From Mustelus asterias (Eukaryota), in contig NW_027590155.1 of assembly GCF_964213995.1 (NCBI RefSeq), forward strand, positions 558,001 to 622,000: a stretch of 64,000 bases of DNA, written 5' to 3'. The position numbers and the translations under genes were made by a program. Below the pieces are notes generated by a model. It was not told where the DNA came from, ran no database searches, and worked only from the letters and a program-made list of their open reading frames with translations. Below are positions 1-64,000 of this stretch, piece after piece (position 1 is the stretch's first letter; every line of letters begins with the position of its first letter).

Positions 1-882
1 AGCATGCAGTGTCCACGGGCGTGGTTGACGCCTTCTGTGCCCGTTGGGCACCGCACGGGTTGGGGTGCGTTATTGACCCTGACAATCACATTTTAATTTG
101 ATGTTTTTAAGTTTCCTTTGTACTTTGATTTCTGTTCGGGCTGTTCCTCCTCCTTTTGGGGAGCTGCCCCTTTTACTTTGTCCTGATTTAATCTGAGTTT
201 GTTTATTTGGTTTGACCTAAAAAGAGGGCAACATCTGGGAGGAAATCAATGTTTCCCCCTTTCCATTTATTTTCTCATTCTGGGGGAAAATGGGGACTTG
301 CAGCAACTGAAGGGAATGAAGTGAATTCGGTCTGTATATTCCACCCATTTTTACTCCAGTAATGTAGACATTTATCTGTCTGGCAGCCTGCATGGAGATT
401 TCCAGCTCTCTGTGTCCAGGACAGGAAGCAGTGAGCATAGATCTGTCAATCAGCCTCAATCAGCACCTTCAGGAGAATTGGGAGGGTGAATATTAGATAC
501 AGCAGAGTGAGAATGGAGGGAGAGTGTGTGGGATGGAGATTCACAGCTTTTGGGGAATGAGAGAAGAAAGAATGTTCCATAGAAATTAGAATGATAATAT
601 GGCGGCCGGTCCCGCCTCCGACTTGGATTTAGCTCGACCTTGCTCTACAGCAGAACCAGTCGTGGTGCCACAGGCCTGGTTGCTGCTGGTATTTTCCCCT
701 GTCTATTTCAATCCCCCCCCCCCCCCCCCGACCACCCCCCGCAACAGTATCCAAAACGGTATACCTGTTTGAGAGGGGAGTCGCCACAGGAGACTCCTGC
801 ATTACATGCCTGCCTGACCTGGCAGTCACCCATCTATCTGTCAGGACTTGTGGTTTGACACCTTCTTGAAGCTAGTATCTAT

Positions 883-1984
883 AGAGTCATATAGTCATAA
901 AAGTTTACAGCATGGAAACAGGCCCTTCGGCCCAAATTGGCATGCCGTCCCTTTTTTTTAAAGCCCTTAAGCTGATCCCAATTGCCCGCATTTGGCCCAT
1001 ATCCCTCTATACCCATCGTACCCATGTAACTATCTCAATGTTTTTTAAAAGTTAACTATCACACTCTCTATCACACTTACTTCCCCCTGTATACTCCACC
1101 GCCATAGAGTCATAGAGGTTTACATCATGGAAACAGACCCTTTGACCCAACTTGTCCATGTCGCCCTTTTATTAACCACTAAGCTATTCCCAAATGCCCA
1201 TGTTTGGCCCATATCCCTCCATACTCATTTTACACATGTAACTGTCCAAAATCCTTTTAGAAGACAAAATTGTATCCGCCTCTACTACTACCTCTGGCAG
1301 CTTGTCCCAGGCATTCACCACCCTCTGTGTGAAAGAATTGCCCTTCTGTACCCTCTTGTAGCTCTCCCCTCTCACCTTAAACTTACCCACTCTAGTTGTA
1401 GACTCCCCGACCTTCTGGAAAAGATGTTGACCATCAAACTGACTATGCCCCTCATTATTTTATAGATCTCTATAAGTTCACCCCTAAGCCTGATACCATC
1501 CAGGGAAAAATGTCCCTGTATATCCAGTCTCTACTTATAACTCAAACCATCAAGTCCTAGTAGCATCCTAGTAAATATTTTCTGCACTCTTTCTCGTTTA
1601 ATAATATCCTTTCTATAATACGTTGACAAGAACTGTACACAGTCTTCCAAATGTGGCCTTACCAATGTCTTGTGCAACTTGAACAAGACGTCCCAACTCC
1701 TGTATTCAATGTTCTGACCAATGAAACCAAGCATGCTGAATGCCTACTTCACCACTCTGTCCACCTGTGACTCCAATTTCAAGGAGCTATGAACATGTAC
1801 CCCGAGAACTCTTTGTTCTGTAACTCTCCGCAACACCCTCCCATTAAATGATTAAGTCCTGATCGACCAAAATGGATCACCTTGCATTCATCTGAATAGA
1901 ACTCCATCTTCCATTCATCAGTCCACTGGCCCAATTGACTATGATCCCGTTGCAATCCTTGATAACCATCTTCACTGTCCACTA
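883..1984 (-). mobile_element. CR1 LINE 3' fragments (older copy continues at 3074-3300)
   Basis: Broken RT C-terminal frames (LVRPHLEDCVQF) and CTCTATGA-type tails. Confidence 0.85.
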
Positions 1985-3073
1985 AGAACAAAGAACAATA
2001 CAGCACAGGAACAGGCCCTTCGGCCCTCCAAGCCCGCGCCGCTCCCCGGTCCAGGATTGAATCCTGAATCCAGGATCCCCGCCCAATTTTCCAGCCTATC
2101 TACATACCAATATCCTATCCACCGAGCTGTCCCCCACAGCTACGATGCTTTGTTCATTACAACCTATTAACTCACCCCCACCCCCCCATTCCAGACCATG
2201 TGATCTCCAGGGAGAGGCGAAAACCCAGAGTGAAAAACCCCAGGGCCAATATGGGGAAAAATAAATCTGGGAAATTCCTCTCCGACCCCCTGAGGCGATC
2301 GAAACGAGTCCAGGAGATCACAATGGCCCTGATCGGAAAATGCTTCCCAACCCTAGTCATTTCCACTTCCACGAGAAACAAGGAACAATTAGCCCGCGCC
2401 GCTCCCTGGTCCAAACTAGACCACTCTTTTGTATCCCTCCATTCCCACTCCGTTCATACAGCTGTCTAGATAAGTCTTAAACGTTCCCAGTGTGTCCGCC
2501 TCCAACACCTTGCCCGGCAACACATTCCAGGCCCCCACGACCCTCTGTGTGAAATATGTCCTTCTGATATCTGTGTTAAACCTCCCCCCCTTCACCTTGA
2601 ACCTATGACCCCTCGTGAACGTCACCACCGACCCGGGGAAAAGCTTCCCACCGTTCACCCTATCTATGCCTTTCATAATTTTATACACCTCTATTAAGTC
2701 TCCCCTCATCCTCCGTCTTTCCAAGGAGAACAACCCCAGTTTCCCCAATCTCTCCTCATAACCAAGCCCCTCCATACCAGGCAACATCCTGGTAAACCTC
2801 CTCTGTACTCTCTCCAAAGCCTCCACGTCCTTCTGGTAGTGTGGCGACCAGAACTGGACGCAGTATTCCAAATGCGGCCGAACCAACGTTCTATACATCT
2901 GCAACATCAGACCCCAACTTTTATACGCTATGCCCCGTCCTATAAAGGCAAGCATGCCATATGCCTTCTTCACCACCTTCTCCACCTGTGACGTCACCTT
3001 CAAAGATCTGTGGACTTGCACACCCAGGTCCCTCTGCGTCTCTACACCCTTTATGGTTCTTCCATTTATCGTA
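1985..3073 (-). mobile_element. Young 5'-truncated CR1 LINE inserted in an older CR1
   Basis: Intact ORF2 C-terminus (2416-3021); TSD CCACTA at 1979-1984 and 3074-3079. Confidence 0.92.
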
Positions 3074-3801
3074 CCACTATGCCTCCAATCTTGGTGTCAT
3101 CTGCAAACTTATCAACCATGCCACCTAAATTCTCAACCAAATCATTAATATACGTGACAAATAACAGTGGGCCCAGCCCTGAGGCACACCACTGGTCACA
3201 GGCCTCTAGTTTGAAAAACAACCCTCTACAACCACCCTCTGTCTTCTGTCATCAAGCCAATTTCGTATCCATTTAGCGACCTCACCCTGGATCCCGTGGG
3301 AGTGTTTCCAGCTGCTGCTCCAACCGAACCACGCGGTCTGTGCGGAGCTGCAGCTGGTCACACTTCCAGCAGACATAGACGCAGGGACACGAGAAATTTC
3401 CCAAATCTCCCACATCTGGCAGGAGGAGCATATCATTGTCGTTACTGCCATCTCTGCACTTGGACATTGAAAAAAAGAAAAGAATAAGAATCTTACTTGC
3501 TTTTGACAAAAAGGGACATTCACAAACTCTGGGTGTTGCCAGCCAGAGGGGTCGCAGAACGAGATTCTGGGGTCGGGAGCTCCGAGGCAGCGATAACTGT
3601 GGAGCATCAACTGAATGTTCACAGCTTTCTGTCACCTTTAGATTCTCGAGATTTATTTTAAACAATGGGCGTGGCCTAAATTGACGCCGTTCGGGTCTGA
3701 CATATTGCAGTTCAGCTCTGAGATCCAGTCTCCCAGAGCAGTCCACCTCTGCAGTCTCCAGCTCCCCGTCATTTAAACCATCAGCTCCGGGCAGCAGAGC
3801 G

Positions 3802-3844
3802 ATGGGAATCCTTCTTGTTTTCAGCCTGTGTGTCTGTTTACCCA
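3802..3844 (+). CDS. Leader exon of NAR-TCR V (MGILLVFSLCVCLP)
   Basis: ATG at 3802, 14 mostly hydrophobic codons + 1 nt, GTGAGT donor at 3845; phase 1 splices in frame to the V exon at 3993. Confidence 0.9.
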
Positions 3845-3992
3845 GTGAGTACTGATCACACTAAACTACATTGTGTGGATTGAATATAAATCTGTCCCAG
3901 TCCATCCCAATTACAGACACTGTCTGGGGTTTCAGCCCCGTTGTGTGGTTCAGCTCCAATGGTCCATTAAACTCTCTGTGTTTAATTTCTAG

Positions 3993-4281
3993 GATGTTTC
4001 AGTCAGTCAGTGACACAGAGCCCGGCAGCGGTGACCAGGAAGGAGTGTCAGTCTCTCACCATCACCTGCATCTATTACGGTCATAATTGGGGCTATTATT
4101 TCCAAAATGGATATTTCTTCAGACAAACCCAGACCGGGACGGAGCGGGAGCGGATCTTCAGCGGAGGGAGATTTGTTGAGTCTGTGAACAAAGCAGAAAA
4201 GACATTTTCGCTGGAAATTCGGGATGTGAGAGTTGAAGACACCGCCACCTATTACTGTAAAGCTCAGTACTGGTACTGGCA
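3993..4281 (+). CDS. NAR-TCR (IgNAR-like) variable segment
   Basis: Acceptor tttctAG at 3991-3992. Translates (R)CFSQSVTQSPAAVTRKECQSLTITC...GYFFRQ...ERERIFSGGRFVESVNKAEKTFSLEIRDVRVEDTATYYCKAQYWYW. Short FR2 with no CDR2 and the GGRFVESVNK motif match VNAR domains; extra FR1 Cys at 4046-4048. Confidence 0.92.
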
Positions 4282-4319
4282 CACCGTGATGGGCCTCGGC
4301 TTCCAGCGATACAAAAACT
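4282..4319 (+). promoter_or_regulatory. V recombination signal sequence (22-nt spacer, 23 class)
   Basis: CACCGTG (4282-4288), 22 nt, ACAAAAACT (4311-4319). Confidence 0.9.
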
Positions 4320-4679
4320 CTCCCTGCAGATTCTCACAGAACCAAATGAAAAACCGGAGTTAATCTGCCCTGAACACCGCCCCCCGTCCCGCGCCTCCCC
4401 CCCACCGCCACCCCGACAATTGCACCTCACACTCTCGGTGCCACAGTTTAGTTTTTAACGGGACCTGATTATTATCGTTGACACTTCGAGTTTTATAAAC
4501 ACGGAGTGTGAGTGAATGGTGGTGTCTTTCCTGGGAGTGTTGGCGGTGAATGGAGAATGGGAATGATTGATCCCAGTTACAAACCCACACACCAGATGGG
4601 ATCCTGGGCTCACAGCCGGAGCTGGGAGCCACATTCCGCGCGGTTTAATTCATGTTCCAACATCCCACCCACTACCCGA

Positions 4680-4750
4680 TGTTTTGATGCTGAATTGTAA
4701 CACTGTGTAACTTTGGGAGAGTCACAGTGGAAGGAAGCTGAGCAAATACC
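4680..4750 (+). other. NAR-TCR D segment (coding 4708-4722, TAACTTTGGGAGAGT) flanked by 12/12 RSSs
   Basis: TGTTTTGAT-12-CACTGTG (4701-4707), 15-nt core, CACAGTG (4723-4729)-12-GCAAATACC. Confidence 0.88.
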
Positions 4751-5063
4751 TGTGCACAATTACAGTACAAATTCTCAGGGCCCAGACAGTGAATCATTGG
4801 TTTGACGATATTATCGCTGTAATCTGGATTACTTCTCCTGTAATCTCCATCACTCACATCTTTCTTTGATTTTTGTTTTGCTATATATGAAGTTAATATT
4901 TCCTCCCTGCGGCCATTTACTGAGAGCTTGGGCCTCACAAAGTAAAATTTGAACCGACAGAGACGTTGAAACGTTGAATCTTGTTTAGTAATTTTAAATC
5001 CCCCGAATAATTGGACACTTCCGATTGACTGGTGATGGTTTCTCGGCAGATTGAGATGTCGGT

Positions 5064-5161
5064 GGTTCTTGTACCGGGGAGATTGAGAGAGGTGCCACTG
5101 TGTACTAAACGGAAATATGATAATGTGGATGGATCCGGGACGGTGGTGACTGTCACAGCCG
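5064..5161 (+). CDS. NAR-TCR J segment (coding 5103-5161, TKRKYDNVDGSGTVVTVTA) with 23-RSS
   Basis: GGTTCTTGT (5064-5072)-23-CACTGTG (5096-5102); IgNAR-type DGxGT motif; phase-1 GTAAGT donor at 5162. Confidence 0.92.
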
Positions 5162-8100
5162 GTAAGTGACTCCAAACCCCGCCGTGTTACAGACTGTCTC
5201 GTTTAATGTTCCCCATCACTTTATCATTGTCATCTGTCTCGTTTCAATCCAATCGAATCTTCCTATGGAAAATCATCCGTTACAGATTTCGAGTTGGGAG
5301 AAGGATGTGATTCTGGAGTCGGGTCCAGGTCAGTCCCGGGGAAAGTGTCTGTGAGACCTGATGGAGTCGGCGGTCAGCGGGGCAGGGATAGTGGGGTGAG
5401 GCTTGTGGGTGGGGGTGGTGGTGAGGCGCTGGGTGCGGTTCAGTGTTCTGTGAGAGTTGACAGAATCTGGGCGATTGTTTTAAGAGGCACATCAACATCA
5501 AGAACTCTGACACTCCTGGGAGTTTTTTTTTAACAAACTCAAATTGACAACACTCCGGAATCCACTCTGGATGTGAAATGTGACTGGGAGAGGTTTGTCT
5601 GTCGCTTACAACCCGGCAGCTGGGTCTCAGAGCTCTCTCCTGGGCAGTAGATTGCAGTCCTAGCCGTGCAATGGCAATAAGGTACCGGGTGAATGAGATC
5701 GATGTCACTGCGGCCAGTCCATTTAACCGCAGTGACTCACTCAATACCTGACCCGGGAGACAAACAAAAAATTAAACCACGGGCTTCAGGTATAAGGGAC
5801 CTTATTGTAGGTCCGAAGGAATTTTGTAATAAAGAAATCAGTGACTGAAATTAGTGACATTGTATCTGATATTTCCTTAAATATCCTCCTTATAAACAAT
5901 AACTTTTTCTCATTTTCTACCATTAGTGGTTAATTCTGGAGCACAGGTCTTCAGTAATATTGCCGGGATATTTCCAGGGCCAATAGCCTTTGCAGCATCC
6001 TGTGCCTTCAGCCGGTCCTGAAGTCACGTGGAGTGAATCAAATTGGATGAAAACTGACATTAATGATGCTGGGGACCTCCGGAGGAGATTGAGATGGATC
6101 ATCCACTCGATATCTCTGGATGAGGATTGTTGCCAAGGCTTCAGCTTTATCTTCACCGGATTGACAAATCAGTTATAGGGATGTCTGGTGCTGCTGCCGG
6201 CATTGCCTCCTGCAGTCTTCATTGAACCAGTATTAATGCCTCGTTTGCTAATGTCAATGCAGGGGACACGCCGGACCATGAGGTTACAGATTGTGTTTGA
6301 GTCAAAATCTGCTGCTGCTGATGGCCCATAGTGCTTCATGGATGCCTAGTGATGAGTTGCTGGATCTGCTCGAAAACTATCTGATTGAGCACGGCGACTG
6401 TGCCATACTACACGATGGAGTGAAGCTCAATGTGAAGACAATAATTTGTGTCCACAAGGACTGCATGTGGTCACTCCTACTGATACTTCTCTGATGATGC
6501 ATCTGCGGCAGTAAGGTTGCTGAGGCTGAGGTCAAATATGCTTTATTCCCTATTGGTAGTTTCCTCGCTACCTACCGCAGTCCCAGTCTGGCAGTTATGT
6601 CCAGCTATGTGCTACCGAGCCAGTCGTGGTGATAGATATTGAAGCCCCCTAACCAGTATACGTTATGCACGTTTGACATCCTCAGTGCTTCATCCAGATG
6701 TTGTTCAACATGGTGGAGTGTAGATATATCAGCAGAGGCGCGTGGTAATCAGCAGACCGCTTCCTTGCCCATGTCTGACCTGATGTCATGAGACTTCATG
6801 CGGTCCAGAGGCGGTATTGTGGACTCCCAGGGCAAGTCGCTCCCGACAATATCATGCCGCCAGCTCTGCTGAGTCTGTCCTGCCAATGGGTCAGGACATA
6901 CCGGATTTGTGATGGTTGTTTGTGGGCGATTGCTGTAATGTATTTGTAGCCCTGATTATTGTTAACTGAAATCACACAGTGCAGTAAGATAGGAGGATGA
7001 TGTGGTAATCATATCAAAGAGAACAGGAACAATAGGGAACAATTGTGAAGGGAATATTCATTTAGAACAAGCGATAGAGAATTAATCGACATGGAGAGAA
7101 AGATTGGATTATTTCTGGAGAATACTGAAAATACAATAAAACGCAAGGATTGAAAACGAGATTTGCGGGGATTTGAACTGAACTGGAATACTATGTGAGA
7201 TTTGATCTCCTTTAGTTTGGAAGGATGTACATACTTCGGAGGGAATTTAACTAATATTCACTAAACAGAGTCTTGGGATAAAATGATTGTCCTTTGAGAA
7301 GTGATTGAAGACTCATTGCCTATTTTCCCTTGACTGATATTAGAGGAGTGAGGAGTGATCTCAGTAGAATTTATTATATTCACAAAGGACTTGAAAGGCA
7401 AATTCTGGGTGGTAGCTTTTCCAATCTGGGAAGTCTATAATTTGGGGTCACATTTTCAGAATAACGGTTCAGCAATTTGGACTGCGGAGAGGAGACATTT
7501 CTTCAGTCAAAGCCATTGTGGTGAATCTGCGAATTCCAGACCACAGAGAGCCGTGGATAGTTAGTGTTGAACGCATTCAAGGCAGCGTTTGTTATATATT
7601 TGTACACTAAAATGGTCAGGGCAAATGTGGGCAACACAGGAGATAAGCTGCAACATAACTGAGTGATGGAGCAGCTTTGAAATGTGGAACAGGAATTTCT
7701 ATACAATGTACAATTTAGAGAAAACTCTGCCCAGAGAACCCGGGAGAGAATCAGTTAATGAGCAGAAAAAAATGAAATTGAGAGAGATCCAAAAGAGGCA
7801 GTTCCCAGTGAGTAACAGTAAAACCACTGCGGAAACTGAACAGGATGAACGCAACTGACAACTACGAGACTTTGGGACGCGTTCCCACGACTCAGGAAAA
7901 CCAAATAGCACAAAGTAAATGAAATGAAAATGACTAGATATCTCAATGTAAAGAGAAGGGGAGAAAAATGATACCAATAGATAGAAAATAAACAAATAGA
8001 TTAAAAAGCAAACATTGACTGCCGGGAGGTGTTAAACTGAAATAAATAAATGACATTTGGCCACCGATAGTCAACATGGTTCGGCCCCATCGGAGCTGAT

Positions 8101-8454
8101 GAATCGCAATCACTCTGTTGGATCTTGCTGTGCGCTGTGATGTGACGCAGCTGGGTTGTTCTTCGGCAATCATCTCCAGAAAAGGATTGCGTCACTGATA
8201 ATAAAATGTTCCCTTCGATATCTCTCTCAAAAAGGAAAATAGAAACTAAAACCTGACATATATCATAGAATAAGTTAGCGTGGAAGGGCGACATTCGGCC
8301 CCTCGGGTAGATGGTGCCACTTGATAAATGAAATCCAATTCTTCCACGAGCCATGAATTTTCCCCATAAACCTGTTATTTACCTGTTCAGGGATGTGATC
8401 ATTGCTCATTCATAATTCATTGTTAAACCAGCTCCTACTAAGCTGACAGTGTAT

Positions 8455-8930
8455 TCATGGATTCACAGAATTTACGGCAGAAAGACTTCGATCCAAACTG
8501 ATCCATGCCGATCAAAATGCCCATCTAAGCTCAGCCATTCGCCTGCATTTGGCCCATATCTCTCTAAAACTTCCCTATCCATGTATCTGTCCAAAAGACT
8601 TTTAAATGTTGTCAATGTCCCTGCCTCAACCACTCCCTCCGGCAGCTCATTCCACATACGTAGCACCCTCTGTGTAAAAAAAAGTTGCTCTGCAGGTTCC
8701 TGTTACTTCTTTCCCTATTCCCTCTTGCTCTCGACTCCCAAAACCTGGAAGAAAGACTGAGTTCATTCGCCCTATCCGTGCCTGTCATGATCTTATACAC
8801 TTCTATAAGATCACCCCTCTATCTCCTATGACCAAAGGAAAAAGTCCAAACTCTCCCTATAACTCAGTCCCTTGAGTCCTGGCAACATCCTTGTAAATCT
8901 CTTCTGCATTCCCTCCAGTTTAATAACATC
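8455..8930 (-). mobile_element. CR1 LINE 3' fragment
   Basis: WNELPEGVVEAGTLTTFK..LDRYM C-terminal motif. Confidence 0.8.
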
Positions 8931-9124
8931 GTTACAGATCATTAGAACTTGTGCAAAATAACATGTACCTCATTGTACACTGGTTTATAGCGTAAGTCAA
9001 TATCGTTCCATTGGAAATAAAATAATAATAACTCCGCATAAAACTGAGCTACTCCTGCGACTGACACAATCTCTGACTAAAAAATGGCAAAACCTAAACA
9101 AACGTTTTTTTTCTAATCCTGCAG

Positions 9125-9430
9125 GTTCCTCTTCCCTGGTATCCAAGAATCCGTCTCTACAAATCTCTGCTGCCGATGACACGGTTACATTAAGCTGTGA
9201 ATATTCAGGAATCTGTCAGTACACAGTACACTGGTACAGTCAGCCCCCAGGGCAGGCTCTGAAATACTTGCTGCAGAAACACACTTCAGGAGGGGGCAAT
9301 AAAGAAAACGCTGCCGGGGAGAGAATTTCTGCTTCTATCGATTCTGTCCAGAAAATCAGCCGGTTAAAGATCTCCAAACTGCAACTAAGCGACTCGGCTG
9401 TCTATTACTGTGGACTGAGTCGGCACATAG
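9125..9430 (+). CDS. TRDV: Leaderless NAR-TCR-supporting TCR delta V segment
   Basis: Polypyrimidine tract + AG at 9123-9124, phase 1 matching the NAR J donor. Open frame (G)SSSLVSKNPSLQISAADDTVTLSCEYSGICQYTVHWYSQPPGQALKYLL...LQLSDSAVYYCGLSRHI with canonical Cys/Trp/Cys plus an extra CDR1 Cys (9214-9216); perfect 23-RSS follows. Not in the supplied ORF track. Confidence 0.93.
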
Positions 9431-9713
9431 CACAGTGATACAGAACACGGAGAGAGCTGTACAAAAACCTAAACATGGTGAGGATTACAGACACAGTGAT
9501 ACAGAACACGGAGAGAGCTGTACAAAAACCTAAACATGGTGAGGATTACAGACACAGTGATACAGAACACGGAGAGAGCTGTACAAAAACCTAAACATGG
9601 TGAGGATTACAGACACAGTGATACAGAACACGGAGAGAGCTGCACAAAAACCTGAACATGGTGAGGATTACAGACACAGTGATACAGAACACGGAGAGAG
9701 ATGTGCTGAAAAC
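9431..9713 (+). repeat. Tandem array of 23-RSSs, 61-bp period, about 4.6 copies
   Basis: CACAGTG at 9431, 9492, 9553, 9614 and 9675. The first four are followed by a 23-nt spacer and ACAAAAACC; the fifth nonamer is degenerate (GCTGAAAAC). Confidence 0.97.
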
Positions 9714-9973
9714 TTAGTCCTACTCCTTGTCCAACAGGTTCAACATTCTTGCTCCTGCTGTTGACGAGAGCGAGGACTGTAGGACAGATGAGCGAACTGG
9801 CCACAGTACCGTGGGCTAGGGAGCCATTCAAGTGGGGTAGAAAGGAGGAATCTAGTCGTAATCGGCGATCGTATAGTTAGGGGCACAGACAATGTTCTCT
9901 GTGACCAGGAGCGATAGTCCTGTAGATTGTGTTGCCCCCTGGTGCCAGGTTTCGGATCACCTCCTCTGGACTG

Positions 9974-11312
9974 GTAGGACTTGCAGATAGTGAGGAACAT
10001 TGTCAGAGGCTACAGAAGGATATAGATAGGCTGGAAATTTGGGCAAGGAAATGGCTGATGGAGTTCAATCCTGATAAATGCGAAGTGATGCATTTTGGTG
10101 GGAATAATGTAGGGAGGAGCTACACGATAAATGGAAGAACCATAAAGGGTGTAGAGACGCAGAGGGACCTGGGTGTGCAAGTCCACAGATCTTTGAAGGT
10201 GACGTCACAGGTGGAGAAGGTGGTGAAGAAGGCATATGGCATGCTTGCCTTTATAGGACAGGGCATAGCGTATAAAAGTTGGGGTCTGATGTTGCAGATG
10301 TATAGAACGTTGGTTCGGCCGCATTTGGAGTACTGCGTCCAGTTCTGGTCGCCACACTACCAGAAGGACGTGGAGGCTTTGGAGAGAGTACAGAGGAGGT
10401 TTACCAGGATGTTGCCTGGTATGGAGGGGCTTGGTTATGAGGAGAGATTGGGGAAACTGGGGTTGTTCTCCTTGGAAAGACGGAGGATGAGGGGAGACTT
10501 AATAGAGGTGTATAAAATTATGAAAGGCATAGATAGGGTGAACGGTGGGAAGCTTCTCCCCGGGTCGGTGGTGACGTTCACGAGGGGTCATAGGTTCAAG
10601 GTGAAGGGGAGGAGGTTTAACACAGATATCAGAAGGACATATTTCACACAGAGGGTCGTGGGGGCCTGGAATGTGTTGCCGGGCAAGGTGGTGGAGGCGG
10701 ACACACTGGGAACGTTTAAGACTTATCTAGACAGCTATATGAACGGAGTGGGAATGGAGGGATACAAAAGAGTGGTCTAGTTTGGACCAGGGAGCGGCGC
10801 GGGCTAATTGTTCTTTGTTTCTCGTTTCAAGGCTTCATTCTATGATCATCTTGCTGGTGCCAGGACAGAGCGAGACTGCGGATAGTTGGGAACCTGTCTC
10901 GGCGGCAGGGAATTCAGATGGTGTTCGTAAAGCAGAAGTAGAAATGAATAGGGTTGGGAAGCATTTTCTGATCAGGGCCAGTGTGATCTCCTGGACTCGT
11001 TTCGATCGCCTCAGGGGGTCGGAGAGGAATTTCCCGGATTTTTTTTCCCCATATTGGCCCTGGGGTTTTCCCTCTGGGTTTTCGCCTCTCCCTGGAGATC
11101 ACATGGTCTGGAATGGGGGGGTGGGGGTGAGGTAATAGGTTGTGATGAACAAAGCATCGTAGCTGTGAGGGACAGCTCGGTGGATAGGATATTAGGATGT
11201 AGATAGGCTGGAAAATTGGTCGGGGATCCAGGATTCAGGATTCAATCCTGGACCGGGGAGCGGCGCGGGCTTGGAGGGCCGAAGGGCCTGTTCCTGTGCT
11301 GTATTGTTCTTT
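9974..11312 (+). mobile_element. Young 5'-truncated CR1 LINE, same subfamily as 1985-3073
   Basis: ORF2 C-terminus ends at 10780; long 3'UTR; TSD GACTG at 9969-9973 and 11313-11317, inside a CR1 ORF1 remnant. Confidence 0.92.
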
Positions 11313-11449
11313 GACTGCAGAGAATTCGGAATGGGAGGGGGAAAATCCAGTTGTCATTTTTGACGTATGTACGAATGACATAGGCAGAGCAAGGATGCAC
11401 ATTCTGCTAAGGGAAGATGAATAGCCAAATTGTAAACTCAAAGTCATAA

Positions 11450-11810
11450 CCATAGAATCATACAATCATAGAAACCCTACAGTACAGAAAGAGGCCATTC
11501 GGCCCATCGAGTCTGCACCGACCACAATCCCACCCAGGCCCTACCCCCATATCCCTACATATTTTACCCACTAATCCCTCTAACCTATGCATCTCAGGAC
11601 ACTAAGGGGCAATTTTTTTTTAACATGGCCAATCAACCTAACCCGCACATCTTTGGACTGTGGGAGGAAACCGGAGCACCCGGAGGAAACCCACGCAGAC
11701 ACGAGGAGAATGTGCAAACTCCACACAGACAGTGACCCAAGCCGGGAATCGAACCCAGGTCCCTGGAGCTGTGAAGCAGCAGTGCTAACCACTGTGCTAC
11801 CGTGCCGCCC
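11450..11810 (-). mobile_element. tRNA-derived HE1/V-SINE
   Basis: Minus strand has the GGCGGCACGGTAGCACAGTGGTTAGC A box, GGTTCGATTCC B box, the V-domain GTGTGGAGTTTGCACATTCTCC and a CR1-like tail. Confidence 0.9.
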
Positions 11811-11899
11811 TTTACCAAAAACGTAATAATCTCTGGATTAATATCTGAGCCATGAGCTAACTGGGACACGATTAATGAGATTAAAGAGGTAAACGTGTG

Positions 11900-12817
11900 T
11901 GTACGGGGAAAAATTCTAATAGGTTAGTAAAGATTTTTAGACATTTAGAAATTAGGACACTGACAGAACTACCAACATTAAGTTAAATGACTTTAAAACA
12001 CATTTATAAAGTAACACGAAAGCAGTTTGCACACATATGAAATGCAGTAAGAGATTTAAACAAGTGATTATGATTTAAAGATTTGAATGTATTAATATAT
12101 TTTTAAGAATCATTGTTCACTTTAGCCAAAGGCAGTATGCTACGAAGCATTATGGTAAAGGGTATTAGGGCAGAGCCATATTCTAAAAACATATTAAAGT
12201 CTTGAGAATATGCAAGTTTCATCAGTAGAGCTTCGAATGGAAAGAACATTCAGAACACTTAAACAAATTTTATGAATAGGGTATATTCACTGTCCAGATA
12301 AAATGGATGCATGCCCAAACGTGGAGTCAAGTGTTAATCTGGTTTGGCAGTGACCTGTAGAGGAACTCATTGGAACGTGCCCTTTGAACTTTGGGGCTGG
12401 TGTCTGGTTACTATGGGATACAGAAATCTGGGTTAGCCAAGGCACGAGTTTGCGTCTGAATTCTAAGGACTAAGGAACTGCCATTTTGCCAGAAGATAAG
12501 ATGTGATTGGCAAAGGTATCTAACATAAATTATTTCTGGTTTAAGTATATTGAAGATGATTGATTTAAAGCTCATGAAAGGCGGGAGTAATCAATAAGGA
12601 AAACTATAATTGGCCTGATTTGAATTGCATACGTCAGATTTCATTGGAGAGGACTAGATGCTCTATATCAGAGCCGCCCTGACCCTTTAATTATTTCTCT
12701 TGGTGGACGCTGATCAAAATAAAGGTTACGTCTTTAAACTGAGACACTGGCTTCGTCGGTCCTGTATTGTCTGAGATTTACTGACGGTATCTGGCCACCT
12801 CGAAAAACCAACCAACA
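11900..12817 (+). mobile_element. Solo LTR (918 bp)
   Basis: TG...CA ends, 5-bp TSD GTGTG (11895-11899, 12818-12822), TATA-like motif near 12664, AATAAA near 12718; interrupts a CR1 ORF1 remnant. Confidence 0.75.
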
Positions 12818-13159
12818 GTGTGGCTCATAGTTTCATGTGGGAGAAATGTGTTCGAATTCATGGAACATTAGCACCAGTATTTGTGCAGGAAGGAGCTGTT
12901 GCATCGGTGCGGACTCAATCTGAATCATGCTGGCGAATAACTAGGGCTGTAAATAGGGCTTTAAACTAAACAGTGGGGTCAGGAGGAATCAGTGTTCAGT
13001 TCCATGTAATAATAAAAAATATCGAAGTTAAAGGAGAAGGTTGGAGTGAAGGTTAACGATGAAACTGATTGTTACCAGAAAATAAAAGGAAGGGACAGAA
13101 CGTGTGGACATCATAGGACACCAGGAAATCGTGCAAGAATAGGGAAATTTGATAACAGA

Positions 13160-16000
13160 ACAAACTTAAAGGCTTTGTACCTCACTGCACGAAACTTTGG
13201 GAATAAAATTAATGAGTTAATTGTACAAATTTAGAGAAATGTGTATGAATTAATGGCGGTTACTGAGACATGGTTGCAGGCAAAACTAGATTTGGAATTG
13301 AATATCCAAAGGTACTCAATATTTCGGACGGATAGACAGAAACGAAATGAGATGCTGTAGTAATATTTAGGTCCCCAATCAGTCGTTTGGCAGTGAAGCA
13401 TAGTATAAATGAGGAAATATTGGGGGCTTGTAAGAAAGGTACGTCAATAATCATGGATGATTTTAATATGCATGTAGAGTGGATTTATCAAATTGGCCAG
13501 GGTAGCCTCGAGGGAAAGTTCATTGAATGTATTACAGATTGTTTCTTGCAGAAATATATTGTGGAACCAACGAAAGAGCAGACCAATCTTGATTTTCCAC
13601 CCAATGTGGTGGACACGGCTCTCAACCGTGTCCCACACATCTCCCAGGCTACTGCTCTCACACTTTCTCCTCCCTCCCAAAACCAGGATAGCATCCGCTT
13701 TATACTCACTTTCCAGCTCACACGCCTCCGCATTAAAAGAATCATCCTCCACCATTTCTGCCAACACCTGCATAATGTTACCTTTCAACCCAATTTCCCC
13801 TCACTCCCCCTGCCAGTATTTCACAGGGATCATTCCCTCCAGGGCACCCTTTTCCACTTCTTCATCACACCTAGCAACTCACCCGCCGCCAGTGGCACTT
13901 TTCCATGCTACCATAGAAAATGCTATACCTGCCCCTTCTTCTGCTCCCTCCTCAGCATCTTAGGCACCCAAAAACTCTTTCCCGGTGAAGGAGCGCTTCA
14001 CGTGCATCTCTTTTAATCTCGTCTATGGCATTCGCTGCTCGCGATGCTGCCTAATCTACATGGTAGAGAACAATGCAGAGTGATTTGCAGAATAATTCTG
14101 GTCTGTCCGCAAGCAGGACCCAGATCTTCCTGCAGCTTCGACACACCACCCTGCTCTCCTATCCACACGTCTGTCCTTGCCCTCTTCCAATGTTCCAGTG
14201 AAGCCCAACGTAAAATGAAGGAACAGCACTTCATCTTCAGATTAGACAAATTACAACCTTCCGGACAGAGGATTGAGTTCAACAATTTCAGAGCATGAAC
14301 TCTCTACTCCACCTCCACGCCATCTTCTTTTCATCGCATTCGTCCATTTTTAAAATTATTTTCTACTTTTATTTCTATTTATCAACATCTAAAATATCGC
14401 TTTTCATTTTACTTCACCTACTCACCCCCAACCCCATTCCACGAAGGACAACTGCCACATTCATAGACTGTGCACTTTCAGTTCTGCCATTTACACATTC
14501 CAATCTCTTAATGGACGCGCTTAGCAACATTCTCAGCCTTGATCATCACCATTTACATTCCCTTTGTCGTTTTGTCTATGCTATTTGTTTCAATTATAGT
14601 TCCCCACCCCCAGAAAAAACCCACGCTCACAGTATAAATCTTGTCCAACTTTCCTTGTCTTCAGCTCTGAGGAAGGGTCACCCTGACTCGAAATATTGGC
14701 TCGATTCTCCCTCCACAGATGCTGTAAGATCTGCTGAGATTTTTTGAGCATTTTCTGTGTTTCTTTCAGATCCCAGCATCAGCAGTATTTTTTTTATTAT
14801 AGGGAGCATACTATTGTGGATTTGGCATTCTGTAATCAGCAGGGATTAAATAATGATCTAATAGTTAAGGATCCTCTAGCCAAGAGTGATCATAGTTAGC
14901 TAGAATTCCAAATTCAGTTTGAGGACGAGAAACTCGAGTCCCACACTAGACTTCTGCAGCTAAACACAGGGAACTACGAAGACATGAGGACAAAATTGGC
15001 CCGAGTGGACTGGGAAAGAAGACTAAAAGGCAGGACAGTTGATGATCAGTGGCAAATGCTGAAGGGGACAATTAATTCCTCCCAACTAAAATACATTCCC
15101 ATGAGGAATACAGACAGTAAGAGGGGGAGAAATATCCATGGCTAAGCAAGGAAACTAAAGATAGCATGAAAAGAAAAGCTAATGCATATCATATTGCAAA
15201 GGCCTGTGGCAGACTGGAGGATTGGGAAACTTGTAATGATCAACAATGGGTTACTGAAAAGTAACAAAAAGATCAAAGGTAAATTATGAAAGAAAACACG
15301 CACAACATTTAAAGAAGTACTGCAAAAGCATCTTAAATAGCTAAAAGTGAAGAGTGGAGCGAATGTGATTGTTGGACCCTTGGAGGATTCGACTGGGGAA
15401 TTAATCGTGGGGGAAATAGAAATGGTGGAAACTCTCAATCAATAGCTTGCCTCAGTTATCACGCTGGGCAAATCGAGTACCATCACAATAGCAACAGGAA
15501 ATGCAGAGGTAATAGAAAGGAAGGAACTGAGAAAAATCATGATCAATAGTGAAAAAGTGTTAAGCAAACAGTTGGGATTGAAGACAGTCAAGTCCCCAGG
15601 GGCGAATCGCCTACAGCTTATGGTCTTAAAGAAAGTGAGAGTAGGCACATTGGTTATAATCTTCCAAAATTTCCTGGATGTGGGAACGGGTTCCAGTGGG
15701 TTGGAAAAAAGACAATATAATGCCCATATTCAAAGCGGGAAGGAGACAGAAGGTATAAAACCAGACACCAGCTAGTTTGACACCTGTCGTTCTAAAGTTA
15801 TTAGAATCCATTTTTAAGATGGGACAATTAGAATGCCAAAATGCAATCCATTAGGGTCAGCGTGGTTTTACGAAGGGCAAATCGTTTTGACTAATTTGCT
15901 AGGGTTCTTCGAAGATGTAACAAGCAAAGTGGACTCTGGGGATCCTGTAGATATGGTATATCTATACTTTCAGAGGGCATTTGTTAAGGTACCATACCTT
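13160..16000 (+). mobile_element. Degraded CR1 ORF2 (APE/RT) interrupted by a Penelope element
   Basis: LKALYLTARN, IIMDDFN and VDMVYLYFQRAF motifs in broken frames. Confidence 0.8.
13592..14800 (+). mobile_element. Penelope-like element fragment (GIY-YIG endonuclease end)
   Basis: FPCYHRKCYTCP, then in a shifted frame FTCISFNLVYGIRCSRCCLIY; EQHFIFRLDKLQPSGQRIEF terminus. Confidence 0.75.
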
Positions 16001-16696
16001 GAAATGCAAAAGATAGTGTGTGTATGCGTGCGTGCGCGCGTCCGAGTGTGTGTGTGTGAGTATGCATGTGAAATAAGAAGAGAGTCCAACAGAGGGAGAT
16101 TGCTGGAAGTGAGAGACTCTGTGTGTATCTGTGTCTGTGAGCTTGTGTTTGGGTATGACTGCCTTCTTGCGAGTCTTGCCTTTTCGATGCAATTAATCTT
16201 TTACACCGTGCCGCTATTTAATGATCACAGCCGTGTTTCTGCAACGCCCTTCTGAAAAGATTTCAGAAGTAACTACTGTGTTCCAAAGCAAAGCAGGAGA
16301 TTGCTGATGGAGAAATTCTTATTTCTTCCATCAGGTGGCAGGAAAGCCAACAAAATGTCGACCCCCCACCTCTTGGTGTCTCTGTTTCACTGTCCTCTAT
16401 CACACTCTTATCTCTCAATTCCAATGCCTGTATCAATGTGTTCGGTCTCACTTTCATTACAGTGGACACAGTGACAACGCAGTCTAAGACGCTGCTCCTA
16501 ATTGTCGCATTCTCCATTGACTCCACTCTTGTTACAGATGTTTTGGTAATACATCGTGTACAAACAAGCTGGCTTCATAGTTCCTATTTCGGTGGAAGCC
16601 TAATAACTGCACTTCCTCTTCAGGCCTGTTCCTCACCATAAAGAAGCGAGTCAAGATATATTGTACTATTCTACCCATTGCAAATACAACTTGCAG

Positions 16697-16748
16697 ATGG
16701 ATCACCCACGAGGGTTAAAAGCTTTCATTCTAGCAGCAATCATATCAG
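16697..16748 (+). CDS. Leader exon of the five-cysteine V (MDHPRGLKAFILAAIIS)
   Basis: ATG at 16697, 17 codons + G, GTGAGT donor at 16749; phase 1 fits the exon at 17452. Confidence 0.75.
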
Positions 16749-16873
16749 GTGAGTTACACTTCACATTCTCATTGATTACCTCTCAAGAAAGCCTTTTATT
16801 CTTCCACATTTAATGTTGCTTTTAGAGAAAAAGTAGAGCAATATTCGCAGTGGTTGGATTTAATTAATTATTA

Positions 16874-17160
16874 GGGGCGGCATTTTGGCACAATGTTTAG
16901 CACTGCTGCCTCACAGCGCCAGGGACCCGGATTCGATTACCGGCTTGGGTCACTGTGCAGAGTCTGCACGTTCCCCCCATGTCTGCGTGAGTTTCCTCCG
17001 GGTGCTATGTTTTCCTCCTGCAGTCCGAAACAAGTGCTGATTAGGTGCATTGGCCGTGCTATTCTCTCCCTCAGTGTAATAGAACAGGCGCTGGAGCGTG
17101 GCGACAGTAACTTCATTGCAGTGTTAATGTAAGCCCACTTGTGACACTGATAAATCAACT
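16874..17160 (+). mobile_element. V-SINE in the leader intron of the five-cysteine V
   Basis: GGGGCGGCA...TTAGCACTGCTGCCTCACAGCGCCAGGGACCCGGATTCGATT head and V-domain. Confidence 0.8.
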
Positions 17161-17451
17161 TAATTTAGTTATTCTCATTGATTTCCTTTCAATAAATTAT
17201 TTTATATTCTTATATTTAATGTTGATCTTTCGAGATAAGTACACAGCAATATTACTGGTGACTGAGTTTATTTAATGATTGGAATTTTACAAATAGTTAT
17301 TTAAAAGCTTCAGTAGTGAGAAAAGGCAGTGGGAACTGGGGCCAACCTCCATTGGGCACACCCCATCCTCCCCCTTCCCCGCAGCTCCCCAGTTTCAAAT
17401 CGATAGAGTGCCTGGAACCTCCACTTAATTCTAATTTTCTCTATCCTTCAG

Positions 17452-17771
17452 GTAGCCTGGCTGCATCCGCAGTCATCCACCAGCCGGAGGCAGAGGTGAG
17501 GGTCCAACAGGGAGCCACCACGACAATCACCTGCTCATACACAGAGGTGGAGAGAGCTTGCTTGGTCTGGTACCGGGAACCTCTCCACCCAGCCATGGGG
17601 GGAAGTCCCGAGTATATTGTCGTCCGCTGCACCGATGGTTGCAGTGACAGCGCCACATTTTCCAGGCGTCGCTTTTCCTCCTCCCTGAGCAAAACTTACA
17701 GAATCATCAGTCTGACAGTTGCACCGGTGACAGCTGAGGACTCCAGGAAATACTTCTGCATCTTAAACACA
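17452..17771 (+). CDS. TCR alpha/delta-type V segment with three non-canonical cysteines
   Basis: Acceptor ccttcAG at 17450-17451. Open frame (G)SLAASAVIHQPEAEVRVQQGATTTITCSYTEVERACLVWYRE...PEYIVVRCTDGCSDSATFSRRRFSSSLSK...VTAEDSRKYFCILNT with V-set Cys, WYR and DSxxYFC motifs. Confidence 0.85.
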
Positions 17772-17810
17772 CACACTCGCACATTCCAGGCAGCAACCTC
17801 TACGTAAACT
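17772..17810 (+). promoter_or_regulatory. Weak 23-RSS of the five-cysteine V
   Basis: CACACTC-23-ACGTAAACT; the essential CAC is kept, the other positions diverge from consensus. Confidence 0.65.
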
Positions 17811-17964
17811 GTAGGTTCCTCTCCCAGGCAATGGGAACGCTGGGCATGATTTGTAGCCCCATTGTCCAATGTCGGTGTTGTAGAATTGCAGCACCAACAC
17901 AGGGATGGACAGGCAGACAGATGTGAATTAGATTCTTAGACACATCAGCTGATTCAGTAACACA

Positions 17965-18270
17965 CAAAACAGATATATGGCCACTAGACAGCTAGATAAA
18001 TAGAGTGGTAAACACAGGAATTGATGCATTCACATACAAAGCAGATATATGGTCACTGGACAGTTAGGTAGATAGAGTTATAGACACGCGAACTGATGAC
18101 TTAAAGAAGACAAATATATGGTCACTGGACAGTTTAGTGGATAGTTTCATCGACAGATTGACTAACACACAAAGATATATGGACACCAGAGAGTTAGATA
18201 GATTAGCAGCCACATCAACTGCTGGACTAGCACGCAAAGTGGATGTATGGTTACCAGAGACTGATTTACA
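17965..18270. repeat. Degenerate minisatellite, roughly 60-70 bp period, about 5 copies
   Basis: Recurrent GATATATGGTCACTGGACAG-like core near 17972, 18044, 18113, 18174 and 18242. Confidence 0.6.
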
Positions 18271-19495
18271 GGTGATGGACGGCTTGGGGTCACAGTCTGT
18301 GCAGAGTTTGCACGTTCCTATCGTGTCTGCATGGGTTTCCTCGTGATGCTCCAGTTTACATCCACTGTCCAAAAGACATACTGGTTGGGTGCTTTGACCA
18401 TGCTAACTTCTCCCTCAGTGTGCCCGGGACAGGCGCCGCAATGTGGCAACTAGGGGATTTCCATAGTAACTTCATTGCAGTGTTAATGTAAGCCTACTTG
18501 TGACACTAACAAATAAACTTTATGAATAAATAAGCAGGAAGGCACAGTGTGATCAGTTCTGAACAAGAGATGGGTACACGCTGACTTTTATACATGAAGA
18601 GAGACTTTGAAGAATGTGATTACACCAGAGAGGGTGCAGAGGAGGCTGACAAGTATGCTGCCTGGGCTGGAGCGTTTCAGCGATGAAGAGAGGCTGGTTA
18701 GTCTGGAGGTACTTTCCTTACAGCAGAGAAAATGAGGAGGGGGTGGAACTGATTGAGGTGTACAAAATTAGGAGGGATATAGATATTGTGAATAGGAAGG
18801 GACATTTCCCCTTCGTGGAGAGGTCAATAACAAGGCGACATAAATTTAAGGTAATGGTCAGCAGATTTAGAGTGGATTTGGGATCAAAACACTTTCACCC
18901 AGTGGGTGGTGGGAATCTGGAACTGACTGCTTGAAAGGGTGGTACAGGCGGTAACCCCTCAACACATTTAGGAAGCATTCAGATGAGCATTTGAAACGCT
19001 ATAGCATGCAAGGCTACGGACCAAGTGCTGGGAAATTGGACCATTGTCCATTTCCACTTGTGCTCACAGTCCAGCTGCAGCCAATGTGTTTGGGGTCTCT
19101 CACACCAGGACCAGAGCCTTTCTGATTTCACCAGGGCTAGTGCATTCGGTTGCACTTTGTCCCTTAGAATATTATTGTTCTAACTGAGTGACACTATTGC
19201 TGAGGAAAGGGGCGAATCTCGAGATGAATGAGACAGTAATCACAATTTGCTGCAAAAATGAACATTTGTGACATTGGAATTATTCAATATTTGGCCCTTG
19301 CTGCTTTAAGAAAAAGACACAATTATTATTGGCTCTAAAGAATGTGTTATCGGTTGCAAATTCTGGGTATGTTCTTGCAGAAACTGCTATTGTTGTGCAA
19401 AGGGACCTTGGTGTCCCAACACACCAATAACTGAAAGCAAGCTTGCAGCGACAGCAAGCAGTTTGAAATGCACCTTGTTCCTCCTGTTCTTGACC

Positions 19496-20290
19496 ATGAG
19501 GTTAACAATGTTACTCGGACTATTGGAGGGTTCCTTCTGCAGTGAGCTGCTTGACATTTCCCCAAATTCCTGCTGTGTGTGTTTGCTGAACCTCACCTTT
19601 CAGTGGTGTGTTACAGGGGAAGGAATCATCATAGAATCCCTACAGTGAGAAGGAGGCTATTTCACCATTGAGTTTGCACTCAGGCCCACTCTGCCATGTC
19701 CCCGTAACCCCTACTAATCACCTAATCGAGACATCTACCGATATTTAGGAACACGTTAGCATGATAAATCCACCTAGCGTGCATATCTTTGGACTGTGGA
19801 AGGAAATTGGAGCATTCAGAGGAAACCCACGCAGGCACGGGGAGAACGTCTAAACTCCACACAGATAGTACTCAGGCCTGGAATAAAAACCACTGTGCCA
19901 CCGATCCGCCCATCACAATAATGGATGTCTCTTTGACTTTAACAGGTGTCCAGTCGGAAGTAGTTCTGACGCAGCCAGAGGCAGAGAAGTGGTTCCCAGT
20001 GTAGTCCCTGTCCCTGACCTGCAATACCAGCGGCTTCGACTTCAGTGGCTATTGGCTGTACTGGTACTGTCATGGTCCCTGAAAGAGGCCAGACTGGCTA
20101 GTTTCCTACTATGATGAAGACTTCCACTGATACTGTGGGGAGACTCGAGGACGATTCACTGTTTCCAAAGAGCTTGCACACAATATATTTGCTTTGGATG
20201 TCAGGTTTCTGACGATGGAGGAAACAGCTGCTTATTAGAGTACACAGTTAACTCAGTGAGGCGGGTCAGCCCCAGATTTGTAAAAAAAAC
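19496..20290 (+). pseudogene. IgH-like (IgHV/TAILV-type) V pseudogene
   Basis: Leader MRLTMLLGLLEGSFC (19496-19541); V exon from 19946 reads VQSEVVLTQPEAE...LTCNTSGFDFSGYWLYWY...GRFTVSK, with a frameshift, several stops and a lost YYC; decayed RSS CTCAGTG (20252)-23-AAAAAAAAC. Confidence 0.85.
19625..19912 (-). mobile_element. Degraded HE1/V-SINE in the leader intron of the V pseudogene
   Basis: ATCTTTGGACTGTGGAAGGAAA...GGAAACCCACGCAG core on the + strand. Confidence 0.75.
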
Positions 20291-21955
20291 CCAAACTAGA
20301 GGAACTGCACACAGTTTGTCCCCTTCATCAAACTCCAATAGATTCATTGCTGACAACAATCCATGGAACCATAGTGTTACTCTACCACACAGAATAAGGC
20401 CATCCATCTAATGTACGGATAATATCACACCCGGACAGTCACTTCCTCATAAATCTCATGTGGTTTAAGTTTGCTAAGTGGAATGAAATTTTTGTAATAT
20501 CACTCAAACTTTTCAAATCCTGACAGGGCTGGTCAGACTGGATTCAGGAATGTTGCTTCCTCTAGCTCCGGGGTTTGGGGAGGGGGGGGGGCGGTGGACG
20601 GAGGGGGGGGGGGGTGGAGCGTCTAGAACAGATTGTCAGCGTTTCAAAATATGTGATAGGTCATTTATGAGAAATGTCTTCACTCAGAAGCTGTGTAACT
20701 CTCCACCTCAGGAAGTTGCGGAGGCCAAGTATCTGAATATATTTAAAAATGAAATAGATAGATTTCTAGACTCTAAAGTGTGAAGGGTTGTAGGGAGAAA
20801 GGAGTATTGCAATAGAAGATCAGCCATGATCATAATGAATGATGGAGCAGGCTCTAAGGGCCGAATGATCTATTCCCGCTCCTATTTTCTGTGATTCAAT
20901 GCTAAAAAGTCGACCATGTGGTGCTTTAACAAGTACTATTGGAAAGTGTACAGCCGCAGCATGGAACATATTATCATGATCCAAGATATTAGGCTTAATC
21001 GCCTATAAAAGCTACCTGGATCTGCACCGGATGTTCTCTAACCTCCAAGACGACGGACCAGATGCCATTGTGCTACTGCGGCCCGTTGACTGAATGAATG
21101 AAGCTCCAACAACACTCAAGAAGCTCGACACTATTTAGGACAAAGCAATTCAGTTGATGGCAACCAATTCCACAAATACACACATTGGCAGACGTGGCAC
21201 AGTGGCAAACATTTAGACATGCAGGAACTCGCTAAGGCTCTTTAGGCAGCACTTTCCAAACCTACAAACACTGCCATCTAGGGGATAAGAGCAGCAGATA
21301 CCTGGGACCACCACGACCTGGAGGTTCACCTCCAAATCACTCCCATCCAAACTGGGAAAGATTCTCCAGACTACACACGTAACTACAGAATAATGGATTA
21401 TTCTTTACACAGCTGGGATCTGGAATGCATTGCCTGGATGAAGATTCAACAACAAATTTCCTTGAGCATTGGATATATTGCTTGAATTGGAATATGAAGC
21501 GATCTGTGGAATGTACAGGGAAGATTATCGGTGTTGTTATGTCAGTGAATTGAATGGGCAGTTTGGACAGCATGTGACGGTCATGCTAAGAGCCTACCTT
21601 ATTAAATCATTCTGCTAAAGCAACATGGAATCAGTCCCCTAATGAAAATAATGTTCCAGACGGTACTGTTAACGGAAACATGAGGAATATGATTCAATTC
21701 GCCCTGAGTAACAATGAATCTTTGCAGCTTTATTTAACAATGCAAATTCGTTGGCGCCCATTCTGTATTGATATGGATATATTGTCACGTGTTGACAGTG
21801 TCTTCTATTCTAATTGGTGGCTTGTCAAAACCCTCCCCTGCCCTTGTACAACCCGTTGTGACTAACGATCAGAAGTTAAAGATCAGCCAGTGCTCTGTTC
21901 AGTGAATGACTGGAGGGAGTCCCGGGAGGAGGGTGTCTAAGTTAACACAAGCTCC

Positions 21956-22469
21956 ATGAGCATGGCGCTAGCAATATCTCTCGGTCTGTTTATTGGCTTC
22001 TTATCCTGTGAGTAGTTGGATATTCTCAGAAAGTTCCCATAGTCTCTGTTTAACATTAATCATTCCCTGTGGCGTGACACAAACTGGATTCACCTCACCA
22101 TAATTATTGTTTCTTTCGGTTAGCAGGCGTCCAGTCGGATGTGGTGTTGATCCAGCCAGAGGCAGAGATAGGGATAGTCGGGCAAACCCTGACCCTAACC
22201 TGTAAAACCAGTGGATTTGATCTTTGGAGATACACCATGCTTGGTACCGACACAGTCTCGGGAAGGGACCGGGCTGGCTCCTTTGGTACTACAATGAAAA
22301 TAGCAAGAATTACAATCCGGAGTTTGGTGAACGAATCACTGCAACCAAATACCTTTCCAACAGTGTATTCGTGCTCTCTATTAGGACTTTAACAATGGGA
22401 GACAGCTCTACGTATCACTGTGCACAAGGGCACAGTGATATAGATCACACCCAGCCCTGTACACAAACC
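21956..22469 (+). pseudogene. IgH-like (IgHV/TAILV-type) V segment with a single 1-nt frameshift
   Basis: Leader MSMALAISLGLFIGFLS (21956-22007); V exon 22127-22430 VQSDVVLIQPEAEIGIVGQTLTLTCKTSGFDLWRYTM / WYRHSLGKGPGWLLWYY...GDSSTYHCAQG with one frameshift near 22240; good RSS CACAGTG (22431)-23-ACACAAACC. Confidence 0.9.
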
Positions 22470-22705
22470 CACAAGAGGAATTGCAGCCATTTCCCTGCTT
22501 TCATTTTCATTCTTTGGATGTCCACCCTTAATTTTCCTTGAATTAAATGGTTTGTTCGGCCATATCAAATGGTGTTTGAGAGTCAACCGCATTGTTGTGT
22601 GGATATGTCGTCACAGGTAGGCCAGGTCAAGTAAGGAAGGTAGATTTCTTTCCTTAAAGGGTATCCGTGAATCAGATCAGTCTTTACAACAATCGACAAT
22701 TGTTT

Positions 22706-25533
22706 CATAGAACATAGAGCAGTACAGCACAGTAGAGGCCCTTTGGCCCTCGATGTGGTGCCGAGCTTTGTCCGAAACCAAGAACAAGCTCTCCCACTCG
22801 CTATCATTCTGGTGTGCTCCATGTGCATATCAAATCACCGCTTGAAAGTTCCTAAAGTTTCCGACTCCACTTTCACAGCAGGCAGTCCATTCCACACCCC
22901 AACCACTCTCTGAGTAAAGAACCTACCTCTGATATCCCTCCTATATCTCCCACCGTGAACCTTATAGTTATGCCCCCCAGTAACAGCTACATCCACCCAA
23001 GGAAATAGTCTTTGACCGTCCACTCTATCTATCCCCCTCATCATCTGATCAACCTCTATTAAGTCGCCTCTCATCCTCCTCCGCTCTAATGAGAAAAAGC
23101 CCTAGCTCCCTCAACCTTTCCTCATAATACCTACCCTCCAAACCAGGCAGCATCCTGGTAAATTTCCTGTGCACTCTCTCCAATGCTTCCACATCCTTCT
23201 TATAGTGAGGTGACCAGAACTGCATACAATATTCCAAATGAGGTCTCACCAAGGTCCTGTACAGTTGCAGCATAAGCCCATGGCTCTTAAACCCAAACCC
23301 CCTGTTAATAAACGCTAACACACTATAGGCCTTCTTCACGGCTCTATCCACTTGAGTGGCAACCTTCAGAGATCTGTGGATATGAACCCCAAGATCTCTC
23401 TGTTCCTCCACGTTCCTCAGAACCCTGCCGTTGACTCTGTACTCCGCATTCAAATTTGTCCTACCAAAATGAATCACCTCGCACTGATTAGGGTTAAACC
23501 CCATCTGCCATTTTTCGGCCCAGCTCTGCTTTGCAGCCTACATCAGCTCTCCACCTCATCCACTACTCCACCAATCTTGGTGTCATCAGCAAACTTACTG
23601 ACCCACCTTTCAGCCCCCTCCTCCAAGTCATTGATAAAAATTACAAATAGCAGAGGACACAGCACTGAACGGCCTTCACAACACACGACGGCGCAGAGTC
23701 GCTGAGCAGAAACTGATAGCCAAGTTCCGCACACATGAGGACAGCCTCAACCGGGATATTGGGTTCATATCACACTATCTGTAATCCCCACAGCTTGCCT
23801 GGACTCGCAGTGTCTCACTGGCTGTCCTGTCTGGAGACAATACACATTTCTTTAACCTGTCTTAATGCTCTCTCCACTCACATTGTTTGTACCTTTAAGA
23901 CATGATTAGCTGTAAGTATTCGCATTCCAACCATTATTCTGTAAATTGAGTTTGTGTCTTTATATGCCCTTTTGTGATTAGAATTCCCACTCACCTGAAG
24001 AAGGAGCTTAAGGCTCCGAAAGCCTGTGGCTTTTGCTACCAAATAAGCCTGTTGGACTTTGACCTGCTGTTGTTAAACTTCTTTCTATGAGATAACCAGT
24101 TACTTATCCAATTGGCCAAATTTCCCTCTATCCACACCTCCCTTACTTTCTTCATGAGCCGACCTTAGGGAACCTTATCAAACGCCTTACGATAATCCAT
24201 GTATACGACACCAACTGTTCTACCTTCATCTACTTACTTAGTTAACTCCTCAAAGAATTCAATCAAATTTGTGAGGCAAGACTTACCCTTCACGGATCCG
24301 TGCTGACTATCCCGGATTAAGCGGCATCCTTCCAAATGGTCGTAAATCCTATCCCTCAGGACCTTTTCCATTAACTTACCAACCACCGAAGTAAGACTAA
24401 CCGGTCTATAATTACCAGGGTCATTTCTATTCCCTTTCTTGAACAGAGGAACAACATTCGCCACTCTCCAGTCCTCTGGCACTATCCCCGTGGACAGTGA
24501 GAACCCAAAGATCAAAGCCAAAGACTCTGCAATCTCATCCCTTCCTCCCAAAGAATCCTACGATATATCCCATCTGGCCCAGGGGACTTATCGACCCTCA
24601 GGTTTTTCAAAATTGCGAATACATCTTCCCTCAGAACATCTACCTCCTCCAGCCTATCAGTCTGTATCACACCCTCATCTTCAAAAACATGGCCCCTCTC
24701 CGTGGTGAACACTGAAAAAAGTATTCATTCATCACCTCTCCTATTTCTTCTGACTCCATGCACAAGTTCCCACTACTATCCTTGACCGGCCCTAACCTCA
24801 CCTTGGTCATTCTTTTATTTCTTACATAAGAGTAAAAAGCCTTGGGGTTTTCCTTGATCCGACCCGCCAAGGACTTCTCATGCCCCCTCCTAGCTCTCCT
24901 GAGCCCTTTTTTAGCTCATTCCTTGCTACCTTGTAACCCTCAAGCGACCCAACTGAACCTTGTTTTCTCATCTTACATCCGCTTCCTTTTTCCTCTTGAC
25001 AAGACATTCAACCTCTTTTGTGAACCATGGTCCCCTCACTCGGCCAGTTCCTCCATGCCTGACAGGGACATACCTATCAAGGACACGCAATATTTGTTCC
25101 TTGAACAAGCTCCAATTTTCATTTGTGCCTTTCCCTGACAGTTTCTGTACCCATCATATGCTCCCTAATTCTTGCCTAATCGCATCATAATTACCCCTCC
25201 CCCAATTATAAACCTTGCCCTGCCGTATGGTCCTATCCCTCTCCATTGCAATAAGGAAATACACCGAATTGTGGTCACTGTCTTCAAAGTGCTCTCCCAC
25301 AAACAAATCTAATACTTGGCCCGGTTCATTACCCAGTACCAAGTCCAACGTGGCCAAACCTCTTGTCGGCCTATCCACATATTGTGTCAGGAACCCCTCC
25401 TGCACACTCTGTACAAAAACTGCCCCATCCGAACTATTCGACCTATAAAGGTTCCAATCAATATTTGGAAAGTTAAAGTCACCCATGACAACTAACCTGT
25501 GACCTCCACACCTATCCATAATCTGCTTTGCAA
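22706..25533 (-). mobile_element. CR1 LINE ORF2 (APE + RT, frameshifted) with a Penelope-like insert near 23665-24080
   Basis: [30 protein letters not shown] and LVRPHLEYC motifs in consecutive minus-strand ORFs. Confidence 0.9.
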
Positions 25534-26139
25534 TGGTAGTCATTAGATTTTTGATTCCACATTTTTACTTCATTCAAAGTTCAGTAACAATCTTTGTGGG
25601 ATTCGAGTCCCCTTTGCTCAGTAGTTATTCCATTTATCTATGTTCTTACGTGGAACACCACCCCCGACTGAACATCTGGAAAAGTGAAGAAGCACTGATT
25701 ATGGAGAGGGGGGGGGGGGGCGTTGAATCCAGTTCCACCAATTTCACCAGGGAGGGGGAACACCGAGATGGAGACTTTGCAAAACTTCTGAAACTGTCGA
25801 GTTTCTTACAGGATCTGAAAGCAGCAAACACATCCAAGAGATACCATTGAAAATATTCTCCAGGAGCCTGTGTTGATTTAGACACAAACCAGATTCCTGG
25901 TCATTCACTGAACAAAGAACCGGGGAGTTTTCAGATGCTTTTACTCAGTATACTTTTATGCCGTTAACAATACTGTCCCCAGCATAAATGCCAATCGGTG
26001 ACTGATACCCAGGATGATTTTTGGGTATGTTTTAATCAGATACGATTGTAGAGTTATATCCATCACATTCCATTGAAACCACTGATTCGATTGAGAACAA
26101 TCCGAATGGTCTCACTGCCCCACTTACTCCACAAATCCT

Positions 26140-29100
26140 GTGGATTTGTGGAATACGTCTGTTGTTCCCAATGTAGGATGTGGGAGGTCCTGGAGGCTCC
26201 TGGTCTCCCAGACGTCCATATCTGTGATGGATGTGTCGAGCTGTGGTTCCGAAGGGACCGTGTTAGAGAACTGAAAGTGCAGCTCGAGGATCTTCGTCTG
26301 GTTAGGGAAAATGAGGAGGTGATAGACAGGAGCTATCATCAGGTGGTCACACCAGGGCCATGGGAGGCAGGCAAGTGGGTAACGGCCAGGAGGAGGAAAG
26401 CTCAGGTGATAGAGAGCACCCCGGTGGATGTGCCCCTTCACAATACGTACTCCTGTCTGAATACTGCTGTGGGGGACAGCCCACCTGGGGGAAGCAGCAG
26501 TGGCTGTGTCTCTGGAGCAGGGTCCGGCCCTGTAACTCAGAGGGCTAAAGAAAGGAGAAGGAAGGCAGTATTAATCGGGGACTCAACAGTAAGGGGGTCG
26601 GACAGGCGTTTTTGCGGAGGCAGACTGGAGTCTCGGATGATGGTCTGCCTCCCGGGTGCCGGGATCCGCGATGTCTCTGGTCACGTCCCAGAAATCCTGA
26701 GGAGGGAGGGAGAGGAGCCAGAGGTCGTGGTACATATTGGTACCGCTGACATAGGTAGGAAGAGGGAAGGGGTCATGAAAAGAGAATATAGGGAGTTAGG
26801 TAGAGAATTGAGAAGGAGGAACGCAAAGGTAGTAATCTGAGGATTACTGCCTGTGCCACGGGAAAGTGAGAGCAGGACTGGAGTGAGGTGGAGGATGAAT
26901 GCGTGGCTGAGGGATTGGAGCAGGGGGCAGGGATTCGGGTTCCTGGATCATTGGGACCTCTTTAGGGGCAGGTGTGACCTGTATAAAAAAGACGGGTGGC
27001 ACTTGAATCCCAGGGGGACCAATATCCTGGCAGGAAGGTTGGCTAAGGCTACTGGAGAGACATTAAACTAGAAAGGTTGGGGGAGGGAATCGAGATGAGG
27101 TGACTGGGAGCGAGGAGGGTATCCCACAAATAGAGAGGGATTGTAGACAGCGGAAGAGGGAGAATAGACGGGTGATAGAGAACGGGAGAGCTCAGACCAA
27201 TGGTTTGAGATATGTCTATTTTAATGCCAGGAGTGTAGTAAATAAAGTGGATGAGCTTAGAGTGTGGATCGATGCTTGGAAGTGTGATGTGGTGGCCATT
27301 ACGGAGACTTGGGGACAGGGACAGGACTGGACACTTCAGGTGCCGGGTTTCCGATGTTTCAGAAAGGACAGAGAGGGAGGCAGAAGAGCGGGGGGAGTGG
27401 CACTGCTGATCAGGGATATTGTCACAGCTGTAGAGAAGGTGGAAGCCGTGGAGGGGTTGTCTACGGAGTCTCTGTGGGTGGAAGTTCGGAGCGGGAAGGG
27501 GTCGATAACTTTGCTGGATGTTTTCTATAGGCCGCCCAATAGTGACAGGGCTGCTGAGGAGCAGATAGGGAAACAGATCCTGGAGAGATGTAGTAATAAC
27601 GGTTGTCGTGTTGGGAGAGTTTAATTTCCCAAACATTGATTGGAATATCCCTAGGGTAAGGGGCTTGGATGGGGAGGAGTTTGTGAGTTGTGTACAGGAG
27701 GGTTTCCTGACACAGCATGTGGATAAACCTACAAGAGGAGAGGCTGTACTCGATCTGGTACTGGCTAATGAGCCTGGACAGGTGTCGGATCTCTCAGTGG
27801 GGGAGCATCTTGGGGATAGTGATCATAACTCTATCTCCTTTATGCTAACATTGGAAAGAGATAGGATCAGGCAAGCTCGAAAGGTGTTTATCTGGAGTAA
27901 GGGGAAATATGAAGCCATCAGGCAGGAGATAAGCGGCATAAATTTGAAGGAGGTACTCTCGAGGGAAAGTACCGAAGTAAGGTGGCAGATTTTCAAGGAA
28001 TGGTTGTCTGGAGTTCGACATCACAACGTTCCGATGAGACAGGGAGGTTTTGGTAGGTTACGGGAACCGTGGTGCACGAAAGCTATGCTGAACCTAGTCA
28101 AAAGGAAAAGGAAAGCGTACAATAGGTTCAGAGAGTTGGCGATGATGGGGATCTAGATGAGTATACGGCTTGTAGGGAGGGACTGAAGAAGGAAATTAGG
28201 AGAGCCAGAAGGGGTCACGAGAAGGCCTTGGCAGGTCAGATTAAGGAGAACCCTAAGGCGTTCTATAAATATGTGAAGAGTTAAAGGATGAGATGTGAAG
28301 GAATAGGACCTATAAAAGCTGAAGGTGAGAAAGTCTGTATGGAACCGGAAGAAATAGCAGAGGTGCTTAATGAATGCTTTACCTCGGTATTCACGGTGGA
28401 AAAAGACCTGGGTGGTTGTACTACAGGATTGCGGCGGACTGAGAAGATTGAGTTTGTCGACATTAAGAAAGAAGATGTGTTGGAAATTTTGAATAAAATC
28501 AAGTTAGATAAGTCGCCGGGACCGGATGGGATGTACCCCAGGTTACCGTGGGAGGCGAGGGAAGAGATTGCAGAGCCTCTGTCGATGATCTTTGCGTCGT
28601 CGATGGAGACGCGAGAGGTTCCGGAGGATTGGAGGATTGTAGATGTGGTTCCTATATTCAAGAAAGGGAATAGGGATAGACCACGAAATTACCGACCGGT
28701 CAGTCTAACCTCAGTGTTTGGTAAGTTGATGGAGAAGATCCTGAGGGACAGGATTTATGAACATTTAGAGAAGTTTAGTATGCTCAGAAGTAGTCAGCAC
28801 GGCTTTGTCAAAGGCAAATCGTGCCTTACGAGCCTGGTGGAGTTCTTTGAAAATGTGACTAAACACGTTGATGAAGGAAAAGCGGTAGATGTAGTTTACA
28901 TGGACTTCAGCAAGGCGTTCGATAAGGTCCCCCATGCAAGACTTCTTGAGAAAGTGAGAGGGCATGGGATCCAAGGGGCTGTTGCCTTGTGGATCCAGAA
29001 CTGGCTTGCCTGCAGAAGGCAGAGAGTGGTTGTAGATAGGTCTTTTTCTGAATGGAGGTCGGTCACCAGTGGAGTGCCCCAGGGATCTGTTCTGGGACCC

Positions 29101-30057
29101 TTGCTGTTTGTCACTTTCATAAATGACCTGGATGAGGAAGTGGAGGGATGGGTTGGTAAGTTTGCCGACGACACGAAGGTTGGTGGTGTTGTGGATAGTT
29201 TGGAGGGATGTCAGAAGCTGCAGTGTGACATAGATAGAATGCAAGACTGGGCGGAGAAGTGGCAGATGGACTTCAACCCGGATAAATGTGTAGTGGTACA
29301 CTTTGGCAGGTCAAATGGAATGAAGGAGTATAATATCAAGGGTAAGACTCTTAGCAGTGTGGAGGATCAGAAGGACCTTGGGGCCCGGGTCCATAAGTCC
29401 ATCTGCCACTTCTCCGCCCAGTCTTGCATTCTATCTATCGGCCTCACAGGTAGAGGAGGTGGTTAAGAAGGCGTATGGTGTGCTGGCCTTCATCACTTGA
29501 GGGATTGAGTTTAGGAGTCGGGAGATAATGATGCAGTTTTATAAGACCCTCGTCAGATGTAGAAATTATTGAAAGGGTGCGGAGAAGATTTACAAGGATG
29601 TTGCCTGGATTGGGTGGCATGCCTTATGAGGATAGGTTGAGAGAGCTCGGTATTTTCTCGTTGGAGAGACGAAGGATGAGAGGTGACCTGATAGAGGTGT
29701 ACAAGATGTTGAGAGGTATAGATCGGGTGGATTCTCAGAGGCTTTTTCCCAGGGCTGAAATGGCTGCTACGAGAGGACACAGGTTTAAGCTGCTGGGGAG
29801 CAGGTACAGAGGAGATGTCAGGGGTAAGTTTTTCACTCAGAGGATGGTGGGTGAGTGGAATCGGCTGCCGTCAATGGTGGTGGAGGCAAGCTCGATAGGG
29901 TCTTTTAAGAGACTTCTGGATGAGTACATGGGACTTAATAGGATTGAGGGTTGTAGGTAAGCCTATATATAGGTCAAAGTAGGTAGGGACATGACCGGCG
30001 CAACTTGTGGGCCGAAGGGCTTATTTGTGCTGTAGTTTTTCTATGTTCTATGTTCTA
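26140..30057 (+). mobile_element. Near full-length CR1 LINE (ORF1 Zn-finger/SGNH esterase; ORF2 APE-RT, disrupted)
   Basis: ORF1 CSQCRMW..C..C, LIGDS and VVHIGT; ORF2 YFNARS, ITETW, YRPP, GVPQGSVLGP and FADD; TTCTATG tail. Confidence 0.93.
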
Positions 30058-31420
30058 AATACATTTATGTTCCCGCTGAAACCGTCTATTCCATCCTCAA
30101 CGGAAGTTATCACTCAGAATGCATCCAGCACCCATCCAGGCTTGCCTTTCGGATTACCCTGGATATCATTGATATAAAATATCCAAGGAGAGGCAGTTGT
30201 ATTGGCGGGAAGAAAAATGTTTAAATGGCTCAGGTTGAAGATGATTTTCTCCAGTTTAGAGTGGCCCCGGAGTAGCGTCAGTGTTACCTGGCAAGTTGCA
30301 ATGTTTCAGGAGCTGCCCATTAATTAGGGCGGGGGAACTGGTTCCATAGTGATTTTCAAAGGAGAGACAGTTCAGTGTTGGCAATGTCTACATTGTAAGT
30401 GCTTTGTGCCAATTGTGGGAAGGTGGGAACAAGTCGGGAAAGACTTTGACTGATAAAATCTCCCAACTAGGTAAAACAGAAAGTTTATAGGATTATCACG
30501 ACATCGGACTTCTTCTCCATGGTCGCTCCTATCCTGCTCTAACAGTATATGTTGAATTATTAGTGGTTGACGGAAGTCGATGCTGGACTATGGGGAGATG
30601 GTGGCCCACTGGTATTGTCACTGGATCAATAATTTAAAGACCCAGGTTACTGATTCGGGGAAGAAATGTCAAATCTGATCAAGGCAGTTGGTGAAATTTG
30701 AAAACAACAAAATAAAATCTGATGACGACCATTGTCGATGGCTCTAAAACCCCATCTTGTTCATTAATGCGGCTTTGCGGAAGGAAATGTGCCGTCCTTA
30801 CCTGGCCTGGCATAGACGTGACTCAAGATACAGAGTAATGTGGTTGAAACTGAAATGTTTCTGGTCAATGGCAACACTCAGAATTTTTCAGGTATGAAAG
30901 CAGCATTTTAGAAGCATCTCGATGAACTCTTCAAACCTTTTATATACAAGGCAATGGACCAAGTGCTGGAACACGTAGCTGTTTGATGGCGAAGACAGAC
31001 AAAAATGGATGAAGGGCTGTAAAATTCCATGGCCTAATGACTAACTCACCAGCTCCCCTTTCAATTCGGCCATGGGACAATAAACGCCTAACAGAGAAGA
31101 CAAACTATTTAGTATCACATCCAAAAGTGGATGTGTGACATTGTATAAGTTCCTCAGTTTTGTCATTGGAGCAGTGGGATTGGGCTGGAATCCCCAACGA
31201 TTTCGAGATGATAACCTTACACAAAATTAACCAGGAGAAATGAGGTGCGGAAGTTGATCACTACTGAGACAGAAGACAGCTGAAACCTGCCATGTGTACA
31301 GAAAAACATGCATTGTTGCCACTTCTCAAACCTCCTTCGACAGTACTTTAAATCCCACGAGCTCTACCTTCTTGAAGGCCAGGGCCAGCAGCCACATTGG
31401 AATCACCATCGCCTGGAAGT

Positions 31421-32106
31421 TGTTAAGGTGTCAACAAGTATGTTACGAATCCCATATGTTAGGTTATGACTAGACCTCAACCGTGTTTCAATTTTGACAT
31501 TAGTGTGAGGATAAGGTGTTTCGCTCCAGGTCTGATTCCATTGACACACAAGGAAGCGCTTATCAAAACTAACTTCATTTAACAGTACAGTTTGACCATA
31601 ACGAACGAATTAGTTTCACTTTTCCCAATTGAAATGCTTAGCTTAACAACATGCAATTCATAGCCGCTAATTCATCCCTATTAGTTCAAATTCAAGCAAT
31701 ATTCCTCTGATCGACTTGGACTCCTCTTCAAAATCATTAACAATCCCCTGCTTATGCGCTTGGACTTGTTAAAAGTCCTAAAACACCTCTGGAGAGAGAG
31801 GCAGACAGAGAGACTCCTGTCTTCTGCCAGCCCCACACAGCAGCCTTCAGAGAGAGAGAGAGATAGACAGAGAGAGAAATACCTCTTTCTTCTTTCAGGA
31901 CCAAGCAGAAACTGACTGTTTAAAAATAAAATAAAGCATTATGTTTTCCTTGCAAGCCCATTCACATGACCTTGCCTCTGCTAATCAACTCAATCAAAGC
32001 CCTACTCTGAAACCACAGGGGAAAAACCAAAATAAACAAAAATGCATTAACTCAGATTAAAATAAACACATACTTAGCTAAAATGAACCATTTGCCTGCA
32101 TTAACA
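31421..32106. mobile_element. Possible solo-LTR-like element
   Basis: TGTTAA...TTAACA inverted ends and internal (AG)n, but no convincing TSD. Confidence 0.4.
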
Positions 32107-32114
32107 GTATTCTC

Positions 32115-33190
32115 TGGGTTGGCCATAGAAGAGAGAGGGTAGCGGTGGAAGGGTGTTTTTTTTCCGAATGGAGGTCTGGTAGCTAGTGGTGTTCTGCAGT
32201 GATCAGTGCTGGGACCTCTGCTGTTCGTAATATATATCTAAATGGCTTGGAAGTAAACGTAGCTGCTCTGATTAGCAAATTTGCGGATGATACTAAGATT
32301 GGCAGAGTTGTGGATAGTGATGAAGATTGTCAGGGAACACCACAGGATATAGACAACCTGGAAAAATGGGTGGAGATCTGGCAGATGGAATTTAACCTGA
32401 ACAAATGCGAGGTGATGCATTTTGGTTGATCCAATTGAGGTGGGAGCCATGAAATAAATGGCAGAACCATCAGGGGCATAGACACACAGAGAGATTTGAG
32501 AGTAAGGTCCACAGATCCTTAGAAGTGGGAGCACAGATGGAAAAGGTGGCAAAGAAAGCATATGGCATGCTTGCCTTCATCGGACAGGGCATCGAGTATA
32601 AAAGTTGGCAAATTATGTTACAGTTGGATGAAACTTTGGTTCGGCCACATTTTGAATAGTGTGTCTAATTCTGGTCACCACACTACCAGAAGGATGTGGA
32701 GGCTTTGGGGAGAGTGCAGAAAAGGTTTACCAGGATGTTGCCTGGTATGGAGGGTATTAGCTATGAGGAGAGATTGAATAAACTGGGATTGTTCTCCCTG
32801 GAAAGACGCAGGCTGAGGGGCGATCTGATAGAAGTTTATAAAGTTATGGAAGCTATAGATAGAGTGAACAATTGGAAGCTTTTTCCCAGGGCAGAAATGA
32901 CAATTACAAGGGGGCAGCAAGTGCAAGATAAGGGGGGGAAGGTTCAGTGCAGATGCGTGGAGGAAGTTTCTTACACAGAGGGCGGTGGGGGTCTGGAATG
33001 CATTGCCATGTGAGGTGATTGAGGCAGTCACTTTAATAACATTTGAGACATATCTTGATAGGCATATGAAGAAACGGGGAACAGAACGATATAAGCGGTT
33101 GGTCTAGATAAGACAACATGATCGGCACAGGCTCAGAGGGCCGAAGGGCCTATTGCTGTGCTGTACTGTCGTTTGTTATTTGTTCTTTGT
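32115..33190 (+). mobile_element. CR1 LINE 3' half, degraded
   Basis: KFADDTKIG and RVQKRFTRMLPG motifs. Confidence 0.85.
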
Positions 33191-35282
33191 GCAGACAAAT
33201 CGGCCCCCGTAAAACAGAGTTGAATTTTAAACATACCTCTTACAAGAAACATGATAGAAATTAATTTCTTAAAGGCACAGTATCGTTACTTGTTCCCCTC
33301 CAAATCGCTCACCATTCCAACTTCTAAATATATCACTGTTTCTTAACTGTCGCGGGACGAAAATCCTGGAATTCTCTCCCTAACAGCACTGTGGGTGTAA
33401 ACATCAGAAAATTAAATCTAATGGTGACCCAATTTGATTGCTACCAAAACCCACCACTTTCACTGATGACCCTGTGGGGAAGGAGACCTGCTATCTCTGC
33501 TTGGTTTATCCTGCTCGTGACTCAATATCCACAGCAAGTGATTGACTCTGGAATAGCCTCGCAAAACATTTATTTGAAGTGATGGGTAACAGGTAAGAAA
33601 TCCAGAGAGTTTTTCAGGAGAAACTATATTGCACAACGAGTGTTGAAAACGTGGAACTTCCTCTCACAAAACGTAATTTTGGCCAATTCCATGAATATAT
33701 TCATGGGGAAGTAAGAAGCACAGAAGGGCAAGTGACGATTAGAATGATATAGGTGTGAGAGAAAGGCGGGAGAGAAGCGGCTCTTGTGGGGCATCGACAG
33801 CAGCATAATATTTAGCACCTGCACTTACCCTTTCAGCGCGTCGAGGCTGCTGCGCCATTTAACATGAGTGTGGTTGATCCGTGACTTCAAATCTACCGCC
33901 CTGTTCGTTACTATATCTCTGAATCCACCTAAAACACATTGATTTACGTTTCAAATGCATTCAACAACTGAACAGGCATAGTTCCCTGGCGGTGGACAGT
34001 AGAAAGCGCTGTACATCCCCTTCTAGCTTCTATGTGCCCCCCTCACAGCTTGTATTCCCATCTGTCCTTGTAAAATGTACAAACCCAGATATATTATCAT
34101 CTCGCTTTTCGTGTAGCTCATTGATGGAGAATGCAAATAGACTTAGCCATGAGCCTTAATGCACACTGACTGGCAGCAATGACCAATGTTAACATCTCCC
34201 GTTCAAGGGGAGGTGGACACGTCGCGGTAAAGTTACTGGTTTAATAATCCTGGGACCCCAGATCATTCTCAGGGGACTTGGGTTCGAGCCTCAACATGGA
34301 AGCAGATGGCGAAATTTCAGTTCAATAAAAATCTGGAATTAGAAGTTTAATGATGACCATGAAAGCATTGTTGATTTCCTTTTTTTAAAAAAAAGCAATC
34401 TGCATTTTAGAGAAGAGTATCTGACATCCTTCCATCGCTTGGGCAACATGGGACTCCAAAAAATGCCCCGACAGGGTCTTGAAAGGCATCCTGTTAAAAG
34501 GGAGGGGGGGGGGGGGGAGCAACAGGTGATGGGCAATAAATGTTAGCCCAGACAGCGACGTCCACATTCCATTAATGAGTTAAAAATATCCATGCTCTGA
34601 TTCTGCCCATTACCCTCGCCGTGCTAATATTTGGCTGCCAACTGTACTGTCACTTGTCTTGCCTATTGACATCGTGTTTGCTTGTTTATTGAATGTATTT
34701 TTGGAAATTCAAGTCTACTGCCTCCACTTGATCTATTTTGCGACTTGCAAACTCAAAGGTATTAATGCGTTCCTCAAAGTGAATTTCTTTTCGTAAAACC
34801 TGATGGACCAATCTATGATTTTCGAGGTGCTTTATTAAGACTGCCTCAATAACAGATTGCAGCTCTTTCCAGCCGGCTGACGTGTAGCTGAAGGAAAAAA
34901 GTTGTACAGTAGTTCCCTGTTTCCTCCCTTTCCCCCTTCATTCTTTAAGAGGAGTTTCAATAGCTGCATGAGTAAGAAAGAGACAAATATAACGTTGTGT
35001 TGGACGGTTGGATGAAGGAGGTTCAGAAATGTCCGTTGGCCTTTAACAATGATATGGATCAGCTAGTTCGAATGTCATGTACAATTTATGCAATTGTCTG
35101 GAAAGTACAATGTATTTAAGTGAACTTGTAACTTGTAGATTTTTGTAGTCTAGATTCTGGGTTCCACTGAAATAGGTAACACAAACATGACTTTGCATTT
35201 CAGACAGGTTCCTAACATTCGAATAGAACACAGCAATGGATTCATTTGCACACTGAAGTAATACTTTAAATATTCTCTGGTC

Positions 35283-35650
35283 GTGACCTGATAGAGGTTT
35301 ACAAGATGTTGAGAGGTCTGGATAGGGTAGACTCTCAGAGGCTATTTCCAAGGGCTGAAATGGTTGCTACGAGAGGACACAGGTTTAAGGTGCTGGGGGT
35401 AGGTACAGAGGAGATGTCAGGGGTAAGTTTTTCACTCAGAGGGTGGTGGGTGAGTGGAATCGGCTGACGTCGGTGGTGGTGGAGGCAAACTCGTTGGGGT
35501 CTTTTAAGAGACTTCTGGATGAGTACATGGGATTTAATGGGATTGAGGGCTATAGATAGGCCTAGAGGTGGGGATGTGATCGGCGCAACCTGTGGGCCGA
35601 AGGGCCTGTTTGTGCTGTGGCTTTCTATGTTCTATGTTCTATGTTCTATA
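35283..35650 (+). mobile_element. Short 5'-truncated CR1, same subfamily as 26140-30057
   Basis: Close match by eye to 29682-30057; (TTCTATG)n tail. Confidence 0.85.
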
Positions 35651-37335
35651 ACCTGGCGGCAAAGATTCATGGAGTCAGACTCTGTCATTGTGAAATCTAT
35701 TGGTGGGTTATGTAGCTCCTCAGCCGGGTGTTAAGTGTAATTCTACTGTGACGCTTTTATATCGCAAGTATCCATTTAATTATGACGAAGGGAATTTTCA
35801 ATGGAAAGTAGGACAGGAAGTAGCACATCTTGCATTTAGAATTTCTGCATCCCCAGTATCTCGAAGGGGATGGCAAAAATCAATTTTGCATCGGTTTGTC
35901 ACATTACGTGTACAAAGAGATTTTTAACAATCCTCTATTTTGTCCGCTATTCAACTTCATTTGTGTGTGGAGATATCCCCATGCCTTTGTTACCTCTGGG
36001 TTCGCCTTTCAAGTTTTATATCCCACATTCCTCACTGCATTAACTTCAGTTGGTCCAAACTATAATATCCAGAACTTCACTCCCTCCAAGTCTGGCTGAT
36101 CTCGGGCAAGAGGTGCCGTAGTGTCACGGTCAGGTTGCTGTATTAGCGATTAGCCAGAGCCACGGGCTCTCTGCAAGTGGGTTCAAATCTCACCATGGCA
36201 AGTTATTTGAATTGCAACTCAAGTCATAAACTTGGAAGGGAAGGTTTTGTACTCAGTCATGTTCACTGTGAATCTGGTTCAATTATTCCTTTTAACGTTA
36301 TCTACCAACCTTACGTGGTCTGACTGCACATTGACAGCAATGGACAGACCTCTGGATTGACGTAACAATCCGATTTGATTTGATTTAATTTGCTTTATTA
36401 TTGTCACAGATATTAGTACACAGTGAAAAGTATTGTTTCATGCATCATATGCAAACAAAGCATACAGTTCATAGAGAAGGAAAGGAGACAGTGCAGAATG
36501 TATTGTTACAGTCATAGCTAGGGTGGAAAGAAAGTTCAACTTAGTGCGAGGTAAGTCCATTCAAAAGTCTGATGGTGGCAGGAAAGAAGCTGTTCTTGAG
36601 TCTGTTGGTATGTGTCCTCAAACTTTTGAATTTTTTTCCCGACGGAAGAAATTGGAAGAGTGTACATCCGGGGTGTGTGGGGTTCTTGATTTTTGCTGGC
36701 TGCTTTTTCGAAGCAGCGGGAAGTGTTTCAATGGATGGGAGGCTGGTTTGCTTGTCCGACTGGGCTTCGTTCACGGACCTTTGTAGTTCGAATCCATTCA
36801 GTTCAGTGCAATTAGGGATGTCATACTAAGTAAAAACAAAACTATATTGGCTTCTGGGTAAACATCAGAGTTCCCGTCATTCTCATAGTTGCTCTTTTCT
36901 CCATCTTTGTAACCTTCTCCAACCTGTATGCCTTTCAGTCTGTTGTTGCTCCAGTTTTGGCCTTTTGAAAGTGCCCCAAATTCCTTTGGCCCCCTCAATC
37001 CGCGAGCGTGCCTTTAAGAGCCTTGTTCCTGAGCTGGAGAATTCTCTACGTTAACCACTCACCGCCGCCCCCGTCCACCCACTCTGTTTACCTACCTCCA
37101 TTCCTTTAATAATGTTCCTGAAAACTTACCTCACCTTCAGCACATCCTGCTGGTCATCTAACCCCACAGTTTTTCTGTGCAAAACATATTTTTCGCCAGC
37201 GCTCGTGTGAAATCCCATGGACCGTTTTACTCGGGCTTTATCGGAGTGGAATTGATAGCTGCATTTATCAGCGAGATTCTGCTCTAGCAGCTGAAGTTAT
37301 ACATCTGACAGTAGCAGCAGCAACAGCTGCTGACG

Positions 37336-37418
37336 AGTTTTTGTTCTGGCATGTATCACTGTGGTGGGCTACGTGGGACCACAGTAGCTGAATCTCCCTC
37401 AACGCCCGTACAATAACC
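37336..37418 (+). other. TRDD: TCR delta D segment (coding 37364-37379, GTGGGCTACGTGGGAC), 12/23 RSSs
   Basis: AGTTTTTGT-12-CACTGTG (37357-37363), G-rich 16-nt core open in all three frames (VGYVG, WATWD, GLRG), CACAGTA (37380-37386)-23-ACAATAACC. Confidence 0.93.
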
Positions 37419-37602
37419 TCCCAGCCTCACAGGAGTTCACCAACCTCTCTCAATAGCACCCCTCTCAGCCCACTCCCCGCCGCTGACTCCCAACCCCACC
37501 GTGATGTTGACCGAGTTTATCCTATTACTGGTCTGACCCAGCCCTAATCAAATCAGTCAGACACAGGACAGAGAGAGAGAGAGTGGTGAACGGGACCCCA
37601 GT

Positions 37603-37690
37603 GGATCTTGTTACGGGATCAAACTCTGTGCAACATATGAAAAGGCTAAGCTCATCTTTGGCAACGGGACCAGGCTGATTGTGGAACCCA
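37603..37690 (+). CDS. TRDJ: J segment 1, apparently functional (coding 37631-37690, TYEKAKLIFGNGTRLIVEP)
   Basis: GGATCTTGT-12-CTCTGTG, FGxG motif, phase-1 GTAAGT donor. Confidence 0.92.
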
Positions 37691-39554
37691 GTAAGTAACT
37701 AATCCTGGATAATGTTCTCTCTTCATGTTATTTTGCCCCCTGTGACTTAATTGAGACATACAATTATTTTAATGATCATTGTTGTTTTATGGATGAGCAG
37801 GGATCTTTGGGAATTTGAAGCGTAGCTTGACTGGGCATTGAGATTTTCCGAAGTATTTTCTTTAAACATTTAACTGGCCTCTATCATGACAACACAAGTG
37901 TGCTGCCAACAGGGAGATATGTCAATGATCTGGCTGTGTGTAGTACAAGTAAGTGGCACCTCGATAGATATCTGGAAGATACTCACCACGATAGAGTCAT
38001 AGGGTCATAGAAGGAGACAGCACTGGAAAAAGCCCTTCAGCATAATGATACAGATTTCTGCTGAATGGTGTCGGGTGAAAGGCCGATAAAGAGCCAAGGC
38101 ATTGCTTGAAATGAAGGAGAAGCCATTGCACCAATCAATTAAGCTATTAGGCACCGAGTATCGAGTTCAGCTCACTGTTTATTAAGCCGTGTCATCAACA
38201 CCAGTTGAAACATTAGGCATCAGTGATGTGACATCGAACTGAAATTGGGTTACAAATAGGATAGAAAATGCCCATTTAGCAGGTTGAGTCAAATGCCCAC
38301 TGATTTGAATAATTATCTACATATATTTCATTTTCAAGCTTGTCTTTGTTAAAACTAATAATCTTGCTAAAACTATACAAGGTACGATTTAGACCACATC
38401 TGGAATACTGTTCCCTAACATTAGGAAATCTATACTGGCATTGGAGGCAGTTCAGGGAAGGCCACTACTTTGATCCCAGGTATGGATATGTTTTTTCGGA
38501 GAGTTTGAGTATGTTGGGCCTGTACTTAGTGGAGTTTAGAAGCATGCGATGTGACCTTATTGAGACTTATTGGATTCTCAGGGGACATGACAAGGTTAGA
38601 TGCTGAGACGTTATTACCTCTTGTAGGACCAGAGGTCATAATCCCAAAGTATGGGGTTGCCCATTTATATAATGAAGATTTTCTTCTTTCAAGCCAGCAG
38701 TGAATCTGTGGAATCATTTGCCGCAGAGCGCTGTACAGGTTGAATGTTCAGATTTTTAACCCACAGGGCAATCGAGGGTTACGAGGATACAACAGGAAAG
38801 AGGTATTCAGAATTATCACATCAGATAATTCATGATCTCATTGAATGACCGATGGGCCAAATGGCATCCGTCTGCCCCGTCGTCCTATGGTCTCCGGTAT
38901 TTGTTAAACCGCTGACACGAATGCACGCTTGAAATGAGGCCTCAAAGTGAAGTGTTGGTCAACGATTATCAACAACAAGTTAATGTTTTGAACGAGGTGT
39001 TATAGTTCAAATTAAAGGGTCACTCCTTTAAAGACAGATATGAGGAGACTTATTTCTCTCTTAAAGAGTAGTGAGTCTCGTCATCTCTCTTCTTCAAACA
39101 TCAGGGGGAACAGGGCCTTTGATTATTTTAAAGACAGCTCGATAGATTCTTGATTAACAAGGGATAAACGGTTATCGGGGGTAGGCAGGAATCTGGGGGT
39201 GAGGTTACAATCAGATCAGTCATGATCTTACTGAATAGCGGTTAGGCTGGAGTGGCCCAGTGCCTTACTCCGGCTCCCACTTTGCATGTTCGTATGTGTT
39301 GATGTCAAACTATTTTCCTAGGATTTGTGTCTCCTGGGTGTTCAGGGAGAAGTACCGGTGAAGATGGAAATTGTGAAACACAGTCAATTCATTATCCAAA
39401 TATTGTTCCCTGATATAGTCAAAAAAACAGTGGGAGCTAAGTGTGAGGGAGAGGGAGGGAACGGTTATATTTGGTTCAGGAGAGAAGCTAATTAAAAGAA
39501 GTGACATGATACAAACTGAATGTGAGCTAGCCCTGTGTTCATATGGCTGGGTCT

Positions 39555-39630
39555 ATATTTTGTAGTAGCTGTTACTACTGAACTGAGAAGCTTGCCTTTG
39601 GCAAAGGGACCAAACTCACTGTGGAGCCCA
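39555..39630 (+). pseudogene. TRDJ: J segment 2, intact coding (EKLAFGKGTKLTVEP) but defective heptamer
   Basis: ATATTTTGT-12-TACTGAA (the essential GTG is missing); FGKGT motif; GTAAGT donor at 39631. Confidence 0.8.
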
Positions 39631-40261
39631 GTAAGTCCTCAACTATCTTCCACCATGATCTATTTACAGTAGGATGACAATCAATATTTACAGTTCCAAA
39701 CATATCACCAAGTCGTGTTTTTAAAAAAAATCAGTACAGGCTTAAAGGGAGGAGATGCAATATAATGGCCATTCATAACTTGGGGAGGTCTTGTGGTGCA
39801 ATGGGCTAGAATCCCTACCTCTGAGCTAGAAACGCCGGGTCCGAGTCCCTACCCTTGGACTTGATGAACAAGGAAGGTGAGAAAGCAACGCTGCCAAAGA
39901 TTGGGAGTGAGAGGGAGACTCCTGCTCAGCAACGCTTGATATGTAGTATGGCTCTCTCAAGCTCTAAGCCCTTCACAAAAGTCGAGCGACGTGTTCCAGA
40001 AATAGCTATCACTGAAGGCAGAAGAATTCTGCCTAAATGCACCAGTCGGTGCAGAGAGGTAACTTGGCTTTAAATTTGGCCTTGGATGTGCTTAGCTTTG
40101 TAGAATGTTATCAGATGCATTGTTCATCTCTTGGCGATAGATAATTTTTAAGATTTACCATTCGCACACCATGGCAGTTGTCGAGGCTCCCACTGACATC
40201 AGTGATTATGCCAGTGTTGCTGTGTATACTGGATGGAATCTGAATGAGCTGATGCACTGGT

Positions 40262-40355
40262 AGCTTTCTGCTGGCCACTATTCACGGTGCTCATTACTAT
40301 GACGGTACTTATAAACTCATCTTTGGCTACGGGAAACAACTGAATGTTGTGCCAA
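40262..40355 (+). pseudogene. TRDJ: J segment 3, splice donor mutated (HYYDGTYKLIFGYGKQLNVVP)
   Basis: AGCTTTCTG-12-CACGGTG (40283-40289); open FGxG frame; donor reads CTAAGT instead of GTAAGT. Confidence 0.82.
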
Positions 40356-40978
40356 CTAAGTGCCAGGTGATTTCTCTTTACCCTTCGATGGATATTTCTG
40401 CAGAATCCATGTCTGGCGAATGGTGACAAAGAGGGAAAGTAACGCTTAAAATTAAAAACAAGCTGTTCGATGGATTTATGTATCATTAGATAATTAATTA
40501 GAACGATAGAGATCCAGAGGATATAATCAGTAAATTCGTAGATGATACACAAATTGGTGGTGTGGTAAATAGCGAGGAGGAAAGCCTTACATTACAGGTC
40601 GATATTGAAGGACTGGTCAAATGGGCAGAGCAGTGGAAAATTGAAATTTAACTCTAAAAAGTGTAAGCTGATGTATTTTGGGAGGAACAACAGGGCCAGG
40701 GAATATACAGAAGTTAATTGAAACTGCATGGAAGGAAAGTTAAACTGCTAGCTATGTCTTGTACTTTTTGAAATAGAGTAAAGCAAATAAAGCAAAAGGG
40801 TTAAATGGGGATGGATTTCAGGGAGAGGAATAGTTGCATTTTTGCTTTGGAGATCACCTGGCATTACAATTTGAATCCCAATCTATGGTCAAATCACCAG
40901 GTCAAGCAGGTCAAAAACAACCTCTTGCAATACTGTCAGCACGGGAGTTACGGGTTTGTGTAGCATCTTCCATGATTG

Positions 40979-41575
40979 GCCAGAACATTGAATACAGGAG
41001 TTGGGACGGTTTGTTGAAATTGTACAAGACATTGGTAAGGCCACATTTGGAATACTGTGTACAATTCTGGTCACCCGATTATAGAAAGGATATTATTAAA
41101 CTAGAAAGAGTGCAGAAAAGATTTACTAGGATGCGACCGGGACTTGATCGTTTGAGGCTGGATCGACTGGGACTTTTTTATCTGGAGTGTAGAAGATTGA
41201 GGTGTGATCTTTAGCGGTTTATAAAATAATGAGGGGTATAGATCAGCTCGATAGTCAGTATCTTTCCCCAAAGGTAGGGACGTCTAAAACTAGACGGCAT
41301 AGGTTTATGGTGAGAGGGGCGAGATACAAATGTGTCCAGAGCGGCAATTATTTCACGCAGAGGGTGGTGAATGTCTGGAACAAGCTGCCAGAGGTAGGTA
41401 CAATTTTGTCTTTTAGAAAGCATTTAGACAGTTATATTGGTAAGATGGGTATAGAGGGATATGGGCCAAATGCAGGCAATTGTGATTAGCTTAGGGGTTT
41501 AAAAAAAGGCTTCATAGACAAGTTAGGCCGAAGGGCCTGTTTCCATGCTGTAATCCTCTATGACTCTATGACTCT
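40979..41575 (+). mobile_element. CR1 3' fragment inserted in the J4 RSS
   Basis: LVRPHLEYCVQFW motif, (CTCTATGA)n tail, TSD ATGATTG. Confidence 0.9.
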
Positions 41576-41577
41576 AT

Positions 41578-41644
41578 GATTGTGTCATCCCCACAACTGA
41601 AAGTCCGATCCTTGGTACTTGAACAAAACTCACTGTGGAACCTC
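41578..41644 (+). pseudogene. TRDJ: J segment 4 pseudogene, RSS split by a CR1 insertion
   Basis: Heptamer GATTGTG 41578-41584; IPTTESPILGT*TKLTVEP; no GT donor. Its nonamer and spacer lie at 40953-40973, upstream of the CR1. Confidence 0.8.
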
Positions 41645-41914
41645 GCATGCATCCTCACAACGTGCAATGGTCTCACCCTGCATTTACAGAAAATCTGAAC
41701 CATATTTGCTGAGATTGTAAAGTGGATAGAAATATATGACATATGGAGCTAACAGGCAAGGAGTGGGAATTAAATGTAAATTGGTGGATGGGGGGAACAT
41801 ATTTATTTCAGGATATAACCTGCCCTGGCTTTTGAAGTCAGCAGAATCTGAAATTGAACTCAAAACTCAAACTCAGGATAAATAAAATATAAATAAATCT
41901 TATATTTCTGCTCA

Positions 41915-42011
41915 GGTGTTTGTACTTTTTGCCGCATTATGTACACATGTACTAGCACCAGAACTTTGAATCTTATCTTTGGCAGAGGAAACAAATTCAC
42001 TGCGCAACCCA
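41915..42011 (+). pseudogene. TRDJ: J segment 5 pseudogene (YTCTSTRTLNLIFGRGNKFTAQP)
   Basis: GGTGTTTGT-11-CATTATG; FGRG motif; donor reads ATAAGT. Confidence 0.8.
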
Positions 42012-42517
42012 ATAAGTCGTTTTAAATTTTCAGTTTGGACCTGGTTAGAGTGTGAGTAACTGAAGTTACCTCGTTTTTTTATTGCGTAGGAAATGGGCAT
42101 TGCTGGCTAGGCCAGCACTTACATAGCCTGTCCCTCAATGTGGAAGGCAGTGGTGAGCTGCCTGCTTGAACCTGCTGCACTGGTCCATGTGTTGTGTGTA
42201 TTATTCCATTCCTGCCGACAAAACATTTCCATTCTGTGCAGAGATTGTGGGGAGTGTGGTGGCCAATGGCTACTTGAAGTTAGCAAGTGCATTAAGTTTC
42301 TGACCATTCTTTCCCTCAAAGTTCCTTTTTACACGATGCAAGTAAATAATTTATTGACCTATTACGTTCAAATGGGTGGGAAGTGAGGGGGGAGACATTT
42401 ATATTTTTACCTGGATATAACCTGCCCTGGCTATTGAAGTCAGCAAAATCTGAAATTGAATTCAAACTCAAACTTAGGAGAAATATAATATAAATACATC
42501 ATTCTTCTGCTCATGTG

Positions 42518-42615
42518 GTTGGGTTTAGTTTTTTGTCCCATTGTGTACAGATCTGCTGGCACCAGAACTTTGTAACTTGTCTTTGGCAGAGGCAACAGAT
42601 TCACTTTACGACCCA
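42518..42615 (+). pseudogene. TRDJ: J segment 6 pseudogene, duplicate of J5
   Basis: CATTGTG at 42539-42545; YRSAGTRTL*LVFGRGNRFTLRP with an in-frame stop; donor reads ATAAGA. Confidence 0.8.
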
Positions 42616-42788
42616 ATAAGACATTTGAAAACGTCAGTTTGGATCTGGTTGGAACATAAGTAATTGACCTTTCCTTAAAGGTTCTCAAGGGCTCACCCTC
42701 ATGTGAACTTTGTATATTCCCCTGCCTCCGAATTAATGAGTATGCTTCATCATTACTAAACGACATCTGCAACTTCACTCCAATGGAA

Positions 42789-42866
42789 GGTCTATGTCTG
42801 TGCCCTTTATACTATACATTATGACTATACTGTGAAGCTGCGGCACCCAGTTGACAGTTGTGCCAA
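42789..42866 (+). pseudogene. TRDJ: J segment 7 pseudogene, internally deleted relative of J8
   Basis: GGTCTATGT-12-TACTATA; the 3' end GCGGCACCCAGTTGACAGTTGTGCCAA|GTGAGT nearly matches J8, but the F-G codons are missing. Confidence 0.72.
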
Positions 42867-43014
42867 GTGAGTACGATTGGAAGTTACTCTCATTATGTTT
42901 CATGTCGATTATTTTTTCGCTATATTGTGTCTGACAAATAGCAACCGGGGCAACGATACAAAGTATTACATGAAATACAAGTGAAGGCATTCTGTCCGTA
43001 AAATGTACTTCAGA

Positions 43015-46000
43015 AAGATAGAACATGGAACATTACATCGCAGTACAGGCCCTTCGGCCTTCGATGTTGCGCCGACCAGTGAAACCAATCTAAAGCCCAT
43101 CTAACCTCCACTATTCCAAAATCATCCATATGTTTATCCAATGACCATTTAAATGCCTTTATGTTGGCGAGTCCACTACTGCTGCAGGCAGGGCATTCCA
43201 TGCCCTCACTAATCTCTGAGTGAAGAACCTACCTCTGACATCTGTCCTAAATCTATCACCACTCAATTTAAAGCTATGTGCCCTCGTGCTAGCTATCACC
43301 ATCCGAGGAAAAAGGCTCTCACTATCCACCCTATCGAATCCTCTGATCATTTTGTATGCCTCTATTAAGTCACCTCTTAACCTTCTTCTCTCTAACGAAT
43401 ACAACCTCAAGTCCCTCAGCCTTTCCTCATAAGACCTTCCCACCATACCAGGCAACATCCTGGTAAATCTCCTCTGCACCCTTTCCAATGCTTCCACATC
43501 CCTCCTACAATGCGGCGACCAGAACTGTACGCAGTACTCCAAGTGCGGACGCACCAGAGTTTTGTACAGCTGCAACATGACCTCCTGGCTACGAAACTCA
43601 ATCCCTCTACCAATAAAAGCGAACACTCTGTACACCTCCTTAACAACCCTATCAACCTGGGTGCCAACTTTCAGGGATCTATGCACAAGCACACCGAGAT
43701 TTCTCTGCTCATCCACACTACCAAGTATTTACCATTAGCCCAGTACTCTGTAATCCTGTTACTCCTTCCAAAGTGAATCACCTCACACTTTTCCGCATTG
43801 AACTCCATTTGCCACCTCTCAGCCCAGCACTGCAGCTTATCTATGTCCCTCTGTAACCTGCAACAACCTTCTGCACTGTCCACAACTCCACTGACTTTAG
43901 TGTCATCCGCAAATTTACTAACCCATCCTTCTACGCCCTCATCCAGGTCATTTATAAAAATGACAAACAGCAGTGGCCCCAAAACAGATCCTTGCGGTAC
44001 ACCACTAGTAACTGAACTCCAGGATAAACATTTCCCATCAACGACCACCCTCTGTCTTCTTACAACTAGCCAATTCCTGATCCAAACTGCTAAATCACCC
44101 TCAATCCCATGCCTCCGTATCTTCTGCAATAGCTTACCGTGGGGAACCTTATCAAACGCTTTACTTAAATCCATATACACCACATCAATTGCTTTACCCT
44201 CATCCACCTCTTTGGTCACCTTCTCAAAGAACTCAGTAAGGTTTGTGAGGCACGACCTACCCTTCATAAAACCGTGTTGACTATCCCTAATCAAATTATT
44301 CCTTTCTAGATTATTATAAATCCTATCTCTTATAATCCTTTCCAAAACTTTGCCCACAACAGAAGTAAGGCTCACTGGTCTATAATTACCAGGGTTGCCT
44401 CTACTCCCCTTCTTGATGTGGTGTATATGGATTTCAGCAAAGCGTTTGATAAGGTTCCCCGTAGTAAGCTTTTGCAGAAAATACGGACACATGGGATTGA
44501 GGGTGATTGAGTGGTTTGGATCAGGAATTGGCTAGCTGTAAGAAAACAGAGGGTGGTGGTTGATGGGAAATATTCATCCTGGAGTTCAGTTACTAGTGTA
44601 CCGCAAGGATCTGTTTTGGGGCCACTGCTGTTTGTCATTTTTATTAATGACTTGGAAGAGGGCGTGGAAGGATGGATTAGTAAATTTGCGGATGACACTA
44701 AAGTCGGTGGAGTTGTAGACAGTGCGGAGGGAAGTGGCAGGTTACAGAGGGACATAGATAAGCTGCAGAGCTGGGCTGAGAGGTGGCAAATGGAGTTTAA
44801 TGCGGAAAAGTGTGAGGTGATTCACTTTGGAAGGAGTAACAGGAATACAGAGTACTGGGCTAATGGTAAGATACTTGGTAGTGTGGATGAACAGAGGGAT
44901 CTGGGTGTCCATGTGCATAGATCCCTGAATGTTGGCACCCACGTTGATAGGGTTGTTAAGAAGGCGTACGGTGTGTTAGCTTTTATTGGTAGAGGGATTG
45001 AGTTTCGGAGCCAGGAGCTCATGTTGCAACTGTACAAAACTCTGGTGCGGCCGCATTTGGAGTATTGCGTACAGTTCTGGTCGCCATATTTTTTTTTTTT
45101 TAGAAACCCTACAGTGCAGAAGGAGGCCATTCGGCCCATCGAGTCTGCACCGACCACAATCCCACCCAGGCCCGACCCCCACATATTTTACCCGCTAATC
45201 CCAGGACTCTAAGGGGCAATTTTTTTTAACCTGGCCAATCAACCTAACCCGCACATCTTTGGACTGTGGGAGGAAACCGGAGCACCCGGAGGAAACCCAC
45301 GCAGACACGAGGAGAATGTGCAAACTCCACACAGACAGTGACCTGAGCCGGGAATCGAACCCAGGACCCTGGAGCTGTGCAGCAGCAGTGCTAACCACTG
45401 TGCTACCGTACCGCCCGTATTATAGGAAAGATGTGGAAGTGTTGGAAAGGGTGCAGAGGAGATTTACCAGGATGTTGCCTGGTATGGTGGGAAAATCGTA
45501 TGAGGAAAGGCTGAGGGGCTTGAGGTTGTTTTCGTTCGAGGGAAGAAGGTTAAGAGGTGACTTAATAGAGGCATACAAGATGATCAGAGGATTAAATAGG
45601 GTGGATAGTGAGAGCCTTTTTCCTCGGATGGTGTTGGCTAGCACGAGGGGACATGGCTTTAAATTGAGGGGTGAGAGATATAGGACAGATGTTAGAGGTA
45701 GGTTCTTTACTCAGAGAGTAGTAAGGGCGTGGAATGCCCTGCCTGCAGCAGTGGTGGACTCGTCAACGTTGAGAGCGTTCAAGTGGTTAGTGGATAAACA
45801 TATGGATGATATTGGAATAGTGTAGATTAGAGCGGCTTTAGATTGGTACCACTGGTCGGCGCAACATCGAGGGCCGAAGGGCCTGTACTGCACTGTAATG
45901 CTCTATGTTCTATATTCTTGAACAAGGGGACAACATTTGCTGTCCTCCAGTCTTCTGGCACTATTCCTGTAGTCAATGACGACATAAAGGTCAAAGCCAA

Positions 46001-46295
46001 AGTCTCTGCAATCTCCTCCCTAGCCTCCCAGAGAATCCTGGGATAAATCCCATCCGGCCCAGGGGACTTGTCTATTTTCACACTGCCCAGAATTGCTAAC
46101 GCCTCCTCCTTATTAACCTCAATCCCGTCTAGTCCAATAGCCTGTATCTCAGTATTCTCCTCGACAACATTGTCTTTTTGCTGCGTGAATACTGACGAAA
46201 AATATTCATTTAGCGCCTCTCCTATCTCTTCAGGCTCCACGCACAACTTCCCATTACTGTCCTTGACTGGCCCTAATCTTACCCTTGTCATTCCC
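43015..46295. mobile_element. Nested cluster: minus CR1 containing a plus CR1 (44417-45914) containing a minus HE1 SINE (about 45100-45416)
   Basis: RT ORFs on both strands; TSD TTCTTGA at 44410-44416 and 45915-45921; the SINE interrupts the FWSP-Y-YRKD codons. Confidence 0.9.
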
Positions 46296-46659
46296 TAGTC
46301 GTTACCCTCGATAGATGGATAGCGAGCTCAGATCTCAATGCTTAGTTAGACATGCCGCAGGTGGCAGACCAATCTCTGGGCCTCAGCAATGTGACAGACA
46401 TGGATGTGCGACTCACTGGGTGACCTTGCATCCTGGTGAAGTTATGTAACTGGAGGGAAGCGATGTCCTGCTCGTATTACCGCAAAATTATTAACTCCGA
46501 AACTCAGCGAATATGTGAGGGACCTGGGTTCGAATCCCATCACGGCAGATAGTGGAATTTGAATTCAATAATCTGGAATTAAGAATCTACTGGTGACCAG
46601 GAAAACCATTGTCGATTGTCGGAAAAACCCATCTGGTTCATAAATTTCCTCTCGGGAAG

Positions 46660-47800
46660 GAAACATAGGAACATTGAAAATGGGAGCAGGAAGGGACGTT
46701 TGGCCTTTCAAGCATGATCTGCCATTTATTATGATCATGGTTGATCAGCCACTCAATAGCCTAAGCCTGCTTTCTCCCCATAACCTTTGATCCCATTCGC
46801 TCCAAGTGCTATATCCAGCCGCTTCTTGAATACATTCAATCTTTTGGCAACAACTACTTCCTGTGGTAATAAATTTCACAGGCTCACCACTCTTTGGGTT
46901 AAGAAATGTCTCCTCACCTCCGTCCTAAATGGTCTACCCGGAATCCTCAGATCCCTGGTTCTGGACTCCCGCACCATCGGGAATATCCTCTCTTCATCTA
47001 CTATGCCTTGTCCTGTTCGAATTTTATAAGTCTCTATGAGATCCATTGTCATCCCTTTAAGTAAGTCTCCCTAATCTATGAAGGCCAAATCACGCCTCAT
47101 ATCTTCATAGTCTCCTTGATTAAGATTCAGCACAGTAGTCTCCGAGTCAACTACTTCACTCTCCACCTTGATAAAAAATTCTCTCATGTTATGTTCACTC
47201 ATCCCCAAGGGGTCTTGCACAGCTAGATTGGCAATTATTACCTTCTCACGACACAGTACCCAGTCTAAGGTGACCTGCTCCCTCGTTGGTTCCTTCACAT
47301 ATTGGTCAAGGAAACTATCCCGTATCCGGTCCAGGAAATCCTTCTCTACAGCATTGTGGCTAATTTGATTTACTCAATCAACGTGCGGATTAAAATCACC
47401 CTTGATCACATGTATCTCTAATTTCGTGTTCAATGCCATTTCCAACATCACCACTGCAGTTTCGCGGTCTGTATATGACACCCACTGATGTTTTCTGCCC
47501 CTTGGTATCTCTCAACTCTACCCATATAGACTCCACATTATCAGAGCTAATATAGTTTCTCACCAGTTAATTTCCTCTTTAACCAGCAGTGCCGCTCCAC
47601 CACTTTTTCCTTTATGCCTGTCCATCCTAAATACTGAATACCCTGGAACAGTCAGTTCCCATTCTTGGGAACCCTGCAGCCATGTCTCCGTAATTCCAAT
47701 TATAGCATGCCCATTTATATCTATCTGCAAGATTAGTTCATCCACTCTATTGCAAATGCTCTGCGCATTAAGGCACAGAGCCTTTCAGCTTATCTTTTTA
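46660..47800 (-). mobile_element. Degraded CR1 fragments (APE and 3' end)
   Basis: IIGITETWL and EPTREQVTLDWVLC motifs. Confidence 0.75.
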
Positions 47801-48886
47801 ACATTAATTGTCTCGTTTTTGAATTTTGGCCTTGGTTTCTCTGTATATCATTTTTCGTATTCCCTTTTCCACCTCTTGATTTTATCCTTGTTCCCTCCTT
47901 CTCTGACTCCTTACATAATTTCCCAACCACCTGGCATATTAGTTTCATTGGGTGACCTTGCAGTATTGTGAGGTGGTGAAACTGGGGGTAGACGATAGCC
48001 TAGTGGCGTTATCGCTAGATTATTAATCCAGGAAATCAACTAGTGTTCTGGGGACCCTGTATTCAAATCCCGCCACGGCAGATGGTGGAATTTGAATTCA
48101 ATAATCTGGAATTAAGAATCTACTGTTGACGATGAAAACCGCTATTGGAAAAACCCATCTCGTTGAGTAATGTCCTTTAGAGAAAGAAATCTGCCATTCT
48201 TATTAGATCTGGCCAACATGTGCAATTTGGTTGACACTCAAGGGCAATTGGGAATGGATAATAAACTCTGGCCAGCCAACGGTGCCCATGTCCCACGAAT
48301 GGATAAAATATATCTCTCTTTTGGAAAATGAGCTCGAGTAACTGTTGATTCAAGTAAACATAAACGCATCTTTCAGACTCAACATGTCTGTTTACCTCTT
48401 CGAAATATAACAGGATTATGACAATGCGAACAGATAATGGTGGGAAAAATCACAGCAGGTCAGGCAGCATCTGTAAGGAGAGAAAGCTTAGCTGACAAAT
48501 TAAATCTGTTGAATTGTATTTCTTTTCTGCCAGGTGTTGAGGCGTCACTGGCAGGGCCATGTTGCAAATTTCTGTTAAGCCATTTCAGAGATTGGCAGAG
48601 CAGGTGCAAAGGGCTGAATAGCCTTCCCTTGTTCCTATGTTAACTCGCAAAGTTTCAGAGTCAAAATATATTTGTTGTTATATTTGACCAGTGGCTACCT
48701 TGGCTCAGAAATTCTTCACTTTGATAGAATCTGAGAGCATCCAAGGAGGCTCTTCGGCCCATTTAGCCTGTGATGGTGGGGAAGGGGCAGATATGCAATG
48801 TCTGTTACCTGCAGCGAATCAGTGACTGTTCCAGCTTTTTCTTTGCCGTGAATTGTCTGAAATCTGAAACAGCTATCTCAATAGAA

Positions 48887-48964
48887 GGTTTCTGTCTGAG
48901 CAATTGTTACTGTGCTACGCAAAGCTAACGTTCGGCAGCGGCACCCAGGTGACAGTTGTACCAA
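48887..48964 (+). CDS. TRDJ: J segment 8, apparently functional (coding 48915-48964, YAKLTFGSGTQVTVVP)
   Basis: GGTTTCTGT-12-TACTGTG, FGSG motif, phase-1 GTGAGT donor. Confidence 0.92.
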
Positions 48965-49724
48965 GTGAGTGTGAAGTCAGTGTGTTTCTATTCTTTCACT
49001 CCACATCTCCTCTGTGATCTAGTTTTCTGTTGTTAGTAGGCTAGTCAAGTTGGACAGAGTGCCAATATAATATGTGGCATGCAGGCGAAGAGATTGCACA
49101 GTTTTGAGTCAGTTTTGATCCAGCTCAGCTTACCCAGTCATTAGAGGTACATGGGACAGGAGTTGGGACTGCACGCCTCAGTAATATGGTATTGAACTGA
49201 GAAGCAGATTTGTGTACTGTTAGTGGGATAGGAAGATTCCATCCAGAGATTTGATCGAAAAGAAAGAGGGGAGACGAATAAGTACCATTGTTCTGTTTAA
49301 ACCTTTGTAATTGTGAATGACACAGGCTTTTCATTTTCTTGTTGAAAAATAAATTCTCCTCATATCAGTCCCATATTCTTTGACTATGAACCCCGGTTCT
49401 GGACCCTGCTGCCATCCTGCATTTACCGTGTCTAATCCTGCATTATGGGCTTTAATGAGATCTTCTGCTCCTGCCTCCCTTCTTCTGAACCCCAGACAAT
49501 AAAATCCTAGCCGACTCAATCTCCCCTCATATGTCAGTCCTGCCACTCCATTATCTGTCCGGTGAACCTTCGGTGCACTCCCTCTTTAGCCAGAACATCC
49601 TTTCTTGGATGTTGTTTTGCATTTTTTTCTGGACGAAATAATGAACCAGCTGTGGAAGCAAATCGAATCTCAAAAACCTTAGCATGAAAAGCAATCCTTA
49701 CATTGCTATTCATGTGGGTTATGT

Positions 49725-49812
49725 CGATTTTGTACCATCTGGAATCACTGTGCAAACTATGCAACCAGAAAGCTTATCTTTGGCAGTGGAACCAAACTCA
49801 CTGTAGAACCCA
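49725..49812 (+). CDS. TRDJ: J segment 9, apparently functional (coding 49753-49812, NYATRKLIFGSGTKLTVEP)
   Basis: CGATTTTGT-12-CACTGTG, FGSG motif, phase-1 GTAAGT donor. Confidence 0.93.
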
Positions 49813-51518
49813 GTAAGTGAAACTATTCTCTGCATTTTGTGTCTGGTTATAGTTTACGAAAGTAATGTCCGATTCTCATACACCTGTAAAGAATCTTTAT
49901 CCTGTAATTGCTGCTGTTGAGTTGATTAGGAGGAGCAGGAGGCGAGAGGGTGGAGTGAAAAATTAAAACGTCCTCTGACAACTCTGTGTTAGAATTTACA
50001 AACAGCAAATTATTAGACTCCTGCAACGATGGAGGAGACCATTAAGCCCATCGCTCTTGCTTTGGGGACAGTAGAATCATCGTCATTGAATTTTACAGAA
50101 CAGGAAGAGGTCCTGCGGCCCATTGTGCCTGCTCCAGCCATTATAACCATATCTATTCCAATCGCATTTTTCAGCACTTGGTTGTAGCCTTGAATGCTAC
50201 GGCATAAATGATCTTTGGACTTGCATGCCAAGGTCCCTCTGGTCCTCTGCACTTTCTCGCGTCCTGCAGTTCATGGCGTATTCCCGTGCCTTCAAAATGC
50301 ATCACCTCACACTTTTCAGGTTTAAATTCCGTTTGGCACTGCTCTACCTGTCTGACCAGCTCGCCCATATCGTCCTGTAATCTTTGCAAGTCAGTGACAC
50401 TTAACCTCACACGAAAAACATGTGTGCATCCTTGGCTTGACTTTGTGTGAAATTTGTATACAGCGCTCCCGAAATAATGCAAATTAAATGTCTTTCTTCT
50501 GTCCTCTGTGAGGTAAATATGACTCAGCTGCTGCAATGCGAAGTTTCTGTCTTGGAAATTTTTCCTGCATATTTATTAATCACAGTGAGACACCCACATT
50601 CAGCAGTGAAATATGTGACCAGTAAGGATAAGCTTACTTAATGTCATTATCTGTGATAGACAGGGAGCCAGCATCATGTGGGAAGGTAATTGAGGACATT
50701 GCACTGATATAATGAATTTGCGCAGCTGAATATCCACCTCAGCTCGTCCTAAATTGCAGTGTCCAGTCTTTGTAGCTCCAGTCCTTAGTAATGTCATATT
50801 GGACTAAAAAAATCATAATTTTACTTTTACTTCTTGGATGTGGGCATTAAATCAAAACAAATCAAATCAAATCCGAATTGCCCTCTGGGCAATTTCAGGT
50901 TCCATGACATTGCTTCTTGGATCCAAACCACTGGACGACATATTTCCTTCTCCAAAGGACATTGTTGATCTAAATGGGCATTTACAACCCATGGCAGAAG
51001 TCCTGTTTTCATTCGCAAACTTGGCAATAATAAATTCACTTCCCTCGTCCAAGTCATTATGTATATTGTAAATAATTGTGGCCCGAGCATTGATCGCTGA
51101 GGCACTCCACTTGTAACAGATTGTCACCCTGAAAATGCTCCTCTTATCCCAACTCTCTGTATCCTATCGATTGGCGAATCCTCTTTCCATGCGAATATAT
51201 TACCCCAAACGCATAAACTCTGAATTAGCCCTCTGGCCGAGATCTTATTCAAAGCTTTTTTCTGCAAAGATAAGATGCCAACCATTGAACGGCAATGTTT
51301 TTTTACGGCAATCGTCGATAGTTGCCGGAGTTTTTACTGGAGGCTACACTTCGATCAATTTATTTGAAATTACTCCGAGTGCTGGGGTGGGAATTGAACC
51401 CATTCCTTCAGAGAAATTAGCCCGGGGTTCTGCACTACTAATCCAATGACATTGCCATTTCGCTGCAACCATCCCACAATGTTGCATGAAGAATGTTTAG
51501 TGATAGTTTCAATCAAAA

Positions 51519-51610
51519 GTTTGTTACAGAGTCAGATATCACTGTGATTAATTTCGTCTTGTGAGTTTTATGAAAGAATTAATATTCAGCGCTATCACCC
51601 AGCACTTTCC
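51519..51610 (+). pseudogene. Possible heavily decayed J relic
   Basis: GTTTGTTAC-12-CACTGTG (51540-51546), then ELIFSAITQH resembling xLIFGxGTQL; no donor seen. Confidence 0.35.
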
Positions 51611-52974
51611 TTCATGGACATATATAATATAGAGAAAGATAGAAAATAGGAGCACGAGTGGATCAGTCGACACTTAAACCCTGCTCTGCCATTCGATACG
51701 AACGTGGCTGACCCTGTAACTCAACATCATACTAGCCCTCTCCTCATAATTCTTGACACCTTTAGAGTATAGAAATATATATCATTTTAAAATATATTCA
51801 CTGATTTCGCATCCACAAACTTCTGTGGTAGAGAATTACAGTTCTCCAGCCTCTGAGTCAAGACAAAATGTCCTCATCTCAGAATTAAATGTCCAACCCT
51901 GAACACTGAAACTTTGCTCCCTTTTTCTGGACCCCACCCCGCCAAAGGAAACAATATCCCTGCATCCAGTCTGCTCATCACTGCTAAAATTCTGTATATT
52001 TCAATGACATCGCCTCTCATGTTCTAAACTCCAAGTGAATACAGATGCAGTCGCCTCTCCTGAAACGACAATCCTGCCATCCTAATAATCAGTCTGGTGT
52101 ACTTTTTCTGCACTCTTTCTATTGCAAGTGTATTTTTTCTTCGAAAGGGGACCAAAACTGCACACGATATTAGATTTCATCAAAAAAGGATTGGATTTAG
52201 GAAATGTCTTAATGGAGGAAAGTGAGGTATTAAGTTGAAAAATGTTTCTTGATTTCGCTCCTGAAAGTCTTAAACATTAAACATCGTCAAAAATCCAATT
52301 TGCTTGAATCTTGAACTCCCCAACCAGCAGCAAATGTTCCTGTTTATCAACCCTCTCCGTTTGGGAATGATTAAGTCACTCCTTAACTAAATTCCAGCGT
52401 TTTAGAGTTAAACATCATCTCCACTGTTAATCGGGTACTCTGAACATACATACAGCTTACAGAGTAAAATTTCTTCTCCTCCTGCTCTGTTCAAGGAATT
52501 CTTAAATGCTGATTTTTAATTTTATGAAAACCAGAACAAAAATGTTGCCGGTTCTGATTGCGGACTCTTCTTTATTTCAATCCTGATCTCAGATCTTCAC
52601 ATTCAAACATGAATATTAAGCTCCGAATATATTTTTCGGTCTCTCAGTGTTTATGCATTCTGTCTTCTTTACCTGTCTAAAGAATTTGAATAAAGACATT
52701 CGTTGATCAATGCTTAGTCTTAGCATATGGACAATTATAAACAACATGGTTCATTGATTTTTAATTCTAAGGTGCGTTAACTTACATTTCCCTGCACTGA
52801 AAACATCCATTAGTTTTATCCATTCACAAAATATTAATATTTCTTTGCAATTTGATGCTTCCAGCTACGCTGCTTACAATGCTGTTTATTGTGTCATTTG
52901 CATATTCAGCATTCTATCACATTTTATCACATTGTCTTAATAAACACGACTACACTGCATATCATTCTGTATAG

Positions 52975-53883
52975 ATATATATGTGCGTGCGTATTTGTGC
53001 GTGCATGTGCGCGTGCGTGTGTGTGTGTGTGTGTTTATGTGTGAGTGTGTTTGTACGTCTGTATGTCCATACCTGTCTGTGTGAGTGTCTGCGGCGTGTG
53101 TATGTATTCAAATCTCGAATCAACATAGAAGCAGGTATAGGCCATTTGGCCCATCAATACTGATCGAACATTCAAACTGATCATGGCACATTCACACACG
53201 TTCACAGACGTGCACACACGCACCCACCCATACAAAAGCACACACAGAAACACTCACACAGATGCACACAAACACACACACAAGCTACACGCACACTCAC
53301 ATTAATATTTTGTGACACAGAAACGTAGCATTTGCCTTCCTCATTGTTTGCTGTACCTGAATGCTAGCTTTTAGTGAACAGGTCTCTCTGGAAGTCAACT
53401 CTTTTCAACCTTGCACCATGTGGGACATATTCTGTATTTCTGTTTTTTTTCCCCCCAGCCAGAGTGGATAACTTCATACTTAGTTACTTTTTATTCCATC
53501 TGCCATGTCTTTGCGCATTCACTCAGCCTGTCCAAATGCCCTTGAAGCCCCCATTGCATCCTCCTCTCCATTATGTCTGTGCCATCAGCAAGGTTTTACC
53601 TATTTTATTTGGTCCCCACATCAAGTTTCTGGGTGTGTTCCAGTCACTGTGTTTGTTTCTGGGCATGTCTGTCTCTCAATACCTCCGTCTGATTGTCTCT
53701 CGATCTGTGCGTGGGTGTGTTTGTATGTGTGTGTGTGGGTGTGTGTACGCCTGTGTGCCTGTACGTCCATGCTTGCCTGTGTGTGTCTGCGGCGTGCAAA
53801 AGTATTTCAGTCTCAAAGGAACATAAGAGCAGGAGTAGGCCATTTGGCCCAAAAATAATGCTCCAACTTTCAAACAGATCATG

Positions 53884-53926
<43 letters not shown>

Positions 53927-54430
53927 CGCGCTCTCGCGCTCCTATTTGATTCCACAAATATGTATCATTTGCCTTCCACATGTCTTGCTGTGCCTACATG
54001 CTAATTTTTGCTGACCCATGAACAAGGACATCCAGCTCTCTCTGGCAACAACCCTGTCCAATCTCGCACTGTTTAGGAAATACTCTGCCTTTCTGATGTC
54101 TTTTCTTTCTGCCAGAATGGATAACTTCACACATATTCAGTTTTATTTCATCTGCCATGTTCTTGCCCATTTACTCAGCCTGTCCCAACTCCCTTCAAGT
54201 CCTCCTTGTATCCTCCTCACCATTAGTTGTGCTCATCAGCAAGATTGGAAATATTTTATTTGGTCCCCAAATCCAGTCTCTCTGTGTTTGTGTGTGGTGC
54301 TGGGTGTGTGTGTCTCTCAATGTCTCAGTGTGTGTCTGTGTGTGTGTGTGGGGGGGAGGGGGGGGAGGGGGGGGGAGGGGGGGGGGGGCGGGGCGGGGGT
54401 ATGCATGTTTCCAGATGCATGTGTGTGTCA
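52975..54430. repeat. (GT)n/(CA)n microsatellite block with an approximately 700-bp diverged tandem duplication
   Basis: Matching units near 53110-53700 and 53810-54340 (TAGGCCATTTGGCCC; ATCTGCCATGT...ACTCAGCCTGTCC); pure (CA)n at about 53886-53922. Confidence 0.7.
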
Positions 54431-56850
54431 TAGTGTCATAGAATCATAGAGGTTTACAACTTGGAAACAGGCCCTTTGGCCCAACTTTTTCATGGCGCCT
54501 TTTTCATAAACCCTAAGCTAGCCCCAATTGCCTGCATTTGGCCCATATCCCTCTAAACCCATCGTACCCATGTAACTGTCCAAATGCTTTTTAAAAGACA
54601 AAATTGTACCTCCCTCTACTACTACCTCTGGCAGCTTGTTCCGGACACTCACCACCCTCTGTGTGAAAGAAATGCCCCTGTGGACACTTTTGTATCTCTC
54701 CCTCTCACCTTAAACCTATGCCCTCTAGTTGCAGACTCCCCTACCTTTGACTATCTGACTGATCTATGCCCCTCATTATTTTATAGACCTCTATGAGATC
54801 ACCTCTCAGCCCCCTCAGAGAAAAAAGTCCCAGTCTATCCAGCCTCTCCTTATAACTCAAACCATCAAGTCCCAGTAGCATCCTGGAAAATCTTTTCTGC
54901 ACTCTTTCTAGTTTAATCATATCATTTGTATAATAGGGTGATCAGAACTGTACACAGTATTCAAAGTGTGGCCTTAACAATGTCTTGTACAACTTCAACA
55001 AGACGTCCCAACTCCGATATCCATTGAAACCAAGCATGCTGAATGCCGTCTTCACCAATCTGTCCACCTGTGACGCCACTTTCAAGGAGCTATGAACGTG
55101 CACCCCTAGATCTCTTTGTTCTGTATGTCTCGCCAACGCCCTACCATTAACTGAGTGAGTCCTGCCCTGGTTCAATCTACCAAAATGCCTCACCTCGCAT
55201 TTGTCTAAATTAAACTCTGTCTGCCACTCGTCAGCCCACTGGCCCAATTGATCAAGATCCCATTGCAAACCGAAATAACCTTCCGCACTGTCCACTATGC
55301 CACAAATCTTGGTGTCACCTGCAAACGTACCAACCATGCCTCCTATATTTTCATCCAAATCATTAATATAGATGACAAATAACATTGGACCCAACACTGA
55401 TCCCTGAGGCACTCCGCTGGTCACAGGCCTCCAGTTTGAAAAACAACGTCTACAACCACCCTCTGGCTTCTGTGATCAAGCCAATTTTGTATCCATTTGG
55501 CTTCCTCACGCTGGATGCTGTGAGATTTAACTTTACAATCAACCTACCATGAGGAAACTTGTCAAAGGCCTTGCCAACTTCCATGTAGACAACATCAACT
55601 GCCTTCTTGGCTATCCCTTCAAAAACTCAAACTCACAAGGCCATGCTGACTGTCCCGAATCAGTCCTTGCATTTCTAAATGCCTGTAGATCCTGTCTCTC
55701 AAAATACGTTCCAACAACTTACCCACCACAGATGTGAGACTCACTGGCCTGTAGTTCCCAGGCTTTTCCCTGCAGCCCTTTTTAAACAAAGGCACAACAT
55801 TTGCCACCCTCCAATCTTCAGGCACCTCACCTATGACTAACAATGATTTAAATATCTCTGCTCGGGAACCCGCAAATTCCTCCCTAGCCTCCCACAATAT
55901 CCTGGGATACACTTCATCAGTTCCCGGGGATTTATCTACCTCAATGCGCTTTAAGACTTCCAGCACCTCTTTCTCTGTTATATGTACACTCCTTAAGACA
56001 TCACTATTTATTTCCCCAAGTTCCCTAACATCCATGCTTTTCTCAACAGTAAAGACTGATGAGAAATATTCATTTAGGATCTCACCTGATAAATGTGAGG
56101 TGATTCATTTTGGTAGGACTAATTTAAATGTGGATTACGGGGTCAAAGGTACGGTTCTGAAGACTGTGGAGGAACAGAGAGATCTTGGGGTCCATATCCA
56201 CAGATCTCTAAAGGTTGCCACTCAAGTGGATAGAGCTGTGAAGAAGGCCTATAGTGTGTGGAGTTTAAGAGCCGTGGGGTTATGCTGCAACTGTACAGGA
56301 CCTTGGTGAGACCACATTTGGAATATTGTGTGCAGTTCTGGTCACCTCACTATAAGAAGGATGTGGAAGCGCTGGAAAGAGTGCAGAGGAGATTTACCAG
56401 GATGCTGCCTGGTTTGGAGGGTAGGTCTTATGAGGAAAGGTTGAGGGAGCTGGGGCTGTTCTCTCTGGAGCGGAGGAGGCTGAGGGGAGACTTAATAGAG
56501 GTTGATAAAATGATGAAGGGGATAGATAGAGTGAACGTTCAAAGACTATTTCCTCGGGTGGATGGAGCTATTACAAGGGGGCATAACTATAGGGTTCATG
56601 GTGGGAGATATAGGAAGGATATCAGAGGTAGGTTCTTTACGCAGAGAGTAGTTGGGGTGTGGAATGGACTGCCTGCAGTGATAGTGGAGTCAGACACTTT
56701 AGGAACATTTAAGCGGTTAATGGATAGGCAGATGGAGCACACCAGGATGATAGGGAGTGGGATAGCTTGATCTTGGTTTCAGATAAAGCTCGGCACAACA
56801 TCGTGGGCCGAAGGGCCTGTTCTGTGCTGTACTGTTCTATGTTTCTATGT
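54430..56850. mobile_element. Adjacent CR1 LINEs: minus (54430 to about 56083) and plus (about 56084-56850)
   Basis: RT motifs on both strands; the plus copy closely matches 61671-62452. Confidence 0.88.
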
Positions 56851-56978
56851 TCACCCGTGTGTGTGTGTATGTATATGTGTGCGTGTGTGTGTGTGTTTGT
56901 GTGCATATGTGTCTATGCATGTCCGTCTATCTGCTTATATGCCTGGGCATGTGTGCGTGTGCATGTGAGTGTGTGAAG

Positions 56979-57024
<46 letters not shown>

Positions 57025-57226
57025 AAGAGAGGCGTCACTCCTCAGCCTTCTCTGTGCCAAGCGAAAAAGCCCTAATTATCCAGTCTCAGCATTCGGTAAA
57101 TTCATGGAGAAACTCACATAGGGTTAAGACATAGAAAAAATGCGGGTCTAATCGAATGGCTCAGCAGGTTGGAGGAGGTCACTCTGTTGGATTCTGATTA
57201 TTTCCTTTTATTTATTAAATTTTCAG

Positions 57227-57538
57227 AGGCGAAAGGCCCGGTGGAGCCTACATTGAGCGTCTTTTACCCGCCAGTGCCACGGGGAGCCACCGGCATCGAC
57301 ACAGCTGCAGTTTGCTTGGCCTCGGACTTCTCGCCCAACGCAATCATGCTCTCCCTGTACACGGGATCGGGCCAGGAGGCCAATGTGACAAGACCCAGTG
57401 TCCTATTGGAGAGCGGGAATTACAGGAGCTCGGGTTTTCTCTCTTTCCGCCAATCCGAGAAATCGCCAAACATCACGTGCAAGGCATTTCACGATAATCG
57501 AAATTACTCAGTAAACATCCCGCCCACAGCTGAAATTG
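57227..57538 (+). CDS. TRDC: TCR delta constant region exon 1 (Ig C domain)
   Basis: Acceptor ttttcAG, phase 1 matching the J donors; AKGPVEPTLSVFYPP...AAVCLASDFSP...NITCKAFH...PTAEI; GTAAGT donor at 57539. Delta is inferred from the upstream D and NAR-TCR cassette. Confidence 0.88.
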
Positions 57539-58979
57539 GTAAGTTTATTTTATTTTCGTTCACGTGATGTGGGTGTCGTTGGCTTGGCCAACATTTATTG
57601 CCCGTCCTAAACTGCCCTTCAGCAGAGGACATTTAAGGGTCACTTGCCGGCCAGACCATGTAAGGACGGCAGATTTCGTTCGCTGAAGGAAGTTAGTGAA
57701 CCAGATGAGTTTTAATGATAATCGACAATGGTTTCAGGGTCATCATGAAACTTTTAATTCCAATTTTTAAAAAAATGTTCAAATTTCGCAGCTGCCATTC
57801 CCAGGTCAGCATTCTGGGTCGTTGGATTACCAGTCCAGTGACAATGCCACTGCGCCACTGCCTCCTCTCAGAATGTTTTATGACAGGAAGAACTTGCACT
57901 AAATATTATCCATCCTCTTAACGACCTAAGGACTCTCGGTGTCATCGTCACTCAAAGTGTAGTCTTTTTGAAAGATTAGCTGACTAATGATTGACGGTCA
58001 ATTATCCTAGTCTGGGGACTTCACTGCAGGAGTTCCTCAGTGTCTCAGGCCTAACCAGCTTCAGTTGCTTCATCAATCACCTTCAATCCATTGTAAGGTC
58101 AGAAGTTGGGATGTTCGCTGATGACTGAACAATTTTCAGCACCATTCATGACACCTCAGATCTTGTAGTAGTGCATTACAAATGCACCAATAGCTGGACA
58201 ATACCTCGGCTTTGACTGACAAGCTGCAAGTAACATTTGCGCCACACATGTTCCAGGCAATGCCCAACTCCAACAGGAAAGAAGCTAACAACCGGCTCTT
58301 GACATTTAATGGCATTACCATGACTGAAACAAAGAACAAAGAAAATTACAGCACAGGAACAGGCCCTTCGGCCCTCCAAGCCTGCACCGACGATGCTGCC
58401 CGACTTAACTAAAACCCCTTTCCCTTCCGGGGACCATATCGCTCTATTCCCATCTTATTCATGTATTTGTCCAGATGTCCCTTAAAACTCACTATCATAT
58501 CTCCTTCCACTACCTCCCCCGGCAACGAGTTCCAGACACCCACCACCTTCTGTGTAAAAACTCTGCCTCGTACGTCTCCTTTAAACCTTGCCCCTCGCAC
58601 CTTAAATCTATGCCCCCGAGTAATTGACTCTTCCACCCTGGGAAAAAGCTTCTAACTATCCACTCTGTCCATGCCTCTCATAATCCTGTAGACTTCTATC
58701 AGGTCAACCCCCACTATCAACATCCTGAGGGTTAACGTTGCTCAGAAACTGGACTGGACTATCCATATAAGTGCTGTAGCTGCAAGAGAATGTCGGAGAT
58801 TGGGAATCCTGTGGTGAGTAACGTATCTCCTCATCCCCCAAATTCTCTGCCCCATCCACAAGACATAATCATGACTGTGGTAGTGTATTCGCCACTTGCC
58901 TCGATGAATGCAGCTCCAATAACACTCAGACATTTGACACGACCCAGGACAAAGCAGCTCCGCTTGATTAACAGTGTGT

Positions 58980-59345
58980 TTATGAGTGTCACAAGTCGGC
59001 TTACATTAAAACTGCAATGAATTTATTGTGACAATCCCATAGTCGCCACACTCTGTGCCTGTTCGGGTTACACTGAGGGAGAATTTAGCATGGCCAATGC
59101 ATCTAATCAGCACGTCTTTCGGACTGTGGGAGGAAACCGGAGCGCCCGGATCAAACCCACGCTGACACGAGGAAAACGTGCAGACTCTGCACAGACAGTC
59201 ACCCAAGCCCGGGAATCGAACACAGGTCCCTGACACTTTGGGGGGGGGGGGAGAGGCGGGGGGGGGGGGGGGGCGGAGGGGAGTGGCGGGGCGTGGGGGG
59301 GGGGGTGGCGGTGCAGCAGTACTAACCACTGTGCCACTGTGCGGC
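58980..59345 (-). mobile_element. V-SINE with internal poly-G tract
   Basis: TTCGGACTGTGGGAGGAAACCGGAG...CACCCAAGCCCGGGAATCGAAC core on the + strand. Confidence 0.8.
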
Positions 59346-60261
59346 TCAAGCATTAAGTACTCTATTCACAAACATCCACTTCTTCCACCACCGAAGCACA
59401 ATGGCAGCAGTGTGTGCCATCCACAAGATACACAGCAGTAACTCTCCAAGTCTCCTTCCGCTGAATCTTCCAAACTCACGACCGTTATCATCTCGGAGGA
59501 CAAGGGCAGCAGATACCTGGGAACACCATCATCTGGACGTTACCCTCCATGTCACTCAGCATCCTGACTTGGAAATGTTTCGGCAGTTCCTTCACTGTCG
59601 CTGAGTCAAAATGGTGGAACTTCTTCCCTAACAGCACTGTGTGAGTACGTACCCCTGACAGACTGCAGAGGTTCAAGCAGGAGACTCACAACCATCTTCT
59701 GAAGGGGGCAGTTAGGGATTGGCAATAAATGCTGACCTGCCAGCGATGTCCACATTCCGTAAATGAATAAAAATAGTAAGAGCTAACTATTATAATTCAG
59801 GGCAGTGTGCAGGGCCCGTAACTGCTGGTACATCACCGAATTTAGGAACGTATTAAATACTAACCAGGGTCCTGGAGAATCCCGTTCCTCTGGAGAAATG
59901 CCCTGATATCATTTAATCCACTGCAGAGCTGAAATCAGGCCTCGGTTTCACGACGTTTTCGGAAGACAGTGAAATACTGCACTGATGGAACGGCCCTGGA
60001 TCCTGGGTTTTAATCCCTGATGGGGAATCGATCCTGCACTCTTTGAACTCAGAATTGGGCCGAACTAAATGGCAGAGCTACCAATGTTTCTCCGTTGTGA
60101 ATAATCAAGTGAACAAGTCCAATCGTGCTGTTTGATTCTTACTTTCTTCGTGGCTTTTGGTTATGACAACAACATTATTCAAAGTGATATTGAGAACAAA
60201 CATGGTTACAGTAATGTCACTTGCTCACTTAATAAGTCAAATGTCATTTTTGCCCTTCCAG

Positions 60262-60324
60262 ATAAACCTAAATGCCCTACAGGTCGAAGTGATTCCTTGA
60301 CAGAATCAAGTGACACGGAAAACG
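60262..60324 (+). CDS. TRDC: TCR delta constant exon 2 (connecting peptide with interchain Cys)
   Basis: Acceptor cttccAG; 63-nt phase 1/1 exon DKPKCPTGRSDSLTESSDTEN; GTATGT donor at 60325. Confidence 0.82.
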
Positions 60325-60351
60325 GTATGTGCTTTATTCAACATTTATCAA

Positions 60352-62452
60352 AGTAAAAGGCACTGATGAAAAGTGGAACTTTTTCAAGGAAAAAATACTG
60401 GGTGTCCTTGATAGGTATGTCCCTGTCAGGCAGGGAGGAAATGGCCGAGTGAGGGAACCGTGGTTCACAAAAGAGGTGGAATGTCTTGTGAAAAGGAAGA
60501 GGGAAGCTTATGTCGGGATGAGGAAACAAGGTTCAGATGGCTCGATTGAGGGTTACAAGTTAGCAAGGAATGAGCTGAAAAAGGGGCTGAGGAGAGCTAG
60601 GAGGGGACATGAGAAGTCCTTGGCGGGTCGGATCAAGGAAAACCCCAAGGCTTTTTACTCTTATGTGAGGAATAAAAGAATGACCAGGGTGAGGTTAGGG
60701 CCGGTCAAGGACAGTGGTGGGAACTTGTGTATGGAATCAGTAGAGATAGGCGAGGTGATGAATGAATACTTTTCTTCAGTGTTCACCAAGGAGAGGGGCC
60801 ATGTTTTTCAGGAAGAGAAGGTGTTACAGGCTAATAGGCTGGAGGAAATAGATGTTCGGAGGGAGGATGTATTGGCAGTTTTGAATAAACTGAAGGTCGA
60901 TAAGTCCCCTGGGCCTGATGAAATGTATCCTAGGATTCTTTGGGAGGCGAGGGATGAGATTGCAGAGCCTTTGGCTTTGATCTTTGGGTCCTCGCTGTCC
61001 ACGGGGATGGTGCCAGAGGACTGGAGAGTGGCGAATGTTGTTCCTCTGTTTAAGAAAGGGAATAGAAATGACCCTGGTAATTATAGACCGGTTAGTCTGA
61101 CTTCGGTGGTTGGTAAATTGATGGAAAAGGTCCTTAGGGATGGGATTTACGACCATTTAGAAAGATGCGGATTAATCCGGGATAGTCAGCACGGATTTGT
61201 GAAGGGCAAATCGTGCCTCACAAATTTGATAGAATTTTTTGAGGAGGTAACTAGGTGTGTTGATGAAGGTAGGGCGGTTGATGTCATATACATGGATTTT
61301 AGTAAGGCGTTTGATAAGGTCCCCCATGGTCGGCTTATGATGAAAGTAAGGAGGTGTGGGATAGAGGGAAAGTTGGCCGATTGGATAGGTAACTGGCTAT
61401 CTGATCGAAGACAGAGGGTGGTGGTGGATGGAAAATTTTCGGACTGGAGGCAGGTTGCTAGCGGAGTGCCGCAGGGATCGGTGCTTGGTCCTCTGCTCTT
61501 TGTGATTTTTATTAATGACTTAGAGGAGGGGGCTGAAGGGTGGATCAGTAAATTTGCTGATGACACCAAGATTGGTGGAGTAGTGGATGAGGTGGAGGGC
61601 TGTTGTAGGCTGCAAAGAGACATAGATAGGATGCAAAGCTGGGCTGAAAAATGGCAAATGGAGTTTAACCCTGATAAATGTGAGGTGATTCATTTTGGTA
61701 GGACTAATTTAAATGTGGATTACAGGGTCAAAGGTAGGGTTCTGAAGACTGTGGAGGAACCGAGAGATCTTGGGGTCCATATCCTCAGATCTCTAAAGGT
61801 TGCCACTCAAGTGGATAGAGCTGTGAAGAAGGCATATAGTGTGTTAGCTTTTATTAACAGGGGGTTGGAGTTTAAGAGCCGTGGGGTTATGCTGCAACTG
61901 TACAGGACCTTGGTGAGACCGCATTTGGAATATTGTGTGCAGTTCTGGTCACCTCACTATAAGAAGGATGTGGAAGCGCTGGAAAGAGTGCAGAGGAGAT
62001 TTACCAGGATGCTGCCTGGTTTGGAGTGTCGGTCTTATGAGGAAAGGTTGAGGGAGCTGGGGCTGTTCTCTCTGGAGCGGAGGAGATTGAGGGGAGACTT
62101 AATAGAGGTTTATAAAATGATGAAGGGGATAGATCGAGTGAACGTTCAAAGACTATTTCCTCGGGTGGATGGAGCTATTACAAGGGGGCATAACTATAGG
62201 GTTCATGGTGGGAGATATAGGAAGGATATCAGAGGTAGGTTCTTCACGCAGAGAGTGGTTGGGGTGTGGAATGGACTGCCTGCAGTGATAGTGGAGTCAG
62301 ACACTTTAGGAACATTTAAGCGGTTATTGGATAGGCACATGGAGCACACCAGGATGGTAGGGAGTGGGATAGCTTGATCTTGGTTTCAGATGAAGGTCGG
62401 CACAACATCGTGGGCCGAAGGGCCTGTTCTGTGCTGTAATGTTCTATGTTCT
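60352..62452 (+). mobile_element. Young 5'-truncated CR1 LINE with an uninterrupted RT frame, in TRDC intron 2
   Basis: 682-aa open frame with GNYRPVSLTS, GVPQGSVLGP and KFADDTK; no endonuclease domain or ORF1, so non-autonomous. Confidence 0.93.
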
Positions 62453-62864
62453 AAAATACTTGCAAATAGACGGATTGATAAGTGGACAAATAGGCACGGA
62501 TACAGACCCGGAGATTGAATGATAAACACATAGTGAGATGGGGAAAAAGATAGATTGTCACACAGAGTGAGGGAGAGAGATATATCAATCGAGGGGGATA
62601 GCGAGAGAGGAGGAGAGGCGGGGAGAGAGAGAGAAACTCAGAGTGAAAGAGAGATGAAGATAGATAGACAGGCAAGCAGACGGTCGGACGGACGGACTGA
62701 CAGAGATGGACAGACGGACGGACGGACAGGGATGGACAGACGGACGAAAGTCAAGCTGTTAGATAATGGAAAAAATATCACATTAGAGGTATACAGTTGT
62801 TTTTCAATACCAAATCATATATCCATTAAACCAGATCTATCATTTGTTTCTCTTATTTTGGCAG

Positions 62865-62974
62865 ATCGACTGAGGGTGAACTTTTTGTCTTTGACGGTGA
62901 TGGGACTAAGAATTTTGTTTTTCAAGAGCATTGTCTTCAATGTCATGATGACGGCCAGGGTGTGGCTATTTTGA
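62865..62974 (+). CDS. TRDC: TCR delta constant exon 3 (transmembrane/cytoplasmic)
   Basis: DRLRVNFLSLTVMGLRILFFKSIVFNVMMTARVWLF*, with the alpha/delta-type TM Arg and Lys; GTAAG donor just after the stop (62976) implies a separate 3'UTR exon. Confidence 0.9.
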
Positions 62975-64000
62975 GGTAAGGTCGGTCACCTGAATGCGTG
63001 CCAAGAAAGACAAACTGTGATGAACAATGACCATTGACGGGATCTCGCGAGGCCACTGTTAAGGCAGACGCTGAAACTAACCCGTGGAGTGAGCATTAAC
63101 TTGGATGCATTTAGACAAACGAACTCTTACTCCAGTGCCCCATCCTCATCGCTTTTCATCCCTCCCTTGCCACCGCACCACCGCCCCCCCCGCCCCCGCC
63201 CCCGCCGCCCCCCCCCCCCCCCCCCCCCCGCCCCCGCCCGCCAACCCCCGCTCCCAATCGCAGCCTTGACTTCTTAAACCTCTCCAGATTATTGTTTAAT
63301 TATGGGTGTCACTGACTAGCCTAACTTTTTCCGCCCATCCCTTGGTCTTGAGCTGCGTGGCTCTTTCGGAGAGTCGGTGCAGACTCTATGGGCCAAATCG
63401 CATCCTTCTGCACTGTCGGGGTTCTTGTGCAATTGCAGTGGCTTCTGAGAATATTATTGGAGAATGTTAATGGAGACCCTAAAGATACAAGGTGTTCTTT
63501 GCTTGCTGACTCTTTGATGTGCTACTACTGTTGCTCCTTCCATTCCAAACAGAACTGCATTGGACGATGAAATGGATTCAGGTGTGAACTCATTGACTGG
63601 GGTATCAAAATCCAGAGGCTTCCTGATCAGAAGTTCCGCTTCAAGCACTTCAATCTCGCTTGTTTTAAATGGCGACTTAATTTTAAAAGATCCTCATTTC
63701 GGTAACTTTTTTCCACTGTTATTTTGATTTGAAATTCGTGGTTCTGCGTGAATTCTACTGCTTATGCTACATAAACATTTCAATTATGCATTTCAGCAAC
63801 AGCGTGGAGCTAGCATTGACATGGTGTCTGCCTGCATTAGTGTCGGAGACATTTTTGAAAACAGCATTTTCAATTTTAGGACGTATAGAACTTCGATTTT
63901 TATATTCTTTGCTTAGAATAGTAGAATCCTATTCCGGAGAAAGCAGCCACTCAGCCCATAGTGACAATGGCAGCCCTTTACAGGGCAATCTAGGTAATGG

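What the first reader, a model, noticed from the sequence alone, without database searches (positions are those of the whole stretch)
3802..9469. Complete NAR-TCR cassette: a doubly rearranging two-V-domain TCR delta chain
Seen: leader, VNAR-like V, D and J whose phase-1 donor fits the acceptor of a leaderless V-delta 4 kb downstream, which has its own RSS. Both V domains carry one extra Cys (NAR V FR1 at 4046-4048; V-delta CDR1 at 9214-9216). Established: this is the shark NAR-TCR architecture, in which these cysteines are proposed to disulfide-link the two domains. All signals look intact, and this is the cassette closest to D-J-C in the window.
Basis: partly seen in the sequence, partly recalled or inferred. 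Interest (0 to 1): 0.7.

Follow-up and report, generated by a model that had tools for sequence, protein, structure and literature searches.

The report
Shark NAR-TCR in multiplied delta miniclusters
This is an intact copy of a known shark two-domain T-cell receptor gene (NAR-TCR), but it sits in front of its own delta constant gene, one of 19 such self-contained units in this assembly, several inherited with pieces already fused, likely an antibody-like cluster layout where sharks are described as having one locus.

Summary
Confirmed: leader, IgNAR-like V (RSS with 22-nt spacer), D (12/12), J (23), phase-1 donor at 5162, acceptor at 9124 and a leaderless V-delta, with both extra cysteines. 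This is the published NAR-TCR architecture; the cassette alone is ordinary. The disulfide and this copy's J-to-V-delta splice were not shown. The surprise is the context. The assembly holds 19 C-delta genes but only 2 C-alpha genes (74% alike). All 19 have their own J, 18 their own D, and 15 a NAR-TCR cassette 16-58 kb upstream. Reads support several real loci: four C-delta haplotypes in one spliced-RNA run, at least four in one DNA run. In 7 of 19 D-J units the D is already fused upstream (five different joints; four open V-delta-D fusions, recalling marsupial TCR-mu). One copy carries a RAG-type inversion with a perfect signal joint. This scan noted the 19 clusters, the IgM fusion and the RSS array before on other DNA; I re-derived them here before looking.

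The parts
3802..3844 (+). NAR-TCR leader exon, phase-1 donor
3993..4281 (+). IgNAR-like V exon; extra Cys 4046-4048 (a-b loop); YFFRQ in place of WYRK
4282..4319 (+). NAR V RSS, CACCGTG + 22 + ACAAAAACT
4680..4750 (+). NAR D (4708-4722) with 12-RSS on both sides
5064..5161 (+). NAR J (5103-5161) with upstream 23-RSS; DGSGT FR4; phase-1 donor at 5162
9125..9430 (+). Leaderless supporting V-delta exon; extra Cys 9214-9216 in CDR1
9431..9704 (+). 61-bp tandem array, 4.5 copies: four perfect 23-RSS plus one with a dead nonamer; in-frame TGA in the first heptamer
17452..17800 (+). Open V-type exon without RSS, part of the repeated unit (14 full-length copies in G000)
21956..22469 (+). IgH-like V pseudogene (leader, frameshifted V, 23-RSS at 22431)
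37336..37418 (+). D-delta (37364-37379), 12-RSS upstream and 23-RSS downstream
37631..37690 (+). J-delta 1 (12-RSS)
39560..39630 (+). J-delta 2, no recognisable heptamer, likely pseudogene
48915..48964 (+). J-delta 3 (12-RSS)
49753..49812 (+). J-delta 4 (12-RSS)
57227..57538 (+). C-delta Ig exon (CLASDFSP signature)
   Evidence: spliced to J1 and exon 2 in run X4
60262..60324 (+). C-delta connecting-peptide exon
62865..62974 (+). C-delta transmembrane/cytoplasmic exon

Best explanation
This is an intact shark NAR-TCR cassette placed in front of its own D-J-C-delta, and that unit is one of 19 in the assembly, likely ten or more real TCR-delta mini-loci. Inferred from the RSS types: RAG would join NAR V-D-J (22/12, 12/23) and, separately, the leaderless V-delta (23) to D-delta (12) 28 kb away and on to a J-delta. 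One transcript would splice leader, NAR VDJ, V-delta-DJ and three C exons, all phase 1, giving a three-domain delta chain. Its two extra cysteines are proposed in the literature to bridge the V domains. The unit appears to have been multiplied together with neighbouring IgM clusters and detached from C-alpha. RAG acting in the germ line likely fixed partial joins in several sister copies; this copy is fully unjoined.
For: Anatomy and phases. Both extra Cys in 39 of 42 aligned database gene models from sharks and a sawfish. C-delta Ig exon: 19 open copies with AG/GT ends, 14 distinct exon sequences, 8 lineages 1.1-16% apart, three copies 1.2-3.9 Mb apart on one scaffold. 19 matching TM exons. 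J4 beside 19 of 19 and D-J1 beside 18 of 19. NAR cassette upstream on the same strand for 15 of 19. Control: the C-alpha exon has 2 matches, 74% alike, each once. Reads: run X4 is spliced (J1 to C, C exon 1 to 2) and holds four haplotypes over 57364-57410 with 0, 1, 1 and 2 differences, which fit four assembly haplotypes. DNA-like run X2 holds at least four variants at 57449 and the divergent C119/C96 type. Fused D in 7 of 19 units. C122 has a coding joint and a perfect reciprocal signal joint between NAR-D 12-RSS and the first V-delta 23-RSS, which shows that signals of this family are cut. The C173 D-J joint also appears in X2 (table 5c). An IgM cluster lies about 40-50 kb upstream of the cassette on the same strand.
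Against: No read shows this copy's 5161-9125 splice; the joint table was cut (73 rows hidden). The disulfide is untested: the model of a paralogue gave pTM 0.57 and no distances. 16 of 19 C-delta lie on separate contigs, and some pairs are nearly identical around C (C850 and C71:12.27M 0.0%; group A 0.1-0.5%), so some may be alleles or false duplications; the hard floor is about 4 loci. Contig depth is no copy number, and X2's summed depths do not cleanly fit 19. It is not on record whether X4 or X2 is one animal or the assembled animal. A 200-N gap near two D-like segments upstream of one J-alpha array could hide a canonical C-delta. Single-copy joints (C850, C401, C138, C71:11.02M, C122) could be lymphocyte DNA caught in the assembly.
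Confidence: 0.78

Rival explanations
1. Ordinary NAR-TCR cassette of a single translocon-type TCR-alpha/delta locus; the many C-delta copies are uncollapsed haplotypes or assembly duplications.
For: Most copies lie on separate contigs of 0.03-2.6 Mb; several are 0.0-0.7% apart around C. Papers describe shark TCR as translocon.
Against: Three copies on one scaffold differ by 1.8-1.9%; 8 lineages, two of them 10-16% away. C-alpha genes occur once each. Four haplotypes within 47 nt in one RNA run and at least four in one DNA run. Copies differ in layout (joined, unjoined, IgM-fused).
Confidence: 0.08
2. The clusters are real but mostly passengers of segmental duplication of IgM-containing blocks; only one or two are used, and this cassette may be silent or rearrange to a distant D-J-C.
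For: IgM clusters flank the unit. Many NAR cassettes lie away from any C-delta, some broken or inverted. C90 and C401 V-delta are broken. X2's listed contigs lack the window's allele at 57251.
Against: All 19 C exons are open with intact splice sites. 13 of 15 cis cassettes have open leader, NAR V and V-delta; one more was only partly parsed. Four C haplotypes, one of them the window's over 57364-57410, are in spliced RNA.
Confidence: 0.1
3. The cassette is also used in a short form: NAR V (22-RSS) or NAR V-D joins straight to D-delta or J-delta segments and skips the supporting V, giving a two-domain chain.
For: The join obeys the 12/23 rule, with D-delta 33 kb away. C122 shows that NAR-side and delta-side RSS can pair.
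Against: No such joint was seen in 19 D-J1 units or in the displayed read joints. It would leave the a-b loop Cys unpaired.
Confidence: 0.04

Closest known systems
NAR-TCR, doubly rearranging TCR-delta of cartilaginous fish (Criscitiello 2006, not held; features from passages of PMC1845163, PMC6795676, PMC5931798)
   Same: Leader, IgNAR-like V with a-b loop Cys and no WYRK Trp, own D and J, leaderless V-delta with CDR1 Cys, C-delta.
   Different: Here the cassette has a private D-J-C; the V-delta RSS is a tandem array; sister copies are partly pre-joined.
Elasmobranch antigen-receptor complex, AgRC (PMC12227049: passages, section 6, whole Table S1)
   Same: NAR-TCR and TCR V segments mixed among IgM clusters. 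The table labels one great white NARTCR model 'V(gj)V(gi)V', so germline-joined NAR-TCR is hinted there.
   Different: The paper describes TCR-alpha/delta as translocon. Its table lists one TCR-delta C model next to TCR-alpha in catshark and stingray and no multiple C-delta in any of four species. Here 19 C-delta, none found beside either C-alpha.
TCR-mu locus of marsupials and monotremes (PMC7615758, PMC3457774, passages)
   Same: Three-domain delta-derived chain encoded by repeated [V-D-J]-[supporting V]-C clusters; reduced diversity of the supporting V.
   Different: Independent origin, VH-type V. Vmu-j is fully joined, likely by retrotransposition; here only V-D is fused, still needs a J, and only in some copies.
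Shark Ig miniclusters with germline-joined VD-J or VDJ (PMC6795676, passages)
   Same: Many self-contained V-D-J-C units, some partly joined in the germ line.
   Different: These are T-cell receptor units with several J segments and two rearranging V domains.

Membership tests
NAR-TCR | N-terminal V related to IgNAR V, with leader | tested here: met
   Best PDB matches are VNARs, E 7e-19; leader in frame
NAR-TCR | Cys in NAR V a-b loop; WYRK Trp absent | tested here: met
   RKECQSLTITC and YFFRQ; feature list
NAR-TCR | Own D and J with 12/23-compatible RSS | tested here: met
   V22, D12/12, J23
NAR-TCR | Leaderless supporting V-delta with CDR1 Cys and own RSS | tested here: met
   Cys pair in 39 of 42 models
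NAR-TCR | Uses TCR-delta D, J and C | tested here: met
   D 12/23, J, and C with CLXXXFXP, against CLXTDXF in the two C-alpha
NAR-TCR | Transcript splices NAR J to supporting V-delta | tested here: inconclusive
   Phases fit. X1 record 8 has 42 nt before 9132 and the J bin depth equals 31 nt of that record, but the joint row was not displayed and X1 is another organism
NAR-TCR | Interdomain disulfide; pairing with TCR-gamma | not testable with these tools
   Model pTM 0.57, no coordinates returned
Canonical TRA/TRD translocon | Single C-delta in 5'-TRDC-(TRAJ)n-TRAC-3' order | tested here: not met
   19 C-delta; none in 73 kb (C71) or 39 kb (C546, one 200-N gap) upstream of the J-alpha arrays
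TCR-mu | Repeated clusters with two V domains and own C | tested here: met
   15 of 19 units
TCR-mu | VH-type N-terminal V and fully joined Vmu-j (marsupial) | tested here: not met
   V is IgNAR-type; supporting V unjoined here, V-D only in 4 open copies

The most novel reading that the evidence does not exclude
This shark has converted TCR-delta from one locus embedded in TCR-alpha into ten or more free, expressed, antibody-like NAR-TCR clusters, and repeated germ-line RAG cutting is hard-wiring the supporting V domain (V-D fused, open frame). That would be a living intermediate of the route by which mammals independently built TCR-mu, and a second case of germline-joined TCR V genes.
Probability: 0.55. 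Interest if true: 0.75.

Novelty: new variant of a known kind. Interest (0 to 1): 0.58.

Why it matters
[quoted passage not shown] Many parallel delta clusters raise a testable question: how does a T cell exclude ten or more loci, and does TCR-alpha rearrangement still delete delta? Copies with unjoined, V-D-joined, D-J-joined and IgM-fused states in one genome allow direct comparison of how fixing the supporting domain changes the repertoire. The cassette by itself adds only one more NAR-TCR.

Tried and rejected
Key papers not held: Criscitiello 2006, Criscitiello 2010, Deiss 2019, Ott 2021; they may describe D/RSS layout, C-delta copy number or joined segments that I could not check. Six paper searches (listings only, except the seven papers cited) gave no report of multiple shark C-delta clusters; (tandem RSS terms) returned 0. 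Sequencing-run search: no RNA holder listed on record; X4 was judged RNA from spliced loose ends only. Using contig depth as copy number: rejected, the tool warns against it and no single-copy baseline was laid. AlphaFold2 of paralogue model P0001 (pLDDT 79, pTM 0.57) and Foldseek (scFv hits, TM about 0.4) say nothing on the Cys-Cys distance. No complex prediction was run. The two weaker TM hits were first taken as alleles of one C-alpha; they are 74% alike paralogues. A leader for the V-delta was sought and not found. The 12-RSS at 36270 has no partner within D distance and is left as an orphan. The idea that distal RSS copies lengthen CDR3 was rejected for this copy: the first heptamer carries an in-frame TGA. 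The Atlas look-up for the RSS-less V gave no result. [quoted passage not shown]

Full report
Observation. Leader 3802-3844 (phase 1) splices in frame to an open V exon 3993-4281. The V RSS is CACCGTG+22+ACAAAAACT. D 4708-4722 has 12-RSS on both sides. J 5103-5161 has a 23-RSS and a phase-1 donor. The V-delta exon 9125-9430 is open in the matching phase, and no hydrophobic leader exon was found between J and it. Six 23-RSS matches stand against 0.00 in shuffles.

Identity. The first V matches VNAR structures best. It has the a-b loop Cys and lacks the WYRK Trp; the second V has the CDR1 Cys. These are the features given for NAR-TcR in PMC1845163 (passages). Both Cys are present in 39 of 42 aligned database gene models (42 of the 53 hits were aligned). 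Downstream lie an RSS-less V exon, a frameshifted IgH-like V, one D (12/23), four J (one without heptamer) and three C exons. The C exon has the delta signature CLXXXFXP of PMC10322711 (passages). The nearest database proteins, 98-100% identical, are labelled Mustelus asterias, so the organism is likely that smooth-hound shark. One of them (P0003) is a gene model of this same sequence and is not independent evidence.

Context. The C-delta exon has 19 matches among 52 candidates scored, all open, 83-100% identical, and the TM exon has 19 matching hits plus 2 weaker ones. The weaker two are C-alpha genes with long J arrays and the CLXTDXF signature; a search with one finds just these 2, 74% alike. 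The 19 C-delta loci fall in 8 lineages. All 19 have J4 and 18 have D-J1. Fifteen have a NAR V-D-J and supporting V-delta 16-58 kb upstream on the same strand; 13 of these have open leader, NAR V and V-delta, one was only partly parsed, one has a frameshifted V-delta. The other four: C3311 and C401 are cut by contig ends, C138 has an IgM VH, and C71:11.04M has no NAR cassette in 59 kb upstream. No C-delta lies in the 73 kb or 39 kb upstream of the two J-alpha arrays; the second stretch has a 200-N gap. On this contig an IgM cluster lies about 40-50 kb upstream of the cassette.

Is the multiplicity real? Partly tested. Three copies lie 1.2-3.9 Mb apart on one scaffold and differ by 1.8-1.9%. Run X4 is spliced and carries four haplotypes over 47 nt whose differences fit four assembly types; run X2 covers introns and carries at least four variants at 57449 and the divergent lineage. 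If each run is one animal, that exceeds two alleles. If every assembled copy is real sequence and each locus shows up to two alleles, there are at least 10-11 loci; if near-identical copies are artefacts, the floor is about 4. Depth was not used as a count.

Germline joins. Of 19 D-J1 units examined (18 with C, plus C973), 7 have D fused upstream with both facing RSS gone and the 3' RSS kept. C119, C96 and C436 share one supporting V-delta-D joint in an open frame; sharing among copies 1-10% apart argues for an inherited event. C850 has another open joint. C401 and C71:11.02M join broken V genes. C138 continues an IgM V-D1 stretch (92.6% over 772 bp to this contig's IgM) into D-delta. NAR D-J is fused in 2 of 15 cassettes (C173, C90), and the C173 joint appears in X2. 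C122 has NAR-D joined to the inverted V-delta end and, 5.8 kb away, a perfect head-to-head signal joint with the first RSS of the array. RAG as cause is inferred from the junction form; a germline origin of single-copy joints is not proven.

Mechanism. Shown: segments, signals, phases, J-C and C-C splicing in RNA, cutting of this RSS family in a sister copy. Inferred: two independent rearrangements in this copy, the J-to-V-delta splice (indirect in organism A: arithmetic), the three-domain chain. From the literature only: the disulfide, an unpaired antigen-binding NAR V and pairing with gamma. The RSS array occurs in all 11 unjoined cassettes counted, 2-6 heptamer-led copies with 1-5 intact, and in X2/X3 contigs. 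Use of a distal copy would retain an in-frame TGA, so the extra copies cannot give a productive chain directly; I read them as a likely drifting minisatellite.

Comparison and verdict. The cassette is a member of NAR-TCR by every sequence feature testable here. The locus fails the canonical single TRDC-TRAJ-TRAC layout. PMC12227049 (section 6, Table S1) and PMC6795676 describe shark TCR as translocon, though Table S1 labels one NARTCR model 'gj'. The layout works like TCR-mu clusters (PMC7615758) without being TCR-mu. My searches found no report of multiple shark C-delta clusters, but four key papers were not held. Earlier notes of this scan, opened after the analyses, report the 19 clusters, the IgM fusion, pre-joined NAR V-D cassettes and the RSS array on other DNA; they are not independent support. 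In the notes shown I did not see the supporting V-delta-D fusions, the C122 signal joint or the missing C-delta beside C-alpha. Cassette alone: about 0.3. With its context: 0.58.

Noticed in passing
window 9431-9704: 61-bp tandem array of 23-RSS behind the supporting V-delta; present in all 11 unjoined cassettes counted and in an unnamed ENA protein read through it (P0007).
   Followed up: partly
window 17452-17800: Open V-type exon with two extra Cys, no RSS, and a stop soon after the YFC motif; 14 full-length copies (88-100%) travel with the delta unit. No convincing nearby leader; function unknown.
   Followed up: partly
window 21956-22469: IgH-like V with leader and 23-RSS but a frameshift near CDR1; resembles a TCR-delta-associated Ig-like V (TAILV name recalled, not tested).
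   Followed up: partly
window 36243-36270: Orphan 12-RSS facing downstream-coding direction with no D partner or J frame.
   Followed up: no
G000:C71:18.42 Mb and C546:240 kb (L050-L053, L094-L113): Two TCR-alpha loci, C exons 74% alike, each with its own large J array; C546 has two D-delta-like segments with a short 3' spacer upstream.
   Followed up: partly
G000:C122:393150-398935 (L070, L074): Inversion with coding joint and perfect signal joint between NAR-D and the supporting V-delta.
   Followed up: yes
G000:C138:217.4-218.5 kb (L059): IgM VH-D1 fused to a TCR-delta D in front of J1 and C-delta: a fixed Ig/TCR trans-rearrangement.
   Followed up: yes
G000:C71:16.07-16.08 Mb (L123, L124) and similar pairs on C153, C444, C2349: Converging pairs of NAR cassettes with no C-delta nearby.
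   Followed up: no
   Followed up: no
window 60340-62450: CR1/LINE-like reverse-transcriptase remnant in the intron between C exons 2 and 3 (family name recalled from sequence look, not tested).
   Followed up: no
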